From positions 66,588 to 130,587 of the forward strand of contig DOAO01000006.1 in assembly GCA_003504275.1 (NCBI GenBank): a DNA stretch of 64,000 nt, written 5' to 3'. The translations under genes and the position numbers were made by a program. Below are positions 1-64,000 of this stretch, in pieces (positions within the stretch are counted from its first letter, which is position 1; every line of letters starts with the position of its first letter). This DNA is from Patescibacteria group bacterium (GTDB taxonomy: Bacteria > Patescibacteriota > Minisyncoccia > Phycocordibacterales > UBA12445). The notes beneath the pieces are model-generated. The model was not told where the DNA came from. It saw only the letters and a list, made by a program, of their open reading frames with translations, and did no database searches.

Positions 1-20
1 CATCGTTAGGGTTTTTAATA

Positions 21-85
21 CCCAAAGAGGGACAACGAAGCGACTTTTTGTTGCTACACAATAAGTCTCGTTGTCCCTCTTTGGG
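21..85. repeat. Perfect 18-bp inverted repeat (CCCAAAGAGGGACAACGA ... TCGTTGTCCCTCTTTGGG) with a 29-nt loop. It lies just 3' of the minus-strand ORF 135..749 and may be a terminator or element boundary.
   Basis: The two arms are exact reverse complements, read directly from the sequence. Confidence 0.8.
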
Positions 86-134
86 CACAAAAATGTTGTC
101 GTTTATTGTCTTATTGTGTAGCTTGTTCATAATA

Positions 135-749
135 TCATTTTTTCTTCTTTGTCGCCCTCAAGATACGCTTAGCTTTTCCACTTAATAACCTAGCTATTCC
201 TATAAAAGATTGCTCTGCACGCTCATCCATCTTCAAATATCGCAAATATTTTTTTGTTGGCTTTCCTTTGTAATTGGTCCGTTTAACCTTCTCTCTCATT
301 TTTTCAATCTCTCGGATATTGATAACTCTGCCAAACGGCTTTGCTAGACCGCTTATATTTCTGCTTGAATAAGTAAGGTTGTAACAATGCCGACAGCCAA
401 ACAAATCACCATTTTTATAAAGGACACCGACACGCCTTCCACAATAGACACCATTCTTGTAAAGTAAGCACCTGAACCAATATCTACTTCCTCCGTATCG
501 GCACGGAGTTGTGGTGAGGGGCACCTTGTAATCAAAGTCCTCTTTCTCACTAGTATCTCTGCTTGTTTGTGCGTAGTAAAATCTAACAAACTTCTCATCG
601 CCCCAAAGATTTACTTCACAGCCAATACTTCCTTTGTCCCCATTAGTTCCCCATAAAATAGTCGTATCTTTATATTTACTATTTTTCATATCACGCAGTA
701 GCCACCATATTTCTATTTTCTTACACCAATCTGCTTCTGTTTTACTCAT
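135..749 (-). CDS. Hypothetical Cys-rich basic protein (possible zinc-binding). It belongs to the mobile-element-like module with the adjacent primase.
   Basis: 204-aa ORF. It contains CRYGG...RYWFRC...CGRRV...GCRHC cysteine pairs and a K/R-rich C-terminus. No recognisable catalytic motif. Confidence 0.5.
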   Translation of the reverse strand: MSKTEADWCKKIEIWWLLRDMKNSKYKDTTILWGTNGDKGSIGCEVNLWGDEKFVRFYYAQTSRDTSEKEDFDYKVPLTTTPCRYGGSRYWFRCLLYKNGVYCGRRVGVLYKNGDLFGCRHCYNLTYSSRNISGLAKPFGRVINIREIEKMREKVKRTNYKGKPTKKYLRYLKMDERAEQSFIGIARLLSGKAKRILRATKKKK

Positions 750-780
750 AATTTTTTATAGTTGCCGAAATCAATAGAGA

Positions 781-3000
781 TTAGGAGTCATCTAACCTAA
801 TTTGATTATCTGATAATGTTTCAACCCCACACTCGTCATCACTATTGTTTTGCATTTGTTGTGGATTGAAAAAAGTAGACGGAGAAATAAGTATTTTTCT
901 CTTGTCATTTGGGTCTTGTTCTTGATAAATAAGCCCTGAGGTTTCAAGAATGGGAATAATCTGCTGTCGGAGCTGTTGAGCATCTAACATGCGTCCATAA
1001 GCCTTGTAGTGCTTCTCTAGGATGTCTTGGCGAGTGATACCTAGCTTTGGTGTCTCATTGAATACTTGCGACTGAAGCTCATTTTTTTCTTTGTATACAG
1101 GAACAATGATTTGAGTATAAATGTCGTAGATAAATGGAGGCAGATTGAGCTCTTGGCTGATTGATATTTTTTCCCAAAGTTTGAAAGCTTGCTCTATATC
1201 ATCATCGTTCGCTGTGATAGTGGACCCGTTTCGTTCTCTCCACCATAGATTAAGTAATGCGAACGACTTCACAAGCGAAATAAGTCTCTTTATGTCTCGT
1301 TGGTGGCGAGGTTGTAATTTCTTATCCTGCTTGAAAAATCTCTCAAAGATTTTTTCTTGATTTGATATCTTGATGTCATCAATGTGTTCTTGTCTGATTG
1401 CTTGGATACGGAGCTTGAGTTGTTTTCTCTTTGGGTCGTTATCAAGCCATGCTTTGTATTTTTCATTGTCTGCTTCTTTGCGGATTGTGTTTGAAATACC
1501 TGCGTGAATTTTTTCTTGATTGACTTCGGGGGAAAGTAAGATGAAGCGTGTTTGTTCTTGTGGGTCCATACGAAGCCCTGCCGTGCAGAATATAACTGAT
1601 GGATAGCCCTTGAGTGCGATTGTCTTTGTGCGGTTTCCACCTTTCTGGTTCTTGTCTGTTATCTTGGAATACATTATCTTTTCATCGTGTGAAAGAAATG
1701 AACGGAGCCCCTCTAGCAATCCTGTATGTGGCATATCTGTGAATATGAGTATCTTTCGTGAAAGGTCTACGGTAATTTCATTCGTTTCTTTGTTGTAGCT
1801 TCCTTGCTCGTGGAAGAAAGCCGTCTTTGAACAGTTGCCGAGCTTTATAACATCCTCATTCGGGAAAAGTTTTGATACTTCCAAAGCAATGTAGCTTTTA
1901 CCCGTGCTTGAAGGACTATTAAATGAGACATTGAATTGAGCATCTTCCGTATAAGCCGAGAGCTGACAGAGAAAAGTAACGATTTTATTTTCATTGTCAT
2001 TTTTAATTGTGAGCTCAAGTGCTTTTGATAGTTCCTCTGGTGTGAGGGATTGAAATTGAGATGGGTCAATGCGTTCAGGATATTCCTTTGCATATTTATC
2101 AAATAGGTCTGGGATTAAAAGGTTAAGTTTTGTTAAGTAGTCTGTTATGTCTCCGCCATCTCCGACTTCTTCGGGAAGCGTGATGTGATAGAGGTTCCGT
2201 AATCCAACATTTTCCAATATTTTAAGCACCTTTATGGACCCTTTTTTACCTGCCCCATCGTTATCAAAACAAATATAGATTTTCTGACATTTTCTGATGT
2301 CCGCATCAATCCATTCTTCCTTAAATGTGCCTGCCCCGTGCGTAGAAGTAAGAGCAAAGCACCCCTCTGAGATGAGAGCTAGTGCATCAAGTTCTCCTTC
2401 GCAGATAATTTGATTTTCTTCTGATGGTGCATACATTCCAAATAATTGTGCCTCTGCACCTTTTGGATATGTGATTTTTCCGTCGCCGTCTTTTGGGTCC
2501 TGTCGTAGTTTGAAGAATTTATAGCCATCATCGTCCATTACTGGAATAGTGATGTAATTCTTGCCGTAGAATGTGCCATAGCCGAGCCTGTAGCTGTCTA
2601 CAATGCCATTTATGATGCCTCGTTCGTTGAGATATGTTCGTATACGGTCTGGCATTTGCTCGTGGCATTTCTGCACGAGTTCATCTGTAAATCTTGGTCC
2701 ACGATATGATGATGCACGCTGTGGGGTAGTTTTATCTCCGAAGTGTTTTTGTAGCGTGATAATGTTTCCTTTCTCTCCGCATTTTTTGCACTCGTATTGC
2801 GAAGTGTCTTTGTTGAAGTAGAGATGTGCTTCGCTTCCAGTGCTGTTTTTATCGCAGTCATTAAAAATACATTTGGCGATAAGTTCCTGTCCGTTCTCAT
2901 GATGGGTGATACCTTTTTGTGAGAGATATTCTGCTATGTTTATTTTCGTCATATATTGTAATTTATTAGTGATGAATGATGATTGGTATGTCTTTCGCAA
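781..3000 (-). CDS. Phage/plasmid-type DNA primase: CHC2 zinc finger plus Toprim (DnaG-like) domain, with a C-terminal putative P-loop NTPase region (P4-family-like).
   Basis: The N-terminus has a C-x4-C ... H ... C-x2-C pattern (CIFNDC...AHLYF...CKKCGEKG). Toprim acidic motifs ICEGELDALAL and YICFDNDGAG are present. The C-terminal part has a Walker-A-like SPSSTGKS. Confidence 0.7.
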   Translation of the reverse strand: MRKTYQSSFITNKLQYMTKINIAEYLSQKGITHHENGQELIAKCIFNDCDKNSTGSEAHLYFNKDTSQYECKKCGEKGNIITLQKHFGDKTTPQRASSYRGPRFTDELVQKCHEQMPDRIRTYLNERGIINGIVDSYRLGYGTFYGKNYITIPVMDDDGYKFFKLRQDPKDGDGKITYPKGAEAQLFGMYAPSEENQIICEGELDALALISEGCFALTSTHGAGTFKEEWIDADIRKCQKIYICFDNDGAGKKGSIKVLKILENVGLRNLYHITLPEEVGDGGDITDYLTKLNLLIPDLFDKYAKEYPERIDPSQFQSLTPEELSKALELTIKNDNENKIVTFLCQLSAYTEDAQFNVSFNSPSSTGKSYIALEVSKLFPNEDVIKLGNCSKTAFFHEQGSYNKETNEITVDLSRKILIFTDMPHTGLLEGLRSFLSHDEKIMYSKITDKNQKGGNRTKTIALKGYPSVIFCTAGLRMDPQEQTRFILLSPEVNQEKIHAGISNTIRKEADNEKYKAWLDNDPKRKQLKLRIQAIRQEHIDDIKISNQEKIFERFFKQDKKLQPRHQRDIKRLISLVKSFALLNLWWRERNGSTITANDDDIEQAFKLWEKISISQELNLPPFIYDIYTQIIVPVYKEKNELQSQVFNETPKLGITRQDILEKHYKAYGRMLDAQQLRQQIIPILETSGLIYQEQDPNDKRKILISPSTFFNPQQMQNNSDDECGVETLSDNQIRLDDS

Positions 3001-3027
3001 ATGAATTGTTTGCGAGGCTGTTTTACC

Positions 3028-3255
3028 CTATTTTTCGGTCGTCCTCAATGGGTCTGAGAGATTGTCCAAGTGTGCCAACACAGCCCTTTTTTCTTTTTTT
3101 ACATAATCATCTTTATCAACTAACTTTTGAAACCAGCGATGAGTTGTTTGTTTGTTAAAACGCTGTCCTTTTATGGTTCTGACAAAATAAGCGTAAGAGC
3201 TCAAATTTGGATTTTTTTCTGCAATGTTATTGAATCTTCTTTGAAGTGATTTCAT
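3028..3255 (-). CDS. Small basic hypothetical protein (possible DNA-binding regulator of the element).
   Basis: 75-aa ORF immediately downstream of the primase on the same strand. No motif recognised. Confidence 0.35.
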   Translation of the reverse strand: MKSLQRRFNNIAEKNPNLSSYAYFVRTIKGQRFNKQTTHRWFQKLVDKDDYVKKEKRAVLAHLDNLSDPLRTTEK

Positions 3256-3281
3256 ATATTTGTAATTTATTGATGAGTAAT

Positions 3282-3668
3282 TTATTCGGAAGAATGGATA
3301 CGATTTTTTAACATTCTTAAGGCATCAAAATAAACTAAAGATTTTATTTCTAGTCTTCCATTCCAGTGGTCATCAATATCTTGTTCAATTCCGACCTCTC
3401 GTTTGAATATGAATAAAACTTTTCGCTGGTCTTGCTTATCTAAGGCGACTAGCTCAAACCCACGAGAAACTAACGAACTGCTCAAACCCAAATCTTGAGT
3501 CTGAAAATACTCTTTTGAGTTTTCCAAAGAGGTATATTCAAAATTATTTTTTTCTTTTTTTGTGTTTTGCATATAGTTTTGCTTAATAATTTGTAATATT
3601 GAGAGTGTTCCTGCTCTCAACCTATGTGCTGAAAAAACAGTGAAAAAGAAAAAACCGCTATATTTCAA
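3282..3668 (-). CDS. Hypothetical protein.
   Basis: 128-aa ORF. The true start may be an internal Met. No motif recognised. Confidence 0.4.
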   Translation of the reverse strand: MKYSGFFFFTVFSAHRLRAGTLSILQIIKQNYMQNTKKEKNNFEYTSLENSKEYFQTQDLGLSSSLVSRGFELVALDKQDQRKVLFIFKREVGIEQDIDDHWNGRLEIKSLVYFDALRMLKNRIHSSE

Positions 3669-3712
3669 GCAGTTTTTGTCTTTATTTGTCGCTGAAAACT
3701 TCAGTCAATCAA

Positions 3713-6196
3713 TCAAACTTCAGTGAGGTATTGCATTGCTCTCGTATCTTGGATTTCAAGATTTCTCAACTCTTTTTCTGGGGTGATTTTCAACAAAGGA
3801 TTGTATCCTCGCACTGTCTTATCAAAAGGTATTGGTTCTTCTGTTATTTCAAAATACTCACACAATGCTTTTGAGAGAGCTGACTTGTATGTTTGAAATA
3901 AACCTTTCTTTTCCTTGCTCCTTGAAAAAGCATTTTTACAGAAATTGAACATATTATCCGGGGTCAAATAAAAATCTGTATTGCCTTGTCTTTTAGTTTT
4001 AGTAAATGAGAGTGCTTGCAGTATTTTCCAAGAGACATTATCTGATTTTTTGAAGCCGAAGATTTCGTAATCTCCTTTGTTTTTTAGTTTTCCTTTTACA
4101 AGTATTTCAATGTTGTTGTCATCTGTGAACTTAATTTCAATATCGGACCAGCTCAATTTTGGTTTTTGAGCCGTATCGGCTTTATTGTTTTTGTGAAGAT
4201 TACTTTTCTTTACAGAAAACATCCTTTCTTTGTTTCTGTTTATGAGCTCTTGTTTTTCATCAGTTAGCTCAAAAGCTCTAGTGATGGTTTCTTTTGCTTT
4301 TTTCACATCTCCTTTTTCTTCATAAATCAAAGCAAGATTGTTCAATATTGAAGAACTCGTGTCCTCAATGCTCTCGTATACTTTTTGAGCTTCGTCCACT
4401 CTTTCTACCTCGTTGAGAGAGTAGGCAACCTCAAACCTTCTGTCAAAGAAAGTGTATCCGTCCTCAAGTTCTTCTGGTGCAAAGAAAAGCTCCAGCGTTT
4501 GGCCTTCAAGCAAGGAATAAATATCAGAGATTGTGTTGTGTTGTTTTTTCTTGAAAAGTTCTTCAATATCCTTGCTGAACATTTCCTTGAAATATCTTTC
4601 TGCCCGCACATCACGGCTTGGCGGTTTTGCTATTTCTTCTTTGATAGTTGTTGCGTAATTATACAAGAAATCGTCACTACATTCTGCAATGTCTGTATAA
4701 ATCCACTCCTTTCCTCCAGAGAGAACATATTTGAGCTTGTAGACAACGGCATTGTCATACTGTTTTATACGATAATACCCGTGAGCCAACAGATACAGGT
4801 CAAAGAGAGTTTCTTTTGTATTTTTCTTTATTTCGTTGAGTAGTCCTTCAATCTCTTTTTTGTTATTTTCTGACAATACAGTTTCGTCTTGGTAAAGAAA
4901 CTTCTTGAAAAGATAAATTGCCGTTAATTTCGTTTTATCGCTGATATTATTTTTGATTGCATACTGGATTTCATCAAGGAAGAATTGTTTTGTAGGTAGC
5001 TCCATTTGGAATACAAAATAATCATTCATTGATATGCTCTCAATTTGTTTACACATCTGGGATAGGGTGTTTTCTATGCCGACATCGTCCTTGAGTTTCA
5101 GATAGATAGAAAACATATAAATATGGCATCCCAAGAGCAATTCTGTGTCGCCGATATTTTCTATAGTTTCCTTGAAATATTTCAAACTCTCACTATATTT
5201 TTCTTGCTCGTAATAAAGAACGCCTCGCAAATATGAGTTGATGTTGTCGTTCAAATAGTTCCACGGAGTATGTATTTCTGGTTCGTTCTGTAGTATCTCC
5301 TTACACATATCAAACTGTTTGCTTTTCAAGAAAAAGACAAAAGATAGGCGAACAAAGTCGTTTGAGTAGATAGCTCTTTTTAATTCTTCATAGTTCTCCT
5401 TATAAAATTTTTTGAAGTTCTCAACCTCTTGATTATCTGATTTTGTGTAGTAATCAAAAGTTGCCCTGAGAGCTGGCTCGTATTTGGAGTTTTTAGTCAA
5501 AACTTTCTTTGCAAGATTGAACCTTTTGAGTAGACTGGTTTCTTTTTCAAAATAAAGCCCAATGTATTCTTGTTTTGCGAGCATCAAGTTTTCTGGCTTT
5601 TCGTCGTAAAGGTTTGAGAGTTTTCTGAGAGCAAATGACTTGTGCCAGTAGTTATCATCGTAGTTCGTGAGCGTATCATCAAGGTTATTTTTCATTAAAA
5701 TAAATAAAAGATTTCCTTCTATTTTTTGAGTTGAAACTTTGAGAAAATCTGAACCAGTCAAGAAACGTAAAATCTCTGATTGAGGAGATTGGATACTTTC
5801 AACATAGATATGAAATAGGGTTTCTTCGTAATCTTTTTTTATTTCTTCAATAGAAATTGTTTTTGTTTTTTGGATATGAAAATTACCGTTCAGTAGGTCC
5901 AGTGTTGTCATCGTGTGTGTGATTTCAAACTTGTTATTTTTATCTTTTTTATATTCTTGTTTTGTAACGTCTATGAGTAAATAATCTATATCATCTTTTC
6001 GGAGCTTCTCTATTTCTTTTTTGTCTAAGACTCCGATTCTTCCCAAGAAATCAATAGAAAACCAAAGCATGTTTTGGTCGTTTGAGAAATTTATTTCATC
6101 AAAGAATGATTTATCATCATTCTTGTCTATTGTTTTATCTACTGGTTTTATTTTGGGCATAGTGTAATTGTAATTTATCTTTAAGCATCCTAGCAT
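3713..6196 (-). CDS. Large alpha-helical TPR-like repeat protein of unknown function, divergent from the Type III R-M operon.
   Basis: 827-aa ORF with many TPR-like helical pairs (for example YYRIKQYDNAVVYKLKYVL, EEKGDVKKAKETITRAFEL). No catalytic motif seen. Confidence 0.65.
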   Translation of the reverse strand: MLGCLKINYNYTMPKIKPVDKTIDKNDDKSFFDEINFSNDQNMLWFSIDFLGRIGVLDKKEIEKLRKDDIDYLLIDVTKQEYKKDKNNKFEITHTMTTLDLLNGNFHIQKTKTISIEEIKKDYEETLFHIYVESIQSPQSEILRFLTGSDFLKVSTQKIEGNLLFILMKNNLDDTLTNYDDNYWHKSFALRKLSNLYDEKPENLMLAKQEYIGLYFEKETSLLKRFNLAKKVLTKNSKYEPALRATFDYYTKSDNQEVENFKKFYKENYEELKRAIYSNDFVRLSFVFFLKSKQFDMCKEILQNEPEIHTPWNYLNDNINSYLRGVLYYEQEKYSESLKYFKETIENIGDTELLLGCHIYMFSIYLKLKDDVGIENTLSQMCKQIESISMNDYFVFQMELPTKQFFLDEIQYAIKNNISDKTKLTAIYLFKKFLYQDETVLSENNKKEIEGLLNEIKKNTKETLFDLYLLAHGYYRIKQYDNAVVYKLKYVLSGGKEWIYTDIAECSDDFLYNYATTIKEEIAKPPSRDVRAERYFKEMFSKDIEELFKKKQHNTISDIYSLLEGQTLELFFAPEELEDGYTFFDRRFEVAYSLNEVERVDEAQKVYESIEDTSSSILNNLALIYEEKGDVKKAKETITRAFELTDEKQELINRNKERMFSVKKSNLHKNNKADTAQKPKLSWSDIEIKFTDDNNIEILVKGKLKNKGDYEIFGFKKSDNVSWKILQALSFTKTKRQGNTDFYLTPDNMFNFCKNAFSRSKEKKGLFQTYKSALSKALCEYFEITEEPIPFDKTVRGYNPLLKITPEKELRNLEIQDTRAMQYLTEV

Positions 6197-6289
6197 CTTT
6201 TACTATGAAAATTAAGTATTTTTTGTTACACTAGAACAGTCTTAAAAGACACACAATTTAGTTACCTAAGGTCTACTCAAAATAGATAC

Positions 6290-6443
6290 GGTACAAATAA
6301 ACCCCATCCCTGATACTGAACCCCGTGTTCAGCTACTCAGGGATGGGTCATTGTCGGGAAACTGATAATGGAGTCGCAAGGCTCAAGCTGGCACGGGGTT
6401 CTGTGCTTTCTCGGTCCAGCTTTATTAGACAAAACCCATCCCT
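6290..6443. other. GC-rich structured intergenic element with nested hairpins, flanked by the 12-nt direct repeats AAACCCCATCCC / AAAACCCATCCC. Candidate small ncRNA or MITE.
   Basis: CCATCCCTGA pairs with TCAGGGATGG. GAACCCCGTG pairs with CACGGGGTTC about 90 nt downstream. GC content is far above the surrounding AT-rich DNA. Confidence 0.4.
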
Positions 6444-6446
6444 TTT

Positions 6447-8204
6447 ATGTCTACAAACAAATTACAATCAATAGAAAAAGCTAAAGGTAGAGCTATGCTC
6501 GTATGGGCTGGCAAGAAGCCTTTAGAGAGCATTGAATACTATCCTGCTCAAGAGAAAGAAATATACGGCAACAAGAAGTCGCAAGATTTTAATAAATTAT
6601 TTTGGGGAGATAATCTCCAAGTTCTCGCACACTTACTAAAAGAGTATCGTGGTAAAGTTGATTTGATATATATAGACCCTCCGTTTGATAGCAAGGCGGA
6701 TTATGTTAAATCAGTAAAAATGAAAGGTGAAAAGGTTGAGGGGGTTGAGCAAGGACTGCTTGAAGAAAAACAGTATGGCGATATTTGGGAAAAGGATGAG
6801 TATCTTCAATTTATGTATGAGCGTTTTTTAATTTTGAAAGAACTTTTGTCTGAAAATGGAAGTATATATTTACATTGTGATTGGCATAAAAACTCCCATC
6901 TTCGCTTGTTAATGGATGAAGTATTCAGTGAAGATAATTTTAGAAATGAAATTATCTGGCATTATTTTGTATCTGGAAAATATCCAAGTGAGTTTGCAAA
7001 AGACCACGATAATATCTATGTATATTCAAAAAGTAAAAACTCCACATTTAACTATGAGAAACAAGTAGACAAATATCTATATTATGAAAAGTTTTACAAT
7101 AAACAAATTGTTAAAGGAAAGGATGGAAAAGAATACTATGAATATAATGGAGAATTAAGAACGTTTGAAAAACAGGTTTCTGAAACTTGGAATATAAATA
7201 AAATTAAAAGAGACGGCAAAGAAATTGTTGGCTATCCTACACAAAAACCAGAAGAATTACTAGAAAGAATAATTAAAGCATCTTCAAATGAGGGCGATGT
7301 GGTCCTTGATTGTTTTTGTGGCTCTGGAACCACGATGGTTACCGCTCAAAAATTAGGTCGCCGATGGATTGGATGCGACATAAATCTCGGAGCGATACAA
7401 ACCTCCACAAAACGCCTCAATCAGATTATTGAGGAGCAGAAAAATGCTCTCGGTTTCAAAGTGCTCAATGTGAATGAATATACAGCGTTCAAAAATGAAC
7501 TTGAAGCGAAAGATATTGTGATGGAAATGTATGGCGTGGAGCCAATGAAGCGAAGTTATTTTGACGGAGTGCTTGATACTTCGTATGTGAAAGTGATGCC
7601 AATGAACAGGGTCCTCAACAAGCTAGATATGAAAACCTTGCTCAAGAATGTGAATGACAAGCTCGCTGATTTTACAGTCAAAAAGAAGTCCAAATCTGGC
7701 GAGGCGGTGTATGACGAGGGTGTGCTTGTCATCTGCTCTGGTATGGACCTTGAAGTTGCCGACTATCTCAAAAAAGAGAACAAGACGGGCGTGAAGATTG
7801 ATGTCCGAGACATTGCCACAGACAAGAAAAATCTCGTCTTTAAGAAACCACCAGAGGCAAATATTGAGGTGAAAGTAAAAGACAAAAATCTCTCCGTGTC
7901 GCTCAAAGAGTTCTATTCGCCTATAATGATGCGAAAATTAGAGATTGAAAACAGTAAAGCTCTCAAGAAAGAATACCAAGCAAAAGTTGAAGATTTCCGC
8001 CAGATTATTGATAGCGTGGCTATTGATGTGGATTATACAGGCGACCTTTTTAATGCCGAGATTATGGACCTGCCGACAAAGCGTGAGCTCATCAAAGCTG
8101 ACTACTCTTGGGGATATCCAAAGAAAGGCAAATACACTGTGGCAGTCAAAATCGTGGATGTGCTTGGCGAGGAATACTTTGAAACTTTTAGAGTAAATGT
8201 ATAA
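6447..8204 (+). CDS. mod: Type III restriction-modification methyltransferase (Mod; beta-class N6-adenine/N4-cytosine MTase).
   Basis: Motif IV DLIYIDPPF precedes motif I VVLDCFCGSGTT by about 200 aa, leaving room for a target-recognition domain. It is followed by a helicase-nuclease Res gene. Confidence 0.85.
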   Translation: MSTNKLQSIEKAKGRAMLVWAGKKPLESIEYYPAQEKEIYGNKKSQDFNKLFWGDNLQVLAHLLKEYRGKVDLIYIDPPFDSKADYVKSVKMKGEKVEGVEQGLLEEKQYGDIWEKDEYLQFMYERFLILKELLSENGSIYLHCDWHKNSHLRLLMDEVFSEDNFRNEIIWHYFVSGKYPSEFAKDHDNIYVYSKSKNSTFNYEKQVDKYLYYEKFYNKQIVKGKDGKEYYEYNGELRTFEKQVSETWNINKIKRDGKEIVGYPTQKPEELLERIIKASSNEGDVVLDCFCGSGTTMVTAQKLGRRWIGCDINLGAIQTSTKRLNQIIEEQKNALGFKVLNVNEYTAFKNELEAKDIVMEMYGVEPMKRSYFDGVLDTSYVKVMPMNRVLNKLDMKTLLKNVNDKLADFTVKKKSKSGEAVYDEGVLVICSGMDLEVADYLKKENKTGVKIDVRDIATDKKNLVFKKPPEANIEVKVKDKNLSVSLKEFYSPIMMRKLEIENSKALKKEYQAKVEDFRQIIDSVAIDVDYTGDLFNAEIMDLPTKRELIKADYSWGYPKKGKYTVAVKIVDVLGEEYFETFRVNV

Positions 8205-8206
8205 AT

Positions 8207-8653
8207 ATGCAAAACGACACTATAAAAATAAGCAAACAACTCTTACACCAAGCCGAGCTGATGGGTGGAAATAGCGAATACGCTAAGGCTATTACAAAAC
8301 TCAACGAAGCAATCAACCATCTTGTCTATTTTTCACCACCAGAAGAGCAACAACACGAAAAAATATCGTTGTTACACCAGTGTTTCTTTGACGCAGGACG
8401 GTATCATTCTGAATTAAAACATTTTGCCACTGCGATAGAAAATTTCATTACAGCAAAGCTATTTGCTGTGTCAAAAGATAACACAGACCAATTAGATAGA
8501 TGGATTGACGGGTCTTTAGATGAGTATGAATTTTTGATACAGGAGCCAGCCACGAAAGATATCGCACTTTCTGAATTGGATGAATTGCAAGACAAATTGT
8601 TTAAAAATAACATACCCGTTCTACCTCGTATTGAGAAATTGTTAAAACAATAA
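8207..8653 (+). CDS. Hypothetical alpha-helical protein encoded between mod and res and translationally coupled to both.
   Basis: Its start is 3 nt after the mod stop. Its stop TAA overlaps the res ATG (TAATG). 148 aa, no known motif. Confidence 0.6.
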   Translation: MQNDTIKISKQLLHQAELMGGNSEYAKAITKLNEAINHLVYFSPPEEQQHEKISLLHQCFFDAGRYHSELKHFATAIENFITAKLFAVSKDNTDQLDRWIDGSLDEYEFLIQEPATKDIALSELDELQDKLFKNNIPVLPRIEKLLKQ

Positions 8654-11196
8654 TGGAAAATCTATTTTTACAGAGTATAAAAGTCAAAGTATCCGAGTGG
8701 CGAGAAAACGGGTATCAAGGAGGCTTCAAGGAGAGCATAAACATTTTGAACTATGTGAAGCGTGTCGGCTTTTTACACGAGCCACAAATTGAAGCTCTTG
8801 AAACTTATATCTATATCAAGGAGGTTTTGGAAAATAAGCCAACGGGTGAAATTTTCAAAGACGCTTTTTCAAAGAAATCCGATTTGCTTCGTTCTCTTGG
8901 TGTGCCAGAGAGAAATATTTCGGACATTATGGAAGCCGATAATCGTGACGAGCAAATAACTGAAATCATTAAGGAAAAGTTTGGTTCTCAAGATTACGCA
9001 AATCAAGTTTATGCTCTTACAATGGGTTCGGGTAAGACAATTTTAATGGCGACTTTTTTAATATACGATTTCGTTCTTTCATACTATCATCCAGACGATG
9101 CACGCTTTGCAAAGAATGCTCTAGTCTTTGCTCCCGATACGACCATTATAGAGAGCTTAAAAGAGATAAAAACTTTTGATTATTCAAGGGTCTTGCCAAA
9201 GGAATATCAGAATATTTTGCTTAACATTAAGTATCACTACCTAGAGAGCACGGAAACAGGGCTCTCTCCGATTGGTAATTACAATGTCATCGTTTCAAAC
9301 TCGCAAAAGATAATTCTCAAAACAAGAAATAGTGATACGGACAATGGGGTAAAAAAGTTATTTGGAGATAAGGGGGAACTAGCAAAGCGTGAAGTAGAAA
9401 ATGCCCGTCTGCGTGCTATCCGAGAGCTCAATAACCTCATTATATTTGTAGATGAAGCTCATCACTCTTATGGTGTGAACCTTGAGGGTGCTTTGAAAAA
9501 GACACGCCAAACAATTGATTACTTGCACGGCAATACTCCGCTTGTGGGTGTTGTAAATCTCACAGGAACACCATATCTCAATAACAGGATGATAGACGAT
9601 GTTGTATATCACTTTGGGCTCAAACAAGGTATAGAAAAAGGCATCTTGAAACAAGTGAAGATATTGGATTTCGGAGAGGTCCGCTCGGAGATTTTCATTG
9701 AAGAAGTGCTCTCTACATTCTGGTCCGAGTATGGAGAAAATCGCCTCGAAGGTCGTCTGCCTAAAATGGCTTTCTATGCTCCTAATATTGATAATTTACA
9801 AAATGAACTCAAGCCTCGTATTGAGAGAATTCTCGCTGAGATGGATATACCTATTGATAAAGTCCTTGAGTATCACACCGAAGCAGAAGACAGTAAAGAT
9901 GAGTTTCGAATACTTGATACTATAGATAGTAAGAAACAGTTTGTGCTTCTTGTTGGTAAGGGGACCGAAGGATGGAACTGTCGCTCATTGGTTGCTTGTG
10001 CTCTCTATCGTAAGCCATCTAGCTCAATTTTTGTGCTCCAAGCATCTACACGCTGTATGAGGTCCATTGGAGATAATTCTACACGAGCCCATATATTCCT
10101 CTCAAAAGAAAACTATAAGGTATTAGATAAAGAGCTTAAGAACAACTTTGCTTCAAGCATTCAAGACATCAACAACCAAGAGCAAAAGAGCTTCGAGTTT
10201 GAAATTAAAGTTGAAAAGAAAAAGACCATCAAGGTAAAAAAGCTCATCCGAGATATTATTTCCACACAGGCAACAAATACAGACGATATCAAGATTGATA
10301 TTAAGAAATATAAACCAGAGAAATACGAGCACTATATCTTGGGTTCAGAACTTGTTGTAGATACTTCTGGCAAGGCAATTTTTAAGCACGATACGCTTGG
10401 CTCAAAGAAAATAAAAGAGAGTAATTCATATACCTATTATGAAATCGTAGAGCTTATCAATCGCTACACACATTTGCCATGTTTAGCGATAGGTAAATTA
10501 TTGGAAAATATCGGATTGTCTAGGAATGAGCTAGCAAGTAAAGTGAATACGAGTGTGGGGTTTTTACCCTTCATTATTCAATCTGTTCTTGAAACTGTTT
10601 ATCAGTATACGGAAACAGAAACAGCTACCGAAGAAGAAATTGAACTTACTAAAGAATACCCGTTTAAGATGAGCCGAGAGGAGGGTAAAAAAGCCCTTGT
10701 TGTATTTAAAGAAAAAGAGGAAGCAGACGGAGCTACAAGTCGTATCGGTTTTCATATCAACCCTTATAATTTTGACAGTAGCGATGAACGGGACCTGTTC
10801 CGACAATTCCGACAGCTTCTGGTAGATAAAGAGACGATTAAGGATGTTTACTTTAATGGTGGAGTTACTACCATTGCTCACAATGATTTTTATGTTGAAT
10901 ATTGGAACCCTACAGAACAGCGTATATCCAAGTATTTTCCAGACTTTTTGATAGAAACTGATAAGGGTCGTTTCTTGGTTGTAGAGGTAAAATCTGGGTC
11001 CGAAAAGACAGAGTATGAAGCAAACAAGAAACGCTACAATGGGACCAACACATCACTCTTTAATGAGGTATATGCTAAAGAGGTTGGCTTCCTAGATTTT
11101 CAAAAAGTGAATAAGGATTTTGAATACAAAGTCATCTTTGACGCTCACTTGCAAGAAAGACAGCGAGAGCTCTTTGAGATGATTAGAACTCTGTAA
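8653..11196 (+). CDS. res: Type III restriction enzyme Res subunit (SF2 helicase plus C-terminal PD-(D/E)xK nuclease).
   Basis: Walker A is TMGSGKTILMATF. The DEAH box is IIFVDEAHHS. The C-terminal segment YFPDFLIETDKGRFLVVEVKSG matches PD...D/ExK. Confidence 0.85.
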   Translation: MENLFLQSIKVKVSEWRENGYQGGFKESINILNYVKRVGFLHEPQIEALETYIYIKEVLENKPTGEIFKDAFSKKSDLLRSLGVPERNISDIMEADNRDEQITEIIKEKFGSQDYANQVYALTMGSGKTILMATFLIYDFVLSYYHPDDARFAKNALVFAPDTTIIESLKEIKTFDYSRVLPKEYQNILLNIKYHYLESTETGLSPIGNYNVIVSNSQKIILKTRNSDTDNGVKKLFGDKGELAKREVENARLRAIRELNNLIIFVDEAHHSYGVNLEGALKKTRQTIDYLHGNTPLVGVVNLTGTPYLNNRMIDDVVYHFGLKQGIEKGILKQVKILDFGEVRSEIFIEEVLSTFWSEYGENRLEGRLPKMAFYAPNIDNLQNELKPRIERILAEMDIPIDKVLEYHTEAEDSKDEFRILDTIDSKKQFVLLVGKGTEGWNCRSLVACALYRKPSSSIFVLQASTRCMRSIGDNSTRAHIFLSKENYKVLDKELKNNFASSIQDINNQEQKSFEFEIKVEKKKTIKVKKLIRDIISTQATNTDDIKIDIKKYKPEKYEHYILGSELVVDTSGKAIFKHDTLGSKKIKESNSYTYYEIVELINRYTHLPCLAIGKLLENIGLSRNELASKVNTSVGFLPFIIQSVLETVYQYTETETATEEEIELTKEYPFKMSREEGKKALVVFKEKEEADGATSRIGFHINPYNFDSSDERDLFRQFRQLLVDKETIKDVYFNGGVTTIAHNDFYVEYWNPTEQRISKYFPDFLIETDKGRFLVVEVKSGSEKTEYEANKKRYNGTNTSLFNEVYAKEVGFLDFQKVNKDFEYKVIFDAHLQERQRELFEMIRTL

Positions 11197-11200
11197 AAAT

Positions 11201-11389
11201 ATGCAAATATCAGACAAACATTTCTTGGAGTTTAAGAAGTTAATGAGAGATAAGGTGGGGGAGGAAAAATACAATAAAATGACAGAACAAGAACTCCTTG
11301 CAAGTGCAATCGCCTTAATAACTATGATGAAAGCGGTCTATAAACCAATCACAAAAGAGGCTTATGAAAAATACAAGAAAGCAAATTGA
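11201..11389 (+). CDS. Small hypothetical ORF downstream of res.
   Basis: 62-aa ORF with no clear ribosome-binding site. It overlaps the next small ORF. Confidence 0.25.
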   Translation: MQISDKHFLEFKKLMRDKVGEEKYNKMTEQELLASAIALITMMKAVYKPITKEAYEKYKKAN

Positions 11390-11562
11390 AGATAAAATGC
11401 CACAGTGTAAGGAGGCAGATTGCAATGAGCTATTAGTTGCTGATAATGACGGATATTGTCTTCGCCATATTTGTCCGCCTCCCATACCTTTGATACTTCA
11501 GTATCTTAATGAACAAGATACAAAGAAAAAAGAAAAGAATGAGGAAGTAAAATAAAAAAACT

Positions 11563-11802
11563 ATGGTCCATATATCTCCAGATACTGTTGAGAGGTTCAA
11601 ACAGATATTCAAAAGAGAATATGGTGTTGAATATTCTGATAGTGAAGCGTGGGAAGCTACTCATAATCTACTAGGGGCTTTTAATATTTTATTAAAAGAA
11701 GACAAAAAACAACATCCAGAGAATTATAAGAAGAAAATATATAGTGATGACGGAGGTGGGGTGATTATACAGACAAAATCTGATAAAATAATCTCGGAGT
11801 AG
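11563..11802 (+). CDS. Small hypothetical protein.
   Basis: 79-aa ORF with no motif. Confidence 0.3.
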   Translation: MVHISPDTVERFKQIFKREYGVEYSDSEAWEATHNLLGAFNILLKEDKKQHPENYKKKIYSDDGGGVIIQTKSDKIISE

Positions 11803-11836
11803 CCAGAGTTGATATTTTATAGCTTCGGTTATAAAC

Positions 11837-11982
11837 GGGGGTTGTGAATTAAGTCCGTCATCCGCCTCGTGCGGTGGATTTGTCCGAAAGGGCAGAGGGT
11901 AGCGGTGAAAAGCGATAACTGGCTTACGGGTGTATCAAGAGTGTTACTCTGACAAAGAACTTCCATCTGTGGGAGTTTTTTG
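11837..11982 (+). ncRNA. Candidate structured small RNA: a GC-rich ~145-nt segment ending in a T-run. Identity is unknown; a weak resemblance to an SRP-RNA helix-8 core is not convincing.
   Basis: GC-rich island in AT-rich DNA. It contains GUCCGAAAGGGCAGAGG with a GNRA tetraloop and ends GGGAGTTTTTTG. No coding potential. Confidence 0.2.
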
Positions 11983-12089
11983 TTTTATAATTACTTTGTT
12001 TTATCCGCTTCATACTCTCGCATAATGTGCATTAAGTAATCACACTCCTTCGCAAATTGGTTCCAAAATTGGCACCCTAAGTCCACAAA

Positions 12090-12115
12090 CAAAATCCGCT
12101 TTAGCGGATTTTTTA
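12090..12115. terminator. Bidirectional rho-independent terminator hairpin.
   Basis: AAAATCCGCTTTAGCGGATTTTTT: a perfect stem flanked by an A-run and a T-run. Confidence 0.6.
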
Positions 12116-12374
12116 GTGGGCCGTAAGTAAGCAAACTTCTTTGCTTACGTCAGGACTCGAAAAGGCTCTCCCTTATTTCTGAAGATTTTTTAATCTGAAG
12201 AAATGGGAAGCCTATACCGTCCCCGTAGGGGAAGAGTCCTACCGTACAGGACTCGAAAGCCGCAGTCGGGCCCCTTGCTGAAAGCAAGGGAGACGAGGCG
12301 GGGTCGCGAGTACTTTGATTTATGTAAGGCGAAGCCGATACAGAAAGCTTAGTAACTCGTGACCGAGTCCTGTT
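12115..12374 (+). repeat. Two tandem copies, the first degenerate, of GC-rich repeat family A. The terminal inverted repeats are CAGGACTCG ... CGAGTCCTG and one end resembles a tRNA 3' end.
   Basis: The core GGGAGACGAGGCGGGGTCGCG matches GGGAGCTGAGGCGGGGTCGCG at 33640 and its reverse complement in the 51226-51770 array. AGTGGGCCGTAAG...CGTCAGGACTCGAA parallels the inverted tRNA-Ala 3' fragment at 33463. Confidence 0.6.
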
Positions 12375-12408
12375 AAAAAATCAATCGATGTCAGCATAAA
12401 TAACTTTT

Positions 12409-12672
12409 TCAGTTCCCCTTGATTTTAAAATATCGTCTTAGTATTAAAACAACTCCCAAAGTAAAAAGCATGATGCCTAACACTTTATAATTAGTATGGT
12501 AATCAGTATACCCACCATAATTATCAAAGGGGTTGCATAGTCCCGAGCAGACATAATTAGCGGGGCGTAAAAAATTATATGAGAAAATTAAAACACCAAA
12601 GAGCACTAAACCATCTGGCAAATATTTTTTTATAATTGAAGGTAAGTTTTTCATATCTTTATTATTGTACAT
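12409..12672 (-). CDS. Small membrane protein (hypothetical).
   Basis: 87-aa ORF with two hydrophobic segments. Confidence 0.45.
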   Translation of the reverse strand: MYNNKDMKNLPSIIKKYLPDGLVLFGVLIFSYNFLRPANYVCSGLCNPFDNYGGYTDYHTNYKVLGIMLFTLGVVLILRRYFKIKGN

Positions 12673-12786
12673 TAATACGTGGCATAAGCCCAGGGTTGTT
12701 TGTTGTGTAATAAAACCCCCTGCCTTTTCCCTTCCCTCAAAACTTTTGCTATACTATTAAAATTAATTATTAGATAAAAGATATAT

Positions 12787-13461
12787 ATGGAGGTAGAAAA
12801 AACAAATAATAAAAACAAGATTATTGTCGCGGTGATTTTGGTTATTTTGGTGATAGGAGGCTATTTTTATTTTGGAGGCAATGATATGGGTGATAACGTG
12901 GCTGTTGTAAATGGTGAGAGTATATCCATGTCGACATACAATACTCAGTTAGACAGCGCTATTGCTCTATATAAATCGCAGGGCCTTGATATTACAAATG
13001 CGGACAATGTTTCTAGAATCAAAACAGAAGTTTTGGGTGGTCTTATAGATAATGAATTAGTATCACAAAAAATATTAGAGGCTGGAATAAAAATAAATTC
13101 AGAAGAAATAGAGAGACAATTCCAGTCAATTTTAACACAAACAGGTGGAATTGAGGGACTTAATGCTGAATTAGCTAAAAATAATATTACAGAGGAGCAG
13201 TTGCGAGAAAATATATCTAAACAACTTGCTGCTCAGGCATATCTGACACAAAATGTTGATATGAAATCAATAACCGTTAGCGACGATGAAGTTGTGCAAT
13301 TTTACTCAAATTATAGTAAGACCCAGGAGTCTGTACCGACACTAGAAGAAATCGGTGCTCAGATAAAACAGCAGATTGTTTTAAATAAACAACAGGCAAT
13401 GGTCAAAGAGTTTATTGCTTCTCTTAGGACAGGTGCAAAAATAGAAACAATAGCTATTTAA
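12787..13461 (+). CDS. Membrane-anchored SurA/PpiD N-terminal-domain-like chaperone protein.
   Basis: N-terminal transmembrane helix, then a helical region resembling the SurA_N / PpiD chaperone domain. No PPIase domain. Confidence 0.5.
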   Translation: MEVEKTNNKNKIIVAVILVILVIGGYFYFGGNDMGDNVAVVNGESISMSTYNTQLDSAIALYKSQGLDITNADNVSRIKTEVLGGLIDNELVSQKILEAGIKINSEEIERQFQSILTQTGGIEGLNAELAKNNITEEQLRENISKQLAAQAYLTQNVDMKSITVSDDEVVQFYSNYSKTQESVPTLEEIGAQIKQQIVLNKQQAMVKEFIASLRTGAKIETIAI

Positions 13462-13496
13462 ATATCTTTTTAGGAAAATTTATATTTTATTTTAAA

Positions 13497-13524
13497 AACC
13501 GTCCAAAAATTTTGACGGTTTTTA
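13497..13524 (+). terminator. Rho-independent terminator.
   Basis: CCGTCCAAAAATTTTGACGG hairpin followed by TTTTT. Confidence 0.6.
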
Positions 13525-13576
13525 AAAACACTCTTTATTTAGATGAATTTTCTTTTTTTAATGATAATATAAGTAT

Positions 13577-14065
13577 ATGAACCTTTTCTTGATGGTGTTG
13601 GGAATAATTGCGGGTATCATTGGAATAATTGGCAGTGTGTTACCAGCTCTTCCTGGACCATTACTAACTTATTCAACCCTCTTTATTCTCTACTATATAG
13701 GCGGAGAGAATTTAATGCCTTCTTATAACTTGATATATATAGGTGTAATTGCTGGTCTTTTGGTAATAATTAGCAATCTTATTCCTGTGGCTGCTACGAA
13801 AATAAGCGGTGCTTCTAAGAGTGGGGTTTATGGTTCTATCATTGGCTCAATTGTCGGTTTAATAATGTTCCCACCACTGGGTGTTTTCTTGGGTGCAGTA
13901 ATAGGTGCTACGCTAGGGGAATATTATGCCTTCAGTGATGTTAAGAGGTCTATCAGCGCAGGTGTAGGTTCCACGCTTGGCACTATCGCTGTTCTGTTTA
14001 TTCAATTTATTTTTTCTATCTCCGTTTTTGTCTATTTTCTAATTAAAGCACTCTCTTTACTGTAA
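13577..14065 (+). CDS. DUF456-like small integral membrane protein.
   Basis: The N-terminus GIIAGIIGIIGSVLPALPGPLL is typical of DUF456. There are four or more hydrophobic helices. Confidence 0.55.
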   Translation: MNLFLMVLGIIAGIIGIIGSVLPALPGPLLTYSTLFILYYIGGENLMPSYNLIYIGVIAGLLVIISNLIPVAATKISGASKSGVYGSIIGSIVGLIMFPPLGVFLGAVIGATLGEYYAFSDVKRSISAGVGSTLGTIAVLFIQFIFSISVFVYFLIKALSLL

Positions 14066-14093
14066 AAAAACCATAAAAAATAAGGGTTAAAAA

Positions 14094-14116
14094 ACCGCAC
14101 ATAAGCGGTTTTTTAC
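14094..14116 (+). terminator. Rho-independent terminator.
   Basis: ACCGCACATAAGCGGT hairpin followed by TTTTTT. Confidence 0.6.
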
Positions 14117-14198
14117 TTAATTCGAGCTCCTCTATTGCAACAATCTTAAAATAATTGTATAATGCATCGCTTTAATAAAATACCATGAAAAACGACAA

Positions 14199-14218
14199 TT
14201 TACCCGCCAAAATTTTTT
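14199..14218 (+). promoter_or_regulatory. Occurrence of the recurrent motif TTTACCCGCCAAAATTTTTT upstream of uvrA. Its partner AAAAATTTAGGAGGG lies at 14290-14304.
   Basis: The same CCGCCAAAATTTT core occurs at 20241, 25021 and, in reverse complement, at 45988. Confidence 0.35.
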
Positions 14219-14283
14219 AAAGACAAAAAATCATCGCAATAAAAAATAAGGTCGAATAAAAATAACTTAAACTTAAAAATAAT

Positions 14284-16881
14284 ATGGATAAAAATTTAGG
14301 AGGGCAAGACAAAATAAGAATTAAGGGGGCTCGAACACATAATCTAAAAGATATCGATCTCGAGATTCCTCGTGGTAAAATGATTGCTTTTACGGGTCTT
14401 TCTGGATCAGGAAAGTCATCCCTTGCTTTTGATACCATTTTTGCCGAGGGACAGAGACGCTATGTAGAATCATTGTCTTCTTATGCAAGACAGTTTTTGA
14501 AGCAATTTCAGAAGCCTGATGTGGATGAAATTACAGGTTTGTCTCCAGCTATTTCTATTGACCAAAAGTCACATTCTGCTAATCCACGTTCTACGGTCGC
14601 AACTATCACAGAAATATATGACTACCTCCGTGTTCTCTTCGCAAGGATAGGGTTACCTCACTGTCTTATTTGTAATGAGCCGATAAAGAAGCTTTCTACC
14701 GATGAAATCATTCAGTTTATAATGGAGAAAATAAATAATTCCGACCGAAAGGATGAGTTATCTCGTGTTCTCATTTTCTCACCAGTTGTTCGTGGTAGAA
14801 AAGGAGAATATTATCAGATGCTTTATGACTTTCTCGGTAAGGGTTTTTATAAGGCGAGGGTTGACGGTACGTTATGTCACCTCCGAGAACAAATAGTTTT
14901 AGACAAAAATAAAAAACACGATATTGATATTTTGGTTGATGAGATACCTGTCAGCGATTTTGGAGTTGATAATCAGAAGGTTAGAGACCGTCTCGCCGAG
15001 TCTGTTCCTCTAGCACTCTCTCACGCAGAAGATACGGTAAGGGTTATTTTTTCATATGATGGAGGTAAACTTCGTCTCACTGACCTTGGTAAAAAGTGGG
15101 AGGAATTCGCGATGTCTGCCAAATATACTTGTCCCAACGACGGATTTTCTTTTATTGAAATAGAGCCGAGACTTTTTTCTTTTAACTCTCCATACGGAGC
15201 GTGTCCCGAGTGTCATGGTATTGGTACTGAGTCTCTTTGGAGTGATGAGGTCTGTAAAGAATGTAATGGTCTCAGATTAAGAAAAGAGGCGCTACAGGTG
15301 CGAGTCGGTGGTAAAAATATAGTAGAACTTTCGTCTCTTTCCATAGAGGAAGCTTTTAGATTTTTTAATGAAATCAAGATGACACCAAGAGAGGTGGAGA
15401 TCTCAAAAGTTTTGACTCGAGAAATAAATTCAAGACTTAAATTTATGTTAGATGTTGGACTTAGCTACCTTTCTCTTGATAGACGTGCTGGTACTCTTTC
15501 TGGTGGAGAAGCTCAGAGAATCCGTTTGGCTTCACAGCTCGGTTCGCATCTTGTAGGAGCGCTCTATGTGCTTGATGAACCAACTATCGGTCTGCACTCT
15601 CGCGACAACGAACAGCTTATAAAAACTCTTAAGAGATTGAGGGACCTCGGAAATACAATAATCGTTGTTGAGCACGATGAGGATACTATTTTTTCTTCCG
15701 ACCACTTAGTAGATATTGGACCTGGTGCGGGGATTCATGGCGGTAAAGTTGTTATTTCGGGTGATACAGATGAACTTATAACAAATAGGAAATTAGCCCC
15801 CGTCGGCAAGTCTCTTACTCTAGATTATTTAAGGGGAGATAAGAAAGTACCTGTTCCGGAAAAAAGAAGAAATAAAGAAAAGGGTTCACTAAAGATATTG
15901 GGTGGTCATGCAAATAGCATAAGCGGATTAAATTTAGATATTCCTCTTGGAAGACTTACTTGCTTTACAGGTGTTTCTGGTTCTGGAAAGTCTACTCTTA
16001 TGTACGACATCATTCACAAGAATCTTGATGCGCGTCTAGAGAGGTGGAGAGGTTCTAAAGATCCGATAAATTGTAAAAACTTTATGGGCGCAGAGTATCT
16101 TTCTAGAATGGTGCTTATAGACCAGTCACCAATAGGTAGAACACCTAGGTCAAATCCGGCTACTTACACGGGCACATGGACCCACATTCGAGACATGTTC
16201 GCGGAGACGGTTGATGCTAAGGTTCGCGGTTGGAAACCTAGCCGATTTTCTTTTAACGTGAAAGGAGGTAGGTGCGAGACCTGCCAGGGTAATGGAATGA
16301 TAGGAGTAGAAATGCACTTTTTGCCGACAGTATATGTGCCATGTGATGTCTGTCTCGGTAAGAGATTTGATAAAGAAACTCTTCAGGTAAAATATAAGGG
16401 CAAAAATATTCACGATGTTCTCAAGACAACCATTGAGGAAGCAGCTGTTTTCTTTAAAGATATTCCTGCGATTTCAGACAGATTGGAGTGTTTGGTTGAT
16501 GTCGGTTTAGGTTATCTTGAGCTTGGACAATCCGCGACTACTCTTTCTGGAGGAGAATCACAGAGGGTAAAAATTGCTTCTGAATTTTATAGACCACACA
16601 CAGAGAAAACAATATATCTTTTAGATGAGCCTACTATTGGTTTGCATTATGAAGATGTTGGTAACTTGATCGGAATACTTCATCGACTAGTAAATAGGGG
16701 AAACTCCGTAATTGTTATTGAACACAATATGGATGTTATTAAAAGCGCCGACTATATAGTAGATATGGGTCCTGAAGGAGGGGATAATGGTGGGCAAGTG
16801 ATTGCGACAGGTACTCCTGAGGATGTGGCAAAAAATCTTAAATCCCATACGGGTAGATACCTTAAAAAGGCTCTTAAATAA
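14284..16881 (+). CDS. uvrA: Excinuclease ABC subunit A.
   Basis: N-terminal GARTHNLKDIDLEIPRGKMIAFTGLSGSGKSS. Two ABC ATPase modules with LSGGE signatures. Zinc-finger cysteines are present. Confidence 0.95.
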   Translation: MDKNLGGQDKIRIKGARTHNLKDIDLEIPRGKMIAFTGLSGSGKSSLAFDTIFAEGQRRYVESLSSYARQFLKQFQKPDVDEITGLSPAISIDQKSHSANPRSTVATITEIYDYLRVLFARIGLPHCLICNEPIKKLSTDEIIQFIMEKINNSDRKDELSRVLIFSPVVRGRKGEYYQMLYDFLGKGFYKARVDGTLCHLREQIVLDKNKKHDIDILVDEIPVSDFGVDNQKVRDRLAESVPLALSHAEDTVRVIFSYDGGKLRLTDLGKKWEEFAMSAKYTCPNDGFSFIEIEPRLFSFNSPYGACPECHGIGTESLWSDEVCKECNGLRLRKEALQVRVGGKNIVELSSLSIEEAFRFFNEIKMTPREVEISKVLTREINSRLKFMLDVGLSYLSLDRRAGTLSGGEAQRIRLASQLGSHLVGALYVLDEPTIGLHSRDNEQLIKTLKRLRDLGNTIIVVEHDEDTIFSSDHLVDIGPGAGIHGGKVVISGDTDELITNRKLAPVGKSLTLDYLRGDKKVPVPEKRRNKEKGSLKILGGHANSISGLNLDIPLGRLTCFTGVSGSGKSTLMYDIIHKNLDARLERWRGSKDPINCKNFMGAEYLSRMVLIDQSPIGRTPRSNPATYTGTWTHIRDMFAETVDAKVRGWKPSRFSFNVKGGRCETCQGNGMIGVEMHFLPTVYVPCDVCLGKRFDKETLQVKYKGKNIHDVLKTTIEEAAVFFKDIPAISDRLECLVDVGLGYLELGQSATTLSGGESQRVKIASEFYRPHTEKTIYLLDEPTIGLHYEDVGNLIGILHRLVNRGNSVIVIEHNMDVIKSADYIVDMGPEGGDNGGQVIATGTPEDVAKNLKSHTGRYLKKALK

Positions 16882-16979
16882 AAGTTCTTTCTTGTGTATT
16901 GATAAATCGTTAAATACGTGGTAGCTTTACATTTATTAAGTTTTTTGAAAATTAAAAAATAGAAAGGGGTGAGGGGGAT

Positions 16980-17441
16980 ATGTCGCAAGGAAATTGGAGT
17001 TTTGTTGATCTCGTCAAAAAAATGAATGACGAATTAGAAACAAAGGAAAATAAAACTAAGAAAGCAAAACGTTGCTATCTTTTTAAGGGAGATATTCTTT
17101 CCTATAAAGGCAAGAAAGTTTCTGGAGTAAAGATAGAGAATGAAGAAAGTTTTGTGATCATCTTTGACGAGGATATTCTTGTGGTGGAGTTGGATCAGGA
17201 ATACGAGAAAACGAATAGACCTCCGAGATACAGCCTTTTTACATCTCTTATAGATAATTTGAGAGGCAAGAAGGTTGTGGATACAGAATTGCTGTCAAAA
17301 GACAGTTTCAAGCTTGTTTTTGATGATGGAGATTCTTTTATTGTCAGAACAAAATTGATCAACGAAAAGTCAAAGGACAAAAATAGGACGCTTGAAGCCG
17401 TTTTAATTTCAAAAGACGGAAACAAAATAGTGCTGTTTTAA
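16980..17441 (+). CDS. Hypothetical protein with two tandem ~45-aa internal repeats.
   Basis: 153-aa ORF. The segment KGKKVSGVKIENEESFVIIFDEDILVVELD is repeated as RGKKVVDTELLSKDSFKLVFDDGDSFIVR. Confidence 0.5.
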   Translation: MSQGNWSFVDLVKKMNDELETKENKTKKAKRCYLFKGDILSYKGKKVSGVKIENEESFVIIFDEDILVVELDQEYEKTNRPPRYSLFTSLIDNLRGKKVVDTELLSKDSFKLVFDDGDSFIVRTKLINEKSKDKNRTLEAVLISKDGNKIVLF

Positions 17442-17460
17442 ATAAAAAAGGAGGTTTTTT

Positions 17461-17670
17461 ATGTTTTATTATCGTGAGACAAGACCCTGCCTTTGCAAAA
17501 AATGTGGTTCTGTTGTTTATGTGAATCAGGAATGTTGCAAAAAATGTAATAAAAAAATTGATGGCAACGAAAGATTGTTTACCCCAGAAAATAAAAGAAA
17601 TTTTAATTCGCTTCCAAAAGACCCGACGCTCACAGAAGAAATAACAGAGCTTTTAAAAATGATTATTTGA
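17461..17670 (+). CDS. Small zinc-ribbon protein.
   Basis: 69-aa ORF with CLCKKCGS ... CCKKCNKK. A strong ribosome-binding site, AAGGAGG, precedes it. Confidence 0.5.
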   Translation: MFYYRETRPCLCKKCGSVVYVNQECCKKCNKKIDGNERLFTPENKRNFNSLPKDPTLTEEITELLKMII

Positions 17671-17721
17671 AAATAAAGGAAGTGGATAATCTATTAAACT
17701 TTGAAGTAGGGAGGAAAATAA

Positions 17722-17934
17722 ATGTTTATAATCTTCATGAGAATAATGTACGGCATTGGTTGCCTGTTATTTTTAACAGGTATTTCAATCCAGACATATA
17801 GAGCGCTGAACGGATACATCAAATTCGAAACCAATCAAGTGGAGGTTGGTGAAAAGATAATGATAACTGGCGCACTTATTTGTTTACTGGTTATACTTAT
17901 CGCCTTACCCGGTATTTTGTTTGGGTTTGTTTAA
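17722..17934 (+). CDS. Small membrane protein.
   Basis: 70-aa ORF with two transmembrane helices. Ribosome-binding site GGGAGG. Confidence 0.45.
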   Translation: MFIIFMRIMYGIGCLLFLTGISIQTYRALNGYIKFETNQVEVGEKIMITGALICLLVILIALPGILFGFV

Positions 17935-17968
17935 TGTTTTTTAAGGAGTAGGAAAAACATCATTGGTT

Positions 17969-17999
17969 CGGCGTCTCTCACAAGGAGGCGCCTTTTTAT
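17969..17999 (+). terminator. Rho-independent terminator.
   Basis: GGCGTCTCTCACAAGGAGGCGCC hairpin followed by TTTTTATTT. Confidence 0.55.
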
Positions 18000-18071
18000 T
18001 TAGAAACAAACTTCCTACGGGGTAAATGGTATTGGTTTTATATCTTTCTGAAAAATTGATATACTTAATAC

Positions 18072-20225
18072 GTGAACCTGAAACGACTCGAACTATTAGG
18101 TTTTAAATCTTTTGCAAAAAAGACGGTTTTGGATTTTGAGTCTTCTATTACCTCTATTGTTGGTCCAAATGGTTCCGGTAAATCAAATGTTGCCGAGGCT
18201 TTCCGTTGGGCGCTTGGTGAACAATCTTTAAAATCGCTCAGAGGAAAAAGGGGCGAAGACCTTATTTTTAACGGATCCGCAGGACATCCAAAATTAAATC
18301 ACGCTAGTGTGGAAGTAGTTTTTGATAATAAGCAAAGACAGTTTGCACTCGATTTTGATGAGGTTGCCGTGTCTCGTCATATTTACAGAGACGGAACAAA
18401 TGAGTATTTTATAAATGGCACAAAGGTGCGATTGAAGGATGTTATCGAGCTTCTTTCCGCAGTTTCTCTCGGTGTTTCAAGTCATCATATAATCAGCCAA
18501 GGTGAGGCGGATAGAATACTTAATGCCAATATGTACGAGAGGAGAGAGATGATAGAAGATGCTCTCGGATTAAAAGTTTTTCAATATAAAAAAGAAGAAT
18601 CAGAGAAGAAGTTGGAGAAGACACGTGAGAATATAAAAGAAGTAGAATCGTTAAGGAGAGAGATTGCTCCGCACCTCAGATTTTTACGAAAACAAATTGA
18701 ACAAGTAAAGAAGGCTGAAGAGATGAGGGCTGAGCTCGTAGCAATTTACAAGGAATATTTTAAAAGAGAAGAAAATTATTTAACTCAATTTAAACAGCTT
18801 CTTATCAAGGAAAAAGGAGATCCCGAAACAAAGCTTCAGACTATAGAGACTGAAATTTCAAGACTTTCTGCTATTTTGTCATCTGCCAACACAGCTGATC
18901 CATCCAAGATATCTCGTCTCAGGGAATTGGATTCTAACATTTTTGAAATAAGAAATAAGAAGAATAACCTTGAAAGAGAGATTGGTAAGCTAGACGCGCT
19001 TATAGAGATTAAATCTGTTTCAGACGACAAAGGTAGGAATGATAGAAATATTAGGGTTAATGAAAAGGGAGAGAGGATTTGTCTTTATTGCGCACAGGTT
19101 GTTCCAAGGGTAGTAGATGAAGTCCGTGAGGATGAGCTCCGTCAGGCTAGAGAAAAAGAAGTATCTGAGATAAGAATAAGAAGAGATGAAGTAGAAAAGA
19201 TGATACATTCTCTACATGAGAGTGAGGCCCGTGTACTTGCAGAGATGGACACTGTTCGTGCCGGTATAGAATCCAAAAAAGATGAGTTCCGTGATTCAGA
19301 GAGGATGCTTTATGAACTTCGTGCTGAGAAAAGTAATTTAATGTCACTCCTTAACTCCGCCAGAACAAAGGAAGAAAAGTTTAATATGGAAGAGGGGGCT
19401 TTCAAGATGGAACAAACCGAAGCCGTTGTTCTTGCGGGAAGAGAAGCTGTAAATTTCCGCGACTTTATTATTCCAGCCGGAACAGAGAACGAGCCTCGCG
19501 TAATACAGGAAGAAAGACGACGCAAAATAGAGAGAATAAAAATAAGATTGGAAGATATGGGTAACTCCGGCGAGGATGTTTTGAAAGAATATAATGAGAC
19601 AGAAGAACGAGACAGATTCCTTGAGAAAGAAATCGCCGACTTGATGAGTAGCGCTGAAGGACTTGAAAGTCTCATGGTTGAACTTTCTGAAAAAGTTAAT
19701 ACCGAATTTAAAAAAGGAGTTGAAAAGATAAATAAGCAGTTTCAGGAATATTTCTCCCTTATGTTCGGAGGTGGTTCAGCCGAGCTTGTACTCGTTTTAC
19801 CTATGAAGAAGAAGTCAGCAGAAGAGGTTGCTCTTGGTGTATCTATTCCAGATGAAGATGAAAATAAAGAAGAAGGAGTAGACATAAATGTTAATTTGCC
19901 TAGAAAGAAAATAAAAGGACTTCAAATGCTTTCCGGAGGAGAGAGGGCGCTTACTTCTATTGCACTTTTGTTTGCCGTATCACAGGTTAACCCCCCGCCA
20001 TTCCTTATTTTGGATGAGACAGATGCAGCACTTGATGAATCAAACTCAAAGAAGTATGGAGATATGATTGAGAATTTATCAAAAATATCACAGCTTATTG
20101 TTGTGACACACAACAGAGAGACAATGTCTCGTGCGGGTATTCTTTATGGGGTGACAATGGGTGGCGATGGCGTGTCCAGGCTTCTTTCGATTAAATTTGA
20201 TGAAGCAGTGAGAATAGCAAAATAG
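18072..20225 (+). CDS. smc: SMC-family chromosome segregation ATPase, unusually short at 717 aa.
   Basis: N-terminal Walker A FESSITSIVGPNGSGKSNV. C-terminal signature LSGGERALTSIALLFA and Walker B FLILDETDAALD. Long coiled coils lie between them. Confidence 0.8.
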   Translation: MNLKRLELLGFKSFAKKTVLDFESSITSIVGPNGSGKSNVAEAFRWALGEQSLKSLRGKRGEDLIFNGSAGHPKLNHASVEVVFDNKQRQFALDFDEVAVSRHIYRDGTNEYFINGTKVRLKDVIELLSAVSLGVSSHHIISQGEADRILNANMYERREMIEDALGLKVFQYKKEESEKKLEKTRENIKEVESLRREIAPHLRFLRKQIEQVKKAEEMRAELVAIYKEYFKREENYLTQFKQLLIKEKGDPETKLQTIETEISRLSAILSSANTADPSKISRLRELDSNIFEIRNKKNNLEREIGKLDALIEIKSVSDDKGRNDRNIRVNEKGERICLYCAQVVPRVVDEVREDELRQAREKEVSEIRIRRDEVEKMIHSLHESEARVLAEMDTVRAGIESKKDEFRDSERMLYELRAEKSNLMSLLNSARTKEEKFNMEEGAFKMEQTEAVVLAGREAVNFRDFIIPAGTENEPRVIQEERRRKIERIKIRLEDMGNSGEDVLKEYNETEERDRFLEKEIADLMSSAEGLESLMVELSEKVNTEFKKGVEKINKQFQEYFSLMFGGGSAELVLVLPMKKKSAEEVALGVSIPDEDENKEEGVDINVNLPRKKIKGLQMLSGGERALTSIALLFAVSQVNPPPFLILDETDAALDESNSKKYGDMIENLSKISQLIVVTHNRETMSRAGILYGVTMGGDGVSRLLSIKFDEAVRIAK

Positions 20226-20303
20226 AATTAAATTTGATTTGACCGCCAAAATTTTTTCTTTTAAAAAATTTAGGATGACGAAGCAGTAAAAATCGCAAAA
20301 TAA
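20196..20303 (+). repeat. Degenerate direct duplication of the SMC 3' end, interrupted by a 35-nt mini-insert that carries the CCGCCAAAATTTT motif.
   Basis: GATTAAATTTGATGAAGCAGTGAGAATAGCAAAATAG at the gene end is matched by ATTAAATTTGAT[insert]GATGACGAAGCAGTAAAAATCGCAAAATAA. Confidence 0.55.
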
Positions 20304-20326
20304 TTTTTATTAATTAGTAAAAATTT

Positions 20327-20620
20327 ATGTTTAAAGTAAATGAAAGCATAATAGATAGATTGTTGAGATTAACTTTTGGAGAGATATTTTTTGTTTCGGC
20401 AGCACTTAATGGGGAAATAATTTTAACTTACACTTTTTATTTCCTGTCTTTTGCCATGGTATTAACAGCTATTACTGGACACTCTTTTGTATATCAATTT
20501 GGAAAAATAAATACCAAAGCAAAAACTCTTCCAATTTTTCATAAACTGCCATTATTGTTGTATATATGTTTGCCACTTATAATTCCTCTTGTGTTTTGGT
20601 ATGTATTAACACAAAAATAG
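20327..20620 (+). CDS. Small membrane protein (hypothetical).
   Basis: 97-aa ORF with two or three hydrophobic helices. Confidence 0.4.
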   Translation: MFKVNESIIDRLLRLTFGEIFFVSAALNGEIILTYTFYFLSFAMVLTAITGHSFVYQFGKINTKAKTLPIFHKLPLLLYICLPLIIPLVFWYVLTQK

Positions 20621-20633
20621 TTAAAATATTAAA

Positions 20634-20661
20634 AACACCACACTTATCGTGTGGTGTTTTT
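20634..20661 (+). terminator. Rho-independent terminator.
   Basis: ACACCACACTTATCGTGTGGTGT hairpin followed by TTTT. Confidence 0.55.
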
Positions 20662-20697
20662 AGTAAAGTGACCATTCAAGCAATACTTATAAATGCC

Positions 20698-20825
20698 GTC
20701 ATTGCGAAGCCGAAGGCTTGGCCGTCCACAGGTGTCGACGACGATTCCGTCGACCAATCCAGATTTATTTATGTTGAATTACTGGATTGCCACACCGAAG
20801 CTAAGACGCTTCGACTCGCAATGAC
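20698..20825. repeat. Family B MITE-like element with terminal inverted repeats GTCATTGCGA ... TCGCAATGAC and the internal inverted pair CAATCCAG / CTGGATTG.
   Basis: Same termini as the copies at 41289..41382 and 42503..42614. GC-rich. The overlapping ORF 20566..20874 is regarded as spurious. Confidence 0.7.
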
Positions 20826-20832
20826 GAGCGGA

Positions 20833-22821
20833 TTAATTAGGGATGGTATTAGGGACAAGTCTGAAGTCTATTGATCTTCTCCTTAAATTTGCAGATATAA
20901 GTTCTATTTTGATTCTGTCGCCTATTCGATATTCTTTCTTCGTTTTTTGTCCTACAAGCTTCATTCCTTTTGAGTCGGGTGCGAAGTAATCTTCCTTTAT
21001 GTCTCTTAGTGCCACCATTCCTTCGCAGAGTATTTCTTCGGCCTCTACATACATACCCCAATCGGTTACGCTTGTGATGATTCCTGTAAATATTTGTCCT
21101 ATTTTATCCATAACATATTCAACTTGTTTGAATTTTATTGATTCTCTTTCGGCGTTCATTGCGCGACGTTCCATATCCGAGCAATGATTACATAATTTTT
21201 CATATTCTTTTTTGTCTTCTATTACCATTTTACCGGATAAATGTGATTCAAGGAGGCGGTGTACCATTACATCAGGATATCTTCTTATTGGGGAGGTAAA
21301 ATGAGTGTATGAGTCATACGCGAGACCAAAATGTCCGATATTATCGGTAGAATAAACCGCCTTGGCCATTGATCTTAATATGATCCACATAATAAGAGAT
21401 CTTTCGCTTTTGCCCTCAAATGCATCAATTACAGCATTTATCTCTTGACCTGTGAGCCCAGTACCGGCCCCACGTGGCTTATATCCGAAGTTTACAAGGA
21501 CTTCTTTTAGGTCGCTTATTTTGTCGCTGTTTGGTAACTCATGATTTCTGTAGATGAAAATTTTACCTCCATCTTCTCCACGTTTGAATATTTTCTCAGC
21601 CACTTTCTTGTTGGCGAGGAGCATATATTCTTCAACTAATTTATTTGCGTCTTTTTGTTCTTTTTTATAGATTGAAATCGGTTTTCCTTTTTCGTCTAAT
21701 TTAAATTTTATTTCAGCTGAATCAAGATATATAGAGCCTTTGGCGAATCTTGTAGCTCTCATTTTTTTGGCTATTTTATCGAGAGTATGAATTTCTTTCT
21801 CATATTTATTACCCTCTCCTTCTATAACTTTTTGGACATCCTCATACGTAAATCTCTTGTCGGAATGAATAACAGTTTTTCCGAACCATTCATCTGTTAC
21901 GTGTCCGTTATTGTCTATCGTGAAAACGGCTGAGAAGGTGAGTCGGTCTTGATTTGGGAGAAGACTGCAAAGATTATTTGAAAGTATTTCTGGTAGCATT
22001 GGTATAACTCTATCTACAAGGTAGACCGAAGTGGCTCTCTTTCTCGCTTCTTTGTCTAAGGCACTTCCTGGTTTCAAATAATGTGAGACATCTGCTATGT
22101 GTATACCTATCTCAAATTTATCTCCAACAGGACGAATAGAAATAGCATCATCAAAATCTTTTGCATCCTCAGGGTCAATGGTAAATGTTGTTATATCTCT
22201 GAAATCTCGTCTACCGCTTATATCACTTTCTCTTATACCTGTTTCGTTTAAATTTTTGGCTTCAGTCGTGACCACATTTTCATGTGAGGTACGGAATCCG
22301 TGCTCTTCAGAGATCGCTTCCATTTCTGTATCGTTTTCTCCGACCTTGCCGATAACTCGGATTATTTCTCCTTTTGTTTCTTCTTTGCCATTACTCCAGT
22401 TTGTTATTTTTACAAGAACTACATCATCTTCTTTTGCCCTAAAAGTATTTTCTCCCACAATCATTATTCCGGCAGTTGGGGCCTTAAGGTCCTTCGGTGT
22501 TATCCAAAGAGAGTTTTTCTCTTCGTGTATTGTTCCTACAAATTGTTCTTTGGCACGGGTTTCAATCCGCGTAACTCGTCCTTCAAAATATTTTTCATTT
22601 TCTATTTTTACCCATGCAGTGTCTCCATGGAAGGCACCTCCCAGTTTATCTGAAGCTATAAAAATATCCTTTTTTAATCCTTCCGCCATACCAAATCCCT
22701 CTCCTTTTTTGGTTAAGGATATAGTACAAAGAAATTCTCCGTTAGTAGGGCGAAGTTCGTTGCCGGATTTTACCTTTCTTTCTTTTCCTCTTTTTTTGTT
22801 GTTTGATCTTTTTTTATTCAT
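20833..22821 (-). CDS. rnr: Ribonuclease R (RNB-family 3'-5' exoribonuclease).
   Basis: RNB motif FTIDPEDAKDFDDAISI. OB/cold-shock domains at the N-terminus and an S1 domain at the C-terminus. Basic N-terminal tail. Confidence 0.9.
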   Translation of the reverse strand: MNKKRSNNKKRGKERKVKSGNELRPTNGEFLCTISLTKKGEGFGMAEGLKKDIFIASDKLGGAFHGDTAWVKIENEKYFEGRVTRIETRAKEQFVGTIHEEKNSLWITPKDLKAPTAGIMIVGENTFRAKEDDVVLVKITNWSNGKEETKGEIIRVIGKVGENDTEMEAISEEHGFRTSHENVVTTEAKNLNETGIRESDISGRRDFRDITTFTIDPEDAKDFDDAISIRPVGDKFEIGIHIADVSHYLKPGSALDKEARKRATSVYLVDRVIPMLPEILSNNLCSLLPNQDRLTFSAVFTIDNNGHVTDEWFGKTVIHSDKRFTYEDVQKVIEGEGNKYEKEIHTLDKIAKKMRATRFAKGSIYLDSAEIKFKLDEKGKPISIYKKEQKDANKLVEEYMLLANKKVAEKIFKRGEDGGKIFIYRNHELPNSDKISDLKEVLVNFGYKPRGAGTGLTGQEINAVIDAFEGKSERSLIMWIILRSMAKAVYSTDNIGHFGLAYDSYTHFTSPIRRYPDVMVHRLLESHLSGKMVIEDKKEYEKLCNHCSDMERRAMNAERESIKFKQVEYVMDKIGQIFTGIITSVTDWGMYVEAEEILCEGMVALRDIKEDYFAPDSKGMKLVGQKTKKEYRIGDRIKIELISANLRRRSIDFRLVPNTIPN

Positions 22822-22878
22822 TGAATGTTTTTCTGGCCTGTTATATATTTATATTATATTAGCATTAAAGCAATAAAC

Positions 22879-23502
22879 ATGGATACAACCAATAAATATT
22901 CTTATTTAGCAGTATCGGTTTTAATTGTCGGACTCGCTTTTATGATGTTTGAGGGAAGGACACCCACCGCAGAAGAGCCGAAGGTAGAGATTAACACTAA
23001 TGAGGTAAAAATAGAAGATAAAACTATGTATCAAGCAACAATGAAGACAAATATGGGGGATATCGTTCTTGAGCTTTACAAAGACAAAGCTCCTGTGACA
23101 GTAGAGAATTTTGTGAAATTAGCTAACGAAGGATTCTATAATGGAACAAAATTTCACAGAGTTATTAAGGATTTTATGATCCAGGGAGGAGATCCAAACA
23201 GTAAGCTTGAGGATTGGTCTACACACGGAATGGGTGGTCCTGGATATCAATTTCAGGATGAAATAAACGACGTTAAGCTTGTCGCAGGAGTTCTTGCGAT
23301 GGCGAATTCCGGACCAAATACAAATGGAAGTCAGTTTTTTATTGTTACTGCTGAGTCTACTCCATGGTTGGATGGTAGGCACACTGCTTTCGGAAGAGTC
23401 GTTGGTGGAATGGATATTGTTAATAAAATTGAGGCTGTTAAGGTGGGTGCTAATGACCATCCGGTTGATGACGTAGTCGTTCTTGGTGTGGAAATAAAAT
23501 AA
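22879..23502 (+). CDS. ppiB: Cyclophilin-type peptidyl-prolyl cis-trans isomerase with an N-terminal membrane anchor. The ORF track start at 22825 is probably an extension.
   Basis: FHRVIKDFMIQGGDP and the GPNTNGSQFFI motif. Confidence 0.85.
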   Translation: MDTTNKYSYLAVSVLIVGLAFMMFEGRTPTAEEPKVEINTNEVKIEDKTMYQATMKTNMGDIVLELYKDKAPVTVENFVKLANEGFYNGTKFHRVIKDFMIQGGDPNSKLEDWSTHGMGGPGYQFQDEINDVKLVAGVLAMANSGPNTNGSQFFIVTAESTPWLDGRHTAFGRVVGGMDIVNKIEAVKVGANDHPVDDVVVLGVEIK

Positions 23503-23529
23503 ATAGATTTACAACTAGCTACTTTTTAA

Positions 23530-23573
23530 AACACGGCTTCCGACATAAATCATTGGCCGTGTTTGCTTTTTTT
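23530..23573 (+). terminator. Rho-independent terminator.
   Basis: AACACGGC...GGCCGTGTT stem followed by TGCTTTTTTT. Confidence 0.5.
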
Positions 23574-23671
23574 AAAAAATATTGTAATATTTCTATTTGA
23601 AAAGAGTTTTTTGAAAAATATACATATTTCACGGAAGTTAACCGTAGTTAGTGTAAAGTAATAAGGAGGGG

Positions 23672-24928
23672 TTGTGTATGAGAATTAATAATTTACCATT
23701 AATTTCCTTATTCGTTTTGGTTCTCGTTTCTTTTTCCTTGTTTTTGGGTGGTTGTGCTTATGCCGACAATGAAACCATTAATAAAAACAAATTAGCTGAA
23801 ATTACAAACGATACCACTTCTAGTTTTTTAAATGAACCCTTTGACCTAGAACTTCTTGTAGAGGTTATTGTTGTTGCTTACACGAACCATGTAAATCGTA
23901 AAAATTTTGACAAGAACAAGATAACCAAAGGTATCGTTCGTGGTTTTATGCAAAGCTTGGATAAACATTCTAATTTTCTTGATCCGGAAGAGGCGGCAAA
24001 TCGGTTAGAATCTTCATCAGGTAAAATTGATGGGGGAATTGGTATTGTTTTTAGCGCTCAAAAAAGAAGTCTTCTTGTGGATGAGGTTAATAAAGACTCT
24101 CCGGCAGAAAAAGCTGGCATCAAGGCTAGAGATAGAATAATAGCTATTGATGGTGTTTCTGTTAAAAATATTCAATTAATAGAAATAACAAAAAAGATTC
24201 GCGGTGAAATCGGAACGAATGTTGTTCTTAAAATAGTTCGCCGTGGAGAAAAAAAACCGATTGATATAACCGTCACTCGTGGAATAATAACAGTTCAGAG
24301 TGTTTCTTGTGATGTCGTAAAAAAAGAAAACAAGATTATTGGCATCATTAAAATTACTGGTTTTCGAGAAAATACATATGCTCAATTTTTGTCAGAAACT
24401 TCTAAGTTGATGGATAAAAAACCTGATTATATCATATTTGATCTTCGTGAAAATCCGGGTGGATATGTAAATAGTGTACGTGACATTATGAGTGAAATAG
24501 TGGGTCCTGGCCATGTTCTTTTTCAAGAAGAATTTTGGGATGGAAGAGTGACTAAAATATCTTCCAATCTATTGACTACAAGCAGTATATTCTATAAAGA
24601 TTCTTCTATTAACAAATTCGCTTGTCTTGTGAATGAAAATACGGCTTCTGCTGCTGAAATTATGTCGTCCGGGCTTCGCGATATTCTTGGAACAAAGATA
24701 ATTGGAGAGGCTACGTACGGTAAGGGTACTGGATGGGTTCCTATTGACCTTAAGTCTGGTAAGGGAACTTGCAATGTTACCTGTTTCAGGTGGTTGACCC
24801 CAAGGGGAAATTCTATAGAAGAGGTAGGCGTTGAACCAGATATTGAGGTTTTTATGGAGGAAGAAGATGTGTTCTTGAAAAAAGATCCGCAAATGGACGT
24901 AGCTTTTGAGGAATTGTTGAAAAAATAA
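23672..24928 (+). CDS. ctpA: S41-family C-terminal processing peptidase with a PDZ domain.
   Basis: PDZ segment GIGIVFSA...DSPAEKAGIKARDRIIAIDG. Active-site region FDLRENPGGYV and NENTASAAEIM. N-terminal signal/transmembrane segment. Confidence 0.85.
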   Translation: MCMRINNLPLISLFVLVLVSFSLFLGGCAYADNETINKNKLAEITNDTTSSFLNEPFDLELLVEVIVVAYTNHVNRKNFDKNKITKGIVRGFMQSLDKHSNFLDPEEAANRLESSSGKIDGGIGIVFSAQKRSLLVDEVNKDSPAEKAGIKARDRIIAIDGVSVKNIQLIEITKKIRGEIGTNVVLKIVRRGEKKPIDITVTRGIITVQSVSCDVVKKENKIIGIIKITGFRENTYAQFLSETSKLMDKKPDYIIFDLRENPGGYVNSVRDIMSEIVGPGHVLFQEEFWDGRVTKISSNLLTTSSIFYKDSSINKFACLVNENTASAAEIMSSGLRDILGTKIIGEATYGKGTGWVPIDLKSGKGTCNVTCFRWLTPRGNSIEEVGVEPDIEVFMEEEDVFLKKDPQMDVAFEELLKK

Positions 24929-24936
24929 TAAATTTA

Positions 24937-24965
24937 AGCGGCACTGACAGGTGCCGCTTTTTATA
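24937..24965 (+). terminator. Rho-independent terminator.
   Basis: AGCGGCACTGACAGGTGCCGCT hairpin followed by TTTTAT. Confidence 0.65.
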
Positions 24966-25145
24966 TTGACCCGAACGAGAGGTGTGCTATATTTCGAAGT
25001 AGATAAGTTATTTGAAAACTCGCCCGCCAAAATTTTCGGATACAACTTATATTGCCAATAAAATTATATTTTAATCAAATATTAATACATTTTGTGGTTA
25101 AGGTTAGTTTGGTAAAAAATTTAGGAGGGTAAAGGAAGGTGTAGT

Positions 25146-25388
25146 ATGGATGAAAAGTTTAGAAAAATTTTGAGAGAAATTTTTGAGAATCCGCCCTTGA
25201 GAGAAGCTATTAGAAGAGGAAAAGAAGAAGGAGATCGTTTTCGTTCTGACCGAGAGTATCCTGGCGTATTAACAAAATGTTTGGGTGTTCCTGTCAAAAC
25301 CAAAATTGTTTCCGATGAGGTGGATGAAAAATCAGAGGTTCCAAAAATCGAAATAATAGAGACTCTGATAACCCTTAACGTCAGTTGA
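25146..25388 (+). CDS. Small hypothetical protein (80 aa).
   Basis: A ribosome-binding site AAAGGAAGG lies 7 nt upstream. Charged, helical. The antisense ORF 25121..25471 is regarded as spurious. Confidence 0.4.
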   Translation: MDEKFRKILREIFENPPLREAIRRGKEEGDRFRSDREYPGVLTKCLGVPVKTKIVSDEVDEKSEVPKIEIIETLITLNVS

Positions 25389-26099
25389 TTGTGCGTTACG
25401 TCGAGGAGGCGATTTATGAAAAGATTTTTGTTTGTTCTCATTCTGCTCGTTTTTTTAATGTCGGGCGGCATCGTGTTTGGTGAAAACGAACGCTTTATTT
25501 TACCGGGAGATAGACCAATCGATTCTGTGGCAGATGGAATTGCTTATATTAAAGTAAGCGATTACTTTGAATGCGGATTTTCTCGCTTTCACGATGTAGT
25601 ATCAGAAATAAAAAGGAAGAAATTAAACAGTAAGATTATTCTTGATTTTCGTGGAAGTTCCGCTGTTGATCTTAAAGGAGCCATAGAGGTAATTGAGACT
25701 TTTATTGGTCCAGGAAAAGTCGCCTATATTAAAGAGAACAAAGAAGACGGAGTCAGAGAAAAAACAATGACGGGCTATCCAAAGGAAAATATAAAGATTG
25801 GCAAAATTGTTTGTCTTGCGGACACAGATACAAATGTGCCATCAGAGATAATTGTTTTAGCCTTAAAATATCATTTGTTTAACTTTACCACTGTCGGCAA
25901 ACAGACAACCGGTAATCTTGAGTGTTACAGATACTTTCCATCAGGCATAGCAAGGTTGCCTTATGGGTTTAATTGGCTTTCTTCTTCGGGGGTTAAGATA
26001 ACCAATACCGGTATTACTCCTGCTTATGAAGTTGTAGAAGATGAGCCGGGTAGGGATTTGGCGACAGAAAAGGCAATAGAACTTTTAAATAGAGAATAG
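25389..26099 (+). CDS. S41-peptidase-like domain protein lacking a PDZ domain, with an N-terminal transmembrane helix.
   Basis: ILDFRGSSAVDLKGAIEV and LADTDTNVPSEIIVLALK resemble the S41 catalytic core. A ribosome-binding site GAGGAGG is present. Confidence 0.55.
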   Translation: MCVTSRRRFMKRFLFVLILLVFLMSGGIVFGENERFILPGDRPIDSVADGIAYIKVSDYFECGFSRFHDVVSEIKRKKLNSKIILDFRGSSAVDLKGAIEVIETFIGPGKVAYIKENKEDGVREKTMTGYPKENIKIGKIVCLADTDTNVPSEIIVLALKYHLFNFTTVGKQTTGNLECYRYFPSGIARLPYGFNWLSSSGVKITNTGITPAYEVVEDEPGRDLATEKAIELLNRE

Positions 26100-26108
26100 T
26101 TTTTATAA

Positions 26109-26137
26109 ACGACCCATAATCATGGGCCGTTTTTCTT
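26109..26137 (+). terminator. Rho-independent terminator.
   Basis: CGACCCATAATCATGGGCCG hairpin followed by TTTTTCTT. Confidence 0.5.
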
Positions 26138-26140
26138 ACT

Positions 26141-26236
26141 CTGTAGGAATTTTTTCCCATGAATTTATTTCCTCTCAAGAAGTCTTCCCAGCCCATTTCT
26201 TTCTTTCCTTCGGGGGTTACTTTTTCGGGTACAAAC
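26141..26236 (-). pseudogene. Remnant duplicate of the fmt 3' end (direct repeat A of the pair that brackets the radical-SAM gene).
   Basis: About 72 nt are near-identical to fmt 28047..28118 (TTATTTCCYCTCAAGAAGTCTTCCCARCCCATTTCTTTCTTTCCTTCRGGRGTTACTTTTTCGGG). The minus-strand ORF 26014..26196 begins MGWEDFLRGNK, which is the fmt C-terminus. Confidence 0.75.
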
Positions 26237-26339
26237 GTATCACTTTTCTTTCGTTTGATTAATCCGTGTTGTGATTTTTAAAGAAATGTATTTTGTGGTC
26301 TGTTTTTGGTATTATTTGTTATATATTTAAATAATTACC

Positions 26340-28013
26340 ATGGAGACGTTACCAATAAGAGAAAAAAATAAGAAGGAAGAAATCGGGGATATACGAGATA
26401 TACACCCCAATGGATTGAATGATTTTTTTGAGAAACAATATAATTCCGGTGATTTGGAAAAATATCTTGATAAGATTGCCGAAGAACCTTCCGTTATTGC
26501 ACACATAAGTTATTGGGAAAAATACCTCAATCCAAAGTACAAAAATCTTTTTGAAGAAATGTATAAGGAAAAAGTGTTGCCAGAGATTAAAAATTCAGAA
26601 CTCCCCCTTGCTCTAGAGAAAAGGTTTTCCGAAAAAGAATTAAAAATGATTTTTGAAGACATCCAGACAATCCAATTGACATTTGGTTGTTCGAAAGGAT
26701 GTAAGTTTTGCGGATTAGATGCCGTGCCGGGCGTTAGTGATCACATACCATTTGAACAATTAAAAAATTTTTTTTCAAAATACGGCAAAGAGCTTTCTGT
26801 ATCCGAGCCATTTTTATATTATGCATCTGAGCCGGCCGACTACAGGTCTGAGGATAAGGAAGGAAGGGTTGTTGCTTATAAAGATGTTGAGGCACTTGCT
26901 CATGACAACTCGGGATATATTCCCACTATCACGACGAGGGAGATCAATGACGAATCGTGGTTAAATTTTTTGGGCGAAAGAACAAACAAGGAAGATGTTA
27001 GGGTAAGCGTTTATGGTAAGTTTAAGGATGTCGATATTCCCGATCAAATAGATGCGTCCAAAACTTTAATATACAAACATGACAAGATACCTCTCGGTAA
27101 GGATATTACCAGGGAAAATCAAGAGGGTTCATTGGTGGGAATAGGCTGTTTTGATGGGATTCTTGTGACCCCGCGGGGCATCTATAATGTTATGCAGATC
27201 CCTGTATCCATTGAATATCCCCAGGGACAAATGATCGTCCCTCTTCGGGAAATATCAAAAGAGCCGATATGCATAGGGCAGAGTTTTGAATCAGTTTTGT
27301 CGTGTGCAGTCCTACAGAATAATGTCGAATTATATGTTGATCGTTTTTTGATTAAGCCATATGTAACGGTTGAGACAGGGGCAGGGATGTTTGATATTGT
27401 TCTGGATAATGAACTTAATGTGAAAAATGTCATTCCTAGCGATGAAAAAGTTGAAGAGCTTATGGGCAGGATGGAACGCTTTAGGAAATTACGCAGAATT
27501 ATTATTTCTAAGGACAAACAAATATTAGTTGATTATCTAGGATCGTTAGAAGAAGGAGATGGGGAAGTTCTTGTCGAGATTTGTCACCAAATAAGCGGTA
27601 TGGAGATAGTTGATATTGAAGACAAGAATAAATTAGCTGAAAATTTAATTAGTTTGAGACGATTGGCATTCAATCGCATTAATATAAAAATTGGAGAATT
27701 TGAAGACGAAATTGGGGAATATTCTAAAAAACAAAAGGACAAATTGGGCCCAGGTTGGTTTGATAGTAGAGATTTCGTTTTGGGACCAAATAGTAATTTT
27801 TATGTGAATGCATCTCGCTCAATGATTCAAGTAGACAGCGATGGTAAAAAATATTTTAGATTAGAGCGACCTGGCGATGTAAATACAGCTGAAATACTCA
27901 TTTATCCCCCAGAAGGATTTAAATGGGAAAATGCAGGGGATTTTTGGAATATCAGGTTACTGTACGGGTCTAGAGTAAAGGTCAGGCTAATTGATAGCCA
28001 GAAAGATAAATAA
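26340..28013 (+). CDS. Radical SAM domain protein (557 aa) of unknown function.
   Basis: CxxxCxPhiC motif in LTFGCSKGCKFCGLD. Few other cysteines, so probably no SPASM or auxiliary cluster. Confidence 0.8.
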   Translation: METLPIREKNKKEEIGDIRDIHPNGLNDFFEKQYNSGDLEKYLDKIAEEPSVIAHISYWEKYLNPKYKNLFEEMYKEKVLPEIKNSELPLALEKRFSEKELKMIFEDIQTIQLTFGCSKGCKFCGLDAVPGVSDHIPFEQLKNFFSKYGKELSVSEPFLYYASEPADYRSEDKEGRVVAYKDVEALAHDNSGYIPTITTREINDESWLNFLGERTNKEDVRVSVYGKFKDVDIPDQIDASKTLIYKHDKIPLGKDITRENQEGSLVGIGCFDGILVTPRGIYNVMQIPVSIEYPQGQMIVPLREISKEPICIGQSFESVLSCAVLQNNVELYVDRFLIKPYVTVETGAGMFDIVLDNELNVKNVIPSDEKVEELMGRMERFRKLRRIIISKDKQILVDYLGSLEEGDGEVLVEICHQISGMEIVDIEDKNKLAENLISLRRLAFNRINIKIGEFEDEIGEYSKKQKDKLGPGWFDSRDFVLGPNSNFYVNASRSMIQVDSDGKKYFRLERPGDVNTAEILIYPPEGFKWENAGDFWNIRLLYGSRVKVRLIDSQKDK

Positions 28014-28030
28014 AAATAGTTTTAACTAAA

Positions 28031-28909
28031 TTATTGTAGAGGGATTTTATTTCCCCTCAAGAAGTCTTCCCAACCCATTTCTTTCTTTCCTTCAGGAGTT
28101 ACTTTTTCGGGAATGAATCTGTCGTTCTCTATTTTTGCTTTAGTTATTTTTACGCGCATTTCCTTGTCGCGAATATTTAAAATTGTGAAAGTCCCTGGGT
28201 CTGGATTTAGCGCCCTGACCTTTCTTTCTGCCTCAATAATTTTTTCTCTAGAAACATTATCTGAAGTTATAATTTCAGATTCTATGAAGCCGTCTTTTTT
28301 GTCTATTTTTTTACAGTAGGTAGCCGCCCCGTGGTCTTGTTGTTTGGGTTCTATCTCACCATTTATATAAGAGGGAATAGACTCACAAAGAATTTTTCCT
28401 CCGACTTCGCCGAGTTTTTCTTCTAGTTCACTGTAGGATAAATTTTCTGAATTTATTTTTTCTGTCTTTAAGATTGGCCCATGGTCCATTTCTTCGTCTA
28501 GGAGCATTATCGAAACACCCGTCTCTTTTGCGCCTTCTAATATTGCCGATTGTATTGGGCTAGGACCTCGTAAGTGTGGAAGAAGCGAAGGATGTACATT
28601 AAGGATGCCATATTTTGGAATATTCAATATTCTTTTTGGGACAAGTTTTCCGTATGCGGCTAAAATGAATATTTCATAATCGCCGTCAATTTCAAAATCC
28701 TTTAAACTTTTTGGTTGGAACACCTCAATGCCTCTTTTAACCGCCCATTCTTTAACTGGCGGAGGAGTAAGGACGAGATGCCTTCCTTTTGGCTTATCTG
28801 GCGAAGTTACGATTTTGTCTGGTAGGAAACCACATGCTTCAAGTTGGTCTAAAATAATAACCGCAAAGTGCGGTGTTCCAAAAAAGACGAATTTTGGTTT
28901 AGTGTTCAT
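28031..28909 (-). CDS. fmt: Methionyl-tRNA formyltransferase.
   Basis: FFGTPHFAV at the N-terminus and HPSLLPHLRGPSPIQ. Last gene of the conserved priA-def-fmt operon. Confidence 0.9.
   Translation of the reverse strand: MNTKPKFVFFGTPHFAVIILDQLEACGFLPDKIVTSPDKPKGRHLVLTPPPVKEWAVKRGIEVFQPKSLKDFEIDGDYEIFILAAYGKLVPKRILNIPKYGILNVHPSLLPHLRGPSPIQSAILEGAKETGVSIMLLDEEMDHGPILKTEKINSENLSYSELEEKLGEVGGKILCESIPSYINGEIEPKQQDHGAATYCKKIDKKDGFIESEIITSDNVSREKIIEAERKVRALNPDPGTFTILNIRDKEMRVKITKAKIENDRFIPEKVTPEGKKEMGWEDFLRGNKIPLQ
28047..28118. repeat. Direct repeat B: the fmt 3' coding end, duplicated at 26165..26236.
   Basis: About 72-nt match with 4 mismatches to repeat A. Confidence 0.75.
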
Positions 28910-28912
28910 TTT

Positions 28913-29464
28913 TTATTTATTCTTGCTCTTTTTCTCCGGAACTTCATTTTCTTGTGTGAGCTGATATAGGTCTGTGGCTTTGTCTACAAACAAGATGCCG
29001 TCGAGGTGATCTGTTTCGTGTTGAAATATTTCCGCCAGAAGACCGCTTGCCCCACGTGATATTTTTTTACCGGTTTCGTCAATAGCTTCTATCGTAGCTT
29101 TTTCAGATCTTCGTATTTTTCCAAAAATTCCACGTACGCTGAGACACCCCTCATCTAATCTTACTGTTTTGGTAGAAAGTTTAGTAATTTTAGGATTTAT
29201 AAAAATGAGATGTTTGAATTTCTTTAATTTCTCATCCGTTATTTCTTCGTCTGGGGGTATGAATGCTTTTGGTGATACCATGAATATTCTAAGCGATTTT
29301 CCTATTTGAGGAGCTGCAATAGCCACGCCATCATAACAGGCGTCCATTGCTTTTTTCATGTCGTCTATAATTTTGTTTAATTGTGGAGTTCCTATCTCTT
29401 CTGGGGCGACTTCTCTAGCTTTTTGCCTTAGTACAGGATTATCCAATTGAACGACTTTAACCAT
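28913..29464 (-). CDS. def: Peptide deformylase.
   Basis: GIAAPQIG, EGCLSV and QHETDHLDG (HExxH) motifs. Confidence 0.9.
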   Translation of the reverse strand: MVKVVQLDNPVLRQKAREVAPEEIGTPQLNKIIDDMKKAMDACYDGVAIAAPQIGKSLRIFMVSPKAFIPPDEEITDEKLKKFKHLIFINPKITKLSTKTVRLDEGCLSVRGIFGKIRRSEKATIEAIDETGKKISRGASGLLAEIFQHETDHLDGILFVDKATDLYQLTQENEVPEKKSKNK

Positions 29465-29496
29465 GTGGTTTATGATACTGAATTACCGATTATGTG

Positions 29497-31443
29497 TCAA
29501 AGAATACTTTCGGCATCTACTTTGACGGCAAAGCGGGGAGGCAATATTTTTAATATTTCAGGTAGAGACATTTTTTCAGGATCTTCACTGCCAGATGATT
29601 TTTCCGGCCAATTTACGGGATTAACTTTGATTAGGAGGTTCATTCTCGCTTTTCCTCCCGGAAGATTACTGGAGGATCGGAATTTTTCCGGATTCCATTT
29701 TTTTAGGAATATCGCAAGTTCATCAAATTCTTTTGTAACCACTTCTTCTTTTCCTTCGCCGGTTATCTTGATAAAAAGCCTGAAGGGCGGATAATTGAAA
29801 TTTTTTCGGAGTAGTATTTCCTCTTTGTAGAACTGAAGAGCATCACCCCTTACGATTTTTTCAAAGATCGGATTATCCGCACATCTAGTTTGAATAATAA
29901 AATTATTTTCCGCCATTAATTTTGCGCTTACTAGAAAGTTGAATACTCTTTCATTTATTTTGAAATCAGGCACAAAGAATAAACTGTCGGTGGATACTAT
30001 TGCGATATTTTCTATGGGTTTAGTTAAATAAAACAGTGCCATCTCTGTCCCAATCATCACAGAACCCTTATTCTCCTCGAAGCTAGTCATCATTTCTTTG
30101 CTTTGCCTGTGGGTTTTTACCGACTCCCCATCCATTCTTAAAATATTTGCATCTGGGAAATTATCTCTTAATTCATCTTCTACTCGTTCTGTGCCGAATC
30201 CGACCGGTCTTAGATTCCAGCTTCGGCATTTATTGCAAAGTACATTTGTATTTTGGCCTGTTCCGCATTTGTGACAGAAAAATACATTTGAACTGTCTCT
30301 TCGATGTAGAGTTGTTGTACTTCCACAATTTTTGCAGGATACGATTGTTTTACAGTCTCCACAGATAGTAGCGCTAGAAAGACCTTTTTTGGTGGTTAAT
30401 AGAAGAGTATTCTTTTTTGCTTCAATAGAGTTCCTTACAACATCTAGTAAATCTTCGGATATAGCTTTAGTGTCAAAATTATTTTTGTCTTTCTTTGTAT
30501 CTAATATTTTTGGTATCACTCTACTTATCAGGCGGTATTTAAAAAGTAAGGACGGGGAGTATTCATCTATTTCTTTTTTGTGCAGGGTTTCAAGACGAAG
30601 CACGGTGTCTCCTAAAATTAATCTAAGGGACAATTTTTTGGCTAACTTTTCTATAAATAATCTTGAGTCTATAAAAGGTCGAGAGAGAGTCTTGTGTGCA
30701 TTAGAGCTTTCTTTTTCTATAATAACTGTTTCAAAGCTATCGTCTAAAAAACACGAGAATATCGGCGTAGCAATAATGAGGAGTGGGTGAGATTTATCTC
30801 TGGCTGTCTGCCTTGCGTTCACTAATTTCTTCGGAGAGTCTTCGGGTCTTAATAGTAAGGTGTAATCTTCTATCCCTTTTTTAAGATTGTCCGCAAAAAC
30901 ATTTACTTCGTGCGTGGTCGGTAGACACAGGAAGACTGAAGACTTTCTGGCAAAATTTTCCCTTATAAGACTTTTATAAAAAGCGATTCTGTCTTCTATT
31001 GGAGCTTGGACGAGTTCCACGATATGTTTTTTTTCTTCGGCAATTTCTTTGACCGCAGTATCTTTTGCCTTTATTTTTACCTTTTGTATATTTTTCTCGT
31101 ATCCTTTAAAAAGATTGTTTGGTACATAGCAACTTATAACTTGGCCCAGATTAGTGCCAAAATAATCAGCCATCTCTTCAGCTGTCTCCATAAATTCTTT
31201 TGAAAAGAATTTTTCATCTCCGGCCTTGTCTATTTTTTTAAGCTCAAAGTCTGATCTTTTTATTTCTGTCTTTGCGTCTTTGATCGATCTTGTAGAAATA
31301 AGTATTGCGGGTATCCTTCTTTTCCTTATAGGCACAAAAACAAGCGAACCTGGTTCGATATCTTTCATTGTGAAATAGGAGAGTGATTCTTTGAAGATGG
31401 AATCTCCTATTGGTATAACTGTCGCCATTTTTATTTCGGCCAT
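29497..31443 (-). CDS. priA: Primosomal protein N' (PriA)-like. The Cys4-Cys4 zinc-binding region and C-terminus are conserved, but no recognisable Walker A motif is present.
   Basis: CGDCKTIVSCKNCGSTTTLH...FFCHKCG...CNKCRSW...GFGTERVEDEL. The GSGKT motif is absent. Sits in the priA-def-fmt operon context. Confidence 0.65.
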   Translation of the reverse strand: MAEIKMATVIPIGDSIFKESLSYFTMKDIEPGSLVFVPIRKRRIPAILISTRSIKDAKTEIKRSDFELKKIDKAGDEKFFSKEFMETAEEMADYFGTNLGQVISCYVPNNLFKGYEKNIQKVKIKAKDTAVKEIAEEKKHIVELVQAPIEDRIAFYKSLIRENFARKSSVFLCLPTTHEVNVFADNLKKGIEDYTLLLRPEDSPKKLVNARQTARDKSHPLLIIATPIFSCFLDDSFETVIIEKESSNAHKTLSRPFIDSRLFIEKLAKKLSLRLILGDTVLRLETLHKKEIDEYSPSLLFKYRLISRVIPKILDTKKDKNNFDTKAISEDLLDVVRNSIEAKKNTLLLTTKKGLSSATICGDCKTIVSCKNCGSTTTLHRRDSSNVFFCHKCGTGQNTNVLCNKCRSWNLRPVGFGTERVEDELRDNFPDANILRMDGESVKTHRQSKEMMTSFEENKGSVMIGTEMALFYLTKPIENIAIVSTDSLFFVPDFKINERVFNFLVSAKLMAENNFIIQTRCADNPIFEKIVRGDALQFYKEEILLRKNFNYPPFRLFIKITGEGKEEVVTKEFDELAIFLKKWNPEKFRSSSNLPGGKARMNLLIKVNPVNWPEKSSGSEDPEKMSLPEILKILPPRFAVKVDAESIL

Positions 31444-31516
31444 GCCCCTATTCTGTCAAAAAGGAACACAAGGGACACTATTGACCTGGTTAGATTTAAT
31501 ATGTTACTTTCTGTTG

Positions 31517-32755
31517 ATGGTAAGTCTTTCTAAGTCCAAAAAAGATAATAAAGAAAAGCCCCCAAAGAGGGTTTTTGTCGGAATGTCCGGAGGAGTAGAT
31601 TCTTCTGTGTCCGCAGCTCTTTTAAAAGAGGCTGGTTTCGAAGTGATAGGCGTTTTTATTAAAGTTTGGTCTCCTGACTGGCTTCCATGTGATTGGCGAG
31701 AAGAGAGACGTGATGCTATGAGATGTGCAGCTATACTTGAAATACCCCTACTTACTTTAAATTTAGAAAAAGAATACAAAGAGGAGGTTGTGGATTATAT
31801 GATTCGCGAATACAAGGCGGGTCGTGTTCCAAACCCGGATGTTATGTGTAATCGAACTGTTAAGTTTGGCGGTTTTTTTAAAGAAGCGATGAATATGGGA
31901 GCTGATTTTGTGGCGACCGGTCATTATGCGAGAACAAGGGGGGTTGATGGTAAAAGTATTGATAGTGCATCCTCCTTATCGTCATCCGCCCGGATGAATG
32001 CGTTCATCCATTCGGACGGGTTGCGAGGGCGAGGCGTCCTAGCCGAAGACCGTGGCAATCAAATTAAAAATTCAAAAGTTAAATACAATTTACTTGCAGG
32101 GGTTGATGGTAACAAAGACCAGTCATATTTCTTATGGACACTCAAGCAGGAGCAATTATCAAAAACACTATTTCCTGTCGGTCATTTTAAAAAAGAAGAA
32201 GTGAGAGTCGTTGCGGAGAAATTCGGACTTCCGACAGCAACAAAGAAAGATAGTCAGGGATTATGCTTCTTGGGAAAGATAGATGTTAAAGACTTTTTGA
32301 AAAGATATATAAATGTTAAAAGCGGGAAAGTTCTTAATGAAAAAGGGGAAACAGTAGGAGTGCATGACGGTGCCGTGCTATATGCGATAGGAGAGAGACA
32401 CGGTTTTTCTATTGAGAACAAAAAACCAGATGACGCACCTTATTATATTGTGGGTAAGGATATTAAGAAAAATACTTTAGTTGTTTCTAATAATAAGAGT
32501 TTTGGAAAGTCGGCTCAAAAAGAAATAGAAATAGGGGATTTGAATTGGATCAAAGGTGTCTCCCCTCTTAAAAATAAAAAATATTCAGCCAGGATCAGAT
32601 ATAGAGAAGAACTCAAGAATTGTAAAATAAAAAATATATCGCCTAAAAAGGCAACTATTGTTTTTGATGAACCAGAAGAATCCGTCTCGTTCGGGCAATC
32701 TCTCGTCCTTTATGACGGAGATGTGTGTCTCGGCGGGGGCGTAATAAATAAATAG
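31517..32755 (+). CDS. mnmA: tRNA 2-thiouridylase MnmA carrying a ~45-aa in-frame insertion. The ORF-track start 31391 overlaps priA and is probably an extension.
   Basis: PP-loop VFVGMSGGVDSS. ATGHYAR, DGKS, then extra residues before the conserved NKDQSYFLW. Confidence 0.85.
   Translation: MVSLSKSKKDNKEKPPKRVFVGMSGGVDSSVSAALLKEAGFEVIGVFIKVWSPDWLPCDWREERRDAMRCAAILEIPLLTLNLEKEYKEEVVDYMIREYKAGRVPNPDVMCNRTVKFGGFFKEAMNMGADFVATGHYARTRGVDGKSIDSASSLSSSARMNAFIHSDGLRGRGVLAEDRGNQIKNSKVKYNLLAGVDGNKDQSYFLWTLKQEQLSKTLFPVGHFKKEEVRVVAEKFGLPTATKKDSQGLCFLGKIDVKDFLKRYINVKSGKVLNEKGETVGVHDGAVLYAIGERHGFSIENKKPDDAPYYIVGKDIKKNTLVVSNNKSFGKSAQKEIEIGDLNWIKGVSPLKNKKYSARIRYREELKNCKIKNISPKKATIVFDEPEESVSFGQSLVLYDGDVCLGGGVINK
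31975..32060. repeat. GC-rich family B-related element fragment inserted in frame within mnmA.
   Basis: GCGAGGGCGAGGCGTCCTAGCCGAAGACCGTGGCAATC shares GAGGCGTCCTAGCCGA and GTGGCAATC with the element at 42503..42614. It shares GCGAGGGCGAGGCGTC, in reverse complement, with 41289..41382. It contains a GGATGAATGCGTTCATCC hairpin. Confidence 0.6.
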
Positions 32756-32789
32756 GTAATAAAAAATCCGGCGAAAAGCCGGATTTATC

Positions 32790-33044
32790 CTAAAATTTAA
32801 TAGGATAATTATTTCTTAACCAATAAAGGCCTTCCTGAGTGGAAAGCTCAAAGTAGTCTACTTTTAGGTGTGTTAAGAGAAAATCCATTTCTTTTTTCAT
32901 GTTTTTGTCCATAGGTAAGTCGCTAAAATATCTCTCGACAAAACTCCCTATACTTAATATTTCCGAAACACTACCTTTAAGGAAAAATCTTTTGATATCG
33001 TTATCAAAATTTTCTGCCAGTTGTCTATATCCTTTAATAATCAC
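32790..33044 (-). CDS. Hypothetical small protein.
   Basis: 84-aa ORF with no motif. Confidence 0.35.
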   Translation of the reverse strand: MIIKGYRQLAENFDNDIKRFFLKGSVSEILSIGSFVERYFSDLPMDKNMKKEMDFLLTHLKVDYFELSTQEGLYWLRNNYPIKF

Positions 33045-33229
33045 TTAAAACACCTCCCCGTCACTTAATTTCAGTTAAATGGTAATTTTAAAGAACTTAA
33101 GATGTTTCCATATTTATAATAATCAAAAATCGATATAATACAAATGTTTTTCATGAATATTCAGTGCAGGTAACCAAGGCGGTTGATTTTAAAAAAGTTT
33201 TTAGTTAATATAGAAAAACAAATTTAAGA

Positions 33230-33307
33230 GGGCCGTTAGCTCACTTGTCCCGATATTTTGTAAAAATATCGAGGATCCTCGACCCGAGGGGTCGGGAGTA
33301 GAGCATT
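33230..33307 (+). pseudogene. Partial 5' duplicate of tRNA-Ala (positions 1-18, a 50-nt palindromic insert, then GTAGAGC).
   Basis: GGGCCGTTAGCTCACTTG is identical to the 5' end of the complete tRNA at 33350. The insert TCCCGATATTTTGTAAAAATATCGAGGATCCTCGACCCGAGGGGTCGGGA forms two hairpins. Confidence 0.6.
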
Positions 33308-33349
33308 GTAGTGGTGGAAGTGATAGTATCATTTATATTGATATATATT

Positions 33350-33422
33350 GGGCCGTTAGCTCACTTGGTAGAGCGCATCCATGGCATGGATGAGGTAGCA
33401 GGTTCGATCCCTGTACGGTCCA
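33350..33422 (+). tRNA. tRNA-Ala (anticodon GGC).
   Basis: Cloverleaf inferred by hand. Acceptor GGGCCGT/ACGGTCC with G3:U70, D-stem GCTC/GAGC, anticodon stem CATCC/GGATG with loop AUGGCAU, T-arm GCAGGTTCGATCCCTGT, discriminator A. CCA is not encoded. Confidence 0.8.
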
Positions 33423-33436
33423 CTGGTAAAAATATT

Positions 33437-33464
33437 AGCGCCCTAAAAGGCGCTTTTATTTTTT
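33437..33464 (+). terminator. Rho-independent terminator after the tRNA.
   Basis: AGCGCCCTAAAAGGCGCT hairpin followed by TTTATTTTTT. Confidence 0.7.
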
Positions 33465-33690
33465 CAGTGGACCGTAAGCAAAGCATTTTAAATGCTTTGC
33501 GTCAGGGATCGAAAAGCTTTTGAGCATTTTTTGGAGTGCTTTTGCACGAATAAAAAATCCAAAAGGTATACTGCCGCCGTAGGCGGAGATCCCTAAGATC
33601 GAAAGCCGGAAGCGGGACCCATTCTGTAAGAATGGGAGCTGAGGCGGGGTCGCGCAAAATTTTCGAAGAAAATTTATGCGTGACCGATCC
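33463..33690. repeat. Inverted fragment of the tRNA-Ala 3' end (with a hairpin insert), followed by a family A GC-rich repeat unit at about 33597-33690.
   Basis: AGTGGACCGTAAG[hairpin]CGTCAGGGATCGAA is the reverse complement of TTCGATCCCTG...ACGGTCCAC. The unit ATCGAAAGCCGGAAGCGGGACCCATTCTGTAAGAATGGGAGCTGAGGCGGGGTCGCG...GTGACCGATCC is repeated in reverse orientation in the 51226-51770 array. Confidence 0.65.
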
Positions 33691-33860
33691 CCATATGCCT
33701 CCACAAAATAATAGAACAACCGCACGGGGGTTGACCCCGTAGTAGAATTTTGGCTCAAAAAATATTTACAATATTTTTTATGATTACGGGGTAATCAAGC
33801 CGAAATTTCACTACGGGGTTGACTCATAAAAGGCTTTTTGTTAGTATGTCCTTCATGTTA

Positions 33861-34190
33861 ATGATTAGATTACAGCGAGTTGGCAAGAAGCACGATCCAT
33901 CTTTTCGTGTACTTTTGACTGATTCCAAAAACAGCACAAAGAGCGGTAAGTTTATTGAAGTACTTGGTCACTATGATGCTAGAGGCGGAAAGGCTGAGCT
34001 TAAGAAAGATAGGATAAAGCACTGGCTCTCTGTTGGCGCAAAGACATCTATAACACTTCACAATATATTAAAAAACAACAAAGTAGTTGAGGGCAAGAAA
34101 ATCAACGCTTTACCTAAGAAGAAGAAAGGTAAGGAAGAAGCAGCTAAACCAGTTGCAGCCGCAACTCCAGCCCCAGCACCTGCAGTATAA
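33861..34190 (+). CDS. rpsP: 30S ribosomal protein S16 with a Lys/Ala/Pro-rich C-terminal tail. The ORF-track start 33819 is probably an extension.
   Basis: MIRLQRVGKKHDPSFRVLLTDSKNS...GKFIEVLGHYD. Confidence 0.85.
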   Translation: MIRLQRVGKKHDPSFRVLLTDSKNSTKSGKFIEVLGHYDARGGKAELKKDRIKHWLSVGAKTSITLHNILKNNKVVEGKKINALPKKKKGKEEAAKPVAAATPAPAPAV

Positions 34191-34205
34191 AATATTAAAC
34201 ATAAG

Positions 34206-34235
34206 AATCCCTGATTAAAATCGGGGATTTTTTGT
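34206..34235 (+). terminator. Rho-independent terminator (imperfect stem).
   Basis: ATCCCTGATTAAAATCGGGGAT followed by TTTTTTG. Confidence 0.5.
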
Positions 34236-34405
34236 ATTTCACCATACACAAATAACTTAGCGACCACTAAGTTATTTGTGTATGGGAGTGGCAGAATATT
34301 TTTCCACAATCACCTAAGTTGCTAGTTTTATCTTGTTTGTGCTATAAATATATCCAGCAGTACGAGGTCGAATGACTGCATTTTACAAAAGATTAGAATT
34401 GCAAA

Positions 34406-34741
34406 ATGGAAAAAGATCAGGAATTTCTAGAATTGGTTGCAAAGTCTTTAGTTGATAATCCTCAGGATATCAAAGTAAAGAGAGTTGTAGACGAGATGGG
34501 AGTCCTCCTTACGCTCGATGTAAATCCAGCGGATATGGGAAAGATCATTGGACGAAGCGGTAATACCGCAAAGGCCATGCGAACTCTTCTTCGTGTTGTA
34601 GGAATGAAGCACAACGCAAGAGTTAATCTCAAGATTAACGAACCAGAGGGAAGCACAAGACCAATGAGTCCTATGAGCTCTATGAGCCCACAGTCAGCTT
34701 CTAAGACAGTTGACGAGGCTATGCAGGATCTCAAGCTCTAA
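34406..34741 (+). CDS. KH-domain RNA-binding protein (YlqC/UPF0109-like), the typical neighbour of rpsP.
   Basis: GKIIGRSGNTAKAMRTLLRV KH motif. S/P/M-rich C-terminal tail. Confidence 0.75.
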   Translation: MEKDQEFLELVAKSLVDNPQDIKVKRVVDEMGVLLTLDVNPADMGKIIGRSGNTAKAMRTLLRVVGMKHNARVNLKINEPEGSTRPMSPMSSMSPQSASKTVDEAMQDLKL

Positions 34742-34759
34742 ATTTAATTTAGAATAAAA

Positions 34760-34796
34760 ACAGCTCCGAGTAATATCGGGGCTGTTTTGCTTTTCG
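34760..34796 (+). terminator. Rho-independent terminator.
   Basis: ACAGCTCCGAGTAATATCGGGGCTGT followed by TTTGCTTTT. Confidence 0.6.
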
Positions 34797-34863
34797 AAAG
34801 TTTTGTGATTGAATGAGGCGGAAATAGGTAATTAGTACCTTGAAAATAAAAGGAGGGGTTTGT

Positions 34864-36114
34864 ATGGGAAAGATCAAACAAACAGTCAGACAGGACGGTC
34901 TTCGTATAATTACAAAAAAATTGACCTATACTCAAAAAGTAATGTTCTCCGTTACTTCTCTTATGGGTAGCGCTAATGATTCAGAAGAAAGTTTAGGACT
35001 AGCCCATTATTTTGAGCATATGGTTTTTCAGGGGACAAAGAATCGGGACAAAGATGAACTCGAACGTCTACTCGCTCTTTATTGCATAACACACAATGCT
35101 GATACCTCACACCTTCGTACTCGCTATTATGGTGAGTCCGCTAAGATCAATTACAAAAAGATGGTTGAGGTCATTCTGGATATGTATTGTAATCCAATTT
35201 TTCCGGAAGATAGAATCGAGAATGAAAGAGGCGTTATTAATAATGAGATTATTATGAGACACAGTAGTGATGATATTACCGTTTCAGAAAATATCATCAC
35301 AGCTCTTTATGGCGACAAGAGTCTTGCCGGAAGAGGTGTCATCGGTTCGAAAGAAACTATTGCCACTGTAAACCGCGAAGTTCTTCTTAAGATGCATAAA
35401 GAATATTATTCCCCGGCAAATTCTGTAATTGTTGTGACGGGGGATGTGTCTCATTCCGAAGTCGTTAAGATGGTCAACCGCTTTTTTCCAAGAATTGTCG
35501 GTAATTACAAGAGTCAAAAGATTGAATGGAATAATGATTCCTGCTCATTGCCCAGCTCTCAAATTATTCAAGAGGAGAGGCCCGGCAGAGAATGTGCTCT
35601 TTTGTGTCTTGGTGTGAAGTTGAAAAATTTTGATTTCAAAGAAAGGGTAATACTAAGTATTCTTGTAAAATATTTCAGGAAGATAGTTTTCGATGAACTT
35701 CGCCAAAAGAGAGGGCTTGTCTATACGGCTGGTGCATATCTAAATAGCGAAAGACCTTTGTATAATACCTTTTGCCTTTACGCAGAGACAGCCGTCGCTA
35801 ATTTAGACGAGATTAAGAAATTAATGACGGAGATAATTCTCAATAAAGTGTGTCTTGAAAAATATATCGAAGATATTAAACAGAGAATATTGGCTGAGTC
35901 CTCAGTATCTCTTGAGACCACGGGGGATTGGAATAGGGCAATTCTCGGTCGAGTTGTATTGGGAGAAGATGATGTTTCCTCCTTGGACAATTATTTTAAG
36001 AATATTTCAGAGGCTCTTAACAGTATCGATCTTGGTATGGTCGAGCGAATTTTCTACGAAAATTTGAACCATAAAGACAACCTCGCATTTTCTATAGTCA
36101 CAAATAAAATATAA
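34864..36114 (+). CDS. M16-family (pitrilysin/insulinase-like) zinc peptidase.
   Basis: Inverted zinc motif HYFEHMVFQGT (HxxEH). A ribosome-binding site AAAGGAGGGG lies just upstream of the ATG at 34864. Confidence 0.75.
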   Translation: MGKIKQTVRQDGLRIITKKLTYTQKVMFSVTSLMGSANDSEESLGLAHYFEHMVFQGTKNRDKDELERLLALYCITHNADTSHLRTRYYGESAKINYKKMVEVILDMYCNPIFPEDRIENERGVINNEIIMRHSSDDITVSENIITALYGDKSLAGRGVIGSKETIATVNREVLLKMHKEYYSPANSVIVVTGDVSHSEVVKMVNRFFPRIVGNYKSQKIEWNNDSCSLPSSQIIQEERPGRECALLCLGVKLKNFDFKERVILSILVKYFRKIVFDELRQKRGLVYTAGAYLNSERPLYNTFCLYAETAVANLDEIKKLMTEIILNKVCLEKYIEDIKQRILAESSVSLETTGDWNRAILGRVVLGEDDVSSLDNYFKNISEALNSIDLGMVERIFYENLNHKDNLAFSIVTNKI

Positions 36115-36127
36115 TAGTTATTTATTT

Positions 36128-36157
36128 ATCCGCTCCAATATTGGAGCGGATTTTTTA
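36128..36157 (+). terminator. Rho-independent terminator.
   Basis: ATCCGCTCCAATATTGGAGCGGAT followed by TTTTTT. Confidence 0.7.
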
Positions 36158-36158
36158 T

Positions 36159-36188
36159 AAAAAAAACCTTAAGTGTAAACACTTAAGG
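36159..36188 (-). terminator. Rho-independent terminator for the convergent minus-strand gene.
   Basis: CCTTAAGTGTAAACACTTAAGG, preceded on the plus strand by an A8 run, which is a T8 run on the minus strand. Confidence 0.6.
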
Positions 36189-36201
36189 TCAAGGCTTCTT
36201 T

Positions 36202-36720
36202 TTAATCATAGGAGAATTCAATTTTCAGTTTTTTGTTTCTTTTTTCGTAAATTTTTCCCAGTTTCAATTTTCTTCTTTCTTTTTCTCTCCAGGTTTTTAC
36301 TTCTTTTGTATTGTTGGATTCTCTGCCCTGAATATCTTTTTCAAGTTCGGCGATAATTTTTCCCGCGTCGATTTCGTCAATATTTTCGAGAAGTTCTTTT
36401 ATGATTTTTTCATCCGAAGCGAGAGGAGCTTCGTCCATGATACAGACGATATCCCCATTTAGCAGATCCACTGCTAAGCGATAATACTGTTGATTGGGTC
36501 GGCAGTAATTTAAAATCCAATATCCGTCGGTGTAGGCTGCGCTATATAGGCTTAAATAACCACCTCTGCCGTCGGCTTCAAGGGCCAGATTTGGCACTAA
36601 TTGCCATAAATCTTTTTGGCTTCGGCAAAATTCTCTGATGGTTTCCGCAAGTTCCCTGCTTAGCTTTTTGGTCTTTTTCTCAACTTCTTTCTTATTTGTT
36701 TCCGGAAAATTATTTTTCAC
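36202..36720 (-). CDS. Hypothetical protein.
   Basis: 172-aa ORF with charged termini. No motif recognised. Confidence 0.5.
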   Translation of the reverse strand: MKNNFPETNKKEVEKKTKKLSRELAETIREFCRSQKDLWQLVPNLALEADGRGGYLSLYSAAYTDGYWILNYCRPNQQYYRLAVDLLNGDIVCIMDEAPLASDEKIIKELLENIDEIDAGKIIAELEKDIQGRESNNTKEVKTWREKERRKLKLGKIYEKRNKKLKIEFSYD

Positions 36721-36889
36721 TAAACACCATCTCCTTTTTTTTAATTTTTTAAAAATACTAATTATCTACCACTAAGCTAACATATAAGATAAAAATAATC
36801 AAAAGATTAGTTAAGACAAAATATGCAAGAAGAAGTGTCCTTGCATTTTTAATGAAATAATGTAATATTCTTCCCATATGGTAGTAAGA

Positions 36890-37096
36890 ATGAGACATAC
36901 GCGGGCTCACACCGCGAACAGGAGATCCCATCACGCTCTTAAAGGAGCGGGCCTTACAAAGTGCGTTAAGTGCGGGGCGATGACAAAGATGCATCAGGTT
37001 TGCCCGGCTTGCGGATACTATAAGGGTTCAGAAAAAGTGAACACGATGGCGAAGATCCAGAAGAAAAATAAGAAGGAGACAAAGAAGTCTAAGTAA
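36890..37096 (+). CDS. rpmF: 50S ribosomal protein L32 with a Lys-rich C-terminal tail. Alternative start at 36878.
   Basis: RRSHHAL motif, CxxC...CxxC zinc ribbon (CVKCG ... CPACG). Confidence 0.8.
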   Translation: MRHTRAHTANRRSHHALKGAGLTKCVKCGAMTKMHQVCPACGYYKGSEKVNTMAKIQKKNKKETKKSK

Positions 37097-37177
37097 TTTT
37101 AATTTTACGTAGAACTTTGTAGTCTGCCGGATTTTATTTGTATTGGGATTACCGGCACCCTGTAATTTTGAAATATT

Positions 37178-38080
37178 ATGGCCAATAGGCACCTAGCGAG
37201 AAGTATAGTTTTACAAACCCTTTTTGAGTGGGACTTCAATGGCTGTGATAATTCTAAATTAAGAGAAATTCTTCATAAAAATGTAGAGGAGTTCGGTCCT
37301 GGGTTGACCGACTTTTCTTTTATCGAATCACTTCTAGAGAGTGTTATTAATAAAATAGAGGCGATGGATTCTATTATTGTTAAAGCTGCTCCTGAGTGGC
37401 CAATAGATAGGATTTCAATAATAGATAGAAATGTTCTTAGAATGGGTCTCTATGAGCTTATTTTTGTTGATAAGGAAGAAGTACCTGCAAAAGTAGCCAT
37501 AAATGAAGCGATTGAACTCGCAAAGACTTTTGGAGGGGAAAGTAGCGGTAAATTTATAAATGGAGTTTTGGGAACTATATATAAGGAAATGGGTGAACCG
37601 GGTAAGGATGAAGTTTCCAGACCAAAGAAAAATAGCGCAGGTGTTGATGTCTCTAAGCTCCCAGTAGATAAATTGGGTGGCGCTGTTGTTTATGCGGTTA
37701 AGGATAATAAAATATATCTCGCATTGGTTCATGATGTGTTTGGATATTGGACCCTCTCCAAGGGGCATATAGAAGATGGAGAATCAGAGGAGGATGGTAC
37801 GAAGAGGGAAATTATGGAAGAGATAGGATTAGAAATAGAAATAGGAAAAAAGATTGGAGAGAATGAATATGTAGCGAATGACCCAGAGAGAGGTAAAATA
37901 AGAAAGAGTGTTTCTTATTTTTTGGGAAAAACAGATAAGGAGGAATTGAAACTCAGAGAATCTGGTGGGGGTTTGGATGATGCAAAATGGTTTGAGGCAG
38001 AAGAAATACTGGATCTTAAAATTTATAATGATATTGTTCCAATAATCACTGAGGCGATAAAAGAGATCTCTCTATTATAA
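37178..38080 (+). CDS. nusB: NusB transcription antitermination factor fused to a C-terminal NUDIX hydrolase domain.
   Basis: NusB-like N-terminus MANRHLARSIVLQTLFEWDF. Nudix box GHIEDGESEEDGTKREIMEEIGLEI (Gx5Ex7REUxEExGU). Confidence 0.8.
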   Translation: MANRHLARSIVLQTLFEWDFNGCDNSKLREILHKNVEEFGPGLTDFSFIESLLESVINKIEAMDSIIVKAAPEWPIDRISIIDRNVLRMGLYELIFVDKEEVPAKVAINEAIELAKTFGGESSGKFINGVLGTIYKEMGEPGKDEVSRPKKNSAGVDVSKLPVDKLGGAVVYAVKDNKIYLALVHDVFGYWTLSKGHIEDGESEEDGTKREIMEEIGLEIEIGKKIGENEYVANDPERGKIRKSVSYFLGKTDKEELKLRESGGGLDDAKWFEAEEILDLKIYNDIVPIITEAIKEISLL

Positions 38081-38094
38081 ATAAATTTAGATAG

Positions 38095-38802
38095 ATGAAA
38101 TTTATGAATATTCCGGATTTTTCTAAATTTGAAAAAAAATTAGCGATAGATTTTAAGAATAAATCTCTGCTTAAGCAGGCTTTTACCCATCGTTCATATA
38201 TAAACGAAAACAAAGGCAGTGGTCTTTTTCATAATGAGAGACTAGAATTTCTTGGTGACGCCGTATTAGAGCTCGTTATAACTGAATTTTTGTTTAATAA
38301 GTTTCCAGATAAACAGGAGGGTGAGCTTACTAGCTTACGCGCCGCTCTCGTAAATACTGTTACAATATCAAAAGTGGCGGGGGATATTGGTATGAATGAT
38401 TTCTTGCTTTTATCCAAGGGAGAATCTAAAGATACGGGCAGAGCAAGGCAAGTTATTTTGGCGAACACCTTTGAAGCCTTTATTGGTGCAATATATTTGG
38501 ATCAGGGGTATGAATTAGCAAAGAAATTTGTTTCTGATAATCTTTTTCCAGAATTAAATATTATTGTTGAGAAGTCTCTTTGGAAAGACTCCAAAAGCGC
38601 CTTTCAAGAAAAGGCCCAAGAGCTACTGAGTATTACCCCTGTGTATAAGACTATTAACGAGACAGGACCTGATCATAATAAAATATTTACAGTAGGCTTA
38701 TTTCTTGGAGAAGAGCAGTTGTCTGAAGGAAAAGGACACTCTAAACAAGAAGCACAAGAAGATGCTGCTAAGATTGGTTTAAAAAAACGGGGTTGGCAGT
38801 AA
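38095..38802 (+). CDS. rnc: Ribonuclease III.
   Basis: ERLEFLGDAVLELVITEFLF signature. C-terminal dsRBD. Confidence 0.9.
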   Translation: MKFMNIPDFSKFEKKLAIDFKNKSLLKQAFTHRSYINENKGSGLFHNERLEFLGDAVLELVITEFLFNKFPDKQEGELTSLRAALVNTVTISKVAGDIGMNDFLLLSKGESKDTGRARQVILANTFEAFIGAIYLDQGYELAKKFVSDNLFPELNIIVEKSLWKDSKSAFQEKAQELLSITPVYKTINETGPDHNKIFTVGLFLGEEQLSEGKGHSKQEAQEDAAKIGLKKRGWQ

Positions 38803-39012
38803 AGATTAACGGTTGGATTTGTGTTGTAATATAAAAACAAAGACCAATTACTTGAAGTGGCTTTCTTTAATTTATCACTGTTTTATATGATTAACTTCTC
38901 GTTAAATTCCAATATATTTTTCTTGGAGGTGGGTTGCTTGACTTATTCTCTTATCTAAGTAGAATGACGTTATTGACGATTTTAATAATATATTATCACC
39001 TATAAAAGAATC

Positions 39013-40050
39013 ATGTCTAAGCAACACAAACTAACGTTTAATCCAAAGAAAGTAACCAAAGATCTGTTGGGAGTTTTGCCGATAAGGGCCAGAGACATAA
39101 TAAAGAAAAGATATGGACTTGACTCTGTTTCTGGTGGAATGACTTTGGAGGCTATTGGAGAGACATACGGTATTACCAGGGAGAGGGTTAGACAGATTGA
39201 AAATTTTGCTCTGAATTCCATTAGAAAATCTGATGCTTACACAACGAACGTTGTTTCTTTCGACGAATTAAGGAAGCATATGGATGAATACGGCGGAGTT
39301 GTTCATGAGCAGGATTTCTTGGATCATCTTACCTCTGACAAAGAACTTCAAAATCATGTCAGTTTCTATTTAGAACTTGGAAATGATTTTATTAAATTAA
39401 AAGAAGATGAAGAATTCTCTCACAGATGGACCATTGATGAAGGGCTGAGTAAAAAGGTTCATGACTCATTAAAAAAACTTTACGAAAGTCTTTCAGAAGA
39501 TGATCTTATTTCAGAGAGTGAGATGATAATAAAATTCCTCGATCATTTGGAGGATACTGTTAAGGATATAAGAAACGAAGAACTTGCTAAGAGGTGGATT
39601 AAGATGTCTAAAAAGATAGGAAAGAATGCTCTCGGAGAGTGGGGTGTCGCTCACTCACCAAATATTAGAGTGAGGGGGATTAGAGATCTTGCTTATTTAG
39701 TTTTGAGGAAGCATGGTTCCCCAATGCATTTTAGAGAGGTTGCCAAGGCAATAAAGCAGATATTCGGCAAGAATGCTAACGAAGCAACATGTCATAATGA
39801 GCTTATAAAAGACAAGAGATTTGTGTTGGTTGGACGAGGCCTTTATGCGCTTTCTAAGTGGGGATATAGTCAAGGAACAGTTCGTGATATAATAAAGACT
39901 ATAATAAAAGATAAGGGCCCACAGTCCAGAGATGAAATATTAAAGAAGGTTTTAAGGGAGAGGTACATAAAGGAAAATACTGTTTTGGTAAATCTCCAAA
40001 ATAAAAAATATTTCAAGAAGGACAAAAACGGCAAATATTTGATCGTATGA
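39013..40050 (+). CDS. Protein with an N-terminal sigma-70 region-4-like HTH and a C-terminal HARE-HTH domain (as in the RNA polymerase delta subunit N-terminus).
   Basis: LEAIGETYGITRERVRQIENFALNSIRK is sigma region 4-like. HGSPMHFREVAKAIKQIF...DKRFVLVGRGLYALSKWGY matches the HARE-HTH pattern. Confidence 0.55.
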   Translation: MSKQHKLTFNPKKVTKDLLGVLPIRARDIIKKRYGLDSVSGGMTLEAIGETYGITRERVRQIENFALNSIRKSDAYTTNVVSFDELRKHMDEYGGVVHEQDFLDHLTSDKELQNHVSFYLELGNDFIKLKEDEEFSHRWTIDEGLSKKVHDSLKKLYESLSEDDLISESEMIIKFLDHLEDTVKDIRNEELAKRWIKMSKKIGKNALGEWGVAHSPNIRVRGIRDLAYLVLRKHGSPMHFREVAKAIKQIFGKNANEATCHNELIKDKRFVLVGRGLYALSKWGYSQGTVRDIIKTIIKDKGPQSRDEILKKVLRERYIKENTVLVNLQNKKYFKKDKNGKYLIV

Positions 40051-41273
40051 TCCCAGAAATTTTGATTCAATTTTTTAAACCTGTAGGCGGGGTGCTGATT
40101 CAGGCTTTTTCTTTCGCTCTACCGTTTCTCACTATTATTTTAGCTTGGAGCTCGTGGCGCCATTATATTGTTAAAAGTTTTATTTCTAAGGCGGAATGGG
40201 TAATGCTTGAAATAAGACTACCAAAGGAACACCAAAAAACACCACTAGCAATGGAGGTGGTTTTGGGGGCTTTTCATCAATTTCCAACACCGCCCACTTG
40301 GTATGACTATTGGTGGTTAGGTAAAGTTCCGCTTTGGTTTTCTCTTGAACTCGTTTCAATAAATGGCAAAGTACATTTTTTCTTGAGGATACAGAAAGGA
40401 CAAAAAAGTATAATTGAAAATCATATATATTCTCAATATCCACAAGTTGAATTACACCAAGTTCCAGATTATGTCGGAGCTGTTAATTTTGATGCTCCCG
40501 AATCTGACTGGAAAATGTTTGGAATGGAGCATGTCTTAGTAAGAGAGGATGCTTATCCTATAAAGACTTATATTGATTATGGATTAGATAGAGAACTTCT
40601 AAAAGAGGAACAAAAAGTTGATCCAATAACTTCAACTATTGAATTTCTGGGTTCCCTTGGGGAAGGTGAGCAGGCTTGGATACAAATAATCATAATGGCT
40701 GCCCAGGCAAGATTTCCAAAGCCGGGTACATGGTTTCAAAAAGAGGATTGGAAGGGAAATGCAAAAGAGCTTATCAAAAAGATAATGAAGCGAGATGCGC
40801 CTGGCTCTGGTCCCAGCGCACTGTCTCCAGGAGAAAGATCCACTGTGGAAGCTATAGAGAGAAGTATGTCTAAGCTCGGTTTTGATTGTGGAATAAGAAC
40901 GCTTTATCTTGCAAGTGGAAAGGATAAAGAAGGAAAACATAGGTTTAATCCGGGAAATATATCATCTCTTTTTGCTACATTTAGACAATATGGTTCCGTG
41001 ACTTTGAATAGTTTTAAGCCAACAAGAATCACTCAATTTAATTGGTGGGTTGATCCTTTCGGCTGGAGAGTGGCTAGGATAAAGAGAGAATTATTTGAGG
41101 CCTATGTTAATAGGGGTTATTTTTATAGACCACACAATAAAGTCCCGCCATTTGTTTTAAGTACCGAAGAATTGGCTACGATATATCACTTCCCAGGAGC
41201 GGTATCTGTCACTCCGACATTTAGTAGAATTGAGTCAAAGAGGTCTGAAGCTCCTGTTAATCTTCCTATTTAA
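40047..41273 (+). CDS. Hypothetical membrane protein, translationally coupled to the preceding gene by a 4-nt ATGA overlap.
   Basis: 408-aa ORF with an N-terminal transmembrane helix. No motif recognised. Confidence 0.55.
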   Translation: MIPEILIQFFKPVGGVLIQAFSFALPFLTIILAWSSWRHYIVKSFISKAEWVMLEIRLPKEHQKTPLAMEVVLGAFHQFPTPPTWYDYWWLGKVPLWFSLELVSINGKVHFFLRIQKGQKSIIENHIYSQYPQVELHQVPDYVGAVNFDAPESDWKMFGMEHVLVREDAYPIKTYIDYGLDRELLKEEQKVDPITSTIEFLGSLGEGEQAWIQIIIMAAQARFPKPGTWFQKEDWKGNAKELIKKIMKRDAPGSGPSALSPGERSTVEAIERSMSKLGFDCGIRTLYLASGKDKEGKHRFNPGNISSLFATFRQYGSVTLNSFKPTRITQFNWWVDPFGWRVARIKRELFEAYVNRGYFYRPHNKVPPFVLSTEELATIYHFPGAVSVTPTFSRIESKRSEAPVNLPI

Positions 41274-41288
41274 TCCCATTAGTTTTCT

Positions 41289-41382
41289 TGTCATTGCGAA
41301 CGAAGTGAAGCAATCCAGATTGTGTTGTAAAAAAAGCTAGATTGCCACGTGCTTCGGCTAAGACGCCTCGCCCTCGCAATGA
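41289..41382. repeat. Family B MITE-like element (GTCATTGCGA ... TCGCAATGAC).
   Basis: GTCATTGCGAACGAAGTGAAGCAATCCAG...CTAGATTGCCACG...CCTCGCAATGAC. Confidence 0.7.
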
Positions 41383-41425
41383 CGATAAGGAGAATACGCT
41401 ATTTATAATTTTTAATTCTTAAAAA

Positions 41426-42481
41426 GTGCACCCTAATTTATCTAATATCTTAATGTTAAGAATGGAGCTCGAAGAACCTGGTGGGTTTAGGGGCGAGAAT
41501 GTTTCTATGCCCCAAAATAAATTTCATTTTGAAGATAAAAAGAGAAAATTTTTATTATTTATCATAACTATTTTTATCGCACTTTATGCGATAAATTATT
41601 TTTTATTTTCCGCACCGTTTGAACATCCGAGAGGTACTAAGTTTACTATTTCCTCCGGTATGACAATTTCTGAAGCAGGTGAGTATCTGAAGAAGCATGA
41701 CATAATTAGGTCTCCAATCGCCTTTAAGGCCCTCGTTTATATAATAGGAGGGAGAAGTGGGGTGATTGCCGGAAGCTACTTTATAGAGAATCCTGTCTCT
41801 GTCGCTAGAATAGCTATGATGGTAACGACAAACGGATATGGAATAAAAATGTATAAGGTTACTATTCCTGAAGGTCTTTCAAATAAACAAATAGGGGATT
41901 TACTTGAGAAAAATTTAGATAATTTTGATAAGGCGAAGTTTTTGAAATTGGCAAAAGATAAAGAAGGTTATCTATTCCCTGATTCTTATTTCTTTGAGCC
42001 TGATTCAACGCCAGAGAAGGTTATACAGATGATGAACGATAATTTTAAAGAGAGAATTAAACTGATAAATATTGATCTCGCTTTCTTTAATAAACCGCTG
42101 AAGGATGTGATAATAATGGCGTCAATTTTGGAAGAAGAAGCTCGTACGGAGAATACCAGGAGAATGATAGCTGATATATTGTGGAGGAGAATTGAAAAGG
42201 GGATGCCACTTCAAGTAGATGCTTCTTTCGTATATTTACTTGGTAAGGGTAGTGCGGAATTAACATTGGACGAGCTTAAAATGGACTCCCCATACAACAC
42301 ATATAAATATAAGGGATTACCTCCAGGTCCCATAACAAATCCCGGTCTTGCCTCTATTTTGGCCGCTACAAAGCCTCTAAGGAACAAATACTGGTTCTAT
42401 CTTTCTGATAAAGAAGGAAATATGCATTACGCTGTGACTTTTGAGGAGCACAAGGCAAATAAGGCGAAATACATAGACTAA
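41426..42481 (+). CDS. mltG: Endolytic murein transglycosylase MltG (YceG family).
   Basis: N-terminal transmembrane helix. YNTYKYKGLPPGPITNPG signature. Confidence 0.85.
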   Translation: MHPNLSNILMLRMELEEPGGFRGENVSMPQNKFHFEDKKRKFLLFIITIFIALYAINYFLFSAPFEHPRGTKFTISSGMTISEAGEYLKKHDIIRSPIAFKALVYIIGGRSGVIAGSYFIENPVSVARIAMMVTTNGYGIKMYKVTIPEGLSNKQIGDLLEKNLDNFDKAKFLKLAKDKEGYLFPDSYFFEPDSTPEKVIQMMNDNFKERIKLINIDLAFFNKPLKDVIIMASILEEEARTENTRRMIADILWRRIEKGMPLQVDASFVYLLGKGSAELTLDELKMDSPYNTYKYKGLPPGPITNPGLASILAATKPLRNKYWFYLSDKEGNMHYAVTFEEHKANKAKYID

Positions 42482-42502
42482 TTTTTATCGCTTCTTTTTG
42501 CC

Positions 42503-42614
42503 GTCATTGCGAGATCGACGGAGATTAACGTCGACAGCCGATGGGGATTAACATCGGCACTTGTAGACAGCCCGTAGACGGCCGAGGCGTCCTAGCCGAG
42601 TTGTGGCAATCCAG
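42503..42614. repeat. Family B element half-copy (GTCATTGCGAG ... GTGGCAATCCAG).
   Basis: Shares the left terminus and the CAATCCAG with the other copies. Contains GAGGCGTCCTAGCCGAG, which is also found inside mnmA. Confidence 0.65.
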
Positions 42615-42695
42615 TTTTTAAAGTAATAATCATTTTGTTTTTATCACCATATGAAGTAAAATATCCTCATAGTCATTAGGAGAATATTTTTATAT

Positions 42696-43709
42696 ATGAA
42701 AATTGCAATAAATGGTTTTGGAAGAATTGGAAGACAGTTTTTAAAAATTGCTCTTAACGATCCGACATTGGAAATCGTCGCAATAAACGACCTCGGTGAA
42801 CTTTCCAATCTCGCTTACCTTTTGGAATTTGATAGCGTTTATCGCGGATATGATAAAAAAGTTGAAACGAAAGATGGTAATTTAGTTGTTGATGGAAAAA
42901 TAATAAAATTCCTTCAAGAGCCAGAGCCGATGAAACTTCCTTGGAGAGATTTGGGAATTGATGTTGTTGTTGAGTGTACCGGCAGGTTTACATCTTCCGA
43001 CACAGCTAAAGTGCATTTAGATGCCGGAGCAAAGAGAGTTGTGATATCGGCTCCCGCAAAAGATGACGCGACACCAACCTGTACACCAAATGTAAATGTA
43101 AGTGCGCTTACTGGTTCAAAGATAACCTCAAATGCTTCTTGTACAAGTAACTCTATAATTCCTATAGCCTCAATACTTGGCGCTAAGCCTGGAATAAAAT
43201 ATTCCCTTATAAATACTGTTCATGGATATACAGCCGAGCAGTCTCTCGTAGATGGTCCGATGCCGAAGCTCCATAAAGATTTTAGAAGAGGAAGAGCTGC
43301 TGCTCAGAATATAGTGCCGACAACAAGCGGTGCTGCTAGTGCAGTTGGCAAGACAATACCTTCTATGGTGGGAAAGTTCGATGGTATGGCTCTTCGTGTA
43401 CCTGTTCCTGCTGGTTCAATTCTTGATTTTACATTTATTGCCGAGAACAAAACTTCCGTCGAAGAGATAAACGCTATTTTGATAGAAGCTTCAGGAAAGC
43501 CAGAGTGGCAGGGTATATTTACTGTCACAGATAAGCCGATCGTATCATCTGATATCCTCGGTAGTCCATACGGTTCTATTGTAGATTTGAATCTAACGAA
43601 AGTGGTGGGAGGGGAGTTGGTGAAAGTGATGGCGTGGTATGACAATGAATGGGGATACGCAAGTATGCTCGTAAAGCATGTATTGTCATTAAAGGACTTG
43701 CTTGATTAG
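42696..43709 (+). CDS. gap: Glyceraldehyde-3-phosphate dehydrogenase.
   Basis: MKIAINGFGRIGR; SNASCTSN catalytic Cys; WYDNEWGY. Confidence 0.9.
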   Translation: MKIAINGFGRIGRQFLKIALNDPTLEIVAINDLGELSNLAYLLEFDSVYRGYDKKVETKDGNLVVDGKIIKFLQEPEPMKLPWRDLGIDVVVECTGRFTSSDTAKVHLDAGAKRVVISAPAKDDATPTCTPNVNVSALTGSKITSNASCTSNSIIPIASILGAKPGIKYSLINTVHGYTAEQSLVDGPMPKLHKDFRRGRAAAQNIVPTTSGAASAVGKTIPSMVGKFDGMALRVPVPAGSILDFTFIAENKTSVEEINAILIEASGKPEWQGIFTVTDKPIVSSDILGSPYGSIVDLNLTKVVGGELVKVMAWYDNEWGYASMLVKHVLSLKDLLD

Positions 43710-43725
43710 TAAAAAAAATAAAAAA

Positions 43726-43752
43726 TCCCCACTTATTGTGGGGATTTTTTCT
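43726..43752. terminator. Bidirectional rho-independent terminator.
   Basis: ATCCCCACTTATTGTGGGGAT hairpin flanked by an A-run and a T-run. Confidence 0.7.
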
Positions 43753-43815
43753 CTGTCCCGTAGTGTAATTTGGCAATTTTTTGGCGATAGCCGTTGCCAA
43801 ATTCTACTACCGGGA

Positions 43816-44265
43816 TTATTTAGCTGTGATTTTCTTATAGCATGACCAATGATTTTCTTTATCGTTGGCGAGAGCCCAAATGGCTAATTTGATATTGTCT
43901 TCAGGGTTGTAGTAGTCCAATTTTTCTCCCTTGAGCCTTGAGAACATTTCAAAGGTTGGTTTGTGGAATTGATAAACTCCATAAGCCTTACCATTGTCTC
44001 CACGGGCGTTTGGTACGTAGTTTGATTCACAGTACGCAATAGCCCTTGCCATCTTCTCGGAATAATTAAATTCTTTTGAATATTTTTTTATTAGGCTTAA
44101 TACACATTCTTTTTCTTTTGCATCACATTCTACCACTACCATATCTACAGGGGAGATGGCATCGCTTTCAATTATCTTCAACATATCCGTAGTTACCGGA
44201 ACAGTTGTAGAAGATATCAAAAACATAGTACCGACTACAGTGTTTGTGAATAATGCTGTTAACAT
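43816..44265 (-). CDS. Membrane-anchored lytic transglycosylase (SLT-domain)-like protein.
   Basis: ARAIAYCESNY...GVYQF (E-S...GxxQ motif). N-terminal transmembrane helix. Confidence 0.55.
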   Translation of the reverse strand: MLTALFTNTVVGTMFLISSTTVPVTTDMLKIIESDAISPVDMVVVECDAKEKECVLSLIKKYSKEFNYSEKMARAIAYCESNYVPNARGDNGKAYGVYQFHKPTFEMFSRLKGEKLDYYNPEDNIKLAIWALANDKENHWSCYKKITAK

Positions 44266-44516
44266 AATTTATTGTTAATTGATTTTCATCCTTGTTCTCT
44301 AAAGAGGTTTTGGACGACTAGCCCTCTAACCCTCTTTTGCCTTTCAGCCCTAAAATTAATACTATTTAAAGAAAAAATCCGTACTTTCGTATGAATTTTC
44401 TCGTTCTATGATTCTATCATATCAAGGATTAAATGTCAAGCTTTTTATTGGTAAAAAGGACATAAAAGGGTGGCTTAGGTTAAGTTAAAATACCCTTAAA
44501 AATCAAGTTAATAATA

Positions 44517-44545
44517 GGATAAAACCACCCGATTGGGGGTGGTCT
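44517..44545 (-). terminator. Putative terminator hairpin after sodA.
   Basis: ACCACCCGATTGGGGGTGGT stem. The T-run on the minus strand is weak. Confidence 0.35.
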
Positions 44546-44560
44546 TTATAAACTAAAAAT

Positions 44561-45136
44561 TTAGAACCTATTTTCTATCTTGGGCCAGTTTAGATTTGAG
44601 AGATAGGCTTCAATATACTCTTTTCTTTGTGAGGGCAAATAATCAAAAAGAAAGGCGTGTTCCCAGACGTCTAGTGCAATGAGAATCTTGAGTCCTGCGA
44701 GGTGTCCGATCTCGTGACTGCTTACCCAAACACTAAAGAATCTTTTTATTTCTTCGTCGTAGTAGAGAATGGCCCATCCGGTACCTCGCATCATCGCTGT
44801 CGCCTTGAAGTCTTTTAGCCAATTTTCAAAGCTCCCATACTGAGAAGCAAGGGCGGATTTTAATTTTCCATCTTCTGTAATGACGCCGTTTCCTCCAAGA
44901 TCGCCAAAATAGAAGTCGTGTAATCTCATCCCGTTAAACTCAAATCCAATTCTTCTCTTTAGCTCGGCTATTATGTATGCATCAGCGTTTGCGTCCATCC
45001 GCATCTTCTCTAGCTTTTCGTTGAGACTGTTAATATTTTTAACATATCCTGCGTACAGTTTAATGTGCTCGGAAATCTGTTTTTCAGATAATCCCGGTAG
45101 GCTTGTTAGTCCAAAATTTTTTTCTGGATATATCAT
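44561..45136 (-). CDS. sodA: Fe/Mn superoxide dismutase.
   Basis: HDFYF and the DVWEHAF metal-ligand motif. Confidence 0.9.
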   Translation of the reverse strand: MIYPEKNFGLTSLPGLSEKQISEHIKLYAGYVKNINSLNEKLEKMRMDANADAYIIAELKRRIGFEFNGMRLHDFYFGDLGGNGVITEDGKLKSALASQYGSFENWLKDFKATAMMRGTGWAILYYDEEIKRFFSVWVSSHEIGHLAGLKILIALDVWEHAFLFDYLPSQRKEYIEAYLSNLNWPKIENRF

Positions 45137-45199
45137 ATTTTTCTGTTTAGTTATATTTTAATAATGTTTAAATATTATCATATCTAAACATTATTAAAA

Positions 45200-45236
45200 T
45201 ATAAAAATACCCACTTTTGAAAGTGGGTATTTTGAA
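45200..45236. terminator. Bidirectional rho-independent terminator.
   Basis: ACCCACTTTTGAAAGTGGGT hairpin with A/T runs on both sides. Confidence 0.65.
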
Positions 45237-45254
45237 TTGGTAAAGATTGTTTGT

Positions 45255-45938
45255 TTATTTATTTGGGAAACAGCTTCTACATGCGTCTTGGGCTTGTCCG
45301 GCCGGTACATAAGAACAGCTAGGGACAGAGCTAAACATAGAGCAATCTACACTAGGCGCACCGGAAGGTGCTGATCCGACCCCTGTTTCAGGTGGCACGA
45401 CGCCAGTGCTCGGAGGTGCGGAGATTTCACCCATATCAGTAGGTGCACCTGTCTGCGTAGGTATTGTTGGGATAGTGATATTCGGAGGAATGCTTCCGCC
45501 GGTCGGGATGGAGGGAATGGAGATTTGTGGCATCATGTTTGAGAGGTTTGGTGTACCAAGATTTATATTACTTGCTTTTACAACAGATACTTCGGTGTTG
45601 AAGTTAGTATTAAAGTCTCCAAGCTTAGGAGTGGCAATTTCTGGCATACGGAGGTTAAGCGCATTTAATTCAAGTTTTGGGAGAGGCGATACTGACACGT
45701 CAAAATCAGTACTTTCTATTGAGAGATTATCTAGCGCCTCCTCTTTTGTTTCTCCGCCGAGTATATTTTCTCTGACAGAATCTACGCTAATAGGTTTACC
45801 CTTAACCGCTAAATATGTTACCCCTCCGCCTCCTGCCAACAGCGCCACAATGAGGATAATTATAAGCGGAGCAATACCCCTCTTTAGATTATCTGTTTTC
45901 ACTCTCCCAAATTTTTCTTTGTTAATTTTTGTGTTCAT
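45255..45938 (-). CDS. Membrane-anchored Pro/Thr-rich repeat protein (surface protein, hypothetical).
   Basis: N-terminal transmembrane helix. IPSIPTGGSIPPNITIPTIPT low-complexity stretch. C-terminal Cys cluster. Confidence 0.5.
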   Translation of the reverse strand: MNTKINKEKFGRVKTDNLKRGIAPLIIILIVALLAGGGGVTYLAVKGKPISVDSVRENILGGETKEEALDNLSIESTDFDVSVSPLPKLELNALNLRMPEIATPKLGDFNTNFNTEVSVVKASNINLGTPNLSNMMPQISIPSIPTGGSIPPNITIPTIPTQTGAPTDMGEISAPPSTGVVPPETGVGSAPSGAPSVDCSMFSSVPSCSYVPAGQAQDACRSCFPNK

Positions 45939-45987
45939 ATGATTATTTTTTCCGTTATTTAGTTTTTACTCGTCCAATATCTTTTTA

Positions 45988-46011
45988 TAAAAATTTAGGC
46001 GGGTAAATTTT
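45988..46011 (-). promoter_or_regulatory. Recurrent motif occurrence (TTTACCCGCCTAAATTTTT on the minus strand) about 47 nt upstream of the start of gene 45255..45938.
   Basis: Near-identical to the TTTACCCGCCAAAATTTTTT motif upstream of uvrA. Confidence 0.3.
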
Positions 46012-46037
46012 ATTTTTCATTATTTTGGTGTTGAAAA

Positions 46038-48890
46038 TTATCTCTCTGGTGGAACCTCGTTTCCGCTTGTAATATAGAAAGCGTCCAAAATGGCCGCTCC
46101 GGCTGTTGTTGCTTCCTTTTCGACTTTTAATGTATTTGCGCCACCACTGATCTTTATCGGACCAGCTATCTTGTGCCAACCGAATATTCCTTTGGCAGGA
46201 TCTATTTTTCTACTTGAAGCTGATAACTCCGCGAGGGAAATTTCCGGCGCTGTAACTATTTTGTTTCCATTAATATAGTACGTAGCTCTTCTGATTCCCT
46301 TTGCTTGGAAATTGTCTACATAGTCCCTAACCCAGATGTAATAGTGTGTAGAAATTGGTAATTCGAACCTATAAGAAAGGCTTTCTTTGCCACGCGATAG
46401 ATACCATACTCCGCTACCGTAATATGGTGGCCTCCAGCTTGGGTTCGTTTCCTCTCTAGAGTGCCAATCAGCTGTCTTCGGGAGGAGGCTCTTTGCGATC
46501 TCATCTTCGGCTTCTATCTTTACACCCTTAGGGGAGAAGAGAGATGCTTTTGTCTGTAGTTCTTCCATTTCTCGAACAAGCTTCTTTATTGCCTCGCCTT
46601 CTTCTTTGAGGCCACTCGTTTCGATAGCTTTCAGGAATGCGCCACTTGGTTTCTCTGATTTTGCGGAGTCACAAGTGTTTTTGATGTTTCCGAATTTGTT
46701 AATTATATTTTCCGATTTTGTTTTTATCTCGTCGAATTTTGTCTGAAGTTTTTGTATCGCTACACACTTTTCATCATTCTTTCCGTTGCAGGCGTTTTGG
46801 GTATCGGAGATCTTTTTGATACCAACACTTATATCAGCCTTAGCGCTTTCTGTCTGTGGAAGAACGGCTTTACAGATGGCGCGCTCACTTATTGTTGTCG
46901 CTTGTTCCTCCTGCAATTCTTTCGCCATAAGCTTCAATTTTTCCCCATCTTCTTTCAGTGTGTTAAATGAGGTACCTATCTTCTCAAAATCTTCTTCTCT
47001 TGGATTACTACAAAAAGCCGATACATCTTTCGCCCTTGTTGAAAAGGCGCTCATTTCGCGATTCAGTGCTTCATACTTGGTGCGTGTCTTATTTATGAGA
47101 TCGCAGTCCTCGGATGTATTACCAACACACTTTGCAAGATTATTTTTTAAAACAGAAAGATCGTTCTTGGTAACTTCAGTCTCGTATGCATTAAGCTGGG
47201 GGAGTACTTTACCACAAATAGCCTCTGCGCTGTCTGCTATGGCTTTGGATTTCTCAACTTCAAGCGCTTCCCCAAATACTTTCAGATCCTCACCATCACT
47301 TTGGATCTTTCTCATCAGAGAGATGAGTGTCTGGATATCGGCTTTTTCTTCATCCTTGCACATATTCTCGGCCATATTCATACCCGCGAGAAGTTCACTC
47401 ATTTTAGAACTAAGCGTCTCAAATCTGCCCGAGAATTGGTTCACTTTCAAACAGTCGTCGGAGGCGCTTCCCGCGCACTTCGCCTGAATATCATCTACTT
47501 TTTTAATATTCGTTTGCATTTGAGCTCTTGCTCCTTGGAACTTAGCGAGAGCTGTGGTGCAGACCTTGGAGACCGACTGTTGCATTGCTTTTTCTCCTTC
47601 CGCTCTCATTGTTTCCCACTTCATTTTGAATTCGTTGATCGCGTTCTGGAAGGCATTCTCATCTCCGGCCTCAAGCGCAACGTCCAGCCTGTCTGCAAGT
47701 ACTTTTTTGTCCTGATTCAATTCCGCTTTTATGCTCGCAACATTTTTAATCGTTGGATCATCTTTTCTGGCGGCCTCAATGTCTTTTTCCGAGGCATCGA
47801 GTTTCTTTAGTCCATCTTCAAGATTCTTGTCTAGTACTTTCATCACCATCTCTCTTCTTAGATTGAATGCTTCTTCTTTGTATTTGTCATATGCACCAAG
47901 ACCCGCATTTATGTCCGCTTGTATTTTGCCGTCTATTCCTTCGAAAAGTTTACCGAGCTCAATGAATTTACCTGCTTCACCTTGCTTCACTTCTTCAATT
48001 TTCGCTTGTACTTTCTGGGTAATCTCTTGTTTTTTGGCTTCAATGATAGGTTTTAGTCTTTCTTCTATCTGTGCCCTCATCGCAGCTATGTCGGCATCTG
48101 TGGGTTGTTTTGTAAATTTGAACGTGCCGGCAATTCTTCTTGCTTCGGCGTCGATTTCTGGTTCCATCTTCTTGCTTTCTTCGTCTATTGTTGGCTGAAT
48201 ACTGTCCTCAATCTTCTTTCTAAGTTCATCTCCTTTTTCTTTCATCTTCTTTTCAAATTCCGACATGAAAGTGCCGATGTATTTTGAGTCTATCTCTTCT
48301 CCCCATATTGAAAATTCTTCCGTTACTTTTTCAGCATCAGCAACAGTTTTGGCGTTACAAATATCATCAATTTTTCTTTGGCCTTCCGCCTGGATATCGT
48401 CAAAACTTGGGATGTTTGTGGTTATGCCAAGGATACTCTTAGCTTGTTCCATTTTTGGTGCCAAATTATTCTTGAGAGAATTCATTGCGCTGAAAAACAT
48501 TCCTGTTTTCCATTTTGCCATCGCACAGTATATTGGCACGATTTCCGCATCAGTTAAATATTTTCTGGCCTCTTCTGGAACCTTACCAGGTTTTTCTATT
48601 TGGGGTTTTTGTGGTTTGTGTTCCTGATATGCTTCCGGTGGAGCGCCAAATTCACTTTCAAATTGAGCTCTAGCTGCAGCGGCTTCTGATTGGGCTCTTG
48701 CTGATGCTTCACTTTTTGCTTGACCCTCTACTTGTGCTTTGTCGGCGTCAGATGGACCTTGTTGTTCAGGAGATACTCCTGTCGGACCGCCGTTTGGAGA
48801 TAGGTCGGCTAATGCTTTGTTGCCTGAAAGCAAAAAGCTAAAAAGAGCTAAAATTGCAATTGATAAAATATATATATTTTTTCTCTTCAT
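46038..48890 (-). CDS. Large secreted alpha-helical coiled-coil protein. It has three ~90-aa modules, each with a Cys-x7/8-Cys pair.
   Basis: Signal peptide. K/E/A-rich sequence. Repeated CAGSASDDC, CVGNTSEDC and CNGKNDEKC contexts (xKCxGxxxDxCxxxxK...). C-terminal ~200 aa are non-helical. Confidence 0.65.
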   Translation of the reverse strand: MKRKNIYILSIAILALFSFLLSGNKALADLSPNGGPTGVSPEQQGPSDADKAQVEGQAKSEASARAQSEAAAARAQFESEFGAPPEAYQEHKPQKPQIEKPGKVPEEARKYLTDAEIVPIYCAMAKWKTGMFFSAMNSLKNNLAPKMEQAKSILGITTNIPSFDDIQAEGQRKIDDICNAKTVADAEKVTEEFSIWGEEIDSKYIGTFMSEFEKKMKEKGDELRKKIEDSIQPTIDEESKKMEPEIDAEARRIAGTFKFTKQPTDADIAAMRAQIEERLKPIIEAKKQEITQKVQAKIEEVKQGEAGKFIELGKLFEGIDGKIQADINAGLGAYDKYKEEAFNLRREMVMKVLDKNLEDGLKKLDASEKDIEAARKDDPTIKNVASIKAELNQDKKVLADRLDVALEAGDENAFQNAINEFKMKWETMRAEGEKAMQQSVSKVCTTALAKFQGARAQMQTNIKKVDDIQAKCAGSASDDCLKVNQFSGRFETLSSKMSELLAGMNMAENMCKDEEKADIQTLISLMRKIQSDGEDLKVFGEALEVEKSKAIADSAEAICGKVLPQLNAYETEVTKNDLSVLKNNLAKCVGNTSEDCDLINKTRTKYEALNREMSAFSTRAKDVSAFCSNPREEDFEKIGTSFNTLKEDGEKLKLMAKELQEEQATTISERAICKAVLPQTESAKADISVGIKKISDTQNACNGKNDEKCVAIQKLQTKFDEIKTKSENIINKFGNIKNTCDSAKSEKPSGAFLKAIETSGLKEEGEAIKKLVREMEELQTKASLFSPKGVKIEAEDEIAKSLLPKTADWHSREETNPSWRPPYYGSGVWYLSRGKESLSYRFELPISTHYYIWVRDYVDNFQAKGIRRATYYINGNKIVTAPEISLAELSASSRKIDPAKGIFGWHKIAGPIKISGGANTLKVEKEATTAGAAILDAFYITSGNEVPPER

Positions 48891-49025
48891 TTCTTTTTTA
48901 TGACTAATATTAACTTTTAATTTATTCGTTAATTATAACCTTACAAAAACGACAAAGCAACGTTATTTTATAAAATAAAAATCCCAAAGGTTTGTCCTTT
49001 GGGATCTGATTTTTTATTTGCGATA

Positions 49026-49610
49026 TTAGGAATTTATTTTCTCGGGTTTTGGTTTGTGATCTATCCAGATTCCATTTCTCCAGAGATAGAGATAGGAACC
49101 TTGAACTCTTGGTCTCTCAAAGCGCCAATGGGTAATTTCTAGATTAGGGTTATCGTCTTCAAATTTCTTAAGAGCCAACAGTACGGATTTGGCGATTTCC
49201 TCTCCCAAACCATATCCTAGCTCTATCTCAACAAAAGAATGATTACCAATTGTGATTATTTTTTCTACTTCAATCTTACTATCGTCCTCGTCGTCACCAT
49301 CTGTCTCATTTTCTTCTGTTTCCTCACCGTCTTCTTCGTTTTCGGTTTCATTTTCTTCATCTTCATTGTTATCGTTGTCGCTTTCTTCTTCTGTCGTATT
49401 ATTGTCGCTATCGTTTTCTGTATTATTGGTATTTCCTTCCTCTTCTTTGTCGTTATTGAAAACATCGTCACGATTCTCTCCGAGTGGAACCGATTTTATG
49501 AGCCAGTCGGGTTCTTTGGGTTTCAAGGTGACTTTACTGCATTTAAACAAGATAAGGATTACCACCACTATTATCGCGAGAATGAGTAAAAAAAATGTTG
49601 AAAAATTCAT
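49026..49610 (-). CDS. Secreted or membrane-anchored protein with a highly acidic D/E/N-rich low-complexity region.
   Basis: N-terminal transmembrane helix. EEESDNDNNEDEENETENEEDGEE tract. Confidence 0.5.
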   Translation of the reverse strand: MNFSTFFLLILAIIVVVILILFKCSKVTLKPKEPDWLIKSVPLGENRDDVFNNDKEEEGNTNNTENDSDNNTTEEESDNDNNEDEENETENEEDGEETEENETDGDDEDDSKIEVEKIITIGNHSFVEIELGYGLGEEIAKSVLLALKKFEDDNPNLEITHWRFERPRVQGSYLYLWRNGIWIDHKPKPEKINS

Positions 49611-49754
49611 TTATACCGCCTCCTTTTAAAGTTCTGATTTTCTGAGGTTATAATACAGATTTGTTTGATTGTTGTCAAACAAAAACGGGAGTGCTTATAT
49701 AAAAAAATGACCCCATAAAAATGAGGTCAATTTAACCATGTAGCTATTTACTAT

Positions 49755-50993
49755 TTAGTTGCTTTGGGGGTGGTCCATCAAGATAATCTTTGCTATTTTT
49801 TTAATCATTTTTCCATTCTCGGGACTCTCGTATTCAACGGTCACCATATCCCCAGCTTTTTTGTTGGAGTAAAGTAAAACCATTCTTATGTCGGCCCCAC
49901 TTTTGACGGTCTTGTTGTCGATTTTAAGTATTAAGTCGCCCTTTTTAAGTTTAGTGGTATGACCGAGAAGTGAGACTGTCTGAAAAACATTAAATTGGTT
50001 ATACTCATAAACGACAATAGCTCCTCTTTCGAAGCTCCCTTTTGCCAGTGCTATTAAATTTTTAATTTCTGTAATTTTTGTAATTTCCCTTAGTATTTCA
50101 ATATCTTCTTTGTTTACAATTATTTCTTTACCGAGTCTCGTGCTGCTACGCGGAAAGTCTTTAAGCATGGCTTCAACACCGAGACAAGGAACTTCTTTTT
50201 GTCCTTTCGCATTCTTGAGTGTCTTGAAAAGATTTATGGGAATTACGAAATTAAGATCATCGCTTGGTCCACCTTTTAACATGGCAATAACCTCACCCTT
50301 GTAATTAAAAATAGGTGAACCACTATTGCCGGGATAAAGTGGAGCCATTGTTTGTATGAAGTCTTCTAAATAACCAAAACCGATAACCCTGTGTGTTTGA
50401 CTGACTATTCCAGTCGAAAGCGTTTGTGAAAATTCGCCATAGGAATTTCCGATAGCCCATATCAAGTCGCCGGTTTTTACCAAATCAGAATTTCCAATTT
50501 TAACACCGCCATGATCTTCTTTTTTTATTCCAATACACCTTACGATTGCTGCATCAATATCATGACTGAAAGAGATAACCTCGCCTCTATACACCTTACC
50601 ATTTAAAATTATTTTGTTTGTGTATTTTTTTATCTTTATCGTTTCGGGAGGAATACCCATTAAAAAACTCATGATATCATTAGTCACGATTTCGTCGTTT
50701 TCAACTCTGACCATGTGGGCGTTCGTGTAGAGGATATTTTCTTCACCTTCAATAAAATATCCTGTTCCACGAAATCTTTGGGTTACTGCGCTGGAGACGC
50801 CATTATCATCGGTCTCCTTTTTGTCTAATTCAATGACCGTTTCAATGTCGCATATAGCGGACACATTTTCTTTAAATATCTTATTCCCAATATTTTGTAA
50901 TTCGGGAGTTGCTAAACATGGGGTTACTCCCATAGAGAAAGATACTGCCAAAATGATGGACAAACAAAGTAAAAATCTTTTACCCATAACCAC
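49755..50993 (-). CDS. htrA: HtrA/DegP-like trypsin-fold serine protease with a C-terminal PDZ domain.
   Basis: GNSGSPIF (catalytic Ser), catalytic His (TNAHMV) and Asp regions. PDZ-like C-terminus. Signal peptide. Confidence 0.7.
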   Translation of the reverse strand: MVMGKRFLLCLSIILAVSFSMGVTPCLATPELQNIGNKIFKENVSAICDIETVIELDKKETDDNGVSSAVTQRFRGTGYFIEGEENILYTNAHMVRVENDEIVTNDIMSFLMGIPPETIKIKKYTNKIILNGKVYRGEVISFSHDIDAAIVRCIGIKKEDHGGVKIGNSDLVKTGDLIWAIGNSYGEFSQTLSTGIVSQTHRVIGFGYLEDFIQTMAPLYPGNSGSPIFNYKGEVIAMLKGGPSDDLNFVIPINLFKTLKNAKGQKEVPCLGVEAMLKDFPRSSTRLGKEIIVNKEDIEILREITKITEIKNLIALAKGSFERGAIVVYEYNQFNVFQTVSLLGHTTKLKKGDLILKIDNKTVKSGADIRMVLLYSNKKAGDMVTVEYESPENGKMIKKIAKIILMDHPQSN

Positions 50994-51225
50994 ACCTCCT
51001 CAGTGAGTCTTGTTGTATGTTTTTGTTTTTGATGTTTGTTAAAGGTGCTCTTCTATAAGAATTTACATATTTTTTAATGATGTCCAAAACCCCCTCCTTT
51101 TTAATTATTTTGTTTTCAATGTTCCTTATGTTTTTAGACTATCATGTGTTAAAAATTTATGCTAGGAGGTAAAGTTTGGAGGGGAATTGGTCATGAGTAA
51201 ATTTGCTGACGCAAATTTTTGATAC

Positions 51226-51770
51226 GGGAAGAGAATCGATCACAACTCTTTTGCTTCGCAAAAGGTCGCAGCCCCGCCTCAGCTCCCATTCTTGCAGATA
51301 GCCGCGGGAGGAATCGGTCACAAACAAATCAGTTTGTGCCACGGAGAAGAATCGGTCACAGATATTTTGCTTCGCAAAATTCCGCGACCCTGCCTACCGG
51401 CAGGCAGGCCCGCCTCAGCTCCCGTTCTTGCAGAACGGGTCCCGCTTCCGGCTTTCGATTCTGATTTTTGCACTACAAAAATCATGTCGTAAGATTTAGC
51501 GCAACGAAGTTGTACTAAATTTACGACGCGTCCCGCTGGGCCGTGGGTATGTCGCGGGAGGTAATCGGTCACGAGTAGACTTGCTCCGCAAATCTCTCTC
51601 GGCCCCAGCTCAGCTCCCATTCAGCCGCGGGAGGAACCGGTCACAAGTTCCGCCTTTGGCGGACTCGCGACCCCAGCCTCGCATTCTGCTACGCAGAATA
51701 TGCTCCGGCTTTTCGATTCTCTCACGCAAGGTGTGCAGACACCTTGCTCCGCGGCACAAATTAAAAAACC
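51226..51770 (-). repeat. Array of four or more degenerate GC-rich family A repeat units adjacent to tRNA-Leu. The units end in tRNA-3'-end-like segments (GCCGCGGGAGGAATCGGTCAC versus the tRNA end GCCGCGGGAGAGAATCGAACTC).
   Basis: CGCAGCCCCGCCTCAGCTCCCATTCTTGCAGA is the reverse complement of the unit at 33620-33660. GGCTTTCGAT and AATCGGTCAC recur. The five overlapping ORFs predicted here in all frames are regarded as spurious. Confidence 0.65.
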
Positions 51771-51796
51771 CAGCAGAAGCTGGATTTTTTAATTTG

Positions 51797-51880
51797 TGCC
51801 GCGGGAGAGAATCGAACTCTCATGACCTTGCGATCGATAGATTTTGAGTCTATTGCGTCTACCAATTCCGCCACCGCGGC
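51797..51880 (-). tRNA. tRNA-Leu (anticodon CAA), class II with a 15-nt variable arm.
   Basis: Cloverleaf inferred by hand. GCCGCGG acceptor, GCGGAATTGGTAGACGC D-arm, anticodon loop CUCAAAA, T-arm GAGAGTTCGATTCTCTC. A bidirectional terminator hairpin CCAGCAGAAGCTGG lies downstream. Confidence 0.8.
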
Positions 51881-51884
51881 ATTT

Positions 51885-52121
51885 TTATGTTAAAGATTTT
51901 AAAAATTCCTTACCACATCCCGTCTTTAAATACTTCTCATGATTTCTTGCCTCTTGCCTTGTTATAAACTCTTTTGTGAATATTACCCTAAATGGTCGAT
52001 AACTTCTAGTGGTTTTTTCTTTGCCTGTGTTGTGCTGATCGAAACGCCTTTTTAAATTATTAGTAAGACCAACATAAATATAATTTTTACTTTCACTTTT
52101 AAGTGCATATATAAAAAACAT
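51885..52121 (-). CDS. Small GIY-YIG nuclease-family protein (UPF0213/YhbQ-like).
   Basis: YIYVGLTNNLKRRFDQHN matches the GIY-x10-YIG...R...H pattern. 78 aa. Confidence 0.75.
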   Translation of the reverse strand: MFFIYALKSESKNYIYVGLTNNLKRRFDQHNTGKEKTTRSYRPFRVIFTKEFITRQEARNHEKYLKTGCGKEFLKSLT

Positions 52122-52127
52122 AATTAT

Positions 52128-52183
52128 GAGTCTATTGCGCCTGTCTGCCGGTAGGCAGGTCTACCAATTCCGCCACCGCGGCA
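52128..52183 (-). pseudogene. Partial 5' duplicate of tRNA-Leu (positions 1 to ~35) carrying a 20-nt palindromic insert in the D-arm.
   Basis: TGCCGCGGTGGCGGAATTGGTAGAC[CTGCCTACCGGCAGACAGG]CGCAATAGACTC. The insert matches CCTGCCTACCGGCAGGCAGG at 51389-51411. Confidence 0.6.
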
Positions 52184-52243
52184 TTATTCAGTTGTTTAGA
52201 CAATATACAAGAAAGGGGTAATTTTTGCAAAAATAGAATACTT

Positions 52244-54346
52244 TTAAACTATTTTTAAATTTGGATACTTTTTTCTGAGTTCTTTTCCTTCGTTATAAGG
52301 GATTTGGTCGAGAAAAATATATCCACCCGCTGTTTCAGGTAGTTTCAACCCCTCAGAGGACTGGAGACTGCTAAGATTAAGATTACCACCCACTGTTTTA
52401 GGTAGCTTCAATCCTTCTGCTGATAGGAGATTGCTGAGATAAAGATTACCACCCACTGCTTCAGGTAGCTTTAACCCTTCGGCGGATTGGAGGCTACTGA
52501 GGTAAATATCACCATTTATTGTTTCTGTTAGTTTCAACCCTTCAGCGGATTCTAGACTACTGAGATTAAGATTACCGCCCACTGTTTCCGGTAGTTCCAA
52601 TCCTTCAGCGGATTCTAGACTACGGAGATCAAGAGATCCACCCACTGCTTCAGGTAACTTCAATCCTTCGGCGGATTGAAGATCGTTTAGATTAAGATTA
52701 CCACCCACTGTTTCCGGTAGTTCCAATCCTTCAGCGGATTCTAGACTACGGAGATCAAGAGATCCACCCACTGCTTCAGGTAACTTCAATCCTTCTGCTG
52801 ATAGGAGATTGCTGAGATAAAGATTACCACCCACTGCTTCAGGTAGCCTCAATCCTTCGGCAGATTTTAGACTACTGAGATCAAGGCTAGTACCCACTGC
52901 TTCAGGTAGCTTCAATCCTTCGGCAGATTTTAGACTACTGAGATCAAGGTGTTCGCCTATTTTTTCTGGAAGTTCCAATCCTTCTGCAAAACGGAGGCCA
53001 CGAAGAGACAACCCTCTACCGATTATTTTCGGTAATTTCAAATCTTTGGCAGATTCTAGCCCATCAAGACTAAGACTACCACTTATTCTTTCTATAAATT
53101 TCAATCTGTTAATCGACTCAATTTTATAAAGACGAAGACCGCCGTAATGAAACTTAATTCCTTCACACATAGCTTCCTTTTCTGTGCCTATACTAATTTC
53201 TTCTTCAAGATAACCGGTTATCGAAGAGAGGTCTGCTTTAATTTTCCTACCTTTCGTTATCTCCTCAGTCCTTGGATCTTCTCCATATCCAAACCCTTCA
53301 ATCCTTGAATCTAGCTGATACAAAAAGGTAAGATCGTCTTTCGTCAGTTCTTCTCCTTTTGCTTTTTTCTTGTCTATCTCGGTAAGCTTCTTCATATCTC
53401 TCTCTTTCTTTTCATACTTCGCGCCGTCGGGAAATTCCTTAAGCTTACTCTTTACAACCTCACCAATATATGGATCGAGATTTTGTTCTTTAGCGATACC
53501 TCTCACTTCTCCAATTTTTGAATCACTCATACGAATAGCAACCCTGGGGATAGTGGGCTTACCTTGTTTATCGTTGGAGTAATAGACATAGAAGTCTCCG
53601 CCTTCAAGTTGAATTTTGGCTGTTGATTCTCCTGCAGTACACCATCCGGTACCATGACCTTGGAGTGATTCTACGAGTGGCATGTGATCAGATTTCTGAG
53701 GATATTTAATCCACCTTCCTTCAGTGTTCAGTAATTCATTCTCTTCTGTCGGTGTTACTTTTTCGATAGCATAGGCGTAGAGTTTACCGAAGTTTGAACC
53801 TTCAAGAAGTTTCTTAAATTCAGGATTATTTTCTATGTCCGGTATTTCTTCATTACCGGCTTTTTTGACAATGGCATCTACTACATAGGCGAGTGCTTCG
53901 CGATTGAGATCGGGAAATGGAGCGACAGTACCTTTATCTCTCTTACCAAAGGCATGTTTCTCTTTGTCGAAGGTAGATAGCTTGAGCATATTATTAAATG
54001 CCCAGTATTTAGCCCACATAGGATAACTATCTGAATCAGGAGAGGAGAGGTAATTGACCCAATTGTCTAATGTAGAGTTTTGGTCATTGATGATTACTTC
54101 GCTCAGCTGTTCTTTTGTCTCGTCGGTAATCTCAATATCGCCGTGTCCTTGTTCACGAGCTAATCTTTTTTGATTGTCATAATAGCTTTCAGGAATGTCT
54201 TCTGGTTTAATGACATATTCTTTGTGATAATGTTCCTTGATTCTTTCTAATACTCTAGGGTCATCTCTATGTCCTGTGTGAGTTCTTTTGATGACTTCTA
54301 GGAAGTCAGAGATCTTGTCTATCGGTTTTTTGTGAGATTTCTTCAC
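52244..54346 (-). CDS. Leucine-rich-repeat protein with about 12 tandem 23-aa LRR units (L.L..L.SAEGLKLPEAVGG.L) in the C-terminal half and a unique N-terminal domain.
   Basis: The repeats are read directly from the translation. No signal peptide is obvious. Confidence 0.7.
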   Translation of the reverse strand: MKKSHKKPIDKISDFLEVIKRTHTGHRDDPRVLERIKEHYHKEYVIKPEDIPESYYDNQKRLAREQGHGDIEITDETKEQLSEVIINDQNSTLDNWVNYLSSPDSDSYPMWAKYWAFNNMLKLSTFDKEKHAFGKRDKGTVAPFPDLNREALAYVVDAIVKKAGNEEIPDIENNPEFKKLLEGSNFGKLYAYAIEKVTPTEENELLNTEGRWIKYPQKSDHMPLVESLQGHGTGWCTAGESTAKIQLEGGDFYVYYSNDKQGKPTIPRVAIRMSDSKIGEVRGIAKEQNLDPYIGEVVKSKLKEFPDGAKYEKKERDMKKLTEIDKKKAKGEELTKDDLTFLYQLDSRIEGFGYGEDPRTEEITKGRKIKADLSSITGYLEEEISIGTEKEAMCEGIKFHYGGLRLYKIESINRLKFIERISGSLSLDGLESAKDLKLPKIIGRGLSLRGLRFAEGLELPEKIGEHLDLSSLKSAEGLKLPEAVGTSLDLSSLKSAEGLRLPEAVGGNLYLSNLLSAEGLKLPEAVGGSLDLRSLESAEGLELPETVGGNLNLNDLQSAEGLKLPEAVGGSLDLRSLESAEGLELPETVGGNLNLSSLESAEGLKLTETINGDIYLSSLQSAEGLKLPEAVGGNLYLSNLLSAEGLKLPKTVGGNLNLSSLQSSEGLKLPETAGGYIFLDQIPYNEGKELRKKYPNLKIV
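52300..53010 (-). repeat. Tandem 69-bp repeats that encode the LRR units. They are not CRISPR.
   Basis: Near-identical 69-nt periodic units lie within the CDS, for example GATTACCACCCACTG(T/C)TTC(A/C)GGTAG(C/T)T(T/C)CAATCCTTC(A/G/T)GC(G/T)GAT. There are no separate spacers. Confidence 0.8.
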
Positions 54347-54547
54347 CCGCTATTTTCTTCCTTTTCATTTCGTGCTCTACCTCTTGGGTTTTGTGAAGAT
54401 TTGAGTCTTTTTGATGTAAAAATTGTTCACCTGGATTTTTCATCAATTTATTATATATTTTTCAATGTTGAAAGCAAACTGATATTTTTTTGCAAAAAGC
54501 TAAGTTGATGATAAAATCAGAGCATCACTAGTTAATTTTCTCATCAT

Positions 54548-55531
54548 ATGGAACCACTCGAAAGTAAAAACAATATAAGCAATTCTATATTCTGGATTGA
54601 GACGAGTAAAATCAATCCAAATCCTTATCAACCGAGAAAAGAATTTGATGAAAAGGCCCTCAGAGAACTTGCCGACTCTATAAAACAATACGGAATTTTA
54701 CAGCCACTTGTCGCTACAAGAAGGGAGATAGAGAAGCCTGATGGTGGACTTGCTGTTGAGTATGAACTTATTTCAGGAGAAAGAAGGCTTCGTGCCTCTA
54801 AACTCGCAGGACTTGCACAGGTGCCTGTCGTTATAAGAACAGGGGAACAGTCCGATGTTCTTAAATTTGAATTAGCCATTATTGAGAACCTCCAAAGAGA
54901 AGACTTAAATGTAATAGACAGGGCTAAGGCATTTCAGCAACTCGCCGAGAAATTCAATTACAAACATGTGGAAATTGCCGCTAAGGTGGGTAAAAGTCGT
55001 GAATATGTTTCGAACAGTATCAGGGTTCTCGCATTACCAGCCGATATTCAAGACGCTCTTACAAATCGCAAAATAACAGAAGGACACTGCCGACCGCTCC
55101 TCATGCTTTGTGATAAACCAGCCGAGCAAATGACCTTGTATAAGGAAATTGTTTACAAAAAGCTCACAGTAAGAGAGGCGGAATCTATTTCTAGGCATAT
55201 TGCGACCGATAAGGTACGAAAGAAAGAGTATATTATGGATCCTGATATTCTTGATATGGAATCTAAGCTTACAGAGAAGCTGGGTACACGTGTTCATATT
55301 GAGAAGAAAGATTTTGGCGGTAAGGTCACAATAGACTTTTTCTCTAAGGAAGATTTAAGGAGTTTGCTTGACATGGTCTCAAAAGGAAAGATTGCGTTGC
55401 CTAAAAATACAGTCATTACGGTAGAAGAGACATCCGCTGTTGCAGAGAATGGAGTTCCTGTAGATGACAGTACACCGGAAGATACTGTAGACGATTCCGA
55501 ACTATATTCAATAAAAAATTTCTCACTTTAA
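54548..55531 (+). CDS. parB: ParB/Spo0J-family partition protein. No parA is adjacent.
   Basis: YQPRKEFDEKALRELADSIKQYGILQPLV, ISGERRLRASKLAG, and an HTH. Confidence 0.85.
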   Translation: MEPLESKNNISNSIFWIETSKINPNPYQPRKEFDEKALRELADSIKQYGILQPLVATRREIEKPDGGLAVEYELISGERRLRASKLAGLAQVPVVIRTGEQSDVLKFELAIIENLQREDLNVIDRAKAFQQLAEKFNYKHVEIAAKVGKSREYVSNSIRVLALPADIQDALTNRKITEGHCRPLLMLCDKPAEQMTLYKEIVYKKLTVREAESISRHIATDKVRKKEYIMDPDILDMESKLTEKLGTRVHIEKKDFGGKVTIDFFSKEDLRSLLDMVSKGKIALPKNTVITVEETSAVAENGVPVDDSTPEDTVDDSELYSIKNFSL

Positions 55532-55691
55532 TTATCATATAATTTTCCGATAAATATTATATATGGTGTGGTTTTTGTCTTGTTAATAACTTTTTTGACA
55601 AGATTATTTGTAAAAGAGATAATCAAACAAAACTATTTGATATTTGAAAAATAAAACAAATTATATTTTCCAAGAAAAGGAGGTTTTTATT

Positions 55692-55871
55692 ATGACCGAA
55701 AAAGAAGTCATTGATTTAATGAGAAGTAGTAAGTCTCTGAAGCAATGGAATGCAAATTGCGATAAGGTAAAAAATGCGCATGGCGGTTTTTATCCTCCGT
55801 TTTGGTTTAGTACTATTGTTCAATCAGGTTTCGCCGCCGAGGTAATTTCTAAATTTGTTGATTTGGCTTAA
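55692..55871 (+). CDS. Small hypothetical protein (59 aa). The ORF-track start 55644 is probably an extension.
   Basis: A strong ribosome-binding site AAAGGAGG lies 8 nt upstream of the ATG at 55692. Confidence 0.45.
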   Translation: MTEKEVIDLMRSSKSLKQWNANCDKVKNAHGGFYPPFWFSTIVQSGFAAEVISKFVDLA

Positions 55872-55930
55872 CTTGTTCTTCGTTAAAACGGAGAAAAACC
55901 CACAATATCGTGGGTTTTTATTTTGGTTTT

Positions 55931-57475
55931 TTATCTCTCCAATCTTTCTTTGTTCTTTTTTGTATTACCCAGTGATATACGAATCCTTTTTATTGCTTCA
56001 GAAGTTTTTGCATACTCAAGCCACTTTGGACTAGGGGTACTTTTTTCTCTGGTTATTATTTCAACAATATCACCATTTTTTAGAGCAGTATCAAATGATG
56101 CCATTTTGCCATTTACCTTAGCTCCAAAAGCATGACTACCTATGTCTGTATGAATCAAATATGCGAAATCGAGAGGACTTGCGCCCTCGGGAAGTTCTAC
56201 AACGTCGCCCTTTGGGGTAAAGACGAATATTTGATTATTGAAAAAATCCGTTTTTAGATTGTCTAAAAAGCTTTCAGACTCGTGGACTCCTTTTTGCCAC
56301 TCAATAAGTTGGGTTATCCATTTTAATTTTTTACTAAGTTCGCCTCCCGTTTTTTTCTTTCCTGATTCATCGTATGCGAGGTGCGCAGCTATACCATATT
56401 CTGCTTCGTTGTGCATTTGTTCGCTTCTTATCTGTATCTCCACAATTCCGCCATCTCCTGTGAAAATGACTGTATGAATGCTTTGGTATCCGTTTGGCTT
56501 TGGCACCGCGATATAGTCTTTTAGGCGCTCAGGAAGGGGTCTCCATGTGTTGTGAATAATACCTAACACTCGGTAACAGTCTTCTGTCGTGGGTACCATT
56601 ATTCGCAAAGCAGAAAGATCATATATCTTGTCGATATCCATATTTTTCTTTTGAAGCTTTAAGAAAAGGGAATATATATGTTTTACACGGAAGTCGGTTT
56701 TAAATTTTGTGATACCTGCTTTAGCCAACCTCTTGCACAAGAGGCGGTTTATTTTTTCCAATCTCTTCATGATTTCTTTCGACTTTTTCTGTCTCAGACG
56801 AACAGTTTCCTTGTATTCATTCGGTAATATATAAGGAAAGGCGAGGTCTTCAAGTTCTCCTTTTATGTGTCCCATCCCAAGTCGGTTTGCAAGTGGCGCA
56901 TATATTTCCAGTGTCTCCAAAGCTATCCTCCTGCTTTTTTCCGGTCGCACTTTATGGAGACTTTCTAGTGTGGCAGCGTTATTGAGCCTGTCGGCTAGTT
57001 TAATCAAAAGAACACGTATGTCTCTCGCTGTCGCAATAAAAAGTTTTCGCAGACTTTCAGCATGTCTCTCTACTCCGTGATATTTTATTTTTCCGAGCTT
57101 TGTGACACCTTCTATCATAAATGTAATATCATCACCAAACTCTCTTACGACATCTTCTTTTTTTGTTGTGGTGTCTTCGAGTACGTCATGAAGTAGTCCC
57201 GCTGCGATGGTCTCAGCATCGGCTTTTATCTCCGCCAGGTTTTTCGCTGTTCCTACCAGGTGAACAATATATGGATCACCGGAAAGTCTCTCGAAATTTT
57301 TGTGAGCTTCTTTTGCGAATTTGTATGCTTTAGTGATCAGTTTTTCGTCTTCTTCGGAATGTTTCTGCATTAAATCAAAAATCGCACGAAGGTCATTTGT
57401 GTTATCTTCTGTTTCTTTTTTAATAATTTCCTCGGGCATTTTTGAGTATTTGAACTTACTACAATTATAACACAA
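55931..57475 (-). CDS. rel: Short RelA/SpoT-homolog (p)ppGpp synthetase/hydrolase with HD, synthetase and TGS domains. The ACT / C-terminal regulatory region is absent.
   Basis: HD HLVGTAKNL...LLHDVLEDT. Synthetase YQSIHTVI. TGS FTPKGDVVELPEGASPLDFAYLIHTDIG. The protein ends about 60 aa after TGS. Confidence 0.9.
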   Translation of the reverse strand: MCYNCSKFKYSKMPEEIIKKETEDNTNDLRAIFDLMQKHSEEDEKLITKAYKFAKEAHKNFERLSGDPYIVHLVGTAKNLAEIKADAETIAAGLLHDVLEDTTTKKEDVVREFGDDITFMIEGVTKLGKIKYHGVERHAESLRKLFIATARDIRVLLIKLADRLNNAATLESLHKVRPEKSRRIALETLEIYAPLANRLGMGHIKGELEDLAFPYILPNEYKETVRLRQKKSKEIMKRLEKINRLLCKRLAKAGITKFKTDFRVKHIYSLFLKLQKKNMDIDKIYDLSALRIMVPTTEDCYRVLGIIHNTWRPLPERLKDYIAVPKPNGYQSIHTVIFTGDGGIVEIQIRSEQMHNEAEYGIAAHLAYDESGKKKTGGELSKKLKWITQLIEWQKGVHESESFLDNLKTDFFNNQIFVFTPKGDVVELPEGASPLDFAYLIHTDIGSHAFGAKVNGKMASFDTALKNGDIVEIITREKSTPSPKWLEYAKTSEAIKRIRISLGNTKKNKERLER

Positions 57476-57548
57476 TAAAATTGATAAAAGATTCTACTTA
57501 GACCCCAGGGGTCTAAGTAGAAAAGGTAGTAAATATGTTGTGCGAGTT

Positions 57549-59738
57549 TTATTCTTTGGCGAGGGTCCTCTTGTTTGGCAAATCAGGTCTATTATTCTCA
57601 CACTCTTTACGGCTACATCTCTCGGGAATAGTCTTCGTACCTTCCATCATAAGTGCACCACATTTGTCACAGACGCGTCCGGTCGGCTTGGATTTCATTA
57701 TGAACTTACATTTAGGGTAATTATTACAGCTAAAGAATGTTCCAAATCTTCCTTTTCTTTCAGATATCTCTCCCTCTTTACATTCAGGACATTTTACGCC
57801 GGTTGAGTTTGCCTTCTTGGCTTCTTCTGATTCGTCTTTTTTAATGTACTTACATTTCGGATATCTTCCACAAGCGACGAATTTTCCGAATTTTCCCGTT
57901 CTCTCTACGAGTTTGCCTTCTTTACATTCAGGACAATCTTCACCAGTTTCTTTTGGGGCTTCCATAATTTCTCCGTCTATTGTTCTCGCTCCTGTACAGT
58001 CGGGGAATTTATCACAGCTCAAGAATTTTCCGGTTCTTCCAAGTTTTATAACCATTCCACTTCCGCACTCAGGACACTTTATATCCTTAGGCGCATCTCC
58101 TAATGTTGTAACTTTAGGAACTTTATTTTTTGATTCAACTTCTTTTTTGAACGGTCCGTAAAATTCTTTCAGTATTTTTCCGTAATCTTTTGTACCATTT
58201 GCGATTTCGTCCAAATCTTCCTCCATCTGTGCCGTAAAGGTATCGCTTATGATATTTGCAAAATGCTCCTCAAGGAAATTGCTAACTACCTCGCCGGTAT
58301 CTGTTGGCTTGAGTGCTTTACCGTCTTTTTCCACATATCCTCTTGTTATAATCGTATGGATGATAGCGGCATAGGTACTTGGTCTTCCAATACCTCTTTT
58401 TTCAAGCTCTTTTACCAGTCCCGCTTCTGAGTATCTTCCCAGTGGCTCTGTTTGTTTGCCCTCAGAGTTTATTTCGGTAATCTTTAATTTTTCTCCCTTT
58501 TTAACTTCCGGAAGTATGGTATCTTCTCCTTTTGCGTATTCGTCGCACAAGAGCCAACCAGGATTAATAAGACGAGAACCATTGGCGTGATAAGGTTTTA
58601 CTGTACTGTCGCCTGTCTCAGCCACTATTTTCGTTCTTATGAAATTTGCGTCAGGCATCTGACTAGAAACAGTTCTTCTCCATATGAGGTCATAAAGTTT
58701 ACTGTCCTCTCCACCACCTGGAATATTTCTTTTTTCAAAGTGTGTTGGTCTTATTGCTTCGTGCGCTTCTTGGGCATTTTTGACCTTAGTCTTATATTCT
58801 CTATATGACCAAAATTTTTCCCCATACTCTTTTGTGATGACATTTTTTATCGCATCCATCGCATCCTGAGAGAGTGTCGTGCTGTCGGTTCTCATATATG
58901 TGATATGTCCGCTTTCGTAGAGCTTCTGCGCAATCTTCATTGTACGAGCAGGGGAGAAACCGAGCCCGGAACTTGCAGCTTGTTGGAGTGTGGAAGTTGT
59001 GAATGGGGATTTTGGTTTTCTTGTATAATCGCTTTCTTCAATATCTGTAATTTCTAGATTTGAAATTTTTGAAAGAGCGACAACGCGGTCGGCTTCTTCT
59101 TGCGTTTTTGGTTCTTCAGAATAAGCAAATTCAATCGCACTATTTTTAGGCGATTGAGTCTGTGCTTTTATAACCCAGTAACCCTCCGGAATGAATGCAC
59201 GTATCTCTCTTTCTCTTTCCATTAAGATACGAAGAGCGGGGGACTGTACACGACCCGCAGATAGTCCATACCTTACTTTTTTCCAGATAAGTCCGGAGAG
59301 GTCGTATCCCACAAGTCTGTCTAATACACGCCTTGCTTCCTGAGCTTTTCTTAGGTTTTGATCTATCTCGCGTGGGTGTTTTACGGCTTCTTTTACGGCT
59401 TTTTCCGTAATTTCATGGAAAGTGACTCTTTTTGGATTTTTAATTTTTAGAGCTTCGGCCACGTGCCAGGCGATCGCTTCTCCTTCTCGGTCGGGGTCAG
59501 TTGCGAGTAAAATTTCACTGGATTTTTTTGCCAACTCTTTTAGTTCGGAAACAACTTTTTCTTTGCCTTTAGAAATTTCATATTTGGGAATAAAACCGCC
59601 ATCTATATCGATGGCTTCTTTGTTACTTTTTGGCAGATCTCGAATGTGTCCCACACTCGCTTTTACCGTATATTCGTTATCCAAATATTTGGATATCGTC
59701 TTCGCCTTTGCAGGTGACTCTACTATTAATAATCGCAT
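57549..59738 (-). CDS. topA: DNA topoisomerase I with multiple C-terminal C4 zinc ribbons.
   Basis: MRLLIVESPAKAKTISKYL, Toprim, catalytic Tyr region, and four C-terminal CxxC...CxxC modules. Confidence 0.95.
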   Translation of the reverse strand: MRLLIVESPAKAKTISKYLDNEYTVKASVGHIRDLPKSNKEAIDIDGGFIPKYEISKGKEKVVSELKELAKKSSEILLATDPDREGEAIAWHVAEALKIKNPKRVTFHEITEKAVKEAVKHPREIDQNLRKAQEARRVLDRLVGYDLSGLIWKKVRYGLSAGRVQSPALRILMEREREIRAFIPEGYWVIKAQTQSPKNSAIEFAYSEEPKTQEEADRVVALSKISNLEITDIEESDYTRKPKSPFTTSTLQQAASSGLGFSPARTMKIAQKLYESGHITYMRTDSTTLSQDAMDAIKNVITKEYGEKFWSYREYKTKVKNAQEAHEAIRPTHFEKRNIPGGGEDSKLYDLIWRRTVSSQMPDANFIRTKIVAETGDSTVKPYHANGSRLINPGWLLCDEYAKGEDTILPEVKKGEKLKITEINSEGKQTEPLGRYSEAGLVKELEKRGIGRPSTYAAIIHTIITRGYVEKDGKALKPTDTGEVVSNFLEEHFANIISDTFTAQMEEDLDEIANGTKDYGKILKEFYGPFKKEVESKNKVPKVTTLGDAPKDIKCPECGSGMVIKLGRTGKFLSCDKFPDCTGARTIDGEIMEAPKETGEDCPECKEGKLVERTGKFGKFVACGRYPKCKYIKKDESEEAKKANSTGVKCPECKEGEISERKGRFGTFFSCNNYPKCKFIMKSKPTGRVCDKCGALMMEGTKTIPERCSRKECENNRPDLPNKRTLAKE

Positions 59739-59948
59739 AAATTTAAAAAATTATTTATTGAGTATTTAACTATAGTAATGCGATTTTTGAGAGAATGTCA
59801 AATTTTATGACTAAATTTTGCCAATAAAATCCCGATTTAGCTTGACATAATCTATTAAATATGTATATAGTGTAAGTAGATTCTAGATAAAGTTCTTTTA
59901 CAAAATCTGCCAATTGGTGGCGGATAATATAAGTGTAAAAGAGAAAGG

Positions 59949-60773
59949 ATGGAAATGCCTATGAAAAACAGGAATGTCCAAAATCACGGGAGTGGTTTAA
60001 CACGTGAGGCTGATTGTGCGGTATTGAAAGCCCTCTCCGTCGTCTATGAAGAGATAACCCCCGAGGAGCTTCAGGCCTTCATCGGACTGAAACAACCCGA
60101 GAGAATCGACAGACTTCGCGGAGCAGTGTTGGGTAGAGCGGTGCTGGGTAAATCAAAAAAGAGTTATGTTTCTCTGAAAGCATCAAACCTTCTCGGAGGG
60201 AAAGAAGTTTCTTACGATATCTTGGAGTTCACCGCTATCTGGTCAAATTTCTACAAAGAGGTCTTGGGCATCACGCTCGAACATCCGATAAGTATTCCGG
60301 GACACAAAGACGGTTTCGACTTCTTAATAATCATGGCTAAGGGTCTGACCCATAAAATGATTTCGAATGTCGAAGTCAATCTTTATTCGACATACAAGTA
60401 TCAGAGCGACCTCGACAACGCCACTGACCAGACCAAAGAAGAAAGAACGACCAAGAAATCATACGCTATCTGGATCCAGGACTCGATCGAAGCTCCTGAA
60501 GACCTTAAAAACGTTTCCGCATCTGAAATAGAGAGAAGAAAACTAAAGACAATGACACTCCTCGAACGCCGTCTTCTCGAGCTGTTCTACTACTGGACGA
60601 CTAAAAAACATCTGGATATCGATAACTGGACACTCTGCGCCGGCTCCCGTTATTCCGATGGCTACGTCCCGCGCACGTGCTGGTTTCCGTCGGATGGCAG
60701 GTTCCACGTCGGTTGGTGCTACGCCAGTTACTCGTACTCCTACTTGCGGGCTCGCACAGTAGTTTCCTACTAA
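59949..60773 (+). CDS. Hypothetical protein encoded by a compositionally atypical (GC-richer) gene.
   Basis: 274-aa ORF whose GC content is visibly higher than that of neighbouring genes, especially the last ~150 nt. No motif recognised. Confidence 0.5.
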   Translation: MEMPMKNRNVQNHGSGLTREADCAVLKALSVVYEEITPEELQAFIGLKQPERIDRLRGAVLGRAVLGKSKKSYVSLKASNLLGGKEVSYDILEFTAIWSNFYKEVLGITLEHPISIPGHKDGFDFLIIMAKGLTHKMISNVEVNLYSTYKYQSDLDNATDQTKEERTTKKSYAIWIQDSIEAPEDLKNVSASEIERRKLKTMTLLERRLLELFYYWTTKKHLDIDNWTLCAGSRYSDGYVPRTCWFPSDGRFHVGWCYASYSYSYLRARTVVSY

Positions 60774-60928
60774 ACCTTTTACCTTATATCTTTTACCCTG
60801 TTGAGTAAAATTTTAAGTCGTTAGGCTTAAAATTTAGATTTGAAATCAAATCCTCAACAGTGTGAATCTTTGAAGAAAGGAGAAAACTGGTTTTTAAAAA
60901 GGTATTTCGTCGTAAAGGAGGACGTTTA

Positions 60929-61084
60929 ATGAAAGAAAAAAAGACAGAAAAGACTCCGAAAAAATCCACAGAGGCGACTAAAAAAGTTTTTGTGGTTGAT
61001 TTGAATGGGGTTACCACCGTAGTTGTTTCTGACACTGATAACAAGGAAAAAGATTATCGCCCCATAGACTTTCTCGGTTTCTGA
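60929..61084 (+). CDS. Small Lys-rich hypothetical protein (51 aa), not in the ORF track.
   Basis: A ribosome-binding site AAAGGAGG lies 7 nt upstream of the ATG. The overlapping antisense ORF 60793..61044 is regarded as spurious. Confidence 0.35.
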   Translation: MKEKKTEKTPKKSTEATKKVFVVDLNGVTTVVVSDTDNKEKDYRPIDFLGF

Positions 61085-61174
61085 TCATTAACATAATATT
61101 TAGTCATTGTTCATGTACCCCCAAGCTTAAATGCTTGGGGATTTTTTTTATAAAAATGTGTTAAAATCATCTCT

Positions 61175-62128
61175 ATGAATAATGTAGTGAAAAATATTGA
61201 AATAAGCCAACATCTTAATTTTGGGGTTGGGGGTAAGGTAAGTCATTTTGTTACGGCTTCAAATAAAGAGGATATTTTGTCGGCTGTGGCATACGCCAAA
61301 AAAGAAAAAATACCATATTTAATATTGGGAGGTGGAAATAATATTGTTTCTTGTGATAAAAAGATAAAATGTCTCGTTATTAAGATTTCGAGTGAGCCTG
61401 ATAGTGTGGGCGGAGAAATAAAAATAAAAGATAATAAAATTTATACTGATGCCGGTATTCTTCTGTCTGATTTAGTTAGTACTACGGTAAAAAATGGTTT
61501 TGTTGGATTAGAGACTCTTTCTGGTATACCAGGCACGGTTGGCGGTTCTATATATGGTAATGCCGGTGCATACGGTCACTCTATTTCGGAATTTATTTCT
61601 TCGGTCACCATTTTTGACGGAAAAAAAATAATAAAAACAGGAAACAAGGACTGTCATTTTGGGTATCGCGAAAGTGTTTTCAAAAAAAAGAAATGGATAA
61701 TTATCGGTGCGGAATTTAAATTTAAAAAAGGAGACGCAAAAGAGCTCACAAAAATATCTGAAGATATAATTGAAACAAGGTGGAAAAAATTCGGTCCTAA
61801 ACCAAAATGTCCGGGAAGTTATTTTAAGAACATTATCGTGAAAGATATTTCTAAAAAATCTCTCGCCTTTATTGATCCTTCCAAAATAAAAGACGGGAAA
61901 ATTCCCGTGGGTTATTTATTGGAAGAAGTTGGCGCAAAAGGTATGAGGGAAGGGGGTATATATGTGTCTGATTTTCATGGGAATATAATATTGAATGATG
62001 GAACAGGAAAGTATAACGACCTAACGAAATTGGTTAAAAAATTAAAATCGCTTGTAAAAAAGAAATTTGGAATAGAAATTGAGGAAGAAGTGCAATATTT
62101 GCATGAAAAGATATTAAATTCTCGATAA
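61175..62128 (+). CDS. murB: UDP-N-acetylenolpyruvoylglucosamine reductase.
   Basis: FAD-binding region. GIPGTVGGSIYGNAGAYG motif. Confidence 0.8.
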   Translation: MNNVVKNIEISQHLNFGVGGKVSHFVTASNKEDILSAVAYAKKEKIPYLILGGGNNIVSCDKKIKCLVIKISSEPDSVGGEIKIKDNKIYTDAGILLSDLVSTTVKNGFVGLETLSGIPGTVGGSIYGNAGAYGHSISEFISSVTIFDGKKIIKTGNKDCHFGYRESVFKKKKWIIIGAEFKFKKGDAKELTKISEDIIETRWKKFGPKPKCPGSYFKNIIVKDISKKSLAFIDPSKIKDGKIPVGYLLEEVGAKGMREGGIYVSDFHGNIILNDGTGKYNDLTKLVKKLKSLVKKKFGIEIEEEVQYLHEKILNSR

Positions 62129-62198
62129 AAACATACCTTGATTTTAATTAGATTGTGTGTTTTTTGCAGATAAGGCTTCTTTAATTTAGGGAGTTTTT

Positions 62199-62870
62199 TT
62201 GCTATATTTATTAAGTTATACTTATAAAATAATTAAAATGATCATTACATATTACGGAAATTTATGTACTAAGGCGCAAATAGGAGACATGTCGGTTTCT
62301 TTTAATCCGCCACTTAGGGCTGATGGTAAGACACCTCGATTTACTTCAAACATCGCTCTTTTTAGTACGAAAGAAAAAGACCAGAACTTTTCCCACTCAT
62401 CTCCCGAAAAAGATGTTTTTATAATTGATGGTCCGGGAGAATATGAAGTTGGTGGTATTTTTATAAAAGGAGTTCTTGTTGAAAAGGAGATAGACGGAAA
62501 GAAAAAAATGAACACCGTTTATTCAGTTTTATTTGATGATATTAATTTGTGTCATTTGGGCGCCATTTCATCAGCCGATCTTAAGCCGACAGTTCTCGAG
62601 ACCCTTGGTTCCGTAGATATTTTATTTGTTCCTGTTACTGGTGGCGACGTTGCCACACCTGCAGTAGCTAGTAAGTTAGCCACTGCTTTTCAGTCACACG
62701 TCGTTATACCTCTTTATGGTACAGATAAGGGCGCAAGTGCAGACTCGTTGAAAATGTTCTTAAAAGAAGAAGGTGCTGAAGGTGCACAGCCAACTGACAA
62801 ATTAACGATTAAAAAGAAAGATATAGAGGGTAAAGACGGGGAAATAATAGTTTTATCTCCGACAGCTTAA
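62199..62870 (+). CDS. Metallo-beta-lactamase-fold (Lactamase_B_3)-like protein with degenerate metal-binding motifs.
   Basis: N-terminal IITYYGNLCTKAQIGD...FNPP resembles the MKITxLGHAxFLIE...ILIDP pattern. No HxHxDH motif is present. Confidence 0.35.
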   Translation: MLYLLSYTYKIIKMIITYYGNLCTKAQIGDMSVSFNPPLRADGKTPRFTSNIALFSTKEKDQNFSHSSPEKDVFIIDGPGEYEVGGIFIKGVLVEKEIDGKKKMNTVYSVLFDDINLCHLGAISSADLKPTVLETLGSVDILFVPVTGGDVATPAVASKLATAFQSHVVIPLYGTDKGASADSLKMFLKEEGAEGAQPTDKLTIKKKDIEGKDGEIIVLSPTA

Positions 62871-62876
62871 TTTATA

Positions 62877-63110
62877 ATGTTAAGATTTATTGAAAAATTA
62901 AGAAGTAGACCGGAGTCAGATAGAGAGAAAATGCTGATCGTTCTTGTAGTTTTATTTATGATGTCGGTTGTATTTTTGTGGATAACGAATTTAGATAAAA
63001 TTTTCCCTGTTGCTTCTGTTGAAAATAATGATGCCAAAATTTCCAGTGTTTCTCCGTTCAAAATATTTTCAGACAAGATATTGTATATGAAGGATGCTAT
63101 TTTAGAATAA
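62877..63110 (+). CDS. Small membrane protein (hypothetical).
   Basis: 77-aa ORF with one transmembrane helix. Confidence 0.4.
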   Translation: MLRFIEKLRSRPESDREKMLIVLVVLFMMSVVFLWITNLDKIFPVASVENNDAKISSVSPFKIFSDKILYMKDAILE

Positions 63111-63188
63111 TTTAATGCAGTTACAGGCGGGGGACAATAAAAAGAGGACTTTATAACATTATAACTTTTAACTTTATAACCAGTTCAA

Positions 63189-64000
63189 ATGGCTAAGGAA
63201 AAGAAAAATAAAAAAGGGAAGGATGCACATTTTCATGGTGACATGCCCCCAGATGTAGTTAAGGTAGAGCCAAAGATCGTGAAAATAGACATTGTGCCGG
63301 AGATGAAGACATCTTATTTAGACTATGCTATGTCCGTTATTGTTTCTCGTGCTTTGCCCGATGTCAGAGACGGTCTTAAGCCTGTGCACAGAAGAATTCT
63401 TTTTTCTATGTATGATTTAGGCTTGACCGCTTCCGCTAAGTTCAGAAAATCCGCTATGATCGTCGGAGATGTGCTTGGTAAATATCATCCACACGGTGAC
63501 TCTGCTGTTTATGATGCGATGGTTAACTTGGCTCAGAATTTCAAAACCAGATATCCTCTCGTCTTTGGTCAAGGAAACTTCGGTTCTATTGACGGAGACA
63601 GCGCCGCTGCTTACAGATACACAGAGGCCAAAATGGCTAAAATTACTTCGGAGATATTGGGTGACCTTGAAAAGGATACCGTGGATTTCATTCCAAACTT
63701 CGATAACACCAGAAAAGAGCCGAGTGTTTTTCCTTCTGCAATACCAACACTTCTTCTTAATGGAACATTGGGTATCGCTGTAGGTATGGCCACAAAGATT
63801 CCTCCTCATAACTTAGGAGAGATAATGGATGCATTGATACATCTAGCCGACAATGGAGATGCTACAACCGAAGATTTATTTAAATTTATAAAAGGTCCGG
63901 ACTTTCCGACGGGAGGAATTGTTTTCAATGAGAAAGATATTTTAAGAGCTTCTGCTACAGGAAGAGGCGGAGTGGTTGTCCGCGGTGAAGCGGAGATAGT
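63189..64000 (+). CDS. gyrA: DNA gyrase subunit A, 5' part. It runs off the window end and is absent from the ORF track because no stop lies inside the window.
   Basis: [29 protein letters not shown] (active-site Tyr), [24 protein letters not shown]. The antisense ORFs at 63417..63809 are spurious. Confidence 0.9.

Follow-up and report, generated by a model that had tools for sequence, protein, structure and literature searches.

GC-rich repeats beside tRNA genes are copies of an apparently undescribed non-coding RNA element widespread in Patescibacteria and Elusimicrobia

A conserved RNA element in the window and in two phyla

The GC-rich repeats in the 64-kb stretch of DNA analysed here (the window) are copies of an apparently undescribed, widespread non-coding RNA element. 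The body of each unit is a conserved three-way-junction RNA, encoded on the tRNA strand and showing strong covariation, and it lies between an antisense and a sense copy of the 3' part of a tRNA. It seems to us an evenly balanced question whether these are small (about 150-270 nt) elements that settle on the 3' side of tRNA and tmRNA genes as colonists, are co-transcribed with them and have their arms templated from the host tRNA.

The original prediction placed a unit of ~110-130 nt at 12247-12374 and 33597-33690, and at least four degenerate units in reverse orientation at 51226-51770. We built a covariance model, R1, from 70 homologous cores and scored every position of the window with it. 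The sequence statements of the original prediction all hold: both isolated units were recovered, and the reverse stretch resolved into two complete units, two truncated ones and one 15-nt fragment. The matches to R1 are:

12244-12373, plus strand: complete unit, copy A (86.7 bits, E=5e-23)
33590-33694, plus strand: complete unit, copy B (70 bits)
51345-51467, minus strand: complete unit, unit C (57.7 bits)
51630-51725, minus strand: complete unit, unit D (54.7 bits)
51229-51297, minus strand: 5'-truncated unit, unit F (16.6 bits)
51568-51606, minus strand: fragment, part of unit E

By this model the window holds four complete units, and beyond those listed there is no R1 match below E=0.7 in the whole 64 kb. 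The strict search pattern is expected to give 0 matches in a shuffled window, and the RNA folds of the three window loci have z-scores of -6.6 to -8.0. Unit C is 94% identical to copy B over 51 nt (inverted repeat I1). Five overlapping ORFs of 61-100 aa lie in different frames at the array and, as had been suspected, the repeats are non-coding.

At the Rfam 15 gathering threshold no family overlapped the units at the three window loci, and permissive searches (E up to 10; E up to 1) returned only spurious microRNA or sRNA matches on the tip hairpin. The families covered include hammerhead, twister, twister-sister, pistol, hatchet, HDV-like ribozymes and group I/II introns, as well as ROOL, GOLLD, tmRNA and YrlA. 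ARAGORN and the Rfam tRNA model detected only two genuine tRNAs, and no unit. In the full-text literature on tRNA-flank RNAs of Patescibacteria and Elusimicrobia we did not find the element described; the nearest paper (PMC13011429) deals with group I introns inside Patescibacteria tRNA genes, and repeats, T-loop, duplication and GIY-YIG are all absent from its text.

We then looked for the element elsewhere, scanning one genome per species with the pattern and then with R1. The model matches 107 + 32 = 139 copies at about 105 loci. The original prediction had named as refutations a lack of copies elsewhere and membership of a known RNA family; these copies, and the empty Rfam search, speak for it on both counts. 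All classified copies come from Patescibacteria or Elusimicrobia, and the core is nearly identical in the second phylum. No true copy was found in 2.9 million viral contigs: the single pattern match there is a chance one, lying in GC-rich DNA away from any tRNA, and R1 does not recover it. Matches in Neorhizobium, Cryobacterium and Nitrospirae, and similar GC-rich ones, were also due to chance in the pattern and are not recovered by the model.

One complete unit is present in 57 of 71 loci, and orphan copies, fragments and arrays all occur. One Saccharibacteria genome carries the element at tRNAs whose orthologues in others are empty, and at one locus (L102) 4/4 tRNAs are occupied. A fixed repeat boundary in the branch-hairpin loop, suggested by loci L063 and L107, did not hold as a rule, for the sequences of L038 and L068 go on as units that are diverged or lack a core.

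A three-way junction with independent covariation

The core, of ~90-110 nt, is made of the junction AAAG, a stem P4 with a GGA/GAG internal loop, a GG(G) linker and a stem P5 with a G.U pair conserved in 70/70 sequences. In the 70-sequence alignment, paired cells amount to 91.5%, versus 34-42% when the partners are slid, and double-sided changes number 368 versus 124 in shuffles. Variant cores flip the P4a stem from GCC/GGC to GGC/GCC, GAC/GUC or CCC/GGG, and P5 flips too. Many invariant columns of the first alignment had been fixed by the search pattern; junction and internal-loop residues are still conserved in 20 matches outside that pattern, and the unpaired junction nucleotides are highly conserved across the two phyla.

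The outer termini of copy A, CAGGACTCG/CGAGTCCTG, are as originally described and correspond to the closing helix, P1. Since both arms of P1 come from one tRNA, its "covariation" is automatic and is, alone, no proof of selection for pairing. The covariation of P4 and P5 is independent of any tRNA sequence.

Arms that match the neighbouring tRNA

The predicted tie to tRNA genes holds well beyond the window: 84/100 copies examined have a same-strand tRNA or tmRNA at most 500 nt upstream, and for 76/100 it lies 13-78 nt upstream. The unit ends are indeed copies of tRNA 3' halves, and in other genomes the hosts extend to 18 tRNA amino-acid identities and tmRNA. Elements also occur inside a tRNA operon, ordered Cys-E-Leu-E-Lys-Leu (E being the element), with 5-50-nt spacers and no terminators.

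Arm A, upstream of the core, is an antisense copy of tRNA positions 56-73 plus trailer, in many cases split by a conserved branch hairpin at the 65/66 junction. Arm S2, downstream, is a sense copy of positions 56-73 that usually has CA or CCA added to it. The part copied comprises the 3' side of the T-loop, the 3' strand of the T-stem and the 3' strand of the acceptor, and the resulting direct repeat is 18-60 nt long and tRNA-specific. S2 matches the tRNA at 17/18 positions or more in 31/82 copies; its conservation drops beyond the P1 part, and about half of the copies have a diverged acceptor part. Pairing between the guide and the adjoining tRNA covers 10.1/12 positions, compared with 8.6/12 for the tRNAs of other loci (maximum of 1000 permutations, 9.13), and an exact 8-nt anti-acceptor is present in 17/77 loci versus 0 expected. 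As an example, the tRNA-Leu of locus L084 has the T-loop TTCAAGT; the guide of its element reads ...GGACTTG and its S2 starts with CAA, so that both arms match the local variant. Within a genome, cores at different tRNAs are nearly identical and the arms differ (copy B and unit C in the window; L030; L084/L049).

In 78/79 loci, the segment running from C56 to the guide is closed by folding, and at least 17/18 tRNA positions are paired in 42 loci. The pairs of this rod are 97% Watson-Crick, and many rods carry a terminator-like tip and a U-run. In several loci a UAAU mini-hairpin is inserted at the seam after A58.

The original prediction had offered a tRNA-derived SINE or a MITE; a retrotransposon or a DNA transposase would have moved such an element in trans. 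Small, non-coding, repeated copies, truncated in some cases, are what such a source would leave, and an inverted repeat does exist (the S1:A rod, S1 being the 3' half of the tRNA itself), yet we give this origin almost no credence. The unit body is a separately conserved junction RNA with its own covariation and not tRNA-derived, and therefore a "tRNA-derived SINE" is a misfit: the core is not tRNA-like, and ARAGORN and the Rfam tRNA model match genuine tRNAs only. Such a SINE has a whole-tRNA 5' head with cloverleaf and internal promoter boxes, a LINE-shared or A-rich tail and frequent 5' truncation, whereas the element has just the 18-20 nt of a tRNA 3' end, at its own 3' end, lacks an A-rich or LINE-like tail, and shows 73 5' motifs versus 75 3' motifs in 71 loci. 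"MITE" fits no better, because constant terminal inverted repeats are absent. A MITE combines them with a short target-site duplication, whereas the inverted arms of the element change with each tRNA, one arm being the tRNA gene itself, and no short constant target duplication accompanies the long direct repeat.

Two predicted, mutually exclusive folds and a possible host switch

The element, read from the same strand as the tRNA, would belong to the tRNA precursor, where two folds could compete. In the first, A:S2 would close the junction as helix P1 and give a mimic of the tRNA top half. In the second, exclusive of A:S2, A and the genuine tRNA 3' half would form a near-perfect rod of 30-40 bp with the terminator-like hairpin at its tip. 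When the whole transcript from tRNA to S2 is folded at minimum energy, positions 56-73 of the tRNA pair with the leader in 63/72 loci, and the rod is favoured over tRNA and element folded apart by a mean of 10.7 kcal/mol, in an energy model that omits tRNA tertiary structure, base modifications and co-transcriptional folding.

The modelled first fold recalls known tRNA-like structures (the tRNA-like domain of tmRNA, viral 3' ends and the 3' ends of Neurospora retroplasmids): A:S2 would supply an acceptor-like and T-stem-like helix, with one hairpin where a tRNA has its D and anticodon arms, and a minority of copies have NCCA ends. The element differs from them in that it has no T-loop and its helix continues into the junction; in its mimics of tRNA-Ala, G3.U70 is mostly replaced by A-U.

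The main rival to a colonising element starts from these two pairings, and we regard it as possible though rather unlikely. According to it, the element is a cis-acting RNA switch or processing module of the host for tRNA maturation, with the junction as a putative aptamer or protein platform. A stable P1 would leave the tRNA 3' half free to mature; otherwise A would invade the acceptor and T stems and sequester them in the rod, the tRNA copy merely supplying P1. Several observations favour such a module. Both pairings are real in the computed folds, and the rod is usually preferred there; the guide keeps its complementarity to the tRNA where S2 has diverged past its first ~7 nt (32 loci versus 7), and S2 conservation falls after the P1 part. 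The conserved unpaired nucleotides of the junction, the position inside tRNA operons and the high occupancy in very small genomes point the same way, and rod G.U pairs are slightly commoner on the sense strand (93 versus 60). Against the switch, orthologous tRNAs of related genomes differ in presence or absence, and arrays, truncated units and tRNA-less orphans resemble selfish or duplicative DNA. In many rods the tip and U-run would stop transcription before A, and such a high share of Watson-Crick pairs looks more like recently templated DNA than like a long-selected helix. The simplifications of the energy model also weigh against it.

Riboswitches and attenuators are among the closest known systems. 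The element would share with them a compact junction, invariant unpaired nucleotides and a P1 that competes with an exclusive alternative helix. Riboswitches, however, sit in mRNA leaders, while the element lies 3' of a tRNA and has no consistent downstream gene; its competing helix would sequester the acceptor and T strands of the tRNA; its copies come and go between related genomes; and no ligand or protein partner is known.

Copies A and B and their neighbours

The two plus-strand copies are laid out as follows:

12091-12372, plus strand: copy A, an orphan with no tRNA upstream (fold z=-8.0; R1 86.7 bits)
12091-12114, plus strand: tip hairpin of copy A
12115-12124, plus strand: anti-acceptor-like segment
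12125-12150, plus strand: branch hairpin
12151-12246, plus strand: extra domain
12247-12363, plus strand: core
12364-12372, plus strand: 3' strand of P1
33350-33423, plus strand: tRNA-Ala(ggc), host of copy B
33405-33714, plus strand: copy B, downstream of tRNA-Ala(ggc) (fold z=-6.65; R1 70 bits)
33405-33422, plus strand: S1 of copy B
33423-33467, plus strand: rod tip
33468-33475, plus strand: anti-acceptor
33476-33502, plus strand: branch hairpin
33503-33596, plus strand: lineage-specific extra junction domain
33597-33684, plus strand: core
33685-33714, plus strand: diverged S2 and trailer copy

Copy B has tRNA-Ala on one side and rpsP on the other. A widespread second family had been considered for the extra junction domain seen in copies A and B; among the loci compared the domain occurs only in this genome. 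No integrase or cargo is adjacent to the window copies; the genes around them are rpsP and those for a KH-domain protein, a protease and a GIY-YIG protein. In other samples, contigs with the same flanking proteins (KH-domain and GIY-YIG) match the window exactly at both loci; none of them has an empty or variant site, and one scaffold differs solely at N-filled gaps.

A decayed array downstream of tRNA-Leu

The array occupies 51220-51796, directly abutting tRNA-Leu(caa), with all its units on the minus strand: two complete, two 5'-truncated and the 15-nt fragment. Every one ends with a copy of the tRNA-Leu 3' part (CGGTTCCTCCCGCGGC, CGATTACCTCCCGCGAC, CGATTCTTCTCCGTGGCACAAAC, CGATTCCTCCCGCGGC, CGATTCTCTTCCCGTATCA; the tRNA's own 3' part is CGATTCTCTCCCGCGGCA). 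From the tRNA outwards, its features are:

51796-51880, minus strand: tRNA-Leu(caa), host gene of the array (ARAGORN; Rfam tRNA 60.1 bits)
51797-51814, minus strand: S1, the tRNA-Leu 3' half, C56-A73 (from sequence coordinates)
51749-51804, minus strand: rod, a palindrome with 26-nt arms (inverted repeat I13, 96% complementary; fold)
51749-51756, minus strand: anti-acceptor of the rod (from sequence coordinates)
51724-51748, minus strand: branch hairpin (AGC-stem-loop-stem-GCGU) between anti-acceptor and guide (from sequence)
51624-51723, minus strand: unit D, complete (R1 match)
51714-51723, minus strand: guide of unit D, perfect complement of tRNA-Leu 56-65
51640-51713, minus strand: core of unit D (from sequence coordinates)
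51624-51639, minus strand: S2 copy of unit D (from sequence coordinates)
51551-51623, minus strand: unit E, 5'-truncated, beginning in the P4 loop, P5 intact (R1 fragment; repeat D5)
51551-51567, minus strand: tRNA-3'-half copy of unit E (from sequence coordinates)
51462-51550, minus strand: spacer that separates unit E from unit C and contains two AT-rich hairpins (sequence; fold)
51332-51461, minus strand: unit C, complete (R1 match; 94% identity to copy B)
51456-51461, minus strand: short guide of unit C
51355-51455, minus strand: core of unit C, with a 20-nt palindromic insertion at 51389-51408
51332-51354, minus strand: S2 and trailer copy of unit C
51301-51331, minus strand: unit G, a 15-nt core 3' fragment (...TTGTGAC) plus a tRNA-3'-half copy (from sequence)
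51301-51316, minus strand: tRNA-3'-half copy of unit G
51220-51300, minus strand: unit F, 5'-truncated, beginning in the P4 loop (R1 16.6 bits)
51220-51238, minus strand: tRNA-Leu 3'-half copy of unit F, the most distal of the array, with several mismatches to the tRNA

The rod of tRNA-Leu is made of the acceptor 3' strand, the trailer and a terminator-like tip hairpin, paired with anti-trailer and anti-acceptor; the branch hairpin next to it is a conserved leader module at many loci. The guide of unit D pairs with the tRNA at 11/12 positions, and in the minimum-energy fold the distal copy of unit F pairs with that same guide. We read the array as decayed, given the truncated units that it contains. 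Short contigs of this population terminate inside it, so that the assembly breaks there.

In this array, the truncated units pass straight into tRNA-like 3' ends, which would suit an "optional intron" or ribozyme-type element running from C56 of the tRNA to the GUGAC end of the core and carrying its own copy of the tRNA 3' exon. The host tRNA would then work with or without removal of the element. We find such an intron improbable, and have as little confidence in its putative chemistry, in which the core would catalyse or recruit cleavage and ligation at U55|C56 and GUGAC|C56'; circular or unit-length RNA able to re-insert into T-loops could result. Its appeal lies in the equivalence of the two junctions: S1 and S2 both begin with C56 and both pair with one guide beside the junction, and the segment C56...GUGAC would fold into a rod and junction, closed so that its 5' end meets its 3' end. 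The seam after A58 is discrete and accepts the mini-hairpin, and S2 has CCA where the tRNA gene lacks it in 5/29 copies counted, plus others seen by eye, as fits an RNA intermediate. These CCA cases are nevertheless a minority, with one extra C relative to the gene, and no self-cleaving ribozyme or intron of Rfam matches even at E up to 10. Priming or copying from a mature tRNA was rejected for the antisense arm, since this arm corresponds to the genomic trailer instead of CCA; the arms were thus not copied from mature tRNA, which argues against the intron.

Two further groups of described RNAs and elements resemble the element in part. HDV-like "theta" ribozymes, which are placed directly downstream of tRNA genes, and ROOL/GOLLD, often found beside them, are structured non-coding RNAs in the same orientation as the tRNA and possibly processed with its precursor. 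Compared as Rfam models only, they have no sequence or structure match to the element and, unlike it, none is known to use copies of a nearby tRNA to make a helix. Class C group II introns and IS200/IS605 elements, whose insertion is guided by base pairing beside hairpins or terminators, share with it a position after a terminator-like hairpin and a guide-like segment complementary to the upstream sequence; the element, in contrast, has no domain V, six-domain structure, ORF or constant ends, and its "guide", of 18-40 nt, is different for every tRNA.

The second origin offered by the original prediction, att-site scars, survives only in part. Integrase islands or prophages at tRNA genes would leave duplicated 3' ends passively, and many tRNA-targeting integrases do generate direct repeats from the T-loop to the tRNA 3' end. 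The direct repeats of the element have this same extent, tmRNA genes are targeted too, and locus L083 has, downstream of tmRNA, two copies with a one-gene insert between them. The resemblance to tyrosine-integrase islands and prophages includes a direct repeat that extends from the T-loop and rebuilds the 3' end, and successive events that can build tandem arrays. We nonetheless consider passive scars very improbable. A conserved structured core lies between the repeats at about 105 loci in two phyla, and the antisense copy of the tRNA 3' half is left unexplained. Unlike an island, the insert is 150-270 nt long, encodes nothing, is a structured RNA and carries the antisense 3' half and trailer; elements consistently stand alone, with no integrase nearby, no cargo next to the window copies and no true match among the viral contigs.

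A possible colonising element or host module

For a colonising element, the fold and strand of the RNA, its association with tRNAs, the match of arms to local tRNAs, its place in operons and its presence or absence between species are direct observations. From these we infer that the core moves between tRNA loci, that on copying the arms would be templated from the local tRNA, and that the RNA itself may play a role. Repeated insertion, duplication and decay would then produce arrays such as 51220-51796. We know of no mechanism for an insertion flanked by an inverted and a direct copy of its target, and no linkage of the copies to a nearby transposase, integrase or reverse transcriptase was seen.

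Several results weaken this reading. Copies truncated at the 5' end are not generally in excess, a LINE-like signature being confined to a few arrays, and polymorphism within the population was not seen among the sampled contigs. Near-identity of cores within a genome could stem from gene conversion and not from recent spread. High occupancy in streamlined genomes and the keeping of the guide while S2 diverges fit a host-selected function at least as well as a colonising element.

Implications

Tentatively, we suggest a new class of RNA element on tRNA genes, one whose conserved junction RNA docks on the T-arm and acceptor 3' strand of the host tRNA and builds with it, copies that strand in both orientations on spreading and toggles between sequestration of the tRNA 3' half and mimicry of a top half. 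It would be either a self-propagating parasite of tRNA precursors, of ribozyme or retro type, or an RNA switch.

Some consequences are practical: the elements break assemblies and create spurious ORFs, and their partial tRNA copies could confuse tRNA annotation. For the organisms, genomes of Patescibacteria (Candidate Phyla Radiation) measure only ~1 Mb, yet up to all the tRNAs of a locus carry the element. Either outcome would be new. If mobile, the element would be a parasite that recognises and copies its target by pairing with the tRNA 3' half, by a mechanism open in principle to re-targeting. As a host module it would couple an RNA sensor to the folding of tRNA and tmRNA, and it would be the first RNA switch to gate the maturation of both genome-wide in Patescibacteria and Elusimicrobia.

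Repeat units in the window

The flagged region is on the minus strand, directly 3' of tRNA-Leu(caa) (51796-51880), in a window that is AT-rich (GC ~37%) and typical of Patescibacteria in its gene content; contigs identical to it come from groundwater metagenomes. A covariance model built from homologues, run over the whole 64 kb with speed filters off, identified four complete units, one truncated unit and one fragment, with no further noteworthy match elsewhere in the window. Together with a parse by hand of 51220-51796, this search confirmed the repeat array of the original prediction.

Units in the window
12244-12373, +: copy A, covariance-model match
33590-33694, +: copy B, covariance-model match, just 3' of tRNA-Ala(ggc) 33350-33423
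51220-51796, -: array; order from the gene: tRNA-Leu; palindrome with 26-nt arms that include the acceptor 3' strand of tRNA-Leu; branch hairpin; unit D, complete; unit E, 5'-truncated; spacer; unit C, complete, with a 20-nt palindromic insertion inside; unit G, 15-nt fragment; unit F, 5'-truncated

At its 3' end, each array unit carries a copy of the 3' half of tRNA-Leu. All five overlapping ORFs reported over the array exist and are artefacts of GC-rich non-coding DNA. Upstream of copy A, a GC-richer segment (11826-11985, +) with moderate structure (z=-3.2), a terminator-like hairpin at its end and no Rfam match may be an unannotated small RNA.

A conserved three-way junction

Scanning one genome per species with a degenerate pattern derived from the window copies yielded at least 119 loci, from which 70 cores were aligned. 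The alignment fits a three-way junction of three helices: the closing helix P1, P4 (in two parts and with a GGA/GAG internal loop) and P5. In it, 91.5% of paired cells are filled by pairs (34-42% with slid partners), double-sided changes number 368 (124 in shuffles), and the covariation score is 0.47 (vs 0.15). P4b and P5 covary freely and P5 holds a G.U pair in 70/70 sequences, which points to an RNA made from the tRNA strand. Since many columns are fixed by the scan pattern, we inspected model matches that the pattern had missed; these keep the internal-loop and linker residues and show compensatory flips in P4a and P5. A comparison with Rfam 15 for known ribozymes or ncRNAs gave no family match even with E-values as high as 10 allowed, and it covered all self-cleaving ribozymes, introns, ROOL, GOLLD, tmRNA and YrlA. 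An intron- or ribozyme-like variant, in which the moving part would be the unit C56...GUGAC, is an improbable reading.

Association with tRNA genes

Among the matches listed, the model finds 107 copies in loci L001-L100 and 32 in L101-L119, and these 139 copies establish that the unit is repeated elsewhere. Classified hosts among these matches are all Patescibacteria (Saccharibacteria, Paceibacteria, Parcubacteria, Moranbacteria and others) or Elusimicrobia, the remainder comprising unclassified MAGs and a single MAG with the label Nanoarchaeia. The pattern also matched GC-rich genomes of Proteobacteria, Actinobacteria and Nitrospirae by chance; the model rejects these matches, as it does the sole pattern match in 2.9 million viral contigs, which sits in GC-rich DNA lacking a neighbouring tRNA.

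A same-strand tRNA or tmRNA lies within 500 nt upstream of 84 of the 100 copies examined, and in 76 its end falls 13-78 nt before the model match. The neighbours cover 18 tRNA amino-acid identities plus tmRNA. Given that tRNA flanks make up only ~0.2% of such genomes by our own estimate, this association is not a chance one. Orphans with a long P1-type helix occur away from tRNAs (copy A and locus L103). Occupancy reaches 4/4 tRNAs in one locus (L102). In an operon of the order Cys-E-Leu-E-Lys-Leu (E being the element), spacers measure 5-50 nt and no terminators are found, so that, judging from this arrangement, the elements must be co-transcribed with the tRNAs.

Both arms follow the neighbouring tRNA

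The sense copy S2 (P1's 3' strand together with what follows it) reproduces the adjoining tRNA from C56 on, with at least 17 of 18 positions (56-73) identical in 31/82 copies, bearing out the proposed resemblance of unit ends to tRNA 3' halves. The repeat mostly reaches N73 plus CA; S2 reads CCA in 5/29 cases with no gene-encoded CCA, and more were noticed by eye. The guide, which forms the 5' strand of P1, is complementary to this same tRNA segment; it pairs with the adjoining tRNA at 10.1/12 positions vs 8.6 with tRNAs of other loci (permutation maximum 9.13, n=1000). In many leaders the guide is preceded by a conserved branch hairpin, and this in turn by the complement of the acceptor 3' strand (exact 8-mer in 17/77 loci, none expected), which mostly extends into the complement of the trailer. 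Folded from C56 to the guide end, 78/79 loci give a closed rod, i.e. a helix between the genuine tRNA 3' half and the antisense arm; at least 17/18 tRNA positions are paired in 42 loci, and 97% of all rod pairs are Watson-Crick.

Both arms also follow local tRNA oddities. For instance, a tRNA-Leu (L084) with the unusual T-loop TTCAAGT is accompanied by a guide ending in GGACTTG and an S2 starting with CAA. In 3 of 4 tRNA-Ala cases the antisense arm has an A opposite U70 rather than the tRNA's own G3, showing that it complements the 3' strand and does not copy the 5' strand. The antisense arm matches the genomic trailer and not CCA, which rules out mature tRNA as its source.

Two side observations concern these arms. 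A mini-hairpin with a UAAU loop (e.g. CGUG-UAAU-CACG) is inserted in S2 of L016, L017, L036, L049 and L084, after A58 in most of them and one nucleotide further in L036; it gives P1 the form of a four-way junction and reveals a discrete seam within the element. At L101:2821-3260, the whole T-arm and 3' end of tRNA-Pro occur a second time behind the gene, and another 150 nt on comes an element with a third 3'-end copy plus 12 trailer nucleotides: inserts of more than one kind duplicate tRNA 3' halves in such genomes.

Two predicted, exclusive folds

Two mutually exclusive folds are predicted. Pairing of the antisense arm with S2 would close the junction into a mimic of the tRNA top half, with an acceptor-like helix, a single hairpin replacing the D and anticodon arms, and a T-stem continuing into P1; alternatively, the 3' half of the tRNA itself would be the partner of the antisense arm. 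When whole tRNA-to-S2 transcripts are folded by the nearest-neighbour method, the rod is favoured in 63/72 loci, by 10.7 kcal/mol on average, energies that leave out tRNA tertiary structure, modifications and folding order and thus make a competition of folds plausible rather than predict its outcome. In 32 loci the tRNA is a better pairing partner for the guide than the element's own S2, and in 7 a poorer one; the UAAU mini-hairpin after A58 of S2 in several loci accounts for part of this gap. The main rival to an element that colonises tRNA flanks would be a host module, a switch or a processing device, whose junction determines if the antisense arm releases or sequesters the tRNA 3' half; we consider it possible but doubtful, and it is compatible with such an element.

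Other repeats and genes nearby

A 20-nt GC-rich palindrome, CCTGYCTNNCGNNAGRCAGG, is inserted within RNA-gene contexts.

Sites of CCTGYCTNNCGNNAGRCAGG
51389-51408, window: in core C
52140-52159, window: D-loop of a partial tRNA-Leu copy
L068:5781; L085:5937 and 5983; L093:7484

In these three other Patescibacteria genomes it occupies a branch-hairpin loop, a P5 loop and copies of S2. It has the appearance of a very small mobile hairpin and recalls yeast mitochondrial GC clusters. Within 51885-52182(-), a 78-aa GIY-YIG ORF (51885-52121, -; PF01541) lies between the intact tRNA-Leu and a partial duplicate of its 5' half (52127-52182) that stops in the anticodon loop, which suggests a homing-endonuclease-type insertion there, with the gene regenerated. 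At least 10 tandem 63-nt repeats (52247-53113) inside ORF 52244-54346(-) encode 21-aa repeats (…LxSAEGLKLPEAVGGxLxL…) of a 700-aa protein with no Pfam match recorded. A LOOT RNA (RF03000) is found at 6263-6384(+), at 53.1 bits (gathering threshold 46.4). Copies of a further GC-rich repeat family (…CATTGCGAGGGCGAGGCGTCCTAGCCGAAG…GTGGCAATC…) are present in both orientations (20774-20813, 32021-32060, 41340-41379, 42583-42622), one copy within the mnmA-like ORF 31391-32755.

Mobility and origin

Cores at different tRNAs of one genome are near-identical while their arms differ (copies B and C: 94% over 51 nt; likewise in L030 and L084/L049), which we count for mobility, although gene conversion could also cause it. 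Arrays and fragments, such as those of the window, count the same way, as do the orphans away from tRNAs, with their long helix of antisense arm and S2. Also in favour, one Saccharibacteria genome carries the element at tRNAs whose orthologues in others lack it, the difference being the element plus a 20-21-nt repeat. Against mobility, or neutral, are the single unit of most loci, truncation without overall bias, no polymorphism seen within the window's population, and no enzyme linked to the copies.

The original prediction, SINE/MITE-like elements or att-site scars, is supported in part: it holds as to non-coding DNA and tRNA 3'-end copies. Plain att scars would account for the direct repeat and a SINE or MITE for small size, but for nothing else; we regard the former as quite improbable and the latter as scarcely credible. 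As a separate observation, L083:2044-4545 has the order smpB, tmRNA, element, a 329-aa ORF (3251-4240, hypothetical protein) and a tmRNA 3'-end remnant with a second, nearly identical element; this repeat of tmRNA end plus element may be an attachment site for other inserts.

At roughly even confidence, we favour a co-transcribed structured-RNA element that colonises tRNA flanks. It would settle at the tRNA 3' flank, both arms would be templated from the host tRNA, and repeated insertion, duplication and decay would have produced the array. The element is described neither in Rfam 15 nor in the searchable literature, and we know of none whose closing helix is formed by an inverted and a direct copy of the neighbouring tRNA; we therefore rate it categorically new. 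Once an enzyme is found, it may prove to be an unusual variant of site-specific mobile element.

Follow-up and report, generated by a model that had tools for sequence, protein, structure and literature searches.

Since their sequence is not free to change, tRNA genes make ideal home sites for selfish DNA. The closest known analogue of the cassette analyzed here is the phage-encoded SegB. SegB is a free-standing GIY-YIG homing endonuclease of T4/T6-like phages which cuts inside tRNA genes at the sequence RAWTSGAAC, a match to the T-loop, and drives recombination-dependent tandem amplification of the segment containing segB and tRNA genes (PMC13096335). Other kinds of system show partial likeness. 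I-TevI-type enzymes and tRNA group I introns share with the cassette the GIY-YIG core and the use of an essential, highly conserved gene as the home site. Integrase-dependent islands and prophages likewise land in tRNA genes, leave behind a partial duplicate and preserve an intact tRNA. Finally, in the REP/REPIN and RAYT systems, as in the cassette, a short, GC-rich, dispersed palindrome is tied to a small nuclease-type gene beside it, and both the RAYT gene and the cassette ORF can stay for long at one locus.

The locus described here lies within a 64-kb stretch of DNA, the whole of which is referred to as the window. On the minus strand, a promoter-like site is followed by a 5′ fragment of tRNA-Leu(CAA), a GIY-YIG ORF and an intact tRNA-Leu(CAA). 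The extra tRNA-Leu copy is split by a 20-nt palindrome, for which we use the name PAL. The features are as follows:

52202..52230, minus strand: sigma-70-like promoter (TTGCAA, 17 nt, TATATT), a consensus match only, about 20 nt upstream of the tRNA fragment
52160..52182, minus strand: tRNA-Leu 5′ fragment part a, GCCGCGGTGGCGGAATTGGTAGA, tRNA nt 1-23
52140..52159, no strand assigned: PAL copy 1, CCTGCCTACCGGCAGACAGG, 20 nt, exactly between tRNA nt 23 and 24
52123..52139, minus strand: tRNA-Leu 5′ fragment part b′, identical over nt 24-36 and then, with one mismatch, up to nt 40
51885..52121, minus strand: 78-aa GIY-YIG nuclease ORF, ATG at 52121, catalytic domain only
51796..51880, minus strand: intact tRNA-Leu(CAA), found by ARAGORN and by Rfam RF00005 at full length
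51749..51804, no strand assigned: inverted repeat with 26-nt arms (pair I1), 96% complementary
51170..51757, minus strand: GC-rich array of tRNA-Leu 3′ end copies (repeat families D1-D3)
51389..51408, no strand assigned: PAL copy 2, CCTGCCTACCGGCAGGCAGG (+ strand), inside one array unit (repeat pair I2)

The extra tRNA-Leu(CAA) copy comprises the first 36-40 nt of the gene, split by PAL after nt 23. Part a, also found as repeat family D4, is identical to the intact tRNA at 51880..51858 (23/23); it spans the acceptor 5′ strand and the D-arm up to the D-loop/stem junction. Part b′ begins with CGCAATAGACTCA (52139..52127; repeat family D6), equivalent to tRNA nt 24-36 (13/13), and stops in the anticodon loop, 1 nt before the ORF ATG. 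These identities bear out the tRNA-Leu 5′ half noted on this strand in a preliminary description of the window, with the start moved from 52183 to 52182. The palindromic D-arm insert reported there is present at 52159..52140, its earlier spelling of 19 letters being corrected to 20, and the duplicated part does end in the anticodon loop, the similarity extending to nt 40 with one mismatch. The complete tRNA-Leu(CAA) placed after the ORF was likewise recovered; it begins 4 nt past the ORF stop codon and scores 60.1 bits (E = 3.8e-12) with the Rfam model. The partial copy was not detected by the Rfam covariance model even at E = 10, as expected for a truncated and interrupted fragment. The covariance check proposed earlier for both tRNAs thus upheld the intact copy, and the tRNA-Leu origin of the partial copy is settled by the direct match between it and the intact gene next to it.

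Two contigs from other samples carry an identical structure, making three independent assemblies in all; therefore, the locus is no assembly artefact. No integrase or recombinase was found at the locus, the 78-aa nuclease being the only ORF between the repeats. Whereas the tyrosine integrases of islands and prophages duplicate the 3′ part of the tRNA and the elements span kilobases, the cassette family has no recombinase and an insert of ~0.3 kb, duplicates either tRNA end and carries PAL in the duplicate. In the window, the duplicated part is the 5′ one, not the 3′ part expected of integrase att repeats. Among metagenome contigs, searched via the neighbouring HtrA-like protease, we found neither a closely related empty site nor strain-level presence/absence polymorphism for the window locus. 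Contig L003 was considered as a simple deletion variant and rejected, as its 48-nt divergent tail matches nothing in the window.

The ORF (52121..51885) matches the Pfam GIY-YIG family PF01541 over residues 1-67 (64.8 bits against a cut-off of 22.6, E = 8.8e-18), in agreement with its earlier recognition as a 78-aa GIY-YIG gene. Across 35 homologues, Y5, Y16 (YVG), R26 and E62 never vary, and the conservation of H30 is 90% or higher. The AlphaFold (AF2) model (pLDDT 97) has its strands and helices in GIY-YIG order, and the predicted fold is a GIY-YIG core with Foldseek matches to UPF0213, Slx1, I-TevI and UvrC N-terminal domains. The top eight Foldseek ranks go to 1zg2 and Slx1 (27-34% identity, TM up to 0.71), with I-TevI after them, and a profile search of the PDB returned 1ywl (E = 3.3e-7) and 1zg2 (1.1e-6), then Slx1; the closest structures are those of UPF0213 BH0048 and the Slx1 nuclease domain. 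The score with the NCBIfam group I intron endonuclease family TIGR01453 is below threshold (24.3 bits against 56.05). The GIY-YIG core fills the whole 78 aa, with no linker or C-terminal DNA-binding module, and by profile and predicted fold this bare catalytic domain is nearer to the UPF0213/Slx1 type than to I-TevI or any other. Accordingly sized single-domain proteins are found in UPF0213 (YhbQ, BH0048, EF2693). SegB, on the other hand, is about three times longer than the 78-aa ORF and has a DNA-binding region, and, unlike I-TevI-type enzymes and group I introns, the cassette comes with no linker, DNA-binding domain or ribozyme. As a structure-specific nuclease, Slx1 acts on flaps, stem-loops and junctions, and by analogy an Slx1-type activity on structured DNA would suit a hairpin-forming palindrome; Slx1, however, pairs with Slx4 and has a RING domain, whereas the 78-aa protein consists of the catalytic domain only.

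We compared 80 homologous loci, retrieved by protein similarity only, from CPR bacteria, Bacteroidota, Ignavibacteria, Nitrospirae, Omnitrophota and others. A same-strand tRNA-Leu gene (CAA, CAG, GAG, UAA or UAG) adjoins the ORF in 76 of the 80, the gap between ORF and intact tRNA-Leu being conserved at 0-25 nt, and a partial tRNA-Leu copy lies on the opposite side of the ORF. The layout fragment-ORF-tRNA is represented by 45 loci and its mirror image, tRNA-ORF-3′ fragment, by 24. Tandem arrays of a-PAL-b′-ORF units exist, such as 297 nt x3 in L082, tandem units being seen in L050, L022, L064, L043 and L081 as well, and decayed ORF copies (frameshifted, truncated or stop-containing) are present. 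Furthermore, the Gly-Leu(UAA) locus is empty in L067 but has the ORF upstream in L018/L028 and downstream in L043/L081, and the Thr-Leu(GAG)-Leu(CAG) cluster has it after GAG in L029/L057/L083 and after CAG in L051; these states were seen in different Bacteroidota. Such presence/absence polymorphism at conserved home sites is a trait of I-TevI-type elements. The comparison of tRNA-Leu loci among genomes suggested in the preliminary description has thus yielded empty, upstream-occupied and downstream-occupied states, and its view of the ORF as a mobile-type GIY-YIG gene is supported by this variation in presence, absence and position at orthologous loci. Of the more specific label "homing-type", the selfish behaviour in genomes stands, whereas profile and fold are nearest to UPF0213/Slx1 rather than I-TevI.

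The cassette is kept at the same locus across the genus Algoriphagus and across families. A neighbour-joining tree of 81 ORFs is star-like, with no clean sorting by phylum, anticodon or layout; it therefore speaks neither for strictly vertical descent nor for clean lineages by isoacceptor. No relatives of the ORF were confirmed in 2.9 million viral contigs; the exception in that search was L115, where an ORF of 42% identity is next to a fragment of tRNA-Lys. The variable side, tandem copies, pseudogenes, flanking tRNA fragments, PAL and cross-phylum mixing all point to mobile-element behaviour, and, judged from these genomic comparisons, the ORF is in its behaviour a selfish element, not a housekeeping gene. 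The cassette consists of a minimal GIY-YIG gene (~78 aa) and an extra partial tRNA-Leu copy split by PAL, with the ORF invariably placed between this split copy and an intact tRNA-Leu. We found no published description of this architecture of nuclease, PAL and tRNA-Leu fragment in the literature searched on GIY-YIG enzymes, tRNA-Leu and palindromes. We put at about even the chance that the locus belongs to a widespread, apparently undescribed family of selfish cassettes which spread through tRNA-Leu homology in a homing-like manner. The likeness to SegB extends to a GIY-YIG gene among tRNA genes, to tandem arrays of nuclease plus tRNA piece and to the marking, by PAL, of exactly the D-loop and T-loop positions. 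Yet SegB is phage-borne and associated with many tRNA types, whereas the cassette family is chromosomal, encodes 78 aa and is tied to tRNA-Leu; neither the conserved 20-bp palindrome nor the partial tRNA copy of the cassette family has been reported for SegB.

The same survey bears on the more conventional readings of the locus, namely a housekeeping UPF0213 gene within a tRNA-Leu operon accompanied by junk, a remnant of a group I intron or homing endonuclease, or an assembly artefact. UPF0213 proteins are the best sequence and structure matches, and the window ORF is intact, with an AT-rich composition like that of its host. These readings are nonetheless contradicted by the comparison and scarcely credible: the architecture of fragment plus PAL recurs in 70 of the 80 loci across phyla, some copies are tandem or decayed, and the ORF is not always on the same side of the tRNA; no group I intron family matches even at E = 10 in 50900-52400, where the tRNA is contiguous; and the three assemblies agree. 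The stable, single-copy housekeeping behaviour of UPF0213 and Slx1 is not seen for the cassette ORF, and in the UPF0213 literature searched, we found no mention of tRNA genes, tRNA fragments or a cognate palindrome.

The boundaries of the duplicated piece are informative with respect to the model of the preliminary description, in which an element with its own tRNA 5′ half inserted at the anticodon loop, or a fixed target-site duplication was formed. Besides the end of the window copy, the CPR tRNA-Leu(CAA) loci L004, L007, L044 and L073 share a junction near nt 40, as that model would have it. Over the 45 loci with the fragment-ORF-tRNA layout, however, the piece ends variably, from tRNA nt 24 to nt 71, and the mirror-image 3′ layout exists; the anticodon loop is not a general insertion point, and with no fixed duplication length, a classical fixed-length target-site duplication does not hold either. 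The model would also require a ~240-nt insert to move with neither integrase nor recombinase, and leaves PAL unexplained. As the junctions are variable, we consider it largely refuted and very unlikely. The part of it according to which the ORF carried its own tRNA 5′ half fares better, but without an anticodon-loop rule: in L020, L024, L076 and L080 the acceptor stem of the fragment differs from that of the adjacent tRNA, as would fit a fragment that moved along with the ORF.

The cross-phylum consensus of PAL is CCTGCCTGCCGGCAGGCAGG, from which copy 1 departs by 2 mismatches and copy 2 by 1; folded as single-stranded DNA, copy 1 reaches -4.7 kcal/mol compared with -8.0 for the consensus. The window contains 2 copies, both at the tRNA-Leu locus, and no match occurred in any of 100 shuffles of the 64 kb (0/100); the recurrence of the palindrome in the repeat array, noted earlier, is therefore confirmed at 51389-51408. 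In 70 of the 80 loci, PAL or a sequence resembling it is no more than 130 nt away from the ORF, with a perfect 20-mer in 33, and the palindrome is sequence-identical from CPR bacteria to Bacteroidota and Nitrospirae. Copies more than 400 nt from the ORF number only 6 in 213 kb of flanks. The insertion follows tRNA nt 14/15 or 22/23, or falls in the T-loop in the mirror-image layout, and enters the extra copy with neither duplication nor deletion of the target, as seen in the window and by comparison of layouts; 46 extra D-arms are interrupted by PAL and 1 is not. PAL is found on the side of the ORF facing away from the intact tRNA. In interrupting the tRNA precisely and without target duplication, PAL resembles a homing insertion, but the insertion is non-splicing and function is kept via the second, intact tRNA, unlike in tRNA group I introns. 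A sequencing adaptor artefact was rejected, given mutated variants, the occurrence in isolate genomes (Algoriphagus marincola DSM 16067) and the non-random placement in tRNA loops beside the ORF. PAL as a fixed-distance operator of the ORF was also rejected, because the spacing ranges from 9 to 95 nt and PAL can be on either side (12-61 nt when PAL is upstream, 9-95 nt when downstream).

A different role for these elements would be at the RNA level, the fragment and PAL hairpin forming a functional leader or trailer of the nuclease mRNA that acts in stabilization or processing; in the boldest form, the two tRNA-derived flanks would be a split guide directing the domain-poor nuclease to tRNA-Leu genes. 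The promoter-like site at 52202..52230, upstream of the fragment, is the sole one on the minus strand in 51000-52400, with none found in that region between the ORF and the intact tRNA-Leu. Probably it was at first the promoter of the tRNA-Leu gene alone and now serves fragment, ORF and tRNA, which the consensus match suggests would be co-transcribed; PAL would then stand at the outer end of the presumed transcript, far from the intact tRNA. The near identity of the flanks to the local tRNA, the missing DNA-binding domain and, in Algoriphagus, hairpins that keep pairing through two compensatory changes are also in line with an RNA function. Nevertheless, we regard this role as unlikely: the PAL-ORF distance and the fragment length vary, asymmetric PAL variants are found in both orientations relative to the ORF, PAL-bearing full-length or tandem tRNA copies occur with no adjoining ORF (L040, L067), no Rfam family matches, and we know of no GIY-YIG enzyme that is RNA-guided.

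Beyond the cassettes, viral and metagenome contigs contain perfect PAL in 155 or more further stretches, ~95% of them with no adjacent ORF and mostly outside tRNAs. These solo PALs display no target consensus, and flanking direct repeats accompany only 2.4% of the combined 165 sites, so that there is no general target-site duplication; in a small viral PAL set, a lenient rule had made such repeats look enriched (18% vs 0.6%). A location of solo PALs in loops of larger hairpins proved unsupported (12.8% vs 6.5% at random). In an unbiased sample of ~1 Mb around PAL, the GIY-YIG family is the sole recurrent non-phage neighbour, with 12 ORFs, 7 of them less than 100 nt from PAL. These observations raise the possibility of a REP/RAYT-like arrangement, in which PAL is a mobile, dispersed 20-bp hairpin and the GIY-YIG protein its largely vertical, structure-specific partner nuclease. 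On that account, the gene merely happens to reside at tRNA-Leu and the fragments are by-products of hairpin insertion and local recombination instead of homology arms by which the ORF spreads. The Slx1-like fold is of a structure-specific type, the ORF remains at one locus across Algoriphagus species while the hairpin pairing is kept by compensatory changes, and the D-loop position of PAL differs between L044 and the window, L004, L007 and L073 despite their shared fragment/ORF junction. We nonetheless find the arrangement doubtful. In the window and the 80 loci, PAL is essentially restricted to the cassette; the position of the ORF at tRNA-Leu in 76 of 80 loci, on either side, with tandem and pseudogenized copies, would go unexplained; and solo PALs have neither target consensus nor flanking duplication. 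To our knowledge, no transposition chemistry has been described for a lone GIY-YIG domain, and the REP/RAYT partner is an HUH/Y1 transposase rather than a GIY-YIG domain. Moreover, REP palindromes are lineage-specific, whereas PAL is identical across phyla, and, unlike REP, PAL inserts into tRNA loops and is not dispersed in the window. More tentatively than the homing-like cassette, but as a possibility to be kept in mind, PAL and the minimal GIY-YIG protein may constitute a new cross-phylum class of mobile DNA, in which the hairpin would be copied or inserted into tRNA loops and other sites, leaving the target unduplicated, by the Slx1-like nuclease, itself devoid of a DNA-binding domain, and the gene would persist by being nested between an intact and a PAL-disabled tRNA. 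A bolder variant holds that the transcribed series of tRNA piece, PAL hairpin and tRNA piece is itself a split guide for the nuclease.

Under the preferred reading of a selfish, homing-like cassette, the predicted nuclease would nick or cut tRNA-Leu gene sequence or PAL-associated hairpin DNA; we infer both this cleavage specificity and the role of PAL. Homologous recombination would mend the break, with the tRNA-derived flanks of the cassette serving as portable homology arms, and repair would copy the ORF, PAL or both into tRNA-Leu genes irrespective of isoacceptor and host, while also yielding partial and tandem duplications. Selection would retain one uninterrupted tRNA, so that dispensable copies end up with PAL. 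In the window, the ORF would be transcribed from the tRNA promoter, within the 5′ leader of the tRNA precursor. Several observations weigh against this reading. Cutting of uninterrupted D- or T-loops would also target the adjacent intact tRNA and other tRNA-Leu genes, and no immunity mechanism is visible in the locus sequence, since around the PAL site the intact tRNA and the fragment do not differ. It is not obvious how a catalytic domain of 78 aa could recognize a specific sequence, and its nearest relatives, UPF0213 and Slx1, are non-homing enzymes. Retention at one locus in Algoriphagus and across families also fits domestication, most metagenome PALs are solo and outside tRNAs, where homology-driven homing leaves them unexplained, and no closely related empty site was found for the window locus.

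The homing-like cassette reading would also make the array 3′ of the intact tRNA the debris of older, similar events. The array is made up of diverged copies of the tRNA-Leu 3′ end (about nt 66-85), no fewer than 6 in direct and 2-3 in inverted orientation, with small hairpins among them, and every same-strand match maps to tRNA nt 66-85. No remnant of a GIY-YIG ORF was found in 51170..51757; the array is read, from its repeats, as possible remnants of earlier 3′-side duplication events. In the inverted repeat at 51749..51804, the tRNA 3′ end and its inverted copy form the outer parts, and the core (51770-51783) is a terminator-like hairpin.

A non-splicing insertion would destroy a tRNA gene, a problem that the cassette family appears to solve by keeping one intact tRNA. 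Placing a nuclease gene beside a disabled partial tRNA copy is a solution of which we found no description in the literature on GIY-YIG enzymes and tRNA genes. If the link between nuclease and palindrome is true, a 78-aa enzyme and a 20-bp site would make a tiny, experimentally tractable system in which to ask how a bare GIY-YIG domain locates its target. The link would also account for the odd "tRNA-like" repeats of streamlined genomes and for their arrays of tRNA-gene fragments, make PAL a handy marker for finding such cassettes, and show that annotation pipelines misread the fragments. Indeed, these pipelines read tRNA fragments as N- or C-terminal ORF extensions, and the annotated proteins P0004 and P0082 start with translated tRNA and palindrome.

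The preliminary description had placed a GIY-YIG nuclease gene between a partial, palindrome-bearing tRNA-Leu and a complete one, a layout confirmed from the minus-strand sequence; its start was one base off, and the palindrome, hereafter PAL, measures 20 rather than 19 nt. The features are as follows.

52230..52202, minus strand: sigma-70-like promoter, consensus match (TTGCAA-17-TATATT)
52182..52160, minus strand: tRNA-Leu fragment, first block, GCCGCGGTGGCGGAATTGGTAGA, equal to nt 1-23 of the intact tRNA
52159..52140, minus-strand reading: 20-nt palindrome CCTGCCTACCGGCAGACAGG, PAL copy 1
52139..52127, minus strand: tRNA-Leu fragment, second block, CGCAATAGACTCA, equal to nt 24-36 of the intact tRNA
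52121..51885, minus strand: 78-aa ORF, with a few AT-rich bases between fragment and ATG
51880..51796, minus strand: complete tRNA-Leu(CAA) (ARAGORN; Rfam, 60.1 bits over the full length)
51749-51804: inverted repeat, 26-nt arms, 96% complementary
51170-51757: GC-rich array (about 55% GC; whole window, 37%)

The calls of a complete tRNA-Leu and of a GIY-YIG domain (Pfam, 64.8 bits) both hold, and since window sequence, tRNA, Pfam and other-sample contigs agree, the initial observation is confirmed. Both blocks flanking PAL match the intact tRNA (nt 1-23 and nt 24-36, respectively) with zero mismatches, similarity reaches nt 40, in the anticodon loop, when one mismatch is allowed, and four bases separate the ORF from tRNA-Leu(CAA). 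A second PAL copy lies at 51389-51408; none of the shuffled window sequences contained a match. The source of the locus is a Patescibacteria (CPR) genome, and the structure recurs base for base on contigs of two other samples. A 660-nt contig from another sample (L003) shows no difference from the window as far as the tRNA 3′ end, beyond which it diverges fully, its tail (613-660, against window 51795 downward) matching nothing anywhere in the window, which suggests strain-level structural variation directly 3′ of the tRNA. The upstream neighbour (52244-54346, minus strand) encodes a 700-aa protein without Pfam match, the C-terminal half of which is a run of repeats of about 22 residues (…LESAEGLKLPEAVGGNLDLSSL…).

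Through an alignment of ORF homologues, 80 loci, one genome per species, were fetched (more than 553 loci matched; individual loci carry L-numbers below). Because retrieval relied solely on protein patterns, the neighbouring DNA is unbiased. In 76 of the 80 loci ARAGORN calls a same-strand tRNA-Leu adjoining the ORF, with all five anticodons represented (CAA, CAG, GAG, UAA and UAG); the remaining four loci are mostly truncated by contig ends. Hosts include Saccharibacteria, Parcubacteria and Gracilibacteria, as well as Chitinophagales, Cytophagales, Ignavibacteria, Balneolales, Nitrospirae, Omnitrophota and others. Two layouts were found: upstream, with a tRNA-Leu 5′ fragment, the ORF and the intact tRNA-Leu (45 loci; 0-25 nt from stop codon to tRNA start), and its mirror image, downstream, with the intact tRNA-Leu, the ORF and a tRNA-Leu 3′ fragment (24 loci).

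The fragment carries PAL or a close variant (consensus CCTGCCTGCCGGCAGGCAGG) in 70 of the 80 loci, among them 43 of the 45 with the upstream layout; the consensus is perfect in 33 loci, and only six further copies occur in 213 kb of locus flanks. Upstream fragments begin at tRNA nt 1, with PAL after nt 14/15 or nt 22/23 (once each after nt 17 and nt 31), whereas in the downstream layout it lies in the T-loop, at 53/54 or 59/60. PAL insertion is precise to the base, with the tRNA sequence taken up again directly after it; unlike this precise position, the fragment end point varies from nt 24 to nt 71. Among supernumerary D-arm copies, 46 are interrupted by PAL against a single uninterrupted one, which bears PAL in its anticodon loop instead. 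One pseudo-tRNA (L078) has PAL in both D-loop and T-loop, and full-length spare tRNA-Leu copies are also PAL-bearing (L067, L051). In L067 (2470-2750) two tandem tRNA-Leu(GAG) copies each carry a D-loop PAL and their own terminator; in L051 (1837-1940) PAL occupies the T-loop of a full-length tRNA-Leu(CAG), and the 3.2 kb of locus sequence contains no intact gene for this tRNA. In Algoriphagus (L013, L056, L040) the 3′ fragment has a T-loop hairpin, 90-130 nt past the ORF, with the sequence CGTGCC-GAA-GGCACG in two species but CATCCC-GAA-GGGATG in the third; these two compensatory pair changes hint at maintenance of structure and not only of sequence.

Occupancy varies among orthologous tRNA clusters. 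At Gly(GCC)-Leu(UAA), L067 is empty, L018 and L028 are occupied on the upstream side and L043 and L081 on the downstream side. Of the loci with Thr-Leu(GAG)-Leu(CAG), L029, L057 and L083 have the ORF after GAG, but L051 has it after CAG. The unit of interrupted fragment plus ORF forms tandem arrays with periods of 297 nt (L082), 461 nt (L050) and 366 nt (L022), and some decayed copies are frameshifted, truncated or stop-containing. Because the acceptor stem of the fragment is unlike that of the adjacent tRNA in L020, L024, L076 and L080, the two probably differ in origin there. The ORF tree is star-like, with anticodons and phyla intermixed; as a counterpoint, the cassette keeps to a single locus across Algoriphagus, and likewise inside several families of Bacteroidota. 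Several public gene calls for homologous proteins (P0004, P0082, P0025, P0091, P0048) have extra N- or C-terminal residues that are translated tRNA-Leu fragment and palindrome (for example, '...AELVDLPA...GRQA...' or 'LPAGRQ'), a systematic annotation artefact of this ORF family.

The ORF product is the catalytic core alone, with an intact nuclease fold (AlphaFold pLDDT 97) and invariant Y5, Y16, R26 and E62 in aligned homologues. As to whether it is of homing or UPF0213 type, by sequence it is UPF0213/Slx1-like, because a PDB profile search ranked two UPF0213 proteins first, then Slx1, then I-TevI, identities in Foldseek were 27-34% with UPF0213/Slx1 against 17-22% with I-TevI, and the NCBIfam group I intron endonuclease model scored far under threshold, whereas the genomic behaviour of the cassette is that of a selfish element. 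We class it as a further form of a kind already known, the selfish nuclease genes of GIY-YIG type that reside at tRNA genes. The best precedent for a mechanism is the phage GIY-YIG enzyme SegB, which cuts tRNA genes at a T-loop motif and drives tandem amplification of the segment comprising segB and the tRNA, a process that depends on recombination (PMC13096335). By a similar homing-like route, the nuclease would break the tRNA-Leu gene sequence or PAL hairpins, recombination via the tRNA-derived flanks would copy the ORF and/or PAL and form duplications, selection would retain one intact tRNA, and the ORF would be expressed off the tRNA promoter. The main weaknesses of this proposal are that nothing visible would shield the neighbouring intact tRNA from being cut and that the nuclease has no recognisable specificity module.

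A third main weakness is that homology-driven copying leaves solo PALs unexplained. Viral contigs contain the perfect 20-mer in 35 stretches, metagenome contigs in at least 120; among the matches listed, stray copies are mostly solo and intergenic, and for these neither a target consensus nor a general flanking duplication was found. The main rival explanation takes PAL as a REP-like mobile hairpin and the nuclease as its resident partner. About 5% of the listed copies adjoin a GIY-YIG ORF of the cassette family, the one gene family, phage genes aside, that recurs close to PAL among them; 12 such ORFs occur in 1.0 Mb of PAL-bearing DNA, seven within 100 nt of PAL. In a handful of the listed cases PAL interrupts the D-, variable- or T-loop of another tRNA (Lys, Arg, Asn, Ser, Val, Ala, Met), at times with a related GIY-YIG gene alongside. 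No description of the architecture was found in the literature searched, also by the palindrome string, the reach of which falls short of many subscription journals, and nuclease and palindrome together stand a fair chance of proving to be a new kind of mobile DNA. In viral contig L115 (478-3014), a tRNA-Lys(UUU)-like 5′ fragment with a D-loop PAL precedes a GIY-YIG ORF 42% identical to that of the window, so the cassette type extends beyond tRNA-Leu; past the ORF, a second tRNA 5′ copy is interrupted after nt 33 by an insert encoding an HNH-motif protein and a serine recombinase. Related cases adjoin tRNA-Lys, -Arg, -Asn and -Ser fragments (L162, L168, L191, L212), and a tRNA-Met with a variable-loop PAL in viral contigs L108 (2239-2330) and L085 (about 8570-8660) is still called by ARAGORN, as a 92-nt tRNA.

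The array at 51170-51757 contains tRNA-Leu nt 66-85 (the 3′ end) in at least six direct and two to three inverted copies, all diverged, together with PAL copy 2 and many small hairpins with GAA/GCAA-type loops (TTTTGCGAAGCAAAA twice, ATTCTGCGTAGCAGAAT, CCGCCAAAGGCGG, CCCGTTCTGCAAGAACGGG). No ORF remnant was found in it, and it resembles the 3′-fragment runs of L040, L022 and L013; we read it as debris of earlier 3′-side events. In the inverted repeat at 51749-51804, the tRNA-Leu 3′ end and its inverted copy enclose a terminator-like hairpin that is bidirectional, and within the next 45 nt part of a T-arm lies in inverted orientation, interrupted by another palindrome, of 22 nt (GCAAGGTGTCTGCACACCTTGC).
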